Shown: positions 1 to 45,979, numbered from the stretch's first letter. The stretch: 45,979 nucleotides of DNA from Candidatus Latescibacterota bacterium (GCA_038279365.1 JAYODI010000043.1:1-45979), one strand, 5' to 3'. The notes: generated by a model not told the origin, from the sequence alone. A program made the numbers and translations.

Positions 1-1651
1 GCAAATGAAAATCACCACGGTTGGGGTGTAACTTGATGCCTACAAGCAAAGTTTCAATAGCTTCTTTTACTGCTTTGCGATTGAGCAGATGTTTCACGAA
101 ACGCAAGCGCAGATCTGCTCTGCTTGGGTCTTGTTGGAGGGTTTGACGATAGAGGTCTTCGGCCTCGGTTACTTGGTTTTCTGCTTCGAGGGCTTTACCA
201 AATGGCAGTGCTATTTGGGGCAATGCCATACCGTGCGATTGGGCTGTGATAAAGGCATTGATGGCATCGGTATAACGCTTTTGTGCCATATATGTTTGGC
301 CCATTGCAGCATGAATGTCTGCACGGTCTGGGAGTGATTCTATGGCGCGATTAAAATGGGTGAGGGCGTTTTCATATTGTTCAATTTGATGGTCAAACTT
401 TCCGCGCACAAATTGGTATTCGGGGTCTGTTTCGGAAACGGTTGCAATACGATCTAAGACCACACGTGCCCGTGCTGTTTCTTGGGCAGATAGGTGTGCA
501 TCGGCAAGCAAAATTTGATATGTGAGTTCGCCGGGCATTTGTTCCACGGCTTGTTGAAGGTGTAAAATGGCTTTGCGGCTTTGGTCTTTTGAAAGATAAA
601 GTTTACCCACTTCATAATGTGTTTCGGGGCGTTTGTTATATGCTTCGAGTGCTTGTTCGTAAGCCAAAAGTGCTTGTTCGGGTTGGTTTAACAAACGATA
701 AATGGTGCCTTGTAAGTGAAAGGCATCATCGTCCCAAGGAGTGACTTGGGTGATGGTGGTAAGCCATGTCACTGCTTGTGGTAAGTTTTCTTCTTGCAAG
801 GCCATATCAATGAGGCCGTAATAAGGTGCGGTATATGCAGGATCTTTTTTTATGGCTGTTTCAAAGGCTCTCATTGCGGCTTGGGGTTTGTTTTGAAGGC
901 CAAAAATGATGCCTTGATAAGTGTGTGCCACAGCCAATTCAGGATTGCGTTGTAAGATGCGTTCGAGTTGCTTGCTGGCGCGTTTAAGGGTGCGTTCGCG
1001 TTGTTTGTCGCTGGTTAATGTGGGGAGATCAAAAATGTATTGTTCAACTTCTGCTGTGTTTTCATACGTGCTAAAGTCAGAGGCTTGCATGGGGGACTGT
1101 GCGTTAAATAGGGGATCGATGTTTAGCGCGTTGCCCAGTTGCATAAGGAGTTTGTTTTGAAGTTGAAGCATGTCTTCTGTGCGACCTTCGACATAGGCAG
1201 AGCCCAAAGTTTGCCCGTTGGCGATGTTGGCCACGCGTGCGGCAAGCCAAATTTGAGAGCCTTTTTGTGGGGCCGGTGGTTCTTGTGCTTGTAAAATGAT
1301 ATTGGCTGCTTTTTGGTCGCTTATTTTGCCAATGGCACCCAATAATACACGGTCTGCATTGAGCCATTGGCCGAGGGGTTCGGTGGTAACTGCGGGGGTC
1401 CAGGCGGCTTGCATGGGGGTGATGCCCGCAGAACGCAGTTCTTGTACGATATTGGCAAAAGGCAATGTGCGTACGGATGGATTGCGACGGAGCGTTTCGG
1501 TGAGGGTTGAGGCGGTTGCAAAGCTGAGCCATTGGAGCGTGTTGCGGTCTTTGGCAATGCCAAAGGGCAAAATGGCTACGGTGGGACGATCTGCGGCGTG
1601 CAGGTGTGGCGATATGGCCAAGAGCATGGCCAAAAGGATTGTGCGTATCAT
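1..1651 (-). CDS. Secreted TPR-repeat protein with TolB-like/FlgO-like N-terminal domain (3' end off window)
   Basis: Manual translation from ATG at 1651 gives MIRTILLAMLLAISPHLHA-ADRPTVAILPF...LQWLSFATASTLTETL (signal peptide, then a TVAILPF motif). The same frame at the window edge reads AIETLLVGIKLHPNRGDFHL (TPR-like). Absent from the ORF track because it has no stop in the window. Confidence 0.75.
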   Translation of the reverse strand, partial: MIRTILLAMLLAISPHLHAADRPTVAILPFGIAKDRNTLQWLSFATASTLTETLRRNPSVRTLPFANIVQELRSAGITPMQAAWTPAVTTEPLGQWLNADRVLLGAIGKISDQKAANIILQAQEPPAPQKGSQIWLAARVANIANGQTLGSAYVEGRTEDMLQLQNKLLMQLGNALNIDPLFNAQSPMQASDFSTYENTAEVEQYIFDLPTLTSDKQRERTLKRASKQLERILQRNPELAVAHTYQGIIFGLQNKPQAAMRAFETAIKKDPAYTAPYYGLIDMALQEENLPQAVTWLTTITQVTPWDDDAFHLQGTIYRLLNQPEQALLAYEQALEAYNKRPETHYEVGKLYLSKDQSRKAILHLQQAVEQMPGELTYQILLADAHLSAQETARARVVLDRIATVSETDPEYQFVRGKFDHQIEQYENALTHFNRAIESLPDRADIHAAMGQTYMAQKRYTDAINAFITAQSHGMALPQIALPFGKALEAENQVTEAEDLYRQTLQQDPSRADLRLRFVKHLLNRKAVKEAIETLLVGIKLHPNRGDFHL

Positions 1652-1903
1652 GGGGGAGATCCTTTTAAGGGCAAACGCAGTGGGATGTTTATTTGGTTTT
1701 TTAATGTGTTGGGCTTTTTGCCTATCTCTTTATTTTATCGGCAAATTAAGCGAATGCTGAAGCGGGAAAAGGTGTTTGGTTTGTCGCTGTTGGTATTTCG
1801 CAATTCGTGATCTTAATGGGATGGTGGATTAAGTATGATTCTTCGCACATAATGTAACAAGATTTGTTGTGGGTGGAAACGGTGCTTGGTGGTTTGGGGT
1901 GAA

Positions 1904-3220
1904 TTATTGTAATTTTCTCAGACGGGTGGCAAAGACGCCGTCATATCCGTATTCGTGGGGGGCGTATTGGAGATGGTTGGTTTGTGTGTTTGGGAGGTGG
2001 TTGCTGGCGGGTTCCAACTGAAATTGGGGGTGGTTTGCTAAGAAGGTGTCGATGACTTGATCATTTTCTTCGGGTTCGAGCGTACAGGTGCTATAAACCA
2101 GAATGCCATTGTTTTTGACATGTTTGGCAGCTTGTGTGAGTAAGGTTTGTTGCTGGTGGGCAAGCTTTTGAATATCGTGGATGTTGCGGTGCCAGCGCAT
2201 ATCGGGGTGGTGATTGAGAATGCCCAGTGTTGAGCAAGGGGCGTCGAGCAAAACGCGGTCAAATTGTTGATTTGAAGGAATTTGGCTGGCATCAGCTGCA
2301 AAGGCTCGGATATTGGTGATGTGGAGGCGTTGGGCATTTTGCAAAACAGTTTTAAGACGTACAGGGTAAAGGTCTATGGCAACAATGGTTCCTGTGTTTT
2401 GCATTTTTTCTGCCATGGCTGTTGTTTTGCCACCTGGGGCGCTGCACATGTCGAGAATGGTTTCGTGGGGTTGAGGATCGAGTAAATGGATGACACAAGC
2501 GGCGCCCACGCCTTGCACGGAAAAAAGGCCATTTTGAAATGCTTGGGTCTGAAAGAGTGCCCCTGGATGTGGTATGGATAGCATATGGGGATGATGAGGG
2601 GTGATTTCTGCCTGAATATTTTCTTGGACAAGTTGTTTTTGTAGGTCTTGTGGTGTGTTTTTGAGCGTGTTGGTGCGAATGGTAAGAATGGGTTCTGTGT
2701 TGTTGATTTGGCATAATTTTTTTGTGTTTTCAAACCCATATCGAGCGACCCAGCGCTTGATCATCCAGTGGGGGTGTGATTCGGTGGTTGCAAGGTGATC
2801 GATGGGTTGGGCCTGGGCGTTGGGATAGCGCACTGTTTTGCGATTTTCGGCAACACCACGCAAGATGGCATTTACAAAACGACCGGCTGGTGCGCCTTCT
2901 ATTTGGCGAGCAAGGGATACCGATTCGTTGACAATGGCGTAAGCGGGTACGCGGTCGAGGTGTTGCAATTGGTAAACGCCCAAACGAAGCAGGTTGCGCA
3001 AAGGTATTTTTTGTTTGTCTACAGGATTGGGCAAATAAACGTTGAGTACATGATCGATTTTTTGTCGCCAAGTGAGTGTTCCTAATACCAAATGTTGTAA
3101 GAGGTCTCGGTCACGAGGTTCTAAAATGTTGCGTTGTGTTTCGAGCAAATGGTTGGCATAAGCACCGTTTTCGACACGGCATAAAATATCGAGTGCAAGC
3201 TGGCGTGGGGTTTTGGGCAT
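1904..3220 (-). CDS. rsmB: 16S rRNA m5C967 methyltransferase RsmB/Sun
   Basis: NusB-like N-terminus (LRLGVYQL, AIVNESV, FVNAILR), SHPxW, DMCSAPGGKT, DRVLLDAPCS and YSTCT motifs. Confidence 0.95.
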   Translation of the reverse strand: MPKTPRQLALDILCRVENGAYANHLLETQRNILEPRDRDLLQHLVLGTLTWRQKIDHVLNVYLPNPVDKQKIPLRNLLRLGVYQLQHLDRVPAYAIVNESVSLARQIEGAPAGRFVNAILRGVAENRKTVRYPNAQAQPIDHLATTESHPHWMIKRWVARYGFENTKKLCQINNTEPILTIRTNTLKNTPQDLQKQLVQENIQAEITPHHPHMLSIPHPGALFQTQAFQNGLFSVQGVGAACVIHLLDPQPHETILDMCSAPGGKTTAMAEKMQNTGTIVAIDLYPVRLKTVLQNAQRLHITNIRAFAADASQIPSNQQFDRVLLDAPCSTLGILNHHPDMRWHRNIHDIQKLAHQQQTLLTQAAKHVKNNGILVYSTCTLEPEENDQVIDTFLANHPQFQLEPASNHLPNTQTNHLQYAPHEYGYDGVFATRLRKLQ

Positions 3221-3265
3221 ATTGGCTTTCGGTTTTGAAATTGTTCATAAATTGTTTTGCTTCGT

Positions 3266-3344
3266 AAAATACACCGCTTGGTGGAATTATGTCAAGGTAA
3301 GTTACTTTAAAACCCTTGACTTAAATGAAGGTATGGGATAAATT
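3266..3344. promoter_or_regulatory. Divergent sigma70-type promoters for rsmB and clpP
   Basis: + strand TTGACT (3316-3321)-17 nt-TAAATT (3339-3344). Minus strand TTGACA (3295-3290)-18 nt-TATTTT (3271-3266). Confidence 0.5.
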
Positions 3345-3444
3345 GATCGGAATGTAATACCATAAAAGTAGGATTTTAAAACGGGAACAGAATCGGATAT
3401 AAGAGAGATTCTTGACAGGTTACTTTATTTTGCTGGAGGATAGG

Positions 3445-4092
3445 ATGGTTGATGAGGAGCTTTTGATCCTTGAAGATGAGGATGAAGAAGAGGAAGAGGA
3501 AGAAGAGGAAGAAGAGGGGGGGGAAAAGGGCGCAAAAGAAGGGCCTTCTTTTTTGGGCAAGGGGTTGATGGATGCGCGGACCATTTTGATTTCTGATCCT
3601 GTGGATCATAAGTTGACGGCCAAGGTGACCGCACAATTGTTGTTTTTAGATCATCAAGACCAAGAAAAACCCATTCGCATTTTTATTAATTCGCCCGGTG
3701 GCAGTGTGTATGATGGGTTTGCCATTTATGATATGATTCGGTTTGTGCGCCCGAAGGTCAAAATTATCAGTTCGGGGTTGTCGGCCAGTGCGGCCACAGT
3801 GATTATGTTGGCGGCAGATAAAGAGAACCGCATGGCAATGCCCAATGCGCGCATTATGATCCATCAACCTTCGATGCGTTTTCAAGGTGCCGCAGAAGAT
3901 GTGCGCCGAACGGCTGAAGAAGTGTTGAAAATTAAAAAGAAAATCAATCAGATGTATGCCGACGAAACGGGTCAGTCATTTGAAAAGGTACAAGAAGATA
4001 CGGATCGCGATTATTGGATGAGCCCCGATGAGGCTTTGGAATATGGACTCATTAGCAAGATCGTACACACGTATGATGAGATTGATGGGTAA
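3445..4092 (+). CDS. clpP: ATP-dependent Clp protease proteolytic subunit with acidic N-terminal extension
   Basis: INSPGGSV, GLSASAA (catalytic Ser), IMIHQP (His), DRDYWM (Asp), EALEYGLI. RBS GGAGGA at 3435-3440 favours ATG 3445. Confidence 0.95.
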   Translation: MVDEELLILEDEDEEEEEEEEEEEGGEKGAKEGPSFLGKGLMDARTILISDPVDHKLTAKVTAQLLFLDHQDQEKPIRIFINSPGGSVYDGFAIYDMIRFVRPKVKIISSGLSASAATVIMLAADKENRMAMPNARIMIHQPSMRFQGAAEDVRRTAEEVLKIKKKINQMYADETGQSFEKVQEDTDRDYWMSPDEALEYGLISKIVHTYDEIDG

Positions 4093-4167
4093 AGTCAATC
4101 ACTGGTCACAGGTCAGAAAAGGTTTGTTGCTTTCGACTTGTGACTTGGAGACTTGCGACTTGAGACC
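4091..4167. repeat. Heptamer tandem repeats (GACTTGN x4) with a partial inverted copy upstream
   Basis: gacttgt-gacttgga-gacttgc-gacttga at 4135-4163; agtca/ggtca units at 4093-4115. Confidence 0.6.
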
Positions 4168-4209
4168 CATCTTGTTAAAGCTGTGGGCTTGAATATGAGG
4201 CAAACGACA

Positions 4210-4258
4210 ATGGCAGACGGCAGACAATCAAGATCTGTTTTCTGCCATCTGTTTTTTT
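4210..4258 (+). terminator. Terminator-like hairpin built from heptamers, directly before the hemE RBS
   Basis: ATGGCAGA (4210-4217) pairs with TCTGCCAT (4241-4248), followed by ctgTTTTTTT; the RBS GAGGTG comes immediately after. Confidence 0.4.
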
Positions 4259-4269
4259 GAGGTGATACT

Positions 4270-5304
4270 ATGTCAAGAGCAGACCGTTTTTTGAATGCGT
4301 GTCGGAAAAAGCCCGTGGATGCAACACCGGTTTGGTTGATGCGTCAAGCAGGGCGTTATATGGCAGAATATCGGGCTTTGAAAGATAAGTACGAATTTTT
4401 GGAAATGGTAAAAACGCCCGATTTGGCAACTGAAGTGACCTTGCAACCCGTAAATGCTTATGAAGTGGATGCTGCGATTATTTTTCAAGATTTGTTGCCT
4501 ATTTTGGAGCCGATGGGGCTCAATTTGGAATATGTGCGTGGTGAAGGCCCTGTGATTCACAACCCGATTCGCAGTGTGGCCGATATTGATGCTTTAAAGA
4601 TAAAGCCTGCCGAAGAGGCCACGCCCTATACGTTTGATGCCATTCGCCAACTGCGCCGAGAATTGGATGGCAAGGTGCCGTTAATTGGTTTTGCAGGTGC
4701 GCCGTTTACATTGGTAAGCTATGCTGTTGAAGGTGGCGGTTCACGCAATTATACTTTTGCCAAGGGTTTGATGTATGGCCAACAAGATCAGTGGCACAGG
4801 TTGATGGACATGATGGCGACCGCCATTGGACATAACTTGGCCGCGCAAGCACGCGCAGGGGCACAGGCGTTGCAAATGTTTGACAGTTGGATAGGCGCAT
4901 TGAGCGCAGCTGATTATCGAGAGTTTGTGTTGCCGTATTCTAAAAAGGCCATTGATTTGGCACGTGAAGGTGGCGATGTGCCTGTGATTCATTTTGGCAC
5001 AGGCACGGCGGGCATTTTGCACTTGATCAAAGAGGCCGGTGGGGATGTGATTGGTGTGGATTGGCGCATTGATTTGGATGTGGCTTGGGATGGTTTGGGC
5101 GATGTGGCCGTGCAAGGCAACTTAGATCCTGTCATATTGTTTGCGCCCTTTGATGAGATCAAACGCCAGACCACACGCATATTGGACAGCGTGAAAGGGC
5201 GACCGGGGCATATTTTTAATTTGGGCCACGGCATTTTGCAACATACGCCTATTGAAAATGTACGGCAATTAATCGACTTTGTACACGATTATACAAAGGT
5301 GTAA
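4270..5304 (+). CDS. hemE: Uroporphyrinogen decarboxylase
   Basis: PVWLMRQAGRYM, LIGFAGAPFTL, FDSW, QGNLDP and HIFNLGHGI signatures. Confidence 0.97.
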   Translation: MSRADRFLNACRKKPVDATPVWLMRQAGRYMAEYRALKDKYEFLEMVKTPDLATEVTLQPVNAYEVDAAIIFQDLLPILEPMGLNLEYVRGEGPVIHNPIRSVADIDALKIKPAEEATPYTFDAIRQLRRELDGKVPLIGFAGAPFTLVSYAVEGGGSRNYTFAKGLMYGQQDQWHRLMDMMATAIGHNLAAQARAGAQALQMFDSWIGALSAADYREFVLPYSKKAIDLAREGGDVPVIHFGTGTAGILHLIKEAGGDVIGVDWRIDLDVAWDGLGDVAVQGNLDPVILFAPFDEIKRQTTRILDSVKGRPGHIFNLGHGILQHTPIENVRQLIDFVHDYTKV

Positions 5305-5306
5305 AA

Positions 5307-6221
5307 ATGAGTCAAGTGGGCATATTAATGATGGCGTATGGCAGCCCAGAATCTTTGGATGATATGGCTGCTTATCTCAACGACATTCGTGGTGGTCGCC
5401 CGATGTCGCCTGAATTTGTGGAAGAATTTCGGGGGCGATATGCACAAATTGGGGGCAAGTCTCCGCTCAATGAATTGACCTTTGCTCAAGGTGAAGCAAC
5501 ACAAGCTGAGTTGCAAAAGCGGGGTGTAAATGCTAAGGTTTATGTGGGCATGCGCCATTGGACGCCGTGGATAAAAGATGCGGTGGCCGATATGCACGCC
5601 GATGGTGTGACAGATGCGGTGGCCATTGTGATGGCACCACATTATTCACGTATGAGCATTGGACGCTATTGGCAAAAAGTGAACGAGGCACAAGAAGCCA
5701 TTGGCAGTGCGATTCGTTTTAAGTTTGTCGATTCTTGGAGCCGGGAAGAAAAATTGTTGGATGCGCAGTTGGCCAAAACCAAATCGGGTTTGGCCAAGTT
5801 TGATACAGGTGACCCGGTGAAGGTGGTGTTTTCTGCACACAGTTTACCCGCCCGATTGAAAGAAATGGGTGACCCGTATGACGATGAATTGCAAGACAAT
5901 GCCAAAACATTGGCCGAGCGGTTGGGGCAAGTGGATTGGATGTTTTCTTACCAAAGTGCTGCAAAAACTGGTGAACCTTGGTTGGGGCCTCAAATTGAAG
6001 ATGTGATTCCCGATTTGGCACAGGCAGGGTATACAAAGATGTTGTCGGTACCGATTGGGTTTGTGTGTGACCATGTGGAAGTGCTTTATGACATTGATAT
6101 TGGGTGCCAAGAAATCGCTCAGAAACACGGTGTGCATTTGGAGCGTGTGGAAATGATGAACTGCGATCCGTTGTTTATTGGTGCTGTGGCAGATGCGATA
6201 GAAAAAGCAATGGATAAGTGA
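5307..6221 (+). CDS. hemH: Ferrochelatase (HemH/CpfC type)
   Basis: MAYGSP, YAQIGGKSPL, MRHWTP, FSAHSLP, YQS...WLGP, GFVCDHVEVLYDID. Confidence 0.95.
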   Translation: MSQVGILMMAYGSPESLDDMAAYLNDIRGGRPMSPEFVEEFRGRYAQIGGKSPLNELTFAQGEATQAELQKRGVNAKVYVGMRHWTPWIKDAVADMHADGVTDAVAIVMAPHYSRMSIGRYWQKVNEAQEAIGSAIRFKFVDSWSREEKLLDAQLAKTKSGLAKFDTGDPVKVVFSAHSLPARLKEMGDPYDDELQDNAKTLAERLGQVDWMFSYQSAAKTGEPWLGPQIEDVIPDLAQAGYTKMLSVPIGFVCDHVEVLYDIDIGCQEIAQKHGVHLERVEMMNCDPLFIGAVADAIEKAMDK

Positions 6222-6268
6222 TGTTTTATACTGAATTTTAAGCGTTTACATTTCGTTTTGATTGGGTA

Positions 6269-7678
6269 ATGAATATGCATGTGACGATTATTGGCGGTGG
6301 CATTGCAGGGCTTGCGACCGCTTTTTATTTACAAAAAAAGGCCAAGGAACAGGGCAAATCGGTTCAGTATACGTTGTTGGAAAGCAGTGACCGTTGGGGG
6401 GGAAAGATTGCGACAGAATCTGTGGATGGTTTTTTAATTGAGGGTGGCCCCGATTTGTTGCTGACACAAAAACCTGCGGGTATTCAACTGTGCAAAGATT
6501 TGGGTTTGGGTGACCGATTGATTCCAACCAACAATGATCGGCAGAAGACCTTTTTGGTGCAGAAAGGGAAGTTGGTACAATTTCCTGCTGACTTTTCATT
6601 GGTGCCCACCAAATTTTGGCCATTTGCCGTATCCAATTTGTTTTCTTGGCCCGCCAAAATTCGAATGGGCATGGATTTGTTTATTCCGCCGCGAAAAGAA
6701 GATGGCGATGAAAGTTTGGCCGATTTTATTCGGCGAAGGTTGGGCAATGAAGCATTGGATAAAATTGGTGGGCCGATGTTGGCAGGCATTCACAGTGCCG
6801 ACCCTGAGTTGTTGAGTTTGCAAGGGTCGTTTCCGATGTATGCGATGATGGAAAAAAAATACGGTAGTCTCATTAAGGCTGCACGTGAAATGCGCAAGAA
6901 TCGCCCAGCTCCCACACCGGGTCAAAAACCCCCAGCAATGTTTAACAGTTTGATGGGTGGGTTGGGTGAAATGGTAGATGTGCTTGTTGAAAATTTGGGT
7001 GGTGATTTGCGAACCAATGCGGTCATTGAAAAGGTTGCTGAGAACCGTGCGGGATATGATGTGTGTGTAAATGGCGAAACGATTCATACCGATGCACTGG
7101 TGCTGTCTACGCCGGCTTATGTGGCGGGTGATTTGATGGCAGATATTTCACCCGAATTGGCCGAAGCATTGCGCGCGATTCGATATGTATCAACCGCAAC
7201 AATTTCTTTGGGTTATCAAAAGAATGATGTGGAAGGGCAACATGATTTTGAGGGGTTTGGGTTTTTGATTCCGAAGAGCGAAGGACGTCGCATTTCTGGA
7301 TGTACGTGGGCTTCCACCAAGCTTGATTATCGGGCACCTGAAGATGGGGTGTTGTTGCGCACATTTGTGGGGGGCACTGGGCAAGAAGATTTGGTGGATT
7401 TGAGTGATGAGGAATTGGTGGCGCTCTCACGTGAAGAGATTGCCGATTTGATGGGGGTGCGGGCAGAGCCAAAATTGACGCGTATTTTTAGGTGGAAAAA
7501 AGGACGGCCTCAGTACGATGTGGGGCATTTGGATCGCGTGGCAGAAATGGAAAAAATGGCGTTGGGTTTGGGTGGTGTGTATTTGACGGGCAGTGCCTAT
7601 CGGGGTTCGGGCATTCCTGATTGTGTGCAACAAGCTTTGGATACGGTTGAAAAGATTTTGGATCAGCACGATTCGTGA
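6269..7678 (+). CDS. hemY: Protoporphyrinogen/coproporphyrinogen oxidase (HemY/CgoX family)
   Basis: [12 protein letters not shown] motif, [42 protein letters not shown]; located in a hemE-hemH cluster. Confidence 0.93.
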
Positions 7679-7746
7679 TTGTGAATGCTGTTTATTTTGC
7701 GATTTTTTTAACACAGATGGCTACACCAATATGAGCATTTGAAATT

Positions 7747-9411
7747 ATGCGAATTTGTTATTTGGATATCAGTGCGTCATATTCCCATCGCTCTTTGGCA
7801 TTGCCTATGTTACACCTTGCGTGTGAGGGGAAGGTGGATGCCGAGTGGTCGATGGTTCATGCGACCATTGGTGATGATGTGCATGCCATTTCTGCGCGTG
7901 TGATTGAAACCCAACCCGACGTTGTGTTGGGAACGCTGTTTTTATTTACCCATGTTCACATGTTGCGCACACTTCGACGTGTGCATGCGCTGTTGCCCAA
8001 TGTGCATATTTATTTGGGTGGGCCTGAATTTTTAGGTGAAAATGAAGCGTTTTTACGGCGTGAAAGTTTTGTAGATGCTGTGTGTCGAGGCGAAGGTGAA
8101 TTGGCTTTGCCCGATTTGTTGCTGAACACAATGAACAAGTCGGCGTGGGCAAATTTGCCGGGGCTGTGTTGGTTGGATAATTATGGCACATATTGTGACA
8201 ATGGCACGGGTGCTTTAAACGAAGATCAGTGGAATACATTGCCACCGCCTTCGGACAGCCCATTTTTTGATTGGTCAAAGCCGTTTATTCAAATCGAAAC
8301 CAATCGCGGGTGTGCACAGTTTTGTACGTTTTGCACGAGTTATCGAACGGGACCCACACGTTGGTCACCTTTGGATCGTTTGCGGCGGGTTTTAACTCAG
8401 GCTCGTGAAGAAGGCGTAAAAGAGATTCGGATTTTGGATCGCACATTTAATGCCACGCCGCGTCATGCCATTGATCGCTTGCGTTTGTTTGCCGATGAGT
8501 TTTCGGATTTGCGCTTTCACCTTGAGATTCATCCCGCATTTTTGCCGCAACACTTTCGTGACACCCTCAAGGAGATGCCCAATGGGTTGTTGCATTTGGA
8601 AGTGGGGTTGCAAACAACCCACCCCGAAGCATTGGTGGCGGCAGGGCGCGCGGGGAAACCTGCTGTGAATTGGGAAGGGTTGTCGTTTTTGTGTGGGCTA
8701 CCCAATGTGGATGTACACGCCGACTTAATTGGTGCATTGCCCTTTTTAAACTTGGATCATCAGGTGCGTGATTTGGGTGACTTGACCTTGTTGCGTCCAG
8801 CGGAAATTCAGTTGGAAATTTTAAAAGTATTGCCGGGTACACCCGTTGCACGGCAAGCGGCAGAATATGGTGTGCAACATGCCCCTGACCCGCCTTATGA
8901 AGTTTTGGCAACACCCGAAATGCCCAGTGCCGATGTGCAAACCACGGTGAGTTTGTCGCGCATTGTGGATCGTTTTTTTAATCAGCCCGTATTACAACCT
9001 GCGGTGATCGCTGCGGTTGAGAAGGACGTTTATTTTTATTTGAATTTTTTAAATTATTTACAAAATCAAACCGACCCTGCACCACCGATGAGTTTGAAAC
9101 GCCGGGCGCAGTATTTGCACGCATACTTGATGGAGACCGATGTGGAATCGGCAGACTTGGTGGCCTATCATTGGTTGCTGGCTGGGCAATCACCCGACAG
9201 TGCGGTGGGCAAGGTAGAACGGTGGAAACAAGGTGTGCCTCATGAAGCTGTTCGGGTTTATGGCGACGGTGTGATTGATTATGATGGGCAAGTGTGGGTG
9301 TTGGAATTACAAGATAACAAAGCATTTTTTGTGTTTGATCGCAAACACAGCAATGTGCCTGTGGCGGTGTTTAAAGAGGTTGGCGAGGTGCTTCAAACGG
9401 CATCGGTTTGA
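7747..9411 (+). CDS. B12-binding-domain radical SAM protein (DUF4080-like C-terminus)
   Basis: N-terminal B12-binding-like domain (LGGPE, RGEGE), ETNRGCAQFCTFC (CxxxCxxC), LDRTFN, HADLIGALP, LKVLPGT, PPYEVL. Confidence 0.85.
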   Translation: MRICYLDISASYSHRSLALPMLHLACEGKVDAEWSMVHATIGDDVHAISARVIETQPDVVLGTLFLFTHVHMLRTLRRVHALLPNVHIYLGGPEFLGENEAFLRRESFVDAVCRGEGELALPDLLLNTMNKSAWANLPGLCWLDNYGTYCDNGTGALNEDQWNTLPPPSDSPFFDWSKPFIQIETNRGCAQFCTFCTSYRTGPTRWSPLDRLRRVLTQAREEGVKEIRILDRTFNATPRHAIDRLRLFADEFSDLRFHLEIHPAFLPQHFRDTLKEMPNGLLHLEVGLQTTHPEALVAAGRAGKPAVNWEGLSFLCGLPNVDVHADLIGALPFLNLDHQVRDLGDLTLLRPAEIQLEILKVLPGTPVARQAAEYGVQHAPDPPYEVLATPEMPSADVQTTVSLSRIVDRFFNQPVLQPAVIAAVEKDVYFYLNFLNYLQNQTDPAPPMSLKRRAQYLHAYLMETDVESADLVAYHWLLAGQSPDSAVGKVERWKQGVPHEAVRVYGDGVIDYDGQVWVLELQDNKAFFVFDRKHSNVPVAVFKEVGEVLQTASV

Positions 9412-9740
9412 TTTGGGTCTGTTTTGGAAATGAATAGACGACGTTTTTTATGATCATGCGCAATTATCTTGCACGATCTTTTTTTATAAAAATTTATGTT
9501 TTTGAGAGCAAATTATATTTTTTGTTTGTTTTATAAGTGAAATTCACGATTTTGTATGTAATAATAAGTTGTGAAACTTACTCGAATGTGTTTGATGGTT
9601 TGTTTATGACGACGTGTGGTTGCCAATATAAGTTGTGAGCAAAGCATTGTCATTTACGGCCAAGGGTTGAGGTACTTTTTTATACCTATATGTTTTTGGA
9701 TGCACTTGGGCGTTTTTCGGTTGCGTGTAAAGGCCGTTAA

Positions 9741-9769
9741 TTGCCTTTATACTTCTTGATTTCTATATT
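9741..9769 (+). promoter_or_regulatory. Putative sigma70 promoter
   Basis: TTGCCT-17 nt-TATATT about 50 nt upstream of ATG 9817. Confidence 0.4.
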
Positions 9770-9816
9770 AGATAGAAGCACACGTATATGAACGCAAGGT
9801 AACTATTAGGGATGAT

Positions 9817-10617
9817 ATGACGCAAGATTTGATTTTGATGAATCTGGGATATGCCGCAATGTTTGTGGCTATGTATGTGGCCAGTCAAATTAAGCTGCGT
9901 TCTTTGTTAATTTTTTATCAGGCAGTAACGATTTGGCGTGCGTATGTGTATTTGGATAATTTGAATATGTTCATCTGGCATGCCTTGTTTTTAATTTTGA
10001 ATGCGTATCGGTTATATGAATTGTATTTGGAGTCGCGTCAAGTCACCGTACCTGAGGCATTGAAAGATGTCAAAGCATTGGCTTTTAATACAATGACCCC
10101 TCGCGAGTTTTTTTATTTATGGGATATCGGGCGTGAAATTAAATATGGTGCCAAACAAAGGTTGCTTCAAAAGGAACAAAAAAATGATCGGCTAATTTTG
10201 ATTTTGGAGGGGGCCGTGGATATACAGGTGCAAAAAGGTTTGACCATTGCACAAAATCGCCGCGGTGATTTTGTGGGTGAAATGAGTCTAATTACAAACA
10301 ATCCTGTATCGGCAACGGTTATTGCCGACGATGCCGTGCTCTGCAGGGAATGGACACGGTCGGATTTGAAGGGGTTACAAAAAAAGCACAATGAAGTTTA
10401 TCAAAAGTTATTGGGTGAAATTGGGCGTGATATTGTTGATAAGCTTATTGCTGCAAATGAACGATTGGCAAACCATATTCCAGCAACTTCGCAAGATGTG
10501 ATTGCCACATCCCGCACTTCGGATGTCAAGCAAGACGATGAAGTAAATGCACGAAGTAGCGATGGACGTGCTGTGACATTGGATGAGATTGACGCTTTGA
10601 GAGAGAAGGCCAATTAG
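9817..10617 (+). CDS. Membrane protein with cyclic-nucleotide-binding (Popeye-like) domain
   Basis: About three N-terminal hydrophobic helices (…KLRSLLIF…IWHALFLILN), then a cNMP-binding barrel (LILILEGAVDI, GDFVGEMSLI, SATVIA). Confidence 0.8.
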   Translation: MTQDLILMNLGYAAMFVAMYVASQIKLRSLLIFYQAVTIWRAYVYLDNLNMFIWHALFLILNAYRLYELYLESRQVTVPEALKDVKALAFNTMTPREFFYLWDIGREIKYGAKQRLLQKEQKNDRLILILEGAVDIQVQKGLTIAQNRRGDFVGEMSLITNNPVSATVIADDAVLCREWTRSDLKGLQKKHNEVYQKLLGEIGRDIVDKLIAANERLANHIPATSQDVIATSRTSDVKQDDEVNARSSDGRAVTLDEIDALREKAN

Positions 10618-10651
10618 ATGTGATGGCTGTGCGGTCTTTCTAATTGGACAT

Positions 10652-10689
10652 AAAAAAGCCCAGTGCGCAATTGCGTACTGGGCTTTTTT
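10652..10689. terminator. Bidirectional intrinsic terminator
   Basis: AAAAAA-GCCCAGTGCGCAATTGCGTACTGGGC-TTTTTT between convergent genes. Confidence 0.9.
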
Positions 10690-10706
10690 GTTGGATGGTG
10701 TTGCGA

Positions 10707-12956
10707 TTAGTAGTGCATATATTCATCTTCTGAGAGTGGAAAACCTGCGGGTGCTCGAAACATATAATTGGGGTCGATGTTGGGTTCACAATCTCCATAG
10801 GTTTCCATGAGTGTGATTTTTTTCTGTATCAATGTGCCCAAATTGAGGCCGTAGTTGTGTACCGATTCACCGTGGCTTTGGAGAGGCATAAAGTCGATGT
10901 CGCTGTTTTCCCACAAGGTTAACAAACGACGGCTGTTGGCCAGTTCGCGGGTCACCATATCGTTGACCAAATCGCGTCGTTTTTGACGTTCGGTATCGTC
11001 TTTGGCTTCCATATAACCGTGTACGCCACCAATCCAAGCACAAATGTTGCGCATGGTTTCGGCATAACAGCGGTAGGCTTCTAAGCGGTCTCGCAGATCG
11101 ACCCAAACGGCGTGACCATTTTGCGCTTTGGTGGTGGCAATTTCAACGGCACGGTCGAGCATGGGCCACACGGCGGTTTCAAATTTTGCAATGTCTGCGT
11201 CACACCCTTCAATGGTGTGCAGTTTCCAAAGGGCGTCGGCGGCGAGGTCGATGTTGTGTGGGTTGTTGAAGAGGGTGAGCATGGGTTCTTCGTAATAGGC
11301 GCGTTCGGATTCGGGAATGGCAGAAATGTTGGGCACCAATGGGCGCACCCAAAAACGATACCACGTAAAACCGAGCCAGCCGTAGAGGAAGTGAATGGGT
11401 GCTTTAGACACGGCTTCGTCTGTAAGACGCCATGTTTCGACCAAGGCCTCGGCATCTGAGGGACCCACCCAACGTTTGGCAACGCGCTTTGTAATGGCAT
11501 CGGTGTCAATGGTGTTTTCGCTGGTTTGATAGGCGGCAACGATTTCGCGGTTGATGTCGAAGGGGGCCATATGTAAGGGATTGAGATAAACGTCGATGCG
11601 ATCAAATCCACGGTCAATTTCGTTTTGCAATCGGTTTGCGACCACCCACGGGCTGGGCACGCCTAATATGTAAGAACTGCCTGTGGCGTTTGTGTCTGAT
11701 AGAACGTGTGCCCCACGGCTTTCGAGGCTGGTGCGTGTTTCTTGCCACTCGGGGTCATCAACGTCGGCGCGTTGTGATTGCGTTTGTAAGTTGATGCCTG
11801 TGTCCATGCCTGCAAGAATGGGGTCTTGTTCTTCGGCAATGTTTTTAAGGCCCGTCATGAGATGAAAGTTGGGGTTGACTTGTCGGGCGGCATCGCGCAG
11901 GGTGCGGTAGTAGCGAATGACATTTTCGGCAGCGAGGCGCGCAATTTCATCATCGGGTCGCCATTCGCGAACGATGTATGGCCCACCATTGCGCCCAGGA
12001 TAAAGGCTGGCCGTGTATTCAAAACCCGAGCCTGAGTCGTTGAGCAACATTTTGATAAAGCCGAGTTCGGGCACTTCGGTTAACAAGGTGCGGATGAGTT
12101 CGGCATAGTGCCAGCGTACGGCAGGGTGTGCCACACTTAAGGTGTAGCGGGGTTGATAGGAGCGGAAGGTGTGGTCGATGCGGGCGCCACGCAAAAAGGG
12201 ATATTTTTTGAGCAAGGTTTCAGGTGCAGAGCGAGGGTGTGCGGCATAAAACCCCGGTGTGAGGCCATATTTGTTGGCCAGTTTGGCCAGCGATTGGAGC
12301 AAGCTGAGGTTGGCTTGTAAATATTCACGCGGATAGGTGCCTGCATTGAGTTTGGTTTCGACGTATTGGTCAATATCGGGGGTGTAGTCGTAAAAACGGT
12401 AATAGACTTCGCCATTGGGACCGGTTTCGGCAGATCGGCGTGCCAGTTCGTTAATGACCACGTGATTGCACCCGAGGCGTGCCAACTCGCGCATGCTGTT
12501 TTCAAGGTCTGTGGGGGTGACTGGGTTTTTACGGCGCGTGTTAAAACCCAATCGCCCAGTGAGGAATTCGTCGCGCCCTGCCAACCAGCGAAAGTGGGGT
12601 TGAATGAGATGACCCTGTGCAAAGGCTTCGACAGGTTCTGTGAGCCAATCGTTACGTAACCGACACAGAAGTGGATACAGCAAGTGAGGGGCAGATGCCG
12701 AGAGTTCGCCGCGCCCGTTGGCAAAACGGAAAAAGGCCCAGTCTTTTTCGGGTGGGGTTTGTGGGCCGTTGATGGATGAATTGCCATTTAGGCCGATGAC
12801 GATTGTTTGTTGATCGGGTTTGGGGCTGGTGTTGTGCAGAACGGTTTTGGGAGATAACAATGTGTGCAATTCATTTGCGACGGTGGTTTCAACAGGGTGG
12901 CCTGTACTGAGGTAGTGAATGGTTATACAGGTTTTGAGTTGTTCGCCCAGTGTCAT
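10707..12956 (-). CDS. Large hypothetical protein, possible glycoside-hydrolase-like TIM barrel
   Basis: ~750-aa open frame with natural composition; GGAG 8 nt before ATG 12956 (the ORF extends to 12980); no recognised family motif. Confidence 0.6.
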   Translation of the reverse strand: MTLGEQLKTCITIHYLSTGHPVETTVANELHTLLSPKTVLHNTSPKPDQQTIVIGLNGNSSINGPQTPPEKDWAFFRFANGRGELSASAPHLLYPLLCRLRNDWLTEPVEAFAQGHLIQPHFRWLAGRDEFLTGRLGFNTRRKNPVTPTDLENSMRELARLGCNHVVINELARRSAETGPNGEVYYRFYDYTPDIDQYVETKLNAGTYPREYLQANLSLLQSLAKLANKYGLTPGFYAAHPRSAPETLLKKYPFLRGARIDHTFRSYQPRYTLSVAHPAVRWHYAELIRTLLTEVPELGFIKMLLNDSGSGFEYTASLYPGRNGGPYIVREWRPDDEIARLAAENVIRYYRTLRDAARQVNPNFHLMTGLKNIAEEQDPILAGMDTGINLQTQSQRADVDDPEWQETRTSLESRGAHVLSDTNATGSSYILGVPSPWVVANRLQNEIDRGFDRIDVYLNPLHMAPFDINREIVAAYQTSENTIDTDAITKRVAKRWVGPSDAEALVETWRLTDEAVSKAPIHFLYGWLGFTWYRFWVRPLVPNISAIPESERAYYEEPMLTLFNNPHNIDLAADALWKLHTIEGCDADIAKFETAVWPMLDRAVEIATTKAQNGHAVWVDLRDRLEAYRCYAETMRNICAWIGGVHGYMEAKDDTERQKRRDLVNDMVTRELANSRRLLTLWENSDIDFMPLQSHGESVHNYGLNLGTLIQKKITLMETYGDCEPNIDPNYMFRAPAGFPLSEDEYMHY

Positions 12957-13009
12957 TTTGGATGCTCCCTTTTTTGGCATGTTTGATTTTTAAAACGTGA
13001 GGATATTGG

Positions 13010-14173
13010 TTATTCAATGGTGATTTTTCGCACCAAAATGGTTTTACACGGTTTGCCTTCTTTGTTTGGGCAGGTGAAGTTGGAATAGGTCAATAACACT
13101 TCGTGATCAGAAATAGCGAGCAAGTCGGAATACGAACACGTGTCTTTTTGATATTCTGTGGGTTCCACGACGGCCATACGATTGTTCCACGTTTTGCCTA
13201 ATGGGTCGTTGGTGGCACGCAAATAGAGCCCTGGGCGACCATATGTGGATAGGGTTATTCCATTTTTGAGGGTGACCAGTGCGGGCCACACGCCACAATC
13301 GTCAAAGGGTGTTGGGGGAGACCAAGTAAGGCCGTTGTCGGTGGAATGGGAGATATAGAGCGGACCGATGCCATTGGCATCGGTGGTACGCAGGAGGCAG
13401 AGCATGGTGCCGTTGGGCAAAAAGGCAAGGTTGGGTTCTGTGAAACCGTCGCGTTCTTGGGCGTGAGGATCAGCAGAAGATGTGGGCTGATAGGCAATGC
13501 TACTGCGACACTGCCAGGTGTGGCCGTTGTCGGTTGAGTGTAAAAAGATGGCTTCGTAATATTGCGCAATTTTGTTGTTGAAGAAACGCTTTGAATAGAT
13601 GATGCCCCACAGGCTACCGTCGGGGGCGAGGCTGATGCGATGCATCCACGGAAAGGTGAAAACGCCCATATAGATGGTGCGAATGGCACCGGGAATGGTA
13701 ACTGTGGCCTGTTCTTCTTGCCACGTATTGCTTCCTGCAGATAACCGAGCAAAACGATATCCTGCAAGATGTGGTGGCATTTGGGCGGCATCAAAGGCGA
13801 TGATTTCGTTGCGATATCCACCCAACGTTTTGCCTATGGAGGTGGGAAGTTGGTCTTGCACAGTTTCTGGGGCAACGGAACGCAGGGGCATTTGGTGAAG
13901 CAAGTCGCCATTGGGTAGGGTAAGTATTTTGGCATTGGCAGAGATGGGTCTGTCATTTGGTGTTGCAGGATGCCACGTTTGTCCTTCGTCGGCAGAGATC
14001 GACATGCCTGCTGGTTTGCCATAGGCAGTTGCCGAATCGGCTTCTACATGGTAGCCAATGGCGAGTCGGTTGTCTGGCAGTCTTTGAATGGCCGGAAATT
14101 GCCACGGCCCCCAGTTTTGTATTTCGGCAGGTGCCTGAGACACAATAACTGGGTCGTGTTGTTTGATTTTCAT
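13010..14173 (-). CDS. Sialidase-like BNR/Asp-box beta-propeller protein
   Basis: Asp boxes SADEGQTW, STDNGHTW, STDNGLTW; QFP motif; C-terminal CSY. Confidence 0.85.
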   Translation of the reverse strand: MKIKQHDPVIVSQAPAEIQNWGPWQFPAIQRLPDNRLAIGYHVEADSATAYGKPAGMSISADEGQTWHPATPNDRPISANAKILTLPNGDLLHQMPLRSVAPETVQDQLPTSIGKTLGGYRNEIIAFDAAQMPPHLAGYRFARLSAGSNTWQEEQATVTIPGAIRTIYMGVFTFPWMHRISLAPDGSLWGIIYSKRFFNNKIAQYYEAIFLHSTDNGHTWQCRSSIAYQPTSSADPHAQERDGFTEPNLAFLPNGTMLCLLRTTDANGIGPLYISHSTDNGLTWSPPTPFDDCGVWPALVTLKNGITLSTYGRPGLYLRATNDPLGKTWNNRMAVVEPTEYQKDTCSYSDLLAISDHEVLLTYSNFTCPNKEGKPCKTILVRKITIE

Positions 14174-14351
14174 TTTGAGTCCTTGTTTGTTACATTTTTG
14201 AAGATCTTCGTGTTCTGTGGTTGGGTGTGAAATGTATGTACAAAGTGACAATGGACAAGGAAAGATTTATACGCTGGTTGAGGGGATTGACATGCGATAT
14301 GTTGTATGCCGCATTAAAGAAAATATACCTTAAAAACAGAGGGTAAAAAGC

Positions 14352-14861
14352 ATGTTTTGTGTGCGAAATACGTTGATAGGGGTGTGCGTGTTGATGCTTG
14401 CCAGTTCCATTTGGGCCGAGCAAATCGTGGGGGTGAATAAGGTGGTGGTCTACAAGGCCAAGCGTGTGCTTCAGTTGTGTGAAGGGGATAGTGTGCTGAA
14501 AGTGTATCCCATTGCTTTGGGCAGAGAACCGACGGGGCATAAACAACGCGAAGGGGATTCGCGCACCCCCGAGGGGACGTATGTTTTGGATTGGCGCAAT
14601 CCCAATAGCAAATATTATTTGTCTATTCATGTTTCCTATCCCAACCGTGAAGATGAAAAACGGGCCGAAGCATTGGGTGTTTCGCCTGGGGGGGATATTT
14701 TTATTCACGGATTTCCCAGTGGCATATCGGGTGCGATGTGGGGGCGCTATTGGTTTTTGGGGCGTGATTGGACCGATGGGTGTATTGCGGTGTCTAATGA
14801 GGCGATGGATGACATTTGGGAGTCGGTGGAAAATGGTACGCCGATAGAAATTTATCCGTAA
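14352..14861 (+). CDS. L,D-transpeptidase catalytic domain protein (YkuD family)
   Basis: Signal peptide; GDSRTPEG, SYPN and IFIHG...WTDGCIAV (His/Cys). Confidence 0.9.
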   Translation: MFCVRNTLIGVCVLMLASSIWAEQIVGVNKVVVYKAKRVLQLCEGDSVLKVYPIALGREPTGHKQREGDSRTPEGTYVLDWRNPNSKYYLSIHVSYPNREDEKRAEALGVSPGGDIFIHGFPSGISGAMWGRYWFLGRDWTDGCIAVSNEAMDDIWESVENGTPIEIYP

Positions 14862-15073
14862 ATGTCACACGATGCGCATACCGTTGTCACGGTTTTGTCA
14901 TTTGGGGCTTGTATCTTATTGGTGTATTCGCTTCCAGGTAGGAGGGCGTGTTTTTTAGGGCACGTCCTCTTTTTATATGTGTATCGCTTGGACCTGTGTT
15001 TGACAAATGGCAGGTCTTTTTTTATTTATGGGCGTGAAGCATTTATCAATCCATTGATTCATTGGAGTGAATT

Positions 15074-16129
15074 ATGTTAAAAGTAGGTGTGATTGGTGTG
15101 GGTGGCATTGCGCGTACTCATATCCCGGGTTGGATGGCATCTGAAGATGCCGAGTTGGCAGCAGGTAGCGATGTGAGTCAAGAAGTACTTGAGGCATGGG
15201 GCCAGGAACATGGTGTGCAAAAACTTTATGCCGACCCCAACGATATGTTTGCCGATCCTGATATTGATATTGTGGATGTGTGTACGCCCAATAATTATCA
15301 CGCACCGTTGTCTATTGCGGCGCTCAATGCGGGCAAACATGTGATTTGTGAAAAACCGCTGGCCCCCACGCCCGATCAGGTGAAGGAGATGATTGCCGCC
15401 CGTGACAAGTCGGGCAAGTTGTTGATGTGTGCGCAGTCGTCGCGGTTTGCGGGCGCTTCTTTGGCGATGAAAGCGGAGGTGGACAAGGGTGTGTTGGGCG
15501 ATGTGTATCATGCACGGTGTTGGATGTTGCGTCGTTCTGGGGTGCCTGGGCGACCGGGTTTTATTATGAAACAGCACAGTGGTGGTGGGCCTTGTATTGA
15601 TATTGGTGTGCATGTGTTGGATTTGACACTGTGGCTGATGGGCAACCCCAAGCCTGTGGCGGTGACGGGTGTGGCACGTGCTGAGTTGGCGCATCAACCG
15701 GGTGCTTTTAGTACGATGGGGCGTGGAGCAGGTGATATTTCGGATGCATTTGATGTGGAAGATTTTGCGGCGGCATTTGTGCGATTTGAAAATGGTGCCA
15801 CGCTTGTTTTGGAAACGAGTTGGATGTTGCACCACGGGCAAGATTCGGATCGACAGATTTGGCTTTATGGCACAAAGGGTGGGGCACATTTGCCGAAGGG
15901 TGAAATTTATTATTCAGACAATCAGCAAAAACAGCATTATAACTATGCGTTGAAAAACACAGCAGATCCTATGAAAAGCCATGCCTTGGAGTGTGTAGAA
16001 TTTGCGCGTGCTGTGGCGCAGGGCAACCCCTCTCCTGTTCCTGCAGAACAATCGTTGCAGGTGATGGCCATTTTGGATGGCATTTATCGCAGCCAAGTCA
16101 GTGGGAAAGAGTTGCGGTTGGATGTGTGA
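15074..16129 (+). CDS. Gfo/Idh/MocA family oxidoreductase
   Basis: GVGGIA, GKHVICEKP, GGGPCIDIGVHVLD. Confidence 0.93.
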   Translation: MLKVGVIGVGGIARTHIPGWMASEDAELAAGSDVSQEVLEAWGQEHGVQKLYADPNDMFADPDIDIVDVCTPNNYHAPLSIAALNAGKHVICEKPLAPTPDQVKEMIAARDKSGKLLMCAQSSRFAGASLAMKAEVDKGVLGDVYHARCWMLRRSGVPGRPGFIMKQHSGGGPCIDIGVHVLDLTLWLMGNPKPVAVTGVARAELAHQPGAFSTMGRGAGDISDAFDVEDFAAAFVRFENGATLVLETSWMLHHGQDSDRQIWLYGTKGGAHLPKGEIYYSDNQQKQHYNYALKNTADPMKSHALECVEFARAVAQGNPSPVPAEQSLQVMAILDGIYRSQVSGKELRLDV

Positions 16130-16147
16130 GCTTGAGGATGAGATGAC

Positions 16148-16183
16148 AAAAAAGGCGCGTTTCGAGTGAAACGCGCCTTTTTT
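16148..16183. terminator. Bidirectional intrinsic terminator
   Basis: AAAAAAGGCGCGTTTC-gagt-GAAACGCGCCTTTTTT between convergent genes. Confidence 0.9.
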
Positions 16184-16198
16184 ATTGGTGGATATTGA

Positions 16199-17524
16199 TC
16201 AATAGACTTTTGTGTCTTTGTCTTTTTTCTCTAACGTATTATCCCAGCGGCGTTCTGGTTTTTTAGATGGAATGCGTTCGATGAGTTTGTTGGGTTTGTT
16301 TTTTTGTTTGACCAAATCAAAGGCATCGTAGAGCTCCCCTACAACGGTCATGGCCCGGTAATGTAAGGTGTCTTGGTTGACAGATATGACTTGGTAGAGT
16401 TGGCTGTTTTCGGCACCGCGTTTCATCCAACGGTCGTCGCGCAGTTTGTATTGTTTGGGGCCACTCACAGATACCACATAGACGGTTCCGTTTTTGGGGT
16501 CTTTAACGGTGACACCGTTGCCAATGTTGCTGCCACGGGCATAGGTATGGTCGTGTCCTTGTAGCACCAAGTCCACTTGATATTTGTCAAAGAGGGGCTT
16601 CCAGGCTTCGCGTTGTGCAGTGTTGTCTCTGTTTGCCGATGCAGAGTAAATTGGGTGATGAAAGGTAATAAATGTCCAGCGGTTTGGGTTGTTTTTGAGC
16701 ACGTTTTCCAGCCACGGTGTTTGTGCATCTCTGTCTTGGTTGGAGTTGAGTGAGATGATACGCGCGCCTTGGTAGTCGATGTAATAGACGGTTTCTTCTA
16801 AGCCTTCTGGGCCGTTTTGAGGTAAGGTGAAATGTGGGCGCCAAAGTGAAGATAGGAGACGAGGCTGGTTTTCGCCTTGTCGGGCATATTCGTGATTGCC
16901 GGGGGTGGGCACAATGGGAATTTGTGCGTGAATCCACTCGCCTGCTTCAAACCATTCTTGCCAGTCGCTGTCTTTGTTGGCGGTGTTGATGAGGTCACCC
17001 GCGTGTAGTAAGAAGTCGGCTTTTGGGGCGTCGAGCACTGCTGAGCGAATGACACGCGACCAAAGTGCAAGCAGGTTGTTTTGGGCATCGCCAAAGTAAA
17101 TAAATGTGAAGGGCGCACGTTTGTTTTGTGCGGTTTTAAATTGATACCACGCGCTCCAAATGTTGCCACTGCCCACCCGATAGGCATAGAGGGTGTTGGG
17201 TTTGAGGTCTGTGAAGGTGACCGAGTGAAAGTTTGCGGCATGTTCACCCTCTTGCCATTTTTCGGTGGTGGCCTTTACTGCGGTGGCATAGGTGGTAAAG
17301 TTGGCCGATGCGTCGGCTATTGCAATTTCGCCCACGGCAGCGTCGATGGCGGTGTGGGTGCGCCACGTGACGGAGGCCGAAGTGGTTGGGTCACCCGACC
17401 AAGTAAGGGCGATGCGGTCGGGAATTTCGGTGGGCAAAGAATCGATGGCTGCTCGATGGTATTCGTGTGCAAGGGTGTTTTGGGCGGTGAGTAATAGGAT
17501 GATCAAACAGAGAAATCGTGGCAT
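16199..17524 (-). CDS. Secreted purple-acid-phosphatase-like metallophosphoesterase with FN3 domain
   Basis: Signal peptide MPRFLCLIILLLTAQNTLA; FN3 motif LKPNTLYAYRVG; GDAQ, GDL, GNHE, HHP and GHDH motifs. Confidence 0.9.
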   Translation of the reverse strand: MPRFLCLIILLLTAQNTLAHEYHRAAIDSLPTEIPDRIALTWSGDPTTSASVTWRTHTAIDAAVGEIAIADASANFTTYATAVKATTEKWQEGEHAANFHSVTFTDLKPNTLYAYRVGSGNIWSAWYQFKTAQNKRAPFTFIYFGDAQNNLLALWSRVIRSAVLDAPKADFLLHAGDLINTANKDSDWQEWFEAGEWIHAQIPIVPTPGNHEYARQGENQPRLLSSLWRPHFTLPQNGPEGLEETVYYIDYQGARIISLNSNQDRDAQTPWLENVLKNNPNRWTFITFHHPIYSASANRDNTAQREAWKPLFDKYQVDLVLQGHDHTYARGSNIGNGVTVKDPKNGTVYVVSVSGPKQYKLRDDRWMKRGAENSQLYQVISVNQDTLHYRAMTVVGELYDAFDLVKQKNKPNKLIERIPSKKPERRWDNTLEKKDKDTKVY

Positions 17525-17688
17525 GGTATCGCTCCCTAAAGATTGGGTTGAATCATTTGTTGGTGACACATCACATGATAAGCCACTTGTGCAAGTGTGT
17601 GATGAAGATGCACTTTTTGTGTGACAAACAGATTGTGATTCTGTGTCTGTTGGGTGAAGGTTTTTAAAATTTAGGATCTTTGATTGTT

Positions 17689-19959
17689 TTATGCCTGATC
17701 TGAAGGGGTCATTGAGGGCGGAAGCTTTTTGACACCCCATTCGGTATTGGGTTCTGGCCCCAATGTGAGGGTGAGCTTGCCGTCATTGATGAGGTCTGAA
17801 TGCCGAAACCACGCCCGATCGTGTGTTTTGCCATTGAGCGTGGCCGATTGGATGTAGATGTTTTCGGGTGTGTTGTTTTGGGTTTCTATGATGAATGTTT
17901 CATCAGGTGACATGTGAATGGTGATGCGGTCAAAGATGGGCGAGGTGATGTCGTAAATAGGGTCGGCTTCACAACCGCCGCGCATGGCAAACAGGCCCAA
18001 GGCCATGAGGCTGTTGAGGGAGCCCATCATACCTTGGTCTTCGTCGCCCCCATATCCCCCTTGAGGGGTGATGTCGCTTTTGGCGGCTTTCATGACTTCT
18101 CGCGTCCATTTTTGAGAGAGCCACGGTGCGCCCACATAGTTGAACAAATGGGCAAAGTGTGTACAGGGTTGGTTGCCATATTCGATGACGTTTTCGTGGT
18201 GCTTGGCGTGTGGTGCAATAAAGTTTTTTTCGGCGGCAATTTCAAATTGTTCGTTGAGGCGCTTGATGAATGTGTCTGTTCCGCCCATGAGTTTTGCCAG
18301 ACCCATTGGGTCGTGTGGCGCCCACCATAAATAGTGCCAGCCATTGCCTTCGTTCCAGCCATCCGATTTGTGCGGATCAAAGTCTTTGAGCCATTCGCCA
18401 TCCATGGTGCGTGGGTGCATAAAGTGCGTGTTGGGGTTGTAAAGGTTTTGGTAGTTGTGCGCACGTTTGAGAAAAAGCTCGGCGTCTTCGGTTTTGCCCA
18501 GTGCTTGAGCCAGTTGGGCAAGCGTCCAATCCTGAAAGGCACATTCAAGGGTTTGTGCAGGGCCGTCGCAATGAAAGGCGTGTGCTTTAATGCCCATGGG
18601 AATGTAGCCGCGCGCGATGTAGTATTCGACCCCTCCTCCAATAAAGGTGTCGTGCTCATACCCTGCTTTGCTCATCAGACCGCCTGGAAAGTGGTTTTTT
18701 CTCAAACCTTCGTAGGCTTTTTCAATGTCGAAGCTGCGAATGCCTTTTTGGTAGGCCGATACAAAAAGGGGTGTGGATGTTGCGGATGTCATGACAAAGG
18801 TGTAGTTACCTCCTGAGGGGCCACGCGGAATGAGCCCCCCGTTTTTGTACATGTCGAGAAAGGTGTTGCAAAAGTTGTGTGTGATTTCGGGCCAGGCCAA
18901 AGGCCAAAGGACGTTCAGTGTCCATTGTGCCCCCCAAAAGGCATCGGAGTTATGGTGTTCATATAATGGGATACCTTTTTCGTTGAGCGGAATCTGGCGA
19001 ATGGTGGGTGTGTTGCTTGTGTTGTCAATGTAGCGACCATCTTTGTCGCTGACACGGCGACGACCCAAAAGGGCGTGGTAAAGGTCGGTGTAGAATTTTG
19101 TTTTTTGTGCGTCAGTGCCGCCTTCTACTTCTATGCGCCCTAAATATCCGTTCCATGCATCGGTGGCTTCTTGGCGAATTTGGTCAAAGTGCCAGTGTGG
19201 GAGTTCTGTGTTGAGGTTGTTGCGCGCACCATCTATGTCGCAATAAGAGATGGCCACTTTGAGGTGGATGGTGTCGCCTTCGTCTGTTGTGAAGTGGACA
19301 AATGCACCTGTGTTTGGGCCGGTTATTTTTTCAGCAGATTTAATGACCTCGCCATCTTGCCATCCACCAAAGTTTTTGATGGGACGATCAAATTGCGCAA
19401 CAAAGTAGATCTTGAGTGCTTTGGGGCGGCGGCGTGTGGGGGCGTTGACGACATAACCGACGAGTTCTGTGTCGCTCGTCTTTTCAATGGATGCATCACT
19501 GATGTCTGATGGGCCAATGGTGGTGGTGAGGTCAAAAAGGATATGAACGTCTTCGGCTTTGGGACAGGTGTAACGGTGAAAACCCACACGATCTGTGGCC
19601 GTAAGTTCGGCATTGATGTTGTAGCTGTCGAGGTAGACTTGGTGATAACCGGGTTGAACAGTTTCGTTGTCGTGGTTAAAGGTCGATTTGTAAACGTCTA
19701 CCCCTTCGTGACCGCGCATGGGCCCTATGGTGGGTAAAATAGGAATGCCAGAAAGTTGCCAACCGTGAATGTGACTGAACCAACAAATGGTGTTTTTGTT
19801 ATACCGATAACCCGCTTCCCATGCCCCACCCCCTGCGGCGGTGTCTGGGCTGAGGTTGACCATGCCAAATGGGCGTGAGGCCGAGCTAAAAAAGAAGAAT
19901 CGGCGGTTGGCGGTGTCAATGAGTGGGTTAACCCACTGGGCGGGTGATTTGGCCATCAT
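17689..19959 (-). CDS. GH92 family alpha-mannosidase-like glycoside hydrolase
   Basis: WVNPLIDT, PFGMVNLSPDT, FYTDLYH, TLECAFQDW, NEGNGWHY, GNQP, GDEDQGMM; no signal peptide. Confidence 0.93.
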   Translation of the reverse strand: MMAKSPAQWVNPLIDTANRRFFFFSSASRPFGMVNLSPDTAAGGGAWEAGYRYNKNTICWFSHIHGWQLSGIPILPTIGPMRGHEGVDVYKSTFNHDNETVQPGYHQVYLDSYNINAELTATDRVGFHRYTCPKAEDVHILFDLTTTIGPSDISDASIEKTSDTELVGYVVNAPTRRRPKALKIYFVAQFDRPIKNFGGWQDGEVIKSAEKITGPNTGAFVHFTTDEGDTIHLKVAISYCDIDGARNNLNTELPHWHFDQIRQEATDAWNGYLGRIEVEGGTDAQKTKFYTDLYHALLGRRRVSDKDGRYIDNTSNTPTIRQIPLNEKGIPLYEHHNSDAFWGAQWTLNVLWPLAWPEITHNFCNTFLDMYKNGGLIPRGPSGGNYTFVMTSATSTPLFVSAYQKGIRSFDIEKAYEGLRKNHFPGGLMSKAGYEHDTFIGGGVEYYIARGYIPMGIKAHAFHCDGPAQTLECAFQDWTLAQLAQALGKTEDAELFLKRAHNYQNLYNPNTHFMHPRTMDGEWLKDFDPHKSDGWNEGNGWHYLWWAPHDPMGLAKLMGGTDTFIKRLNEQFEIAAEKNFIAPHAKHHENVIEYGNQPCTHFAHLFNYVGAPWLSQKWTREVMKAAKSDITPQGGYGGDEDQGMMGSLNSLMALGLFAMRGGCEADPIYDITSPIFDRITIHMSPDETFIIETQNNTPENIYIQSATLNGKTHDRAWFRHSDLINDGKLTLTLGPEPNTEWGVKKLPPSMTPSDQA

Positions 19960-20188
19960 AAAAAACTCCCATTGTTGTCTATTGGAATAAGTGATCGATC
20001 TGGTTTTGTTGTTTTGTGATGCAGAAATTGATGATCGAAGATAGGGTGAGGCCATACAAGACGCAACACAAATTCATACACGCAAAGAGAATGGCAACCC
20101 ATCGTAAATGTGTTTTGCTTTTATTTTTTTCGTGTTATCATTTCTTTTCAAATACGTCAATGTGGTCATTCTTTATGGAGAAAAAGAA

Positions 20189-21355
20189 ATGGGTACTTCT
20201 ACATCTTATCGCGCACCCGCGTTTGCCGATTTTAATCCCGAGCATTCGGCACCTGGGGCCACGCCTGAGCGTTTGGCACATTTGGAAGAACAAGGTTTTG
20301 TGATCATTAATGATTTTGTGGATAGCGATTGGATTCCCATTTTGCGAGAGGCGGGTCGGCGCGTGACTGAGGCGTGCGCACCTGAACACGGATATAGCAA
20401 GCTCGATTTGTCAAAGGGATATATTCACCGTGCCAAAGCCGATGAGCCATGGGCGATTCGCGGTTTGATCCACCCAGCGTTTAAAGAGCCGAGTTTTGCC
20501 GAGTTTCACGGTTCTACAGAAATGTTAGACTTTGTGGCTTCTTGGTGTCATGGTTTACAACCCGAAGATTTGGTGATGAGTGGCATGCTTTTGTGGTGTA
20601 ACCCGCGCAAGAATGAGCACAGCCTCAGTTGGCACCGAGATGTGACGTGGTGGGGCACAGGAAAACCGTATTTGTCGCAAAAGGAAGTGCGAGGCGATGG
20701 GCCTGAGGCATATACGGAGGAACTTGAAAAGATTCGTTGGAAAGAGATTCAGGAAAAGAATGAAAAGTCTGTGCGTGAACGCAATGGGGTCAGTATGTTT
20801 TTGGCTTTGGTAGATGATGAGTGTCATGAATTGATTCCTACGAGCCACAACCGATGGCGCACACCCTATGAGCACGATGTATTGCTTCCCAAGAAGATGA
20901 AAGAGCAAGGGGTGCCTCATACACCCAGTTGGAATGGCACAGATCCTTTGCCCAACCAAGTGGCGGTTCGCCTTCGGGCCGGCGAAGCATTGATCCGTTT
21001 GGGTTCTAATATTCATACTGGGCACACCGTACCTGAACGAGAACGCAACACACTGTCTATTGGTTGGTCTAAGTGGTCGGGGCCCCCTACGGAAGAAATT
21101 GAAGTGACGGATGCTCGAAGTGCGTGGCAACTCGATCCCGCTGTGCGAGATGCACTGCCACATGAGTGGATGAAAGTGGCTTGGGATCGGTGGGCAGAAA
21201 CTCAAAAGTTAGGAGATACCCTCGAAGATCGGTATGCACCGTTTGATATCAAGCGTATTAAAGCGGGAGAAGTATTGGGGTGGCGTACTGAGTTGGAGCG
21301 CCAAGCCGCCGCTGCGGGTGAAGCGTGGCAACCTTTTCAAAAGGTAGAACAGTGA
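20189..21355 (+). CDS. Phytanoyl-CoA dioxygenase-like Fe(II)/2OG oxygenase
   Basis: EQGFVII, WHRD (HxD), IPTSH, LRAGEALI, IHTG and R-x-T-L motifs; GGAG RBS before 20189. Confidence 0.7.
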   Translation: MGTSTSYRAPAFADFNPEHSAPGATPERLAHLEEQGFVIINDFVDSDWIPILREAGRRVTEACAPEHGYSKLDLSKGYIHRAKADEPWAIRGLIHPAFKEPSFAEFHGSTEMLDFVASWCHGLQPEDLVMSGMLLWCNPRKNEHSLSWHRDVTWWGTGKPYLSQKEVRGDGPEAYTEELEKIRWKEIQEKNEKSVRERNGVSMFLALVDDECHELIPTSHNRWRTPYEHDVLLPKKMKEQGVPHTPSWNGTDPLPNQVAVRLRAGEALIRLGSNIHTGHTVPERERNTLSIGWSKWSGPPTEEIEVTDARSAWQLDPAVRDALPHEWMKVAWDRWAETQKLGDTLEDRYAPFDIKRIKAGEVLGWRTELERQAAAAGEAWQPFQKVEQ

Positions 21356-21393
21356 TTTAAAAGATTTTTAGAAAAGCAGATGGTATAAAATAG

Positions 21394-21440
21394 AAAAGGG
21401 TGGTTGATCGCCAAATCTGATCAACCACCCTTTATTTTTT
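21394..21440. terminator. Bidirectional intrinsic terminator
   Basis: AAAAGGGTGGTTGATC...GATCAACCACCCTTT followed by a T-run, between convergent genes. Confidence 0.85.
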
Positions 21441-21499
21441 AGTCCACAAGCAGGTCGAAAGCGCTGTATTGGGGATGTGTGATATCTTTTCTACACATG

Positions 21500-23434
21500 C
21501 TATATGATGTCACGTTCTTTGAGCAGTTTGACGATTTTGTCAACACACTCAGAGACTCCAATTTCGTGCGTGGGCAAGACCAAGTCGGCATGCTCTGGCA
21601 CATCGTAAGGCGCAGAAACACCGGGGAAGTTGAGCATTTCACCCGTGTCGGCTTTGGCGTAGTGACCGCGGGTATCTCGCTCTCGACAGACCTCCACGGG
21701 GGCCGCTGCGTGTACGACGACAAAGCGGTCGCGCCCGATGACCTCGGCCGCTTTTTGGCGCACCTCTTCATTGGGGGCAACAAAGGCGGCTATGCATATG
21801 AGCCCGGCGTCGTTGAACAGTTTTGCAACTTCGGCACTGCGCCGCAGGTTTTCGGAACGCTCATTGGCACCAAAGCCAAGATCTCGACTGATCCCCAATC
21901 GCATATTTTGTCCATCGAGTACCATACAGGCGCGACCTTGCTCAAAGAGGCGTCTCTCTAAGGCGTAAGCGATGCTCGTTTTTCCCGAACCCGTCAAACC
22001 TGTCAGGAGAATCGTTGCTGGTTTTTGCCCAAATCGAGCCAGACGTTCTTCCTCGGTTACATGACTGATTTCACCGTGTAGTGTTTTGCTTTGTGGTTCC
22101 GAATCCCAATGATCGGTGCGACCATTGCCACCGCTTCCGGTTTGGATCATGCCAGCGGCGACCGTGACATTTGTTAGGCGGTCAATGATGATGAACGCAC
22201 CCGTTGCTCTGTTGTTGCGATAATCGTCGAAACTGATCGGCTGGCTCAGGTTCAATGTGCAGCGACCAATCTCATTGAGACTGAGGGTTGGGGCATCTTT
22301 GCGGTGTAGTGTGTTCACATCGACCTGGTAGCGCAAGGTGTTGACCGTGCCTGTGACCATGCTGGTGCCTTGCTTGATCCAATAGGTCTTTCCCGGAACC
22401 ATCGGGTCTTCCGACATCCACACGATCATGGCTTCGATCTGGTCGGCAACGCGGGGCAAGTTTCCCGGTCTTACGATCATGTCGCCTCGACTGATGTCTA
22501 TTTCGTCTTCCAGAGTGAGTGTAATCGCCTGCGGCACAAACGCTTCTTCTTGGTCTCCATCAAAGGTGACTATCGATTTGACGGTACTGGTTTTTCGCGA
22601 AGGCAGTACCATGATCTCTTCGCCTTGGCGGATGGTGCCAGAGGCGATGGTGCCGCAGAAACCACGAAAGTCGAGGTTGGGGCGGTTGACATACTGAACC
22701 GGCATGCGAAAGTCTTTCAAGTTTCTGTCGGATCCGATGTAGACGTCTTCTAAGAATCCCATCAGTGTCGGACCGTCGTACCAAGGCATGTTTGCGCTGC
22801 GGTCAACCACATTGTCCCCCAGGAGGGCTGAGATTGGGATAAAATGCATGTCGCCTATATCGAGACGTGTGGAGAAGTCTTTGTAGTCGGATTTGATTTG
22901 TTCAAAGACCTCCTCGCTGAAATCTTTCAAGTCCATCTTGTTGACTGCAACCAGTATATGCTTGATACCCAGCAGCGACGTGATGAAACTGTGCCGTTTG
23001 GTCTGTGTGAGTACGCCATGGCGGGCATCAATTAAGATGATTGCCAAGTCTGCGGTCGAAGCGCCAGTTGCCATGTTTCGCGTGTACTGTTCGTGACCGG
23101 GGGTGTCGGCGATAATGAATTTGCGTTTGGCTGTGGAAAAGTATCGGTAGGCCACATCGATTGTGATGCCCTGCTCTCTTTCGGCGCGCAATCCGTCTGT
23201 CAATAAAGCCGGATCAAAACTGCCCCCCGTTGTGCCATGCGTTTGCGATTCCACTTCGAGTTTTTTGAGTTGATCCTCGTAGATCATCTTGGAGTCGTAA
23301 AGCAAGCGTCCGATGAGTGTGCTCTTGCCATCGTCAACGCTGCCACACGTGATGAATCGCATGAGCTCTTTGTGCTCGTGCTGAGTCAGATAGGCGTTGA
23401 TATCTTTGGCAATGAGATCTGATTGGTGTGACAT
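21500..23434 (-). CDS. cysNC: Bifunctional sulfate adenylyltransferase subunit 1 / APS kinase (CysN-CysC fusion)
   Basis: [26 protein letters not shown]-terminal [14 protein letters not shown] and GVSAPYDVP kinase domain. Confidence 0.96.
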
Positions 23435-23484
23435 AATGAGCTCGTTTTTTTTAAAAGTTTGCGTACCAATTTGTTGTTGAACGA

Positions 23485-24396
23485 TTAGAAGTAGCCGCGT
23501 TGTTTCTTGGCTTCCATTCCTGCGCCACCTTCGTCTTGGTCGATTACGCGGCCTTGTCGTTCAGATGTTTTTGTTAATAGCATTTCTTGAATGATGTCTG
23601 GCAGTGTGGTTGCTTCCGATTCAACCGCTCCGGTTAAGGGATAACAACCGAGTGTTCGGAAGCGGACCATTTTCATCTGTGGTTCTTCGCCGGGTTCCAA
23701 TTCCAAACGCTCATCGTCAACCATGATGAGTACGCCGTTGCGATTTACGACTGGGCGTTTTGCGGAGAAATACAATGGAACGATGGGAATTTGTTCTAAG
23801 TGAATGTATTGCCACACGTCTAATTCCGTCCAATTCGAGAGCGGAAAGACCCGAATGCTCTCTCCTTTGTTCACTTTGGCATTGTAAAGGTTCCACAACT
23901 CAGGGCGTTGGTTCTTGGGGTCCCAGCGATGATTTTTATCACGAAACGAGTAGACGCGTTCTTTTGCACGGGATTTTTCTTCATCTCGCCGCGCGCCACC
24001 AAAGGCGGCATCGAACTTGTATTTATCCAGTGCTTGTTTCAGCGCATCGGTTTTCATGATCTCCGTATGCTTTTCACTGTCTTCCCAAGGTTTGATTCCC
24101 AGCTTACTGCCTTCTTCGTTGGTGTAGGTGATCACTTCCAAGCCGAGTTCTTTCTTGGCATAATTTTCTCGGAATTCAATCATTTCCCGAAACTTCCAGG
24201 TTGTATCCACATGCATGAGTGGAAACGGGGGCTTGGCCGGATAAAAAGCCTTTAGCGCAAGTTGAACCATGACTGAGGAATCCTTGCCAATCGAATAAAG
24301 CATGACCGGATTGTGAAACTCGGCGGCCACTTCTCGAATGATATGAATGCTCTCTGCTTCAAGCTGTTTCAGATGGGTAAGGTTGTAGGTGGACAT
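23485..24396 (-). CDS. cysD: Sulfate adenylyltransferase subunit 2
   Basis: [46 protein letters not shown]. Confidence 0.97.
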
Positions 24397-24805
24397 CGAC
24401 CTGCCTATGTGTGGTTAAGGTTCTTGTATGGCGAAAGAAAGGCAAAGAGGATAAATATAATTAATTAATCCTATCCAGCCAGCGTTTTTATGTGATTGAA
24501 GGCCTTGCTTGCGGGGAAAGTGGCTAATTGTTGCGGTATGAGTTGGTATGAGACACAATCGGGAGAGTGGCAGGGAGGCACCATTCAGTTTTTTATTCAG
24601 CCTCAAAAATCTATACGCCCAAATTTTTTTATGACCAGCCTTTTTCAATGTTATACTGCTCTGCACACCATTGCCTGAGATTAAAGTAACTTGATGTAGG
24701 GATTATCGTCAAGTGGCAGCTTGAGATAAAATATCATTTCGGAAGAAGTTCCTTTTGCTTGTGTACACAGTTTTTAGAGGTAGGGTTTGTTTTCGCGCTG
24801 CTTGC

Positions 24806-24947
24806 CGATAACATCTGTCATGGCAGAGAGTGGTCGCACTTCAAAAAAGAGATCAAGATGTTATCCGTCAGCCAATGATTGGGTTGCGGCCATTTGGGTT
24901 GGGTGGTTGTGGGGAGGGGAGGTGTCAAGACGGCCGGCATGGCATTC
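24806..24947 (-). repeat. Degenerate attC-like site 4
   Basis: Core GTTATCG (24812-24806) preceded by CTGCCAT-7 nt. Inner IR tggtcgca/tgcggcca. Shares gcgctgcttgccgataac with the 28140-28157 copy. The inverse core has decayed (ggcattc at 24941-24947 where gttattc is expected). Confidence 0.5.
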
Positions 24948-25138
24948 TGTGTGTTCCAATCGATACACTTGTTGGAAAAATTCACTATAAATTCGTGGTG
25001 GGATGTATTCGAAATATCTTTTGGAAGCAGTCGTTAACCAGCATTGTGTTTTGCTATGGGCAAGTGGCATATCGTTTGCACGGGTCCCACAGAAATGGAG
25101 ATCGTTATGACGACAGAAAACGGAAAATGAGGTCTACT

Positions 25139-25555
25139 ATGGCATCTGTATTCAATATGTTGTTCATCGTCACTGGGGCATTTATACTCTTGGGGTGTGG
25201 TGAGATTCCAAATGATTCAGATGCCAAGCATATGGAAACTGACGAGGTGGTCTTTGCCGACATTCTAATCATCGGTCAAGATGAGAAAAGAGGAATGGTG
25301 TTTTGGGGAATGATGGTGAATACTGGTACACAATATGCCAGAGATGTCAGCTACGTTCTTGATTTTGAGATGACGGGTGGTCGTCTCTTCGAAGGCACAT
25401 GGAGTGATCCCATCCATGTGCCACCCTCTGTGCCCATCAGGATCGTCGGTAACGAGAGAATTGAGAGCGCATTTCTCGCTCGTATTGTATGGAAAACACG
25501 ATGGTATTCATTGGATGGAAAGTTTCATGAAGCCAGTGGGCAAATCACTTTTTGA
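25139..25555 (+). CDS. Hypothetical lipoprotein (cassette 4 cargo)
   Basis: MASVFNMLFIVTGAFILLG-C lipobox; GAGG 6 nt upstream of ATG 25139 (alternative start 25127). Confidence 0.6.
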   Translation: MASVFNMLFIVTGAFILLGCGEIPNDSDAKHMETDEVVFADILIIGQDEKRGMVFWGMMVNTGTQYARDVSYVLDFEMTGGRLFEGTWSDPIHVPPSVPIRIVGNERIESAFLARIVWKTRWYSLDGKFHEASGQITF

Positions 25556-25598
25556 CCGAATGTCCTGAGATATTATAGAGTTGATATTCCGAAAGCGA

Positions 25599-26054
25599 TC
25601 ACACCTGCTCTACAAGTTCTATATCTCGCTTAGAAACATATTCTTTGAATTTTGTTGTAAGTTCCTGGTTGATAGAAATTGTTCTAAAAAGTATTTTGAT
25701 CGGATCAACATTTTGGGATTTAAGAATTATTTCTACCGCGCTTGATGTAAGGCGAATACATGCAATATCTTGCCATGAAATGTTCTGTGCCAACTGAGAT
25801 CTCTTTGTTTTATATTCCAAACCGTTCTCAGAGAAAACTACTCTAAGTCTTCCATGGTTTTTAATATATAAAATTTCATAAATGGCTTTTATGGATACAA
25901 GGATACAGATTGGTATGGTTACCTCAAGAAACCAAGGCACCTTAGCTAAGTCGTAGTGTAAAATACCCAAGGCAACATTAAACAGAACCATAAATGGAAA
26001 ACCCACTCTGGACAAAATTGTATCATTGCCCAGATGTATAACGTCAGTATTCAA
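25599..26054 (-). CDS. Hypothetical membrane protein, two TM helices plus PH-like soluble domain (cassette 4 cargo)
   Basis: AT-rich 151-aa ORF with two hydrophobic segments; FSENGLEY...ISWQDIACI pattern. Confidence 0.6.
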   Translation of the reverse strand: MNTDVIHLGNDTILSRVGFPFMVLFNVALGILHYDLAKVPWFLEVTIPICILVSIKAIYEILYIKNHGRLRVVFSENGLEYKTKRSQLAQNISWQDIACIRLTSSAVEIILKSQNVDPIKILFRTISINQELTTKFKEYVSKRDIELVEQV

Positions 26055-26154
26055 TGATTGGTCATCCTTTTTTATCAGATTTCTCTGATTTGGGGTTGTG
26101 ATTTTTTGCTCGAATTTCAGGTGTTGGGTTGTTGGACATTTCTTATCTATTTTT

Positions 26155-26289
26155 GAATAACGTCTATTTTTGCAGACGGGTTGTGGTTCAGAAAAGTGAT
26201 AATGGTGTTTCTACAATCAGCTAAAGAATAAACTCACAACCTGTGGGATGTTGGGGTGTTGGGTGTGGCACTGCCATTGCTTGTTAGCC
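26155..26289 (-). repeat. attC-like site 3
   Basis: Minus strand GGCTAAC-aagca-ATGGCAG ... CTGCAAA-aatagac-GTTATTC; inner IR gggttgtg/cacaacct. Confidence 0.7.
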
Positions 26290-26453
26290 GAAGGCGCTTC
26301 GGGGTGGTTTGCCTCCATCAGTTTACATTCAGGGAGAAAATACAGCACACGCCATCTATATCTGTTTTTCTTTTGATTATTATCCTCTTGATCATATACC
26401 CCGAAATAGGTTATATTTCTCATATTGTTTGAGACCTCTAAAAAGGAAAATGT

Positions 26454-26687
26454 ATGGCTACTCTTCATATTGACCTAACAGATCAAGAAAATGATTCTCT
26501 TTTAACCATTGCACGTCATAAAGGCAAGAGCCAAGATGAATTGTTACATGATGCAATTCAAGACTTGATTTCTCAGTTTCAACAAGAAGATCGACAAGCT
26601 CTTCTTCAGAGTGCGCGTGGTATATGGAAGAATAGAACAGACTTACCTTCACCAGAAGAACTTCGGCGCGAATGGGACAGACTGTAA
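26454..26687 (+). CDS. CopG/RHH-type antitoxin (VapB-like)
   Basis: LHIDLTDQE...GKSQDELLHDAI RHH pattern; C-terminal ARGIWKNR...LRREW; 3 nt upstream of the PIN toxin. Confidence 0.8.
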   Translation: MATLHIDLTDQENDSLLTIARHKGKSQDELLHDAIQDLISQFQQEDRQALLQSARGIWKNRTDLPSPEELRREWDRL

Positions 26688-26690
26688 AAT

Positions 26691-27077
26691 ATGGCTATTC
26701 GACTGCTTTTTGATACAGATGTCATCATTGATTATTTGCGCGATCAAGCCGATGCAGTGCAATATCTTGAAAATCGACCAGAGACATTATTGATTTCTTC
26801 GATTGTCGTTGCTGAGCTTTATTCTGGTCTGCGTGATGAATCAGAGCGTGAAGCTTTAGAAACGTTTTTAAAGGCCTTCGAAATAGTGCCAGTTAATGAG
26901 GCAATCGCCATTAAGGGTGGCACTTATCGTCGAGATTATTACAAAAGTCATGGCACGGGTTTAGCAGATGCTTTGATTGCCGCGACGGCTGATATACGCC
27001 AAGCGAAATTGGTCACACTAAACAATAAACATTTTCCAATGTTGAAGGACATCATTACGCCTTATCAAAAGACGTAA
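26691..27077 (+). CDS. vapC: PIN-domain toxin (VapC family)
   Basis: LFDTDVIIDYLR, VVAELYSG, LADALIAATA, LVTLNNKHF. Confidence 0.92.
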   Translation: MAIRLLFDTDVIIDYLRDQADAVQYLENRPETLLISSIVVAELYSGLRDESEREALETFLKAFEIVPVNEAIAIKGGTYRRDYYKSHGTGLADALIAATADIRQAKLVTLNNKHFPMLKDIITPYQKT

Positions 27078-27106
27078 ACGATCACAAAGCACAAGTAAAG
27101 ATCCTC

Positions 27107-27138
27107 AACCCGCAATTGTTATTGAATTGCGGGTTTTT
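27107..27138 (+). terminator. Intrinsic terminator after vapC
   Basis: AACCCGCAATT...AATTGCGGGTT followed by a T-run. Confidence 0.8.
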
Positions 27139-27183
27139 GTTTTGTGTGCCGTGAGTTTTTCTGGGTGGTGTTGGGGCGCTTTT

Positions 27184-27320
27184 GGCTAACGGTTGCGGTG
27201 GCAGACGGGCTGTTGTTGCGAGAAAATGATAAACCGCTTTTTGATAATAAGCAAAGCATTTAGTCAACAGCCTGTATGTGGTTGGGCGTTGTGGTGTGGC
27301 ACTGCCAACGCGTGTTATCG
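27184..27320 (-). repeat. attC-like site 2
   Basis: Minus strand CGATAAC-acgcg-TTGGCAG ... CTGCCAC-cgcaacc-GTTAGCC; inner IR gggctgttg/caacagcct. Confidence 0.8.
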
Positions 27321-27411
27321 GTCTGGCAGCGCGCCCCAATAAGGCGAAGCTATAAAGGGGCACATCTATAGCGCACACCATCAACAATATTTTTTGTTAG
27401 TAGGTTAATTC

Positions 27412-27684
27412 TTAAACGGCGTCCAATACTGCTTGTGGATTTTTTGATACAACCATCAAAAGCGTTCTTGCCGCACCAGATGGGCTTCGACGACCCTGCT
27501 CCCAATCTTGTAGTGTCCGTACTGATACGCCTAAAAGTTCGGCAAATTGCATTTGAGAAAGACCCGCTTTTGCCCGAATTTGCGACACGTCGGGTACATT
27601 GATGATTCGTCCTTGTTCACCACGCTTGATTTCTTGTAACCCTTCAAGGATTTCTTGGCCAATATTTCTGTTTGTCTCATTCAT
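27412..27684 (-). CDS. higA: XRE-HTH antitoxin (HigA-type)
   Basis: IRAKAGLSQMQFAELLGVSVRTLQDWEQGRRSPSGAA; overlaps the toxin stop codon. Confidence 0.85.
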   Translation of the reverse strand: MNETNRNIGQEILEGLQEIKRGEQGRIINVPDVSQIRAKAGLSQMQFAELLGVSVRTLQDWEQGRRSPSGAARTLLMVVSKNPQAVLDAV

Positions 27685-27991
27685 TTTCTACCTCATTTCG
27701 GATTTGTCGCAGGATTTGGGGCGATATGTTTTCTGTCACGTTTTTAGGATACATTGTCAACATCCAAAACGTATACGAAGTAGCCTTCACAAAATAAATG
27801 ACACGATAGCCCCCGCGTTTCCCACGTCCTTTTGCTCGCCATCGAAGTTTACGAACGCCACCTGAACCTGGAATGACACTGCCAGATTCGGGGTTCTTCA
27901 AGAGAGCCTTTTGCAGTTCAGCATATTCCTGATCTGACAAGTATTCTTGTACAAGGCGAGTAAAGAGATTTGTTTCAATGAAAGTATGCAT
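27677..27991 (-). CDS. higB: RelE/HigB-2-type toxin
   Basis: FIETNLF, IPGSGGVRKLRW, GKRGGYRVIY, MYPKN; toxin-first gene order; ATG 27991 preferred. Confidence 0.88.
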   Translation of the reverse strand: MHTFIETNLFTRLVQEYLSDQEYAELQKALLKNPESGSVIPGSGGVRKLRWRAKGRGKRGGYRVIYFVKATSYTFWMLTMYPKNVTENISPQILRQIRNEVENE

Positions 27992-27997
27992 GTAATA

Positions 27998-28025
27998 ATT
28001 ATACGGCATTGCCGTATAAAAACAA
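27998..28025 (-). promoter_or_regulatory. higBA promoter with palindromic operator
   Basis: Perfect IR TTATACGGCA-t-TGCCGTATAA (27999-28019) overlaps a minus-strand TATAAT (28003-27998), 6 nt before ATG 27991; TTGTTT lies 16 nt upstream of the -10. Confidence 0.75.
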
Positions 28026-28150
28026 TGGAAATATTGGTAGACATTTGAGAAAAGTCAGAGATAGGGTTGAGAACGCTTGTTTGGCGAGATGTTTTGGGTT
28101 TTTGTGCGCAAACTTTGGGGTAGGGTGGTTGGGTTCTCTGCGCTGCTTGC

Positions 28151-28286
28151 CGATAACGGCTGCGGTTGCAGAAGTAGCCGCTTGTCATAAAAGAGATTAG
28201 GGCATTTCACAACCAGCCCAATAAATCAATAGCGGCGATTTGGGTTGGGATGTGGTTGTGTGTGGAACTGCAACCGCATGTTATAC
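28151..28286 (-). repeat. attC-like site 1
   Basis: Minus strand GTATAAC-atgcg-GTTGCAG ... CTGCAAC-cgcagcc-GTTATCG; perfect 11-bp stem TGCGGTTGCAG/CTGCAACCGCA; inner IR gccgct/agcggc. Confidence 0.8.
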
Positions 28287-28370
28287 GCCGGCAGACCCCT
28301 CGCGGCGAAGCCCTTAAAGGGAAATCCATAAAACGCGCGCCATCGTCTCCTGTTTTGATTCTATATTCTG

Positions 28371-29471
28371 TCAACACAGATCAGAGATAGGAAAATCGAT
28401 AATCGCTTTACTAACTCTTTCTAAGCCAGTGGCAAATAGCGTACGTGACCGTTTGCTGGGGAATTTCATTCTTCCACCTGCAGTCACAAGCCGAAACATA
28501 ATGGTGTCATATAAGGTTACTCGATAGCTGTGGTAACACTGTTCCAAGCTGTAGTTTTGCACACCTAACTTTTGTAATTCATCGCAATATCTCAGTAGCA
28601 GATCGGATTCTACTGCTCTGCGGTGTTCTGCGGTCAAGTTACCAATCATGAAGTAAGACAAATCATGGGGGCCTTGAACTTGGATGAGGTCTTGCCAATC
28701 AAAAACCACGAGTTGGTGATCATCTTCAGGATTGCCAAAGAAAAGATTATCTAAGCGGAAATCCCCATGACATAGAGTCAATGGTGAAATGAGTGCTTGT
28801 TTGCGGATTTGATCTCCATATTCGACGAATATCGGCCAAGTTTCTTCTATCGGCTTTGGTATTTGGCCTTCAAATTTCTCTGCAAAACGTTCCCAAGTTT
28901 TGTTCTGCTTACGCTGCCATTTTTCTTTGGCTTTGATATTGTCCAAAGGAGATAGGGTACGAACCCAATCCATTGATTCAATTTTCGGCTTGTCCCACCA
29001 GGTTGCGTGAAGTGATGCAAGGTAATCTGCTATATTTTCTAATTCTTGATTTGATGAGCATCCTGCAATACTATTCCCAATACGTCCTTTCTTGAGATCT
29101 TCAAGTAGGATTACACTATCTCCGTTTGTTTCGTCAAAGGCAGCATAATAACACTGTGGAATACGTATATTCGTTTTGTTGGCAATTTTGTTGTAAAAAT
29201 TGACCTCAGTTCTGTATAAATCAATAAGAATTTCGCGTTGGTTTTGTGGTAGAGATATCTTGGCAATAATAGATTTTGGTGCCTTTTCTCTATACGTTTG
29301 ATAGGTGAGTTCAAAACGAAAAACCTGTCCGACAAATCCTTGTCCGTCACCTATCCTTTCACCTTCAATAGCTGTAACGGAGGTGTTCTCAATAGTGCCA
29401 GACGTTCCTAGAACCTGAGTGAACCACTCGGGTGTAAAGTTTTCCAGATTTGTTGGGACGTGCACAGTCAT
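28371..29471 (-). CDS. APH/choline/ecdysteroid-kinase-like phosphotransferase (cassette 1 cargo)
   Basis: IGDGQGF, IIAK, EVNFY, LLEDL, LCHGDFRLDN, FDWQ, DLSYF. Confidence 0.88.
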   Translation of the reverse strand: MTVHVPTNLENFTPEWFTQVLGTSGTIENTSVTAIEGERIGDGQGFVGQVFRFELTYQTYREKAPKSIIAKISLPQNQREILIDLYRTEVNFYNKIANKTNIRIPQCYYAAFDETNGDSVILLEDLKKGRIGNSIAGCSSNQELENIADYLASLHATWWDKPKIESMDWVRTLSPLDNIKAKEKWQRKQNKTWERFAEKFEGQIPKPIEETWPIFVEYGDQIRKQALISPLTLCHGDFRLDNLFFGNPEDDHQLVVFDWQDLIQVQGPHDLSYFMIGNLTAEHRRAVESDLLLRYCDELQKLGVQNYSLEQCYHSYRVTLYDTIMFRLVTAGGRMKFPSKRSRTLFATGLERVSKAIIDFPISDLC

Positions 29472-29560
29472 GCTTACACCTTATATAATGTCACTTTTAA
29501 AGGTTGTTGGATGCTGATTTTGATTTTTCGCGCGTGATTAGTTTTTTTGATTTTGCTGCT

Positions 29561-29605
29561 GGCGTATAACTTCCCGATGTCCGAACCAAAGGTTCGGACA
29601 TCGGG
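29561..29605 (-). other. Putative attI-like array start: lone core site next to a perfect 15-bp inverted repeat
   Basis: Minus-strand G|TTATACGCC at 29570; IR CCCGATGTCCGAACC-aaa-GGTTCGGACATCGGG (29573-29605); no attC-type arm. Confidence 0.55.
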
Positions 29606-29709
29606 TGTATTTCTTTAGACTACGAACCTTTTCGATAACTTTGGTAAAATAAGGAAAAGAATTGGATTTGTCATGGGTAATTATTGTATAAGTGAATATC
29701 TTACTACAT

Positions 29710-30546
29710 TTAAGTTTTTGGTACGTTGTGTGTATCTGGGGCATATTGTTTTAAAAAGGCTTGGATAACGGCGGGGTTTCTTTTGGTGTCCCAACCACGC
29801 AAATAGGTGTGTGGTTGGGGTTCGATGTCTGCGATGAGCAACTCTTCAACAAGGGGTTTTGATGAAGCAATGACGTTGCCATCGGCATCAATGATATTGG
29901 TGCAGCCATAGGAGGTGTAATTGCCACTGTGACCGGCCACATCGGCACTGATAACGGATATGCCATTTTCTACGGCTCTTGCAATGTGTTTGTTTCTGGC
30001 CAGGTTTTTGGACATTGCATTTATGCGGTGGGGAAGCAAGGCATTGTTGGTTGGAATGAACAGGGCGGCAGCGCCTTGGGCGGCTATGATACGGGCGGGT
30101 TCCAGATAATTTGTATCGTTGCAAATGATGATGCCAAACGTGAGGTCACCAATGACAAAGGTGGGCAATTGGTCACCCGGTGCATAAACCGACTTGTTTA
30201 TGGCTGGATATACTTTGCGATAAACGCCTATCACTTTGCCTTTATGAAACACTGCGGCGGCATTATACAAAGTTCCTGATGGGGTCGATTCGGTAAACCC
30301 AATAATGAGACTCACTGTGTCACTTTTTAGGGGTGACAAAAAGGTTTCTAATTGGCCGTTGTTAACTTGCAGTGCGATATCCAATGGTTGATCTATATCG
30401 TCTGCAAGGCCACCCAAAACGGCTTCTGGGCAACATAATATTTCAACGTTATTTTTTTCACAAATGGAGATCTGGCGTTTGACGTGTTCCAAGGCATCCA
30501 TGGAACCGTGTTTTAGGAGGGGGGCTTGGTAGGCGGCAATTTTCAT
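29710..30546 (-). CDS. Carbon-nitrogen hydrolase (nitrilase superfamily)
   Basis: MKIAAYQ; Glu-Lys-Cys triad in CCPEA, YRK and IICND; ARAVEN. Confidence 0.9.
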   Translation of the reverse strand: MKIAAYQAPLLKHGSMDALEHVKRQISICEKNNVEILCCPEAVLGGLADDIDQPLDIALQVNNGQLETFLSPLKSDTVSLIIGFTESTPSGTLYNAAAVFHKGKVIGVYRKVYPAINKSVYAPGDQLPTFVIGDLTFGIIICNDTNYLEPARIIAAQGAAALFIPTNNALLPHRINAMSKNLARNKHIARAVENGISVISADVAGHSGNYTSYGCTNIIDADGNVIASSKPLVEELLIADIEPQPHTYLRGWDTKRNPAVIQAFLKQYAPDTHNVPKT

Positions 30547-30771
30547 CTTGTTATGCTTTCGGTTTTAAATGGGCATGTATTTTAAAACATAGTATTGTTT
30601 TGTGTCAACAGGTTCAAATATTTTGTGTGATGAATATGGGTGTAAAATCTAAGCTTGCCAATGGGTTAGGTTTTCATTTGCAAAAAGGAAGAGCTTGTTT
30701 TGAATGTGATGCATTGCAGGAAAACATGATAGCATGTGGTTTTAGGTCGCCAAAATTTGTCGATCTTTCGG

Positions 30772-30800
30772 TTGACATCACCCATTTTTGGCGTTAAATT
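30772..30800 (+). promoter_or_regulatory. Putative sigma70 promoter upstream of the helicase
   Basis: TTGACA-17 nt-TAAATT. Confidence 0.5.
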
Positions 30801-31032
30801 CCTGCCCCCTTACCGAGTATCCCCTACTCGGTTGTTGTCTTTATTTCCCCTTATTTTAAAATCTTCCCAAAACAACCTTTGGTGGTTGCTTGTGGGGTTG
30901 GTGTGTGTTTGTGTCTGGTTTTTTTTAAGATGCAACGGGTTGTGTTCTTGTGGTATATCCCATTTTTAAAACTTTCAAGTAAACAACAACGGATTTTCCT
31001 ATAGATCAGGATTATCAAGGATAGGTTTGTCC

Positions 31033-32721
31033 ATGAAGCTCAGGAAACATCAGGCTGCGTTTTTAAATATTTGTACTGATATTCGTTTGGATCGTACCAT
31101 TAAAAAGGTGATTGTGAGTGCCACACCGGGTGGTGGCAAGAGTTTGATTCCCGTCATTGCAGCGGCAAAGTTGTTGCCTGCTGTGGCCGATAAGTTGTGC
31201 TGGGTTGTGCCGCGTTTGGCATTGCAAGAGCAGGGTGAGCGGGCATTTATGGACCCGTTTTTTCGCAAAGAATTGGGGCACAACCATCAGTTGCGGGCCA
31301 GTTCCAATGAGCAAAACCCAGGGCGAGGGTGTTCGGGGTATGTGACCACCTATCAGGCGGTGTCACAACAGCCCCAACTGCATGCGCAGGAGTTTACAAA
31401 AAACCGATACATTTTGGTGTTGGACGAACCGCATCATGTTGAGTCGGAAGGGATTTGGCATCAGGCATTGCGGCCCATGGTTGAACGGGCGGCTTTGGTG
31501 GTGTTGATGTCGGGTACATTTGAGCGCAGTTCGGGCAATCGCATTGCGTTTATGCCCTATTCCGAATCGGGAGAGGGGGCCGAGCCCGATTTGTTTGATG
31601 GACCCGATACCCGCGTGATTGAATATTCACGTGCCGATGCCCTACGCGATAAGGCCATTATTCCCATGCACTTTCAATATATTGATGGGCGTGCCCGTTG
31701 GATTGGGCGCGATGGACAAGAGCACGAAATTGAGAGTTTGGCCGAAGCGGGGCGCGAGACCAATGCGGCTATTTTTACGGCCTTACACACCGATTATGCC
31801 TATCAATTGTTGTCGTCGTGTGTGGATCATTGGACACATTATCGCGAATTTAACCCACGGTCTAAAATGTTGGTGGTGGCACCCTCTATTGATAAAGCGA
31901 AAGATTATGCACAAAAACTAATTGAAATGGGTGTGCCGTGTGAGGTGGCCACCAGCGATGAAGCACAAAAAGCCGAACAGGCCATCAAAAAGTTTAAGCG
32001 ACATGATGCCGAAAAGAACGATGTGTTGGTCACTGTGGCCATGGCCTACGAAGGGTTGGATGTGCCTGCCATTACTCATATTGCGTGTCTGACGCATATT
32101 CGCAGCCGTCCGTGGATAGAACAAATGGTGGCACGTGCGTGTCGGGTTGACCGTGAGGCGGGTGAATATGAATCGCTTTATGGATATGTGTTTTGCCCCG
32201 ATGATCCGTTGTTGCATCATTGTATCAATAAGATACAAGACGAACAACACCCATTTTTGAAGATCAGAGAAAATCGTGAATATGTGCCAACCGAGCGAGC
32301 GCCGTCTGTGCCTGGTGAAGAACGCATGATGGCCTTAGAGTCGGAAGCCACGCGCAGCCGTGGGCGCGATTTGGGTGAACATGGTGGGTTGGATTATGAA
32401 GAGAATCAGATGTACCTCAATTTTATGAAGGAAAATGGCATTGGGGGCAGCCCTGTTCAGTTGAAGCAAAAGATTGCGGCGATGAAGGAGACGGGTGTTG
32501 AAGTAGAAGAATTGCAAGATGCACTCACGCCACGTGAACAGGAGCAGTATTTGCGCAAACAAATTGAGAATTATTGTCGGCGGTATCAAAATAGAAAGAA
32601 TTTGGAACACGGTTTTTTAAACAAAGCGATTGTGCGCGAATTTCAAAAGAGCCGACGGGATATGACCAAAGTTGAGTTGGTGCGCGCCATGGCGTGGTTA
32701 AATAAATATTATCCCATCTAA
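31033..32721 (+). CDS. Superfamily 2 DExH helicase-like protein (Res/Rv2917-like)
   Basis: LRKHQ (Q motif), ATPGGGKS, VVPR, TTYQ, DEPHH, MSGT, EGLDVP, EQMVARACR. Confidence 0.88.
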   Translation: MKLRKHQAAFLNICTDIRLDRTIKKVIVSATPGGGKSLIPVIAAAKLLPAVADKLCWVVPRLALQEQGERAFMDPFFRKELGHNHQLRASSNEQNPGRGCSGYVTTYQAVSQQPQLHAQEFTKNRYILVLDEPHHVESEGIWHQALRPMVERAALVVLMSGTFERSSGNRIAFMPYSESGEGAEPDLFDGPDTRVIEYSRADALRDKAIIPMHFQYIDGRARWIGRDGQEHEIESLAEAGRETNAAIFTALHTDYAYQLLSSCVDHWTHYREFNPRSKMLVVAPSIDKAKDYAQKLIEMGVPCEVATSDEAQKAEQAIKKFKRHDAEKNDVLVTVAMAYEGLDVPAITHIACLTHIRSRPWIEQMVARACRVDREAGEYESLYGYVFCPDDPLLHHCINKIQDEQHPFLKIRENREYVPTERAPSVPGEERMMALESEATRSRGRDLGEHGGLDYEENQMYLNFMKENGIGGSPVQLKQKIAAMKETGVEVEELQDALTPREQEQYLRKQIENYCRRYQNRKNLEHGFLNKAIVREFQKSRRDMTKVELVRAMAWLNKYYPI

Positions 32722-32977
32722 ACAGTTGTTTTTATTTTTGAGGATGTGTGAAAACCGATAGAGAACATGTTGCCATCGGTTGTCATCTTGTATAAAAAAT
32801 ATGTTTTGCAAAGGCAGGACGATTTTGATTTGATTGACTTCTCTATTTGATAGCGGTATCCTGAAGCGGTGCGTCGTGTTGATGCATCGCTTTATTTTTA
32901 GAGGCATAGAGAGGTTTGTGGTGTGCACAAAATGTCTTTGGGTTTTGATGGCCCTGTTTTTTATGGAGTGTTCAATT

Positions 32978-35038
32978 ATGGCACAAGAAGTGATACAAGA
33001 TATAGAGGTTATTGCACAGCGGTTGAAAATGGGGTGGATGGAGAACCGACTTTCAAAAGACCGTGTTAAAACTTATTTGGATGGTTTGGATGCAACAGGT
33101 GCTTGGGCAGATATTGATTACAATGATGTCTCACGCACACATTGGCAACCCGCTGAGCATCCTGTACGTTTGTCGCAACTGGCAGAAGTGTATGGTGCAG
33201 AAAAGGATAAAAAAGTTAAAGATGCGGTTTTACGCGGTTTGCAATTTTGGGTGCAACAAGATCCACAAAGCGACAACTGGTGGTGGAACTGTATTTCGAG
33301 CCCACGCGATTTGAGCAAGACATTGCTTTTGATGGGCGATGCGGTGCCACCCGATTTGGTAGCGGCAACGGCAAAGTTGGTGCATCGCAGTACGTTTAAA
33401 CGCACGGGTGCCAATTTGACCAATGAAGCGAGTAATTTGTTGGTGCTGGCATGTGCAACACAAGATGTGGATTTGTTGCAAGCGTCCATTGGTCATTTGA
33501 CGGGTGAAATACGAGTGGCCATTGGGGAAGAGGGCATTCAGGTGGACAACAGCTTTCACCAGCATGGTCCTCAACTGCAAATGTCGAGTTATGCCGAGGT
33601 GTTTGCCCGGGATGCCACCGAACATGCCTTGCTTTTTGAAGGCACCCAGTTTGCGTTGTCTGCTGAGCAAATTTTGGCCCTCTCGGCATTTGTGCGTGAA
33701 GGGCAACAGTGGTTTGTGTGGGGGCATCGGGTAGACTTTCATGGCATGGGGCGTGGTGCGGGGCGCACGGGAGGCACAGGTGGCGCGGGTGGCATACGTG
33801 TGATTGCCGAACGTATGGCCAAGATCGATCCCCAACACAAAGCAGAATATGATTCTTTTGTAGCGCGCATGAAAGATGAGATGCCGCCCAATGATCAGGC
33901 CCCCAAAGGCAATCGACATTTTTATCGGTCGGATGTGATGGTTCACCGCACAGAAAAATTTCACACATCGGTTCGTATGCATTCTACGCGTACCTATGCG
34001 TGTGAAGTGCGTGTGAATCGCGAAAATTTGAAGGGGTATCATTTGTCTGATGGTACCTATTTTGTGATGCAAAGTGGCGATGAATATTTGGAAATTCAGC
34101 CGGTGTGGGATTGGCGCAAGTTGCCAGGAGTGACTTATTTTGAGACGAACGATCCATTTCCTTATGGTGCAGATGTGTCTCAGCGTGGTCAGACCGATTT
34201 TGTGGGCGGTGTGTCCGATGGACAGGTGGGTGTGACGGCGATGGATTGGGTGAAGGATGAGGTGGTTGCACGCAAAGCATATTTCTTTTTTGAGCAAGGT
34301 TTTGTGTGTTTGGGGGCGGGGATATCAGGTGATCGAGACGAAAATGTGATTACCGGTATGAATCAATGTTTGCTCAATGGAGATGTGTTGGTGTTGGGGG
34401 CGTCACTTACGGCTATGGGGCGTGGTCGAATGGTGGGCGGCGATGTGCGCGGTGTGTATCACAATGGGGTGGGGTATTATTTTTTAGATCAGCCAAAAGT
34501 GGTGATACGTTCAGATGCCCAACGGGGCAGTTGGAAAGATTTGGAAGAAAACAGTACGCGCAAAGAGCAAATACAAAAAGATGTGTTTGCACTGTGGATG
34601 GATCATGGTGAACGGCCTTTGGATGATACATATGCTTATGTCGTGATGCCGGGTATGGTACGTGATATGTTTGAGAGCGAGGCAGATCGGTTGCCATTTA
34701 CCATATTGAAAAATACGCCCAGTATCCAGGCCATTGAATTTGCAAATCAAAATTTGGCGCAAGTGGTATTTTTTGACGCGGGTCAGGTGCAGGTCTTAGG
34801 CGGTTTGGATGTGACTGTGAGTGCGCCCTGTTTGCTTATGCTTAGACGAGATGGAAATCAATGGACCCTGTCGGTTGCTGATCCGACACAAAAACTCACT
34901 CAGATTCAAGTGACCTTAAATCGTTTATTGATGGGTGACAATGTTGTTGGAGATGATGACAACTGTGTGGTTTTGGTTAACTTGCCTCAAAATGAATGGG
35001 CAGGTAAAACCGCGACGGTTTCATTGTTACAACAGTAA
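32978..35038 (+). CDS. Polysaccharide lyase family 8 (chondroitin AC/hyaluronate lyase-like)
   Basis: NWWWN, TGAN, SFHQHGPQLQMSSY, ENLKG, PVWDWRKLPG, FVGGVSDG, ADPT. Start uncertain: GTG ~32921 would add a signal peptide, while GGAG precedes 32978. Confidence 0.92.
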   Translation: MAQEVIQDIEVIAQRLKMGWMENRLSKDRVKTYLDGLDATGAWADIDYNDVSRTHWQPAEHPVRLSQLAEVYGAEKDKKVKDAVLRGLQFWVQQDPQSDNWWWNCISSPRDLSKTLLLMGDAVPPDLVAATAKLVHRSTFKRTGANLTNEASNLLVLACATQDVDLLQASIGHLTGEIRVAIGEEGIQVDNSFHQHGPQLQMSSYAEVFARDATEHALLFEGTQFALSAEQILALSAFVREGQQWFVWGHRVDFHGMGRGAGRTGGTGGAGGIRVIAERMAKIDPQHKAEYDSFVARMKDEMPPNDQAPKGNRHFYRSDVMVHRTEKFHTSVRMHSTRTYACEVRVNRENLKGYHLSDGTYFVMQSGDEYLEIQPVWDWRKLPGVTYFETNDPFPYGADVSQRGQTDFVGGVSDGQVGVTAMDWVKDEVVARKAYFFFEQGFVCLGAGISGDRDENVITGMNQCLLNGDVLVLGASLTAMGRGRMVGGDVRGVYHNGVGYYFLDQPKVVIRSDAQRGSWKDLEENSTRKEQIQKDVFALWMDHGERPLDDTYAYVVMPGMVRDMFESEADRLPFTILKNTPSIQAIEFANQNLAQVVFFDAGQVQVLGGLDVTVSAPCLLMLRRDGNQWTLSVADPTQKLTQIQVTLNRLLMGDNVVGDDDNCVVLVNLPQNEWAGKTATVSLLQQ

Positions 35039-35104
35039 TCTGCAACGGTCTATCGGATACGCTTTGTGTGATGCACCTGAACCCAAAGTCTTTGGGGAGT
35101 GTCA

Positions 35105-37099
35105 ATGGCTCAGCAAAAAATCGACCCCATCATTGATTTGTCAAAAAAACCAAAGCAGCACATAACATGGCGTGCGGTGGTGTTGGGCACACTTACGGCA
35201 GCAGGTTTAAACATTTATAGCAACTATGCGGGTTTGATTTTGGGTTCTGCATCGTTGGTAAAGTCGCAATTGCCCATTGCGATGTTGATGCCGTTTGTGG
35301 CTTGGATTGGTATCAATTTGATTTTGAAGTGGGTGTGGCCACGCATGGCCTTGTCTTCGGCTGAGTTGTTGGTTATTTACAGCATGTCTTGGCTTGTGGG
35401 CACGGTGTCGGCCAGTGGGTGGACAGCCTATTGGGGTGGGGTGTTGAGTTCCCCCACGTTTTTTGCATCGCCAGAAAACCGATGGGAAGAAGTGTTGTTT
35501 GATGTGTTGCCGTGGTGGATGTTGCCCCATGGCCAAGATGTGATTCGACCCTTTTATGAAGGGTTGCCCGATGGGGCAACGATGCCGTTTTTTGGCTGGA
35601 TTCCCACGCTTTATTGGTGGTTTTCTATTTCTTTGGCATTGGTGTTGGCTGGATTTTGCATTTCGGTGTTGTTTCAAAAACAATGGGAAGAGTCTGAGCG
35701 GTTAACGTTTCCATTGGTGGCTTTTCCTGTGGCATTGACCGAAGGGTTTGATGAGGGCAATCGGTTGCCCAAGATTTTTCGTGACCCATTCTTTTTGGTT
35801 GGATTTGGGGTTGTATTTGGTGTGTATGCTTGGAATATGGTGGGTTATTTTGCACCCAATTTGCCACGTATTGGTTTGTTTGACGATTATTTGACCAAAG
35901 AGGTGGCATTTGCACGGTCTTTTCCACCTATTTATTTGCGCGTTTTACCCCCTGTTATTGGGTTGATGTATTTGTGCAATTTGGATATTCTGTTCAGCTT
36001 TTGGGTGTTGCGTTTGGTGGCCATTTTGCAAGAAGGTCTGATGGCACGTGTGGGGTTTGCGGTGGGATATGCTGGGCAACAGGCCGAAGCGGCTGAGATT
36101 ATGACGTTGTCTTCACATGGGGCTATGGTCTTTTTGGCGGTATATTCGGTGTGGGTGGCGCGTCATCATTTGCTTCGGGTGTGTCAGGTGGCTTGGCAAG
36201 GTGTGCGGGTGCCCGATGATGATGGCATGGTTCCATATCGGTTGGCTTTGTTGGGTTTGTTTTTTTCGACGATTTATATTTTGGGTTGTTTTGTGGGGAT
36301 GGGGTTATCGTGGTTTTTGGCCATATTTCAATTGGGGCTGATGTATGTGGGGTATTTTGTGGTGGCCAAATATACGGCGGTAACAGGGTGTTCCTATTTG
36401 TTTCCTGTGGGCACAAAGGGCGGCGGCATTATCGAAAGCTTGGCTGGCACGTCTACATTAACGCGGGCCAATATGGTGGGGTTGGGGTTGATTAATTCCA
36501 GTGCATTTTTTGGCAATGCGCGTATTCCTGCGTGGCCTGCATTGCCCCATCATTTGCGCTTTTTTTCAGGTTTACAGGCACGTAAGGGATGGGCGTTTTG
36601 GACAGTGGTTTTGGCTTTTTCGGCTGGGTTTTTGGGGTCGTGTTTGTTTATTATTTATTTGGGCTATCACTTTGCTGGGCAAAATTTGGGGCTAACGGGT
36701 TTTCGAAGTGCCAATATTTCAACCTATGACAAGATGGTATCGGCCATAGTGAATGCCGACAAGACAGTGTTTGATCCTGCAAAGGGTGGGGTGTGGTTTT
36801 TGGGTGGGGCGGTTGCTTGGGGTTTGATGATGTTGCGAAATCGTTTGGCGTGGTGGCCGTTGCATCCTTTGGGATTTGCTTTTCAAACGATGAGTGGTTC
36901 TAAGGTGTATGCTTTTAGCATTTTTTTGGTGTGGGCAGCCAAGTCTATTATTTTGCGTGTGGGTGGAATTTCCTTATACGAACGTGCACGGCCCTTTTTC
37001 TTTGGGTTGGTGGTGGGGTATGTGGTGGCACTGGGCACATCTTCGGTTGTGGATTATGTGTGGTTTCCCGATGATGGGCACAATTTGCATAATTGGTGA
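35105..37099 (+). CDS. Polytopic membrane protein, DUF6785/DUF6784 (OPT-like) putative transporter
   Basis: ITWRAVVLG, QWEESERLTFPL, LDILFSFW, WWPLHPLG, YERARPFFFGL; many TM helices. Confidence 0.75.
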   Translation: MAQQKIDPIIDLSKKPKQHITWRAVVLGTLTAAGLNIYSNYAGLILGSASLVKSQLPIAMLMPFVAWIGINLILKWVWPRMALSSAELLVIYSMSWLVGTVSASGWTAYWGGVLSSPTFFASPENRWEEVLFDVLPWWMLPHGQDVIRPFYEGLPDGATMPFFGWIPTLYWWFSISLALVLAGFCISVLFQKQWEESERLTFPLVAFPVALTEGFDEGNRLPKIFRDPFFLVGFGVVFGVYAWNMVGYFAPNLPRIGLFDDYLTKEVAFARSFPPIYLRVLPPVIGLMYLCNLDILFSFWVLRLVAILQEGLMARVGFAVGYAGQQAEAAEIMTLSSHGAMVFLAVYSVWVARHHLLRVCQVAWQGVRVPDDDGMVPYRLALLGLFFSTIYILGCFVGMGLSWFLAIFQLGLMYVGYFVVAKYTAVTGCSYLFPVGTKGGGIIESLAGTSTLTRANMVGLGLINSSAFFGNARIPAWPALPHHLRFFSGLQARKGWAFWTVVLAFSAGFLGSCLFIIYLGYHFAGQNLGLTGFRSANISTYDKMVSAIVNADKTVFDPAKGGVWFLGGAVAWGLMMLRNRLAWWPLHPLGFAFQTMSGSKVYAFSIFLVWAAKSIILRVGGISLYERARPFFFGLVVGYVVALGTSSVVDYVWFPDDGHNLHNW

Positions 37100-37107
37100 G
37101 AAATAAT

Positions 37108-37140
37108 AAATGGCAAATGGCAGACGGCAAATGGCAAATG
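37108..37140 (+). repeat. Heptamer tandem repeat (AAATGGC, ~4.5 copies)
   Basis: aaatggc aaatggc agacggc aaatggc aaatg. Confidence 0.8.
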
Positions 37141-37165
37141 ATGTGAATTCTTAAGTGAGGGTTTT

Positions 37166-38311
37166 ATGAAGCGATTGTTTTGTGTGATGATGGTTTTGTT
37201 GATGGGAAGCGGTATTGTTGGTGCGCAGAATCAGGAATTGACGGTGGCAAAGTCGAGGAGTTATGAAGCCATTGATTTGCGGCCGTTATTAGATAGTATG
37301 AGCCATTGGCGCAAACGGTATGGACGAGACCGCAACGATCGCATGTATTCTCCCACGCAAATTGTGTTGATTGCCGAAAACATATTGGGTTTGCAAAATG
37401 AAGATGGTGGATGGCCAAAGGATGTGGATTGGCAGATTGATATTGACCCGGATACCGTTCGGGCGATTAAAGGTGCGCGTGCTTTGCGCAGTACGTTGGA
37501 CAATCGCAGCACCTATACACATGTGGCCTATTTGTCTAAAGTTTATACCGTGACCCAGTTGGAACGTTATCGCGAGGCTGCTGAGCGAGGGTTGGATTAT
37601 ATTTTTCGCGAACAACGTCCCAGCGGTGGGTGGCGTGGGTGGGATGTGGATGCCATTACCTATAATGATGATGTGATGTTGGGCACGATGCGCACGATGC
37701 GCGATATTGTCAATGGTGAGCCTCATTTTGCGTGGGTGGATGAGGCCTATCGTGCAAAGGCGAAAATGGCACTTGATCGGGCCATTGATGTGACACTTAA
37801 ATGTCAAATTGTGGTCAACGGCAAAAAGACAGCGTGGTGCCAACAGCACGATCATGAAACGTTGTTGCCCACCAAGGCACGCAGTTATGAATTGCCATCT
37901 ATTTGCCCTGGCGAAAGTGCGGGTATTGTTTGGTTTTTGATGGATATTGAAAACCCATCTGCAGAAGTGGTTGATGCCATCGATCATGCGATGGCCTGGT
38001 TTGAAGTGTCTAAGATTGAGGGCATTCGGATTGAGACAGTGGAAATTGATGCAACGCGCTTTAAAAATCATACAGCAAAAACCGATCGTGTGGTGGTGCA
38101 AGACCCCAATGCGCCACCTTTGTGGGCGCGTTTTCATGAGATAGATACTTTTCGCCCATTTATGTGTAACCGCGATGGTGTGGTGGTGTATTCATTGGCT
38201 GAAGTTGCTTTGGAACGGCGTACGGGATATGGGTGGTATGGAGGCTGGCCAAGGCAATTGATAGAAAAAGGATACCCTGCGTGGAAAAAGCGCATAGGAC
38301 GCATGGATTAA
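37166..38311 (+). CDS. pelA: Pectate lyase, PL10 family
   Basis: Signal peptide; QNEDGGWPK, STLDNRST, ITYNDDVM, WCQQHD, ARSYELPS, PLWARF, ERRTGYGW. Confidence 0.93.
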   Translation: MKRLFCVMMVLLMGSGIVGAQNQELTVAKSRSYEAIDLRPLLDSMSHWRKRYGRDRNDRMYSPTQIVLIAENILGLQNEDGGWPKDVDWQIDIDPDTVRAIKGARALRSTLDNRSTYTHVAYLSKVYTVTQLERYREAAERGLDYIFREQRPSGGWRGWDVDAITYNDDVMLGTMRTMRDIVNGEPHFAWVDEAYRAKAKMALDRAIDVTLKCQIVVNGKKTAWCQQHDHETLLPTKARSYELPSICPGESAGIVWFLMDIENPSAEVVDAIDHAMAWFEVSKIEGIRIETVEIDATRFKNHTAKTDRVVVQDPNAPPLWARFHEIDTFRPFMCNRDGVVVYSLAEVALERRTGYGWYGGWPRQLIEKGYPAWKKRIGRMD

Positions 38312-38496
38312 TGGTGCGTGATGTGGTGGGTGATGATGCCAAGTTGGTAGAAACAGCATTGCGGTTTGTGATTGCACACAAGTCTAATCCCGTGGTGATT
38401 CCTGGCGCTACGAAGGTGTCGCAAGTAGAGCGCAATGCTTGGGCTGGTGCTCAGTTGATGGATACTGAGTTATACAAAAAATTGTGCGTTGTGTGA
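38311..38496 (+). pseudogene. C-terminal fragment of an aldo/keto reductase
   Basis: ALRFVIAH...VVIPGATKVSQVERNA matches the AKR C-terminal motif; only 61 aa, with the catalytic N-terminal part absent. Confidence 0.6.
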
Positions 38497-38538
38497 TGTA
38501 AAGGGGCCTGCAATCATCACAACAAAGTATGTGTATGT

Positions 38539-38570
38539 AAAAGTGGCCGATTTTATGATCGGTCACTTTT
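38539..38570 (+). terminator. Intrinsic terminator
   Basis: AAAAGTGGCCGAT...ATCGGTCACTTTT. Confidence 0.7.
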
Positions 38571-38646
38571 GTTTATGGGTTTGACGCTGGTGGGATTGTG
38601 CTATATTTTTAGCCTGTTTACCGCAAACCTCAATAAAGGCCATGAT

Positions 38647-40128
38647 ATGAATATTTTATTGATTACAAGTGATCAGCAACGCCCCGATGCGATCGGGTGT
38701 TTGAATGCTTCGGTTCAAACACCTCATTTGGATCGGTTGGCGAAAGAAGGGATTTTGTTTGAGCGGGCTTATACGGTGAATCCTGTGTGTACGCCTTCGC
38801 GGTGTAGCATATTGACGGGGCAGTATCCTTCTCGACATGGGTGTTTTCATGTCGGAACCAATTTGCCCACTGACTATGGTCCAACAGTGGCCCATCAATT
38901 GTCCGACGCAGGATATGCCACGGCCCTGTTGGGTAAGGCGCATTTTCAAGCATGTAAAGATCCTACAAGTTTTGAGGCAGCACCGCATATACACGATTTG
39001 AATTTTTTTAGAAATTGGACAGGGCCTTATTTTGGATTTGAACATACAGAACTGGTTATTGGACACACATCAGAACCTCATGCGGGTGGGATGAATTATG
39101 GGGCGTGGCTGGTTGATCAAGGGGTAGATTTAAAACAACATTTTGATATTCATGACTATGACCATTATGGGCCATGGTCTTTATCTGCAGAATTTCATGG
39201 ATCTAAATGGGTTGCTGATCGGTCTATGGCGGCAATTGATCGGGCAACAGATAACAATCACCCATTTTTTGTATGGGCAAGTTTTCAAGATCCTCACAAT
39301 CCTTATGTGACCCCAGAACCTTGGGCTTCTATGTATTGCGGTGCTGACATGCCAGCACCTGTTATGAAGAGCAGGGCAACAAATGGCAAACCCCCTTTTT
39401 ATACGGAATTGATAAATGGCAATTTTTATGGGGATGATCCAGATTTGCAAGATCGTGGGTGGGGTGATTGTAAGATTCGTCCCGAATTGACTGAGGAGAA
39501 TGTGAAACAGGTAAGGGCGGTTTACAATGGCATGGTGAGCTTGATGGATCACCATATTGGACGGTTGTTGGGCCATTTGGAAAAACGTGGATTGATGGAT
39601 GAGACGCTGATCGTCTTTACCTCTGATCATGGAGATTATTTGGGCGATCATGGTTTATGGGGCAAAGGGTTGCCCACTTATGAGTGTATGCAACGCGTAC
39701 CTTTTGTTGTTCGCCATCCACAGTGTGAAACCCCTGGGGCGCGGAGTAAGGCTCTGCAAAGTTTGGTGGATTTGGAAGCCAGTTTTTTGAATGTGGCTGG
39801 TTTATCGGCTGGTTCTCAGAGTCAAGGCATATGCCAAACAGCTTCTTGGATAGATGCAAGTGATCACGCTCGTGATTGGGCGTTGGTCGAGTTTCGCCCC
39901 TCACATGGCAACTTTATGCAACGTACTTATGTTGAAGGGGAGCATAAATTGGTGCGATATGAGAACCGAGATTATGGTGAGTTGTATGATTTGCATGCAG
40001 ACCCCCATCAATTTGTCAACCTATTTGAAGAACCTAAGTGGGCACAGATAAGAGATGAGATGACAAAACGATTGGATGCTCATGGGGTTAAAGAAGAAAT
40101 TGTACGTGAACGGATGGCTGTTGCGTGA
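38647..40128 (+). CDS. Sulfatase (Cys-type, S1)
   Basis: NILLITSDQ, CTPSR (CxPxR) with LTG, GKAH, DPH, SDHG, ELYDL. Confidence 0.93.
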   Translation: MNILLITSDQQRPDAIGCLNASVQTPHLDRLAKEGILFERAYTVNPVCTPSRCSILTGQYPSRHGCFHVGTNLPTDYGPTVAHQLSDAGYATALLGKAHFQACKDPTSFEAAPHIHDLNFFRNWTGPYFGFEHTELVIGHTSEPHAGGMNYGAWLVDQGVDLKQHFDIHDYDHYGPWSLSAEFHGSKWVADRSMAAIDRATDNNHPFFVWASFQDPHNPYVTPEPWASMYCGADMPAPVMKSRATNGKPPFYTELINGNFYGDDPDLQDRGWGDCKIRPELTEENVKQVRAVYNGMVSLMDHHIGRLLGHLEKRGLMDETLIVFTSDHGDYLGDHGLWGKGLPTYECMQRVPFVVRHPQCETPGARSKALQSLVDLEASFLNVAGLSAGSQSQGICQTASWIDASDHARDWALVEFRPSHGNFMQRTYVEGEHKLVRYENRDYGELYDLHADPHQFVNLFEEPKWAQIRDEMTKRLDAHGVKEEIVRERMAVA

Positions 40129-40208
40129 TGCTTGATTGACACGGATGATGTTTATATATTGGGCGAAATGATGTGTTCGGTTTACTTACGTAATTTATGA
40201 GGTGCCAG

Positions 40209-40946
40209 ATGGCTTATTTTACGGATGCAGAAAAAGATCATTTTAAAGAGCAAGGTTATGTGGTGAAGCACGATGTGGTGTCTATGGATTTGATTGATAA
40301 GGCACTGGATGCGATTTGGGATGAGATTGAAGCCGATCGAAATGATCCAAAAACATGGATTAATGCAGGGCCGAAGGGCAATTTGAAATGTGGCAACCAC
40401 CCTGATGTGCGCGCGACATTAACGGATGCGCCAATTCAAGAGATGTGTGAAGAATTGGTGGGCAAAGATACACTTCGTGTCTCGAATCATACATTTACAA
40501 AAATGATTTATCCCGAAGGGCATGACAATTGGACAACAGCCAGAGGCATGCATTTGGATGGCATTACGTGTGAGGGTGTGTACGATGCCTTTACCATTGC
40601 CGTGACGGTGAATATCAATCATATCAAGCCACGTTCGGGTGGGTTTACGGTTTGGCCAGGGTCTCATAAGCGGGCGCATGAATATTTTAGAACACATTGT
40701 ATTTTGAAAGGCGTGGATGCCTTTCGTGGACCCGATGGCGAATATGAAAACTTGCCAGAACCTGTGGATGTAACGGGGCCACCGGGAACGGTAACGTTTT
40801 GGCACAATTTGATGTTGCACAGCCCTGGGGTGAATTGTGGTCGAGATATTCGCATGGCATTGGTGAGCCGGTTTTCGCGGAAAGATTTGAACGAGATTCG
40901 ATTTGAATACCCCGAAGATATGTGGACCTATTGGGAAGGATTGTAG
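40209..40946 (+). CDS. Phytanoyl-CoA dioxygenase family protein
   Basis: FKEQGY, HLD, GGFTVWPGSH, PGTVTFWH, MLHS, IR; RBS GAGGTG. Confidence 0.85.
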   Translation: MAYFTDAEKDHFKEQGYVVKHDVVSMDLIDKALDAIWDEIEADRNDPKTWINAGPKGNLKCGNHPDVRATLTDAPIQEMCEELVGKDTLRVSNHTFTKMIYPEGHDNWTTARGMHLDGITCEGVYDAFTIAVTVNINHIKPRSGGFTVWPGSHKRAHEYFRTHCILKGVDAFRGPDGEYENLPEPVDVTGPPGTVTFWHNLMLHSPGVNCGRDIRMALVSRFSRKDLNEIRFEYPEDMWTYWEGL

Positions 40947-40989
40947 GCGTTTTTGTATTTGATTAAAAATATTGGGAAAGGGGATGGTG

Positions 40990-41871
40990 ATGAGTACCTC
41001 ACAATCTGGTATTTTGGCAGAGGTGCCTCGGTTGGCGCGTTATTTGTTTTTTTCTTGGGTACCACAAGCAGATCCTAAAGAGGCTTTGAAAAAGTTGGCT
41101 GATTTGGTGGATGGCGATTCTGTGGTGGTGGGCATTGGTCAGTCGGTGGTGATGGCTTTGGGCAAAAAGGTGGATGGCTTGCGTATTTTTACTCCGCAAG
41201 TGGGGGGTGGTGTGGATGTGCCCTCTACGCCCTTTGCTTTGTGGTGTTGGATTCGGGGAACGGATCGGGGTGAGTTGTTGCACCAATCGCGTATGATTCG
41301 GTCGGCTGTTGCATCGGCCTTTCGGGTGGCGCAGGTGATTGATGGGTTTCAATTTCGCGACAGCCGAGATCTGGGTGGATATGAAGATGGTACAGAGAAC
41401 CCCAAAGGGGACGACGCTGTGGCTGCGGCCCTTGTGAGTGGCGTGGGTGACGGGGTGGATGGGTCGAGTTTTGTGGCCGTGCAACAATGGGTACATGATT
41501 TGGATCGGTTTGAAAGCATGTCTCAAAGTCAGCGAGATCATACTTTTGGGCGGCGGTTGGCAGACAATGAAGAAATTGAAGATGCGCCCGATTCGGCGCA
41601 TGTCAAACGCACGGCGCAAGAAGATTTTGAACCTGAGGCCTTTGTGGTGCGGCGTTCTATGCCTTGGGCGGGTGAAAACCGTGAAGGGTTGGTTTTTGTG
41701 GCATTTGGCAAATCATTTGATGCCTTTGAAGCCCTGCTTCATCGTATGATGGGGCAAGATGATGGCGTTTTGGATGCCCTGTTTACATTTACATATCCTG
41801 TTTCGGGCAGTTATTTTTGGTGTCCACCGATGAAAGATGGGCAACTGGATTTGCGTGCGGTGGGTTTGTAA
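40990..41871 (+). CDS. Dye-decolorizing peroxidase (DyP, class B/P-like)
   Basis: GYEDGTENP (GxxDG), QQWVHDL, SAHVKR (proximal His), RRSMPW, YFWCPP. Confidence 0.93.
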   Translation: MSTSQSGILAEVPRLARYLFFSWVPQADPKEALKKLADLVDGDSVVVGIGQSVVMALGKKVDGLRIFTPQVGGGVDVPSTPFALWCWIRGTDRGELLHQSRMIRSAVASAFRVAQVIDGFQFRDSRDLGGYEDGTENPKGDDAVAAALVSGVGDGVDGSSFVAVQQWVHDLDRFESMSQSQRDHTFGRRLADNEEIEDAPDSAHVKRTAQEDFEPEAFVVRRSMPWAGENREGLVFVAFGKSFDAFEALLHRMMGQDDGVLDALFTFTYPVSGSYFWCPPMKDGQLDLRAVGL

Positions 41872-41892
41872 ACTTTTCCAGAAGAGGCATAT

Positions 41893-41931
41893 AGGAGCTG
41901 AGATAAGAAATTGTCTCGGCTCTTATTTTTT
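41893..41931 (+). terminator. Intrinsic terminator
   Basis: GAGCTGAGATA...TGTCTCGGCTC followed by a T-run. Confidence 0.65.
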
Positions 41932-42056
41932 GTGAGGTGTGGATATTGGGCTTGGGAAATTGGCATGTCGCGGTGTCATATTTTGCCCAATTGCTGGAAA
42001 TAGTGTATTTTTAACTGCTGTGAAAATTTTTATCATGTGATGATTTGGATAGGTCT

Positions 42057-45000
42057 ATGGCTGTTGATCAAAAAGACAATGAACAAAAACGTCGCCCACG
42101 CCCCAATCGGCCCAGTTTGATGTCGGTGGTGTGGTCGCTTGTGCCCAAGTGTATGCTGGCAGATCGTGTGGCCATTTCGCAGCAGTTGAAGAAGTTGCAA
42201 CGAAAACGTCAGCGCGACCCAGCACAGTTGAAAAAGCTGAAAGCACGTGCAGAGCGATCTGTGGCACTGTTAAAAGCTCGGCGAGAAAAGCCCTTGAAGG
42301 TGACCTATCCTGAAGATTTGCCCATTAGTGCGCGCAAAGATGAAATTGTTCAGGCGATTAAGAACCATCCTGTGGTGATTGTGGCGGGTGAAACGGGATC
42401 TGGTAAAACGACACAATTGCCTAAGATGTGTTTGGATGCGGGGCGGGGTGTGGATGCCAAGATCGCGTGTACACAACCGCGTCGGGTGGCTGCGCTTTCG
42501 GTGTCGCGGCGCATTGCTGAAGAGTTGGGTGTCAATTGGGGTGATGAGGTGGGCTGTAAGATTCGGTTTAAAGATGATACCAAACCTGATACACGCATTA
42601 AGATGATGACCGATGGGATGTTGTTGGCCGAAATACAGGGTGACCCAGACTTATATGAATATGACACGATTATTATTGATGAAGCGCATGAGCGCAGTTT
42701 GAACATTGATTTTTTGTTGGGATATTTGCGTCAGTTGCGTGAACGTCGTCCTGAGTTAAAAATGATTATCACATCGGCCACAATTGACACCAAAACCTTT
42801 TCTGAAGCGTTTGACGATGCGCCCATTATTGAAGTGTCGGGGCGTGTGTATCCTGTAGATATCCAATATTGGTCGATGGACGATTTGTTGGGCGAAGACG
42901 ATGTGTCCACTTATATCGACGCGGCGGTAACCGCTGTGGATGCGGTGGTGGCCGAAGCCCCTCGACACGGGGGCGATATTTTGGTGTTTATGCCCACCGA
43001 AAAAGACATTCATGAAACACGTAGGCGGTTGGAGGGGCGGCAGTTTCGCGGGGTTGAAGTGGTGCCGATGTTTGGGCGATTGACGGCAGGTGATCAGCAG
43101 AAGGTGTTTCACATTCAAAATTATCGGCGCATTGTGGTGGCCACCAATATTGCGGAAACGTCGATTACGATTCCGGGCATTCGATATGTGATTGATACGG
43201 GTATGGCGCGCATTAGCCGTTACAACCCGCGCACCCAAACACATCGGTTGCCTGTAGAGCCTATTTCACAAAGCAGTGCCCAGCAACGAGCAGGGCGTTG
43301 TGGGCGTGTGGCCAATGGGGTGTGTATCAGGTTATATGATGAAAAGGATTTTTTGTCGCGTCCAGAATATACCCAACCCGAAATTCAGCGGTCTGATTTG
43401 GCCGATGTGATCTTGCGCATGATTTCGCTCAATTTGGGCGATGTGGAAACATTTCCATTTATTGATCCACCTCGCCCGCAAGCGATTGCGGGTGGGTTTA
43501 CATTGTTGGCCGAATTGGGTGCATTGGATGAAAACAAACGCTTGACGCAATTGGGGCGGTCTATGGCGCGGTTGCCCATTGCGCCTACAGTTGCCAGAAT
43601 GGTGTTGCAAGCACAAAAAGAGCAGGCATTAAAAGAGGTGTTGGTGATTGCGTCGGCCATTTCGATTCAAGACCCACGGGTGCGCCCATTGGGGCAAGAA
43701 AAGGCCGCTGATCAGGAGCACAAACGATTTGTAGATAAAACGTCAGACTTTTTGTCGTTGCTCAATATTTGGAATGCGTATCACGGAACTATGGAGCATT
43801 TGAAAACGCAGAGCCAAATGCGCAAGTTTTGTGCCCAGCATTTTTTGTCGTTTAATCGGATGCGTGAATGGCGTGATATTTATACGCAAATTCGTCATAC
43901 ATTGCGCGAGATTGGTGGTTTTCGATTTAATAAGGATGATGCCGATTACAATTCTATTCACCGTTCAATTGTGAGTGGGTTGTTGAGCAATGTGGCGCAA
44001 AAAAAAGAGGGCAATATTTATCGGGCGGCAAGAGGCCGTGAGGTGATGTTGTTTCCGGGGTCGGGTTTGTTTTTGCGGCGCAAAGAAGAAGAAAAGGAAA
44101 AGTTAGAACAGTCAAAAGGCAAAGAGGCCAGCACGCCCAGTTGGGTGATTGCAGGTGAGGTGGTTGAAACCTCTCGTTTGTTTGCGCGCACGGTGGCACA
44201 CGTACAACCGCAGTGGTTGGTAGAATTGGGCGCACATCTGTGTCAGGCTACGTATAAAGAACCGTTTTATAGTGCGCGGTCTGGGCGGGTGTTGGCTACG
44301 CAGACCTTGACGCTTCATGGGTTGCAGGTGCAGAAAAAGCGGGTGGGTTATGGCAAAGTTGATCCCAAAGCGGCGACAGAGGTTTTTATTCGTGAGGCTT
44401 TGGTCAATGATGAGGTGACGTTGCCTCATGAGTTTTTGACGCATAATCGCGAATTGCGTGAGCGTGTGGAAACGTGGCAAATGCGTCAGCGACATACGCA
44501 ATTTTTAGATTTGGATGAGGCGGTGTATCAATTTTATGCCGAGCGATTAGAAGGCGTGTCATCAACGCACGATTTAAACCGTGTGGTACGCGATAATGGT
44601 GCAGACTATTTGATGATGACTGAGGCCGATTTGTCGGGTGGTGATGCTGTGGATTTTGATCGGGGTTCTTTTCCCGAATATTTGGAGGTGGATGGCCAAC
44701 AAATTCCTTTGGTGTATGCCTATCGTCCAGGCCAAGATGAAGATGGCGTCACGCTCAAATTGCCTTATAAGATGATGCATTTTCTACAAGGTGATGTATT
44801 GGAATGGTTGGTACCTGGGTTGTTGGAAGAAAAGATCACCTATTTGTTGCGTGGTCTCCCAAAAGGTATTCGCAAACAGTTTGTGCCTGTGCCCGATAAA
44901 GCGCGGGAAATAGCGCGTAGTTTGCAACCGACACACGGTGATTTTTTGTCGTCATTGTCGGCCCATATTTTGAGCCGATATGGTATTGAGACGGCGGTGA

Positions 45001-45979
45001 GCGATTGGAAGACCGATGATTTGCCTGAACACTTGAGAATGCGTGTGGAGGTGCAAGGTGAAAAAGAAGAGACGATTGCATCGGCGCGTGATTTGGCCCT
45101 GTTGCGTGAGCGCTTGGAGCAACATGAAGAATCGGTAGAGTCGGATGCGTGGACCGATGCGGTGAAGTTGGTGTCTCGGCAAGATGTGGTGGGGCGCGAT
45201 TTGGGTGCGTTGCCTGAGCGTGTGGAAGTGTCACAAATGGGTGGCATGACGGTGTTTGGGTATGTGGGCTTAAAGCGCGAAGGGGATCGGGTGGATGTGT
45301 GTTTGTTTAAGCGCCCCGATGAAGCCGAAAATGAAACGCGATTGGGGTGGATTCGGTTGTGTGAACGTGAAATGCGTGAAGAAATGAAGGCTTTGAAACG
45401 GGCGTTGGGCGAGTTGAAACAAACCACGCAGGTGGCGTTGTTTGAAGGAGGCAGTGAGGCTTTGCGCGAAGCGGCGTATGAAAATTTGGTGGCATTTTTG
45501 TTTGATAAAGATGCCCCTTTACCTGTAACGACCGAACGATTTGAAGCCCGAGTGAAAGATGCACGCACGAAGCTTCAGTATATGGTACCACAGTTGTTGA
45601 GTTCGATTGGTTCTTTGTTTGAGACCTATCGTGAAATTTGCTTGATGCCCAAGGCATATCCCGAGTTGGAGGCCGATGTGTCGCGTTTGATGCCGCCCGA
45701 CTTTTTGCGGCGCACACCTTTTGATCAGCTGCCTCATTTAAGTCGTTTTTTAAAGGCGATTCAGTTGCGCGCCGAACGGGCCAAGGTGGATGCGCGAAAA
45801 GATTTGCAAAAGGCCGAGCAGGTGAAACCGTTTCAAGATGCAGTAGATAAAATGATGGATTTGGAGATGTCGTTTGCCAAGCGTGTGGCAGTTGAAGATT
45901 TGCGTTGGTTATTAGAAGAATTTCGCGTGTCTGTTTTTGCTCAAGAATTGGGTACGGCACAAAAAGTGTCGCCCAAGCG
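42057..45979 (+). CDS. hrpA: ATP-dependent RNA helicase HrpA (stop just off window)
   Basis: Manual translation gives YPEDLPI, GETGSGKTTQLPK, TQPRR, DEAHERS, SAT and QRAGRCGR. The same frame at the window end reads EEFRVSVFAQELGTAQKVSPK. Confidence 0.96.
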   Translation, partial: MAVDQKDNEQKRRPRPNRPSLMSVVWSLVPKCMLADRVAISQQLKKLQRKRQRDPAQLKKLKARAERSVALLKARREKPLKVTYPEDLPISARKDEIVQAIKNHPVVIVAGETGSGKTTQLPKMCLDAGRGVDAKIACTQPRRVAALSVSRRIAEELGVNWGDEVGCKIRFKDDTKPDTRIKMMTDGMLLAEIQGDPDLYEYDTIIIDEAHERSLNIDFLLGYLRQLRERRPELKMIITSATIDTKTFSEAFDDAPIIEVSGRVYPVDIQYWSMDDLLGEDDVSTYIDAAVTAVDAVVAEAPRHGGDILVFMPTEKDIHETRRRLEGRQFRGVEVVPMFGRLTAGDQQKVFHIQNYRRIVVATNIAETSITIPGIRYVIDTGMARISRYNPRTQTHRLPVEPISQSSAQQRAGRCGRVANGVCIRLYDEKDFLSRPEYTQPEIQRSDLADVILRMISLNLGDVETFPFIDPPRPQAIAGGFTLLAELGALDENKRLTQLGRSMARLPIAPTVARMVLQAQKEQALKEVLVIASAISIQDPRVRPLGQEKAADQEHKRFVDKTSDFLSLLNIWNAYHGTMEHLKTQSQMRKFCAQHFLSFNRMREWRDIYTQIRHTLREIGGFRFNKDDADYNSIHRSIVSGLLSNVAQKKEGNIYRAARGREVMLFPGSGLFLRRKEEEKEKLEQSKGKEASTPSWVIAGEVVETSRLFARTVAHVQPQWLVELGAHLCQATYKEPFYSARSGRVLATQTLTLHGLQVQKKRVGYGKVDPKAATEVFIREALVNDEVTLPHEFLTHNRELRERVETWQMRQRHTQFLDLDEAVYQFYAERLEGVSSTHDLNRVVRDNGADYLMMTEADLSGGDAVDFDRGSFPEYLEVDGQQIPLVYAYRPGQDEDGVTLKLPYKMMHFLQGDVLEWLVPGLLEEKITYLLRGLPKGIRKQFVPVPDKAREIARSLQPTHGDFLSSLSAHILSRYGIETAVSDWKTDDLPEHLRMRVEVQGEKEETIASARDLALLRERLEQHEESVESDAWTDAVKLVSRQDVVGRDLGALPERVEVSQMGGMTVFGYVGLKREGDRVDVCLFKRPDEAENETRLGWIRLCEREMREEMKALKRALGELKQTTQVALFEGGSEALREAAYENLVAFLFDKDAPLPVTTERFEARVKDARTKLQYMVPQLLSSIGSLFETYREICLMPKAYPELEADVSRLMPPDFLRRTPFDQLPHLSRFLKAIQLRAERAKVDARKDLQKAEQVKPFQDAVDKMMDLEMSFAKRVAVEDLRWLLEEFRVSVFAQELGTAQKVSPK

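Follow-up and report, generated by a model that had tools for sequence, protein, structure and literature searches.

The cassette array between positions 24,806 and 29,605 of the window (the whole 45,979-nucleotide stretch of Candidatus Latescibacterota DNA analysed) is very probably an integron-type array of a system whose recombinase lacks the I2 domain, and sequence comparisons make it probable that it represents a satellite platform belonging to an integron variant that depends on such an I2-less tyrosine recombinase. The original prediction of an integron-type array with a G|TT crossover, toxin-antitoxin cassettes, and no adjacent integrase gene was supported. Its five minus-strand G|TT cores (GTTATAC at 29570, GTTATCG at 28157, GTTAGCC at 27190, GTTATTC at 26161, and GTTATCG at 24812) and its four unit lengths were confirmed in the sequence, with 1413, 967, and 1029 bp measured and 1349 bp obtained by subtraction. 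The site at 29570 does have a G|TT crossover, but it is attI-like rather than an attC, the same site being found behind the recombinase gene of contig C128, and the array therefore consists of one attI and four attC-type sites (Table 1). The four attC-type sites lack an adjacent integrase gene, and no recombinase is encoded on contig C3, which places the array within the descriptive definition of a CALIN given in the excerpted text of PMC9024848 (at least two attC, no integrase nearby). The CALIN label fits as to the missing integrase gene, but what remains is a deleted platform with an attI-like site and a probable upstream remnant, not a bare attC cluster.

Table 1. Features of the array and its flanks, in window coordinates
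Feature	Position	Strand	Details
Nitrilase-family gene (flank, outside array)	29710..30546	-	PF00795
Probable remnant of recombinase upstream region	29635..29709	-	Aligns to 136 bases before the C128 recombinase start
attI-like site	29568..29634	-	Conserved upstream box; 15-bp hairpin 29573-29605; crossover G|TT 29570
Cassette 1, 1413 bp	28158..29570	-	Own start and end pair over 15 bp, one bottom-strand G·T; bottom-strand duplex -17.7 (own start) vs -8.4 (next start) kcal/mol
Ecdysteroid-kinase-like/APH-family kinase, 366 aa	28371..29471	-	PF02958 E 1e-17; PF01636 E 1e-9
attC-type site 1, 128 bp, intact	28155..28282	-	106.8 bits (training set); bottom-strand z -4.1
Cassette 2, 967 bp	27191..28157	-	Duplex -19.6 (own) vs -9.8 (next) kcal/mol
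RelE/HigB-type toxin (cassette 2)	27677..28009		PF06296 E 4e-8
HTH antitoxin (cassette 2)	27412..27684		PF01381 E 4e-10
attC-type site 2, 129 bp	27188..27316	-	96.3 bits (training set); bottom-strand z -1.5
Cassette 3, 1029 bp, vapBC reversed	26162..27190	-	Duplex -15.6 (own) vs -2.6 (next) kcal/mol
PIN toxin (cassette 3)	26691..27077	+	PF01850 E 2e-17
77-aa partner of PIN toxin (cassette 3)	26454..26687	+
attC-type site 3, 127 bp	26159..26285	-	87.7 bits (training set); z -0.4; right arm and next core doubtful
Unit 4, 1349 bp, decayed	24813..26161	-	Two ORFs
Membrane protein, 151 aa (unit 4)	25599..26054	-	31% paralogue on C43
Lipoprotein-like ORF, 137 aa (unit 4)	25142..25555	+	Similar to unnamed clusters at 0.90-0.92
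attC-type site 4, inverse core lost	24810..24934	-	50.2 bits, E 3e-11; z 0.0, no stable fold
Stub of a further cassette	24770..24812	-	First 18 bases are those of cassette 2
cysD and cysNC (flank)	21500..24396	-	NF009214 and NF004035, above cut-off

The claim that each unit begins with a core matching the inverse core at its own end held for cassettes 1 to 3 (GTATAAC, CGATAAC, and GGCTAAC), where the match runs over 15 to 18 bases, longer than the 7 noted before. It failed for unit 4: the GAATGCC proposed to pair with GTTATTC lies at 24947-24941, outside the register of the intact sites, and no AAC-like letters are left at about 24940-24934, where the spacing of those sites would place the inverse core. 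The window sequence near 26161 is open to doubt. Between 26110 and 26171, contigs from three sequencing runs, each from a different study, agree with one another on 10 letters that differ from the window, and a fourth run concurs at all 7 of the 10 places it covers (runs X4, X5, X6, and X9), from which the core at 26161 reads GTTATGC. Unit 4, with its two convergent ORFs, probably arose by fusion of two or more cassettes, and a covariance-model scan found no additional site between the stub and cysDN. We compiled 27 cassettes from 9 arrays in 4 genomes, a set that contains shared cassettes and 7 hand-placed sites and excludes decayed units. Of the 26 testable cassettes, 25 paired better with their own start than with the following one (one tie), none of 20,000 permutations equalled the observed mean of own-end pairing, and this pairing was stronger on the bottom than on the top strand in 25 of the 27. 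The 15 to 18 bp of pairing between cassette ends seen here compares with 9 to 11 in classical cassettes, as described in the excerpted text of PMC2727003.

The candidate enzyme, P0001, is a 359-aa tyrosine recombinase on C128 and the only intact one of its kind in the genome. Its catalytic residues (R210, K235, H300, R303, H326, and Y335) are conserved in 117 relatives, and the position of I2 is occupied by 23 residues, compared with 65 in VchIntIA; in the alignment, the segment measures 39 aa in all 19 I2-less rows and 79 to 80 aa in all 16 true IntI rows. P0001 scores 223 bits against TIGR02249 (cut-off 265) and 218.8 bits against the XerA-type family NF040815 (cut-off 220). VchIntIA (PDB 2a3v) is its best match by both sequence and Foldseek, and the archaeal Xer structure 4a8e matches its fold with a Z of 21.7. 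Two more full-length recombinases, on C114 and C41, would be XerC and XerD. In the recombinase tree, the IntI row L105 proved to be an adjacent gene chosen in error and an Xer row was out of frame, so its root and sister group are provisional. The N-terminus of P0001 may be HARP-like, as weakly suggested by profile and fold comparisons: PF07443 matches residues 1-70 in 55 of the 117 relatives at E ≤0.05 (best 5e-4) though not in P0001 itself, and the N-terminus of T4 UvsW aligns over 60 residues with a Z of 7.1 and an rmsd of 2.6, while structure-atlas matches fall below 0.9 and are unnamed. No canonical IntI scored above the cut-off in this genome (G000; bin 98.5% complete, 7.4% contaminated) or in G001 and G002 of the same genus. 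The original proposal of an IntI with the I2 insertion as the enzyme of the array was thus contradicted by the empty genome-wide search and by a recombinase without I2 on the same attI; as suggested, an enzyme may act in trans, but the linked enzyme is not an IntI.

The attI-like site ties the window to this recombinase. On C128 (54-1), attI directly follows the recombinase stop codon and is co-oriented with the gene; further copies lie at C198:46871-46804 and C173:22662-22594, and we aligned the window site with copies from G001, G002, and metagenomes. On position and sequence, this would be the attI proper: carrying its GTT, it heads the array and adjoins the integrase gene in C128/C198 (joined over 43 bases that are also present in C173) and in relatives, and the window and C173 hold the same site. 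Its hairpin has a z of about -6. The AAC with which the hairpin ends in C128 and G001 is missing from the window copy, which may therefore be non-functional. Upstream of it, the putative remnant scored higher than all of 1000 random and 1000 GC-matched genome pieces, while against the whole 1335-base gene locus its score was matched by 5 of 500 shuffles and 2 of 500 random pieces. The window platform thus appears, from these alignments, to have dropped the recombinase ORF and retained the upstream region and attI. Such a remnant was found in 2 of 8 platforms tested, with a third borderline; a recombinase coding remnant before the C173 attI was not accepted, given that 25 of 500 shuffles were equally good. 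The upstream-box pattern of attI matched 4 of 31 genomes, and the control matched equally many. For a Pc upstream of attI there is one candidate 9/12 site (29674-29646); promoter and terminator counts are no higher than in shuffles (promoters, 15 vs 15.7).

Sites 1 to 3 combine an AAC inverse core, a GTT core, and a bottom-strand hairpin. The 18 long sites have 94.3% of cells paired, compared with 74.8% when shuffled (0 of 500 shuffles as high); 12 of 21 pairs vary on both sides, and two G·T pairs are fixed in 18 of 18. An A·C mismatch at +8 is found in 21 of the 27 cassettes, and an outer second block in 23 of 27, compared with 2 of 24 canonical cassettes (17 from Gemmatirosa plasmids and 7 from three loci of the phylum, gathered with scan criteria relaxed after a strict first scan, most canonical loci giving no array). 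Classical attC, in the excerpted text of PMC5027507, have an L-box extrahelical base and an unpaired spacer of 5 to 6 bases. Neither is present in the intact sites here, which instead have a continuous 9- to 11-bp stem after an uneven loop, about 2 rather than 4 unpaired bases, and the two fixed G·T pairs. A long-site model called site 4, on which it was untrained, at 24809-24927, and matched 5 of 13 untrained I2-less loci (none in the other 8) and none of 16 canonical IntI loci. Within the genome, where 150 of 3653 candidates were scored, it matched 13 sites, almost all of them inside arrays and spread over 6 of 199 contigs, and an exhaustive nhmmer scan gave 12 strong matches on 5 contigs.

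We consider it very improbable that the array is simply a CALIN derived from a classical integron, its IntI lost or left unassembled and the C128 recombinase a bystander. Classical arrays do share the G|TT and inverse cores and the toxin-antitoxin cargo, 17 of 168 genomes of the phylum have a canonical IntI, and G005 (82% complete) carries a canonical IntI fragment together with these sites on other contigs, no I2-less enzyme being found there. Against this stand the absence of IntI from a nearly complete bin, an attI that adjoins an I2-less gene or remnant in G000, G001, and G002, and sites with an outer stem and no L-box extrahelical base, of a kind absent from the canonical loci. Marginally less probable still is double-stranded Xer-like recombination, or REP/MITE-like inverted repeats with incidental hairpins. 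The near-threshold XerA-type score of P0001 and the inverted repeats at cassette ends would suit it, but the stems covary instead of conserving sequence, the fixed mismatches pair on the bottom strand only, and no common sequence beyond GTT is long enough for a double-stranded core; the sites are also few and almost all array-bound, which runs counter to the solitary genome-wide repeats that the original prediction named as the alternative.

Comparison with relatives bears on how the I2-less platform is served. Cassettes move as units that, by sequence, appear bounded at G|TT: the vapBC cassette (905-bp body, 92% identity, same ends) recurs in G002:C51 of a sister species behind an intact I2-less recombinase, and a PIN cassette recurs in G000, G001, and G002, both keeping their length among different neighbours. 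In the assembly, the end of C37 leads into two different cassettes right after a G|TT. Recombinase 3' ends in decay precede the same attI in G002 C251 and in L010 (74 to 79% identity to P0001), as well as in G001 C259, read by eye. A common remnant leads into different first cassettes in L061 versus L078 and in L010 versus L079/L076, the switch falling exactly at the crossover, although that of L078 reads ATT and the attI of L010 is partly lost. These decayed copies with strain-specific first cassettes suggest service in trans, and we lean toward the view that satellite attI sites are still served in this way after loss of the ORF. An unlikely account is a relic copied with its cassettes and decaying since, with no insertion in trans. 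Folding that weakens from site 1 to site 4 and the missing closing AAC would suit it, as would attI and first cassette in common between C34 and C51 of G002, which indicate that a platform can be duplicated with its cargo; in the complete genomes G015, G026, and G030, likewise, sites of this type persist while no intact enzyme was found. It sits poorly with a pseudogene platform that has strain-specific first cassettes switching at the crossover, and with cassettes 1 and 2 being intact though the ORF remnant is barely recognisable. Differing first cassettes could also have arisen by enzyme-free deletion.

Cargo and flanks were compared as well. A 22%-identical relative of the kinase is the first gene after the I2-less recombinase of G029. 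The 77-aa partner of the PIN toxin had no family match in profile searches and is presumably the antitoxin; neither ORF of unit 4 matched Pfam or NCBIfam. Two Rfam matches fell under the gathering score and were set aside as chance. Swapping of attC bodies was considered from vapBC (body 92% vs site 68%) but not from PIN (84-96% vs 81-89%), and is not claimed because it comes down to one case with doubtful letters in site 3. Comparison of the cysD-nitrilase interval across relatives revealed no empty site, both flanks being rearranged: cysD was not found at E ≤1e-50 in G001, G002, G003, and G008 (G061 duplicates G002), and flank neighbours differ on both sides in G002 and on the helicase side also in G001. 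An array on G002:C102 was rejected as the same locus, as the gene beside it is a 70% paralogue of the gene at 20108-21355, whose orthologue matches at 85%, and 5 of 8 loci from a metagenome pattern scan were unrelated. In runs X5 and X6 there is coverage of the nitrilase flank, of cysD, and of units 3 and 4, but 27544-29531 is uncovered and no contig spans it, at most a hint that cassettes 1 and 2 may be missing from those strains. The contigs of four runs contained neither a circle nor a joint at G|TT; rare forms are lost from contigs.

We propose that a unit of recombinase and attI would be copied to new chromosomal places, where the ORF may then be lost. The bottom strand of a cassette circle would form a long hairpin, its outer 15 to 18 bp supplied by the two ends of the cassette itself; the strand would be marked by the fixed G·T wobbles and the uneven loop rather than by extrahelical bases. 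Produced at another locus, the C128 enzyme would cut at AA|C and join the circle to attI, the newest cassette lying first. As in integrons, a single strand would be exchanged and replication would resolve the product, and the HARP-like domain may contact the fork where the hairpin begins. Insertion would split the outer stem and leave the site pairing about half as well, favouring keeping over excision. In its fullest form, this would be a second kind of integron, in which attI and attC are both folded single strands, the HARP-like domain and G·T pairs replace I2 and extrahelical bases, an outer stem makes insertion easy and excision hard, and a self-copying platform lets one recombinase run a network of landing sites; we hold this tentatively, at somewhat less than even weight.

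The array resembles sedentary chromosomal integrons and CALINs in its G|TT crossover, AAC inverse core, and bottom-strand hairpin sites, in its head-to-tail cassettes and toxin-antitoxin pairs, and in occurring without an adjacent integrase. Unlike classical integrons, the system has no I2, an extra N-terminal domain, a recombinase pointing toward the array, an attI with its own hairpin, and several attI platforms per genome. Treponema denticola has an inverted-integrase integron whose integrase gene is likewise co-oriented with the cassettes, but integrases of that type are known as canonical IntI with I2, unlike P0001. XerA-type (NF040815) and Xer recombinases share the catalytic fold without I2, but P0001 has a patchy distribution (14 of 60 relatives) and goes with cassette arrays rather than with dif. 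In Xanthomonas, according to the excerpted text of 10.1101/2025.06.18.660453, stops and deletions have inactivated intI but the arrays survive, and CALINs can reportedly be mobilised in trans. The canonical intI of Xanthomonas has a single conserved location (ilvD), whereas the I2-less platform occupies several unrelated loci.

Excerpted texts hold that integron integrases gained single-strand recombination via I2 (PMC7790495; PMC4792948) and are set apart by this additional domain (PMC9024848), and we found no description of I2-less cassette arrays in the openly accessible literature searched. The locus adds a route to integrase-less arrays, in which a platform is duplicated, its ORF lost, and a landing site remains, and it offers a compact test set of one enzyme, one attI, and three intact cassettes. 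If a cassette system works without I2, the origin of integrons becomes directly testable; surveys based on IntI would then miss a class of gene-capture platforms, and may call some complete ones CALINs. If the reading as a second kind of integron is true, it would represent living cassette capture without I2, which either preceded I2 or evolved in parallel.

The cassette array in the window is real and is very probably of an I2-less integron type. The five G|TT cores of the original prediction and its units of 1413, 967, 1029 and 1349 bp were correct, and its claim that the two ends of each cassette match one another proved stronger than proposed for cassettes 1 to 3, where start and end pair over 15 to 18 bases, compared with 9 to 11 bases at classical cassette ends as given in the available text of PMC2727003. 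Self-consistency fails for unit 4 because site 4 has lost its inverse core, and the first G|TT does carry a core, but the site there is an attI without an attC body. The genes are an EcKL/APH-type kinase, a RelE/HigB-type pair and a reversed vapBC pair, along with two ORFs of no known family, and the array is flanked by a nitrilase-family gene on one side and cysDN on the other. The letters around 26161, at unit 4, are contradicted by four sequencing runs: window 26110-26171 has ten differences from the contigs of X4, X5 and X6, seven of them also in X9, mostly a T in the window against a G in the runs and located right at the hairpin. These differences are therefore probably assembly or consensus errors or private changes.

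Coordinates of the array and of further features observed in the window and in related loci
Feature	Location	Observation
Array, minus strand	window 24806..29605	cores at 29570, 28157, 27190, 26161 and 24812
attI-like site	window 29568..29634	
Bases preceding the inverse cores	window 28300-28360, 27330-27385, 26300-26370	50-60 bases alike between unrelated cassettes
Decayed site 4	window 24812-24870	new 9-bp inverted repeat, a short alternative hairpin; core and internal GATAAC ~50 bases upstream
Cassette-start match	window 24946-24934	13 bases identical to the start of a C53 cassette, which suggests a cassette start fused to site 4 by deletion
cysD	window 21500-24396	not found in four related genomes (E up to 1e-50); cysDN, directly at the array end, may be a recent acquisition
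Contig end	window 42000-45979	short ORFs in a row on the minus strand, none with a Pfam match; no attC-type site found among them
Inverted repeat upstream of recombinase gene (L011)	G000:C128:1280-1264	GAAC-N5-GTTC type; could be a repressor box; presumably resembles LexA boxes
Cassettes without long ORF	L141 (G000:C173:22599-22323), L059:8211-8475, L152 (G000:C92), G000:C37 end	266 and 276 bp; longer on C92 and C37
Canonical IntI, then directly a 314-aa I2-less recombinase (G052)	L124:17589-19713, L125:16616-18398	at two places
Cassette encoding a 435-aa protein (G002:C102)	L060:9306-10613	by eye, protein resembles beta-lactamase-family serine hydrolases

Own-end pairing was assessed in 27 cassettes from nine arrays of G000 (the source genome) to G003, with sites located by structure scan and seven by hand; the decayed or ambiguous window unit 4, later C173 units, C43, C53, L010 and L061 were left out. 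In 25 of 26 cases, pairing was better with the cassette's own start than with that of the next cassette, and the mean own-end pairing was reached by none of 20,000 permutations of this set, which is not fully independent, given that some cassettes are shared between arrays. Pairing favored the bottom strand over the top strand in 25/27 cassettes. The first 40 to 60 bases are alike in many otherwise unrelated cassettes, and such similar cassette ends would point to a common way of cassette making. The vapBC cassette recurs as the fourth cassette of the C51 array in G002, a genome of the same genus, where its 905-bp body is 92% identical and its neighbors are different, and a PIN cassette is common to three genomes at 802 bp; cassettes are shown by these sequence comparisons to move as units. 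No site lacking the entire array could be demonstrated in relatives because its flanks are rearranged there.

Eighteen long sites share a bottom-strand fold in which AAC/GTT with an adjacent G·T is followed by an uneven loop and a 9-bp stem and, further in, by a G/T-rich bulge of ~25 bases and another stem, in which there is a further G·T. In the alignment of these sites, 94.3% of cells were paired versus 74.8% after shuffling (0/500), a comparison favored by the derivation of the structure from the same alignment; both partners vary in 12 of the 21 pairs, and neither of the two G·T pairs varies. The L box of classical attC sites is marked by extrahelical bases, and these sites also have a spacer of 5-6 bases (PMC5027507). 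A second outer block with at least 5/6 pairs was present in 23 of the 27 cassettes versus 2/24 canonical controls, and an A·C, a G·T on the bottom strand, lies 8 bases past GTT in 21/27. The site model matched 5/13 untrained I2-less loci and 0/16 canonical loci. Counting against a strict link between these sites and the I2-less enzyme, G005 combines such sites with no more than a fragment of canonical IntI, which lies on a different contig, and such sites persist in three single-contig genomes where our search found neither I2-less enzyme nor IntI. GC skew in G000 is strong (median, 0.20), and the bottom strand that folds is also the G-rich one in six of seven array contigs (C3, C128, C198, C173, C16, C53 and C43) and in 5/7 loci drawn from G001, G002 and a metagenome contig. 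We infer that the folding bottom strand is the lagging-strand template, which would favor hairpin formation.

P0001, the intact 359-aa tyrosine recombinase on C128, is the best integron-integrase match in G000, with a score below the cut-off. Of 168 genomes of the phylum, 17 have a canonical IntI above the cut-off; none was above it in G000, G001 or G002. The closest solved relative of P0001 is VchIntIA, to which it aligns in two blocks separated by 23 residues versus 65 in VchIntIA. The intervening segment spans 39 aa in 19/19 I2-less rows of a joint alignment versus 79-80 aa in the 16 rows of true IntI, and the two are split by a 100/100 branch in a tree that we leave unrooted because one row is mislabeled and one is out of frame. 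The enzyme has conserved catalytic residues, and its first 70 residues fold into a small alpha/beta domain that is weakly linked to HARP. Of 60 related genomes, 14 contain relatives of P0001; some of these relatives, among them the multicopy ones of G042, belong to a sister group that we take to be probably transposon associated.

The attI has a 15-bp hairpin just 5' of G|TT, and the window attI was also found by BLAST on C128, C198 and C173. On C128, the attI starts within ~50 bases of the recombinase stop codon, with the gene pointing towards it, and the contig ends inside the attI, overlapping the start of C198, which bears two cassettes. A join of C128 to C198 is likely, short of proof because the 43 bases common to their ends are also present in C173. 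In the window, 75 bases separate the nitrilase stop from the attI; their alignment to the sequence preceding the C128 recombinase gene scores above those of all 1000 random and 1000 GC-matched pieces, and this upstream remnant was found in 2/8 platforms examined, with a third borderline. Intermediate stages of platform decay are seen in the sister genomes, where recombinase copies with internal deletions precede the same attI (G002 C251, G002 L010 and G001 C259). A more distant enzyme (39%) is intact in G002 and is accompanied by four cassettes; the genome also holds a decayed duplicate of this enzyme, whose first cassette is that of the intact copy. The same remnants are followed by other first cassettes on metagenome contigs: L078 differs in this way from L061, and L079 and L076 differ from L010. 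These first-cassette differences are the main evidence that suggests enzyme activity in trans, although deletion alone could mimic them. The site model, with 150 of 3653 candidates scored, placed 13 long sites on six contigs of G000, and one contig end runs on into two different cassettes just past a G|TT; therefore, one intact enzyme faces several arrays, on C3, C198, C173, C16, C53 and C92. Cassettes without a long ORF, which stand first behind attI or head an array, may be promoter or RNA cassettes.

By analogy with integron biochemistry (PMC4792948 and PMC7790495, available text), the folded bottom strand would be cleaved at AA|C and the recombination product resolved by replication. We further propose that the wobbles and uneven loop could stand in for extrahelical bases, that the outer stem would be present only in the circle form, so that insertion would be favored, and that the N-terminal domain of P0001 would bind the fork at the base of the hairpin; the hairpin of attI, too, may serve as a folded substrate. 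The I2-less system is integron-like in its predicted working, yet it lacks two of the features that define the classical family. The part of PMC8138268 available describes the insertion as not fully conserved within its integron-like subgroup, and in-trans mobilization of CALINs together with decayed intI genes is already in print for Xanthomonas (10.1101/2025.06.18.660453, available text). No description of I2-less cassette arrays was found in the freely available literature that was searched. New from this locus are a hairpin attI copied to several places and a series that runs from an intact recombinase gene down to a bare landing site.
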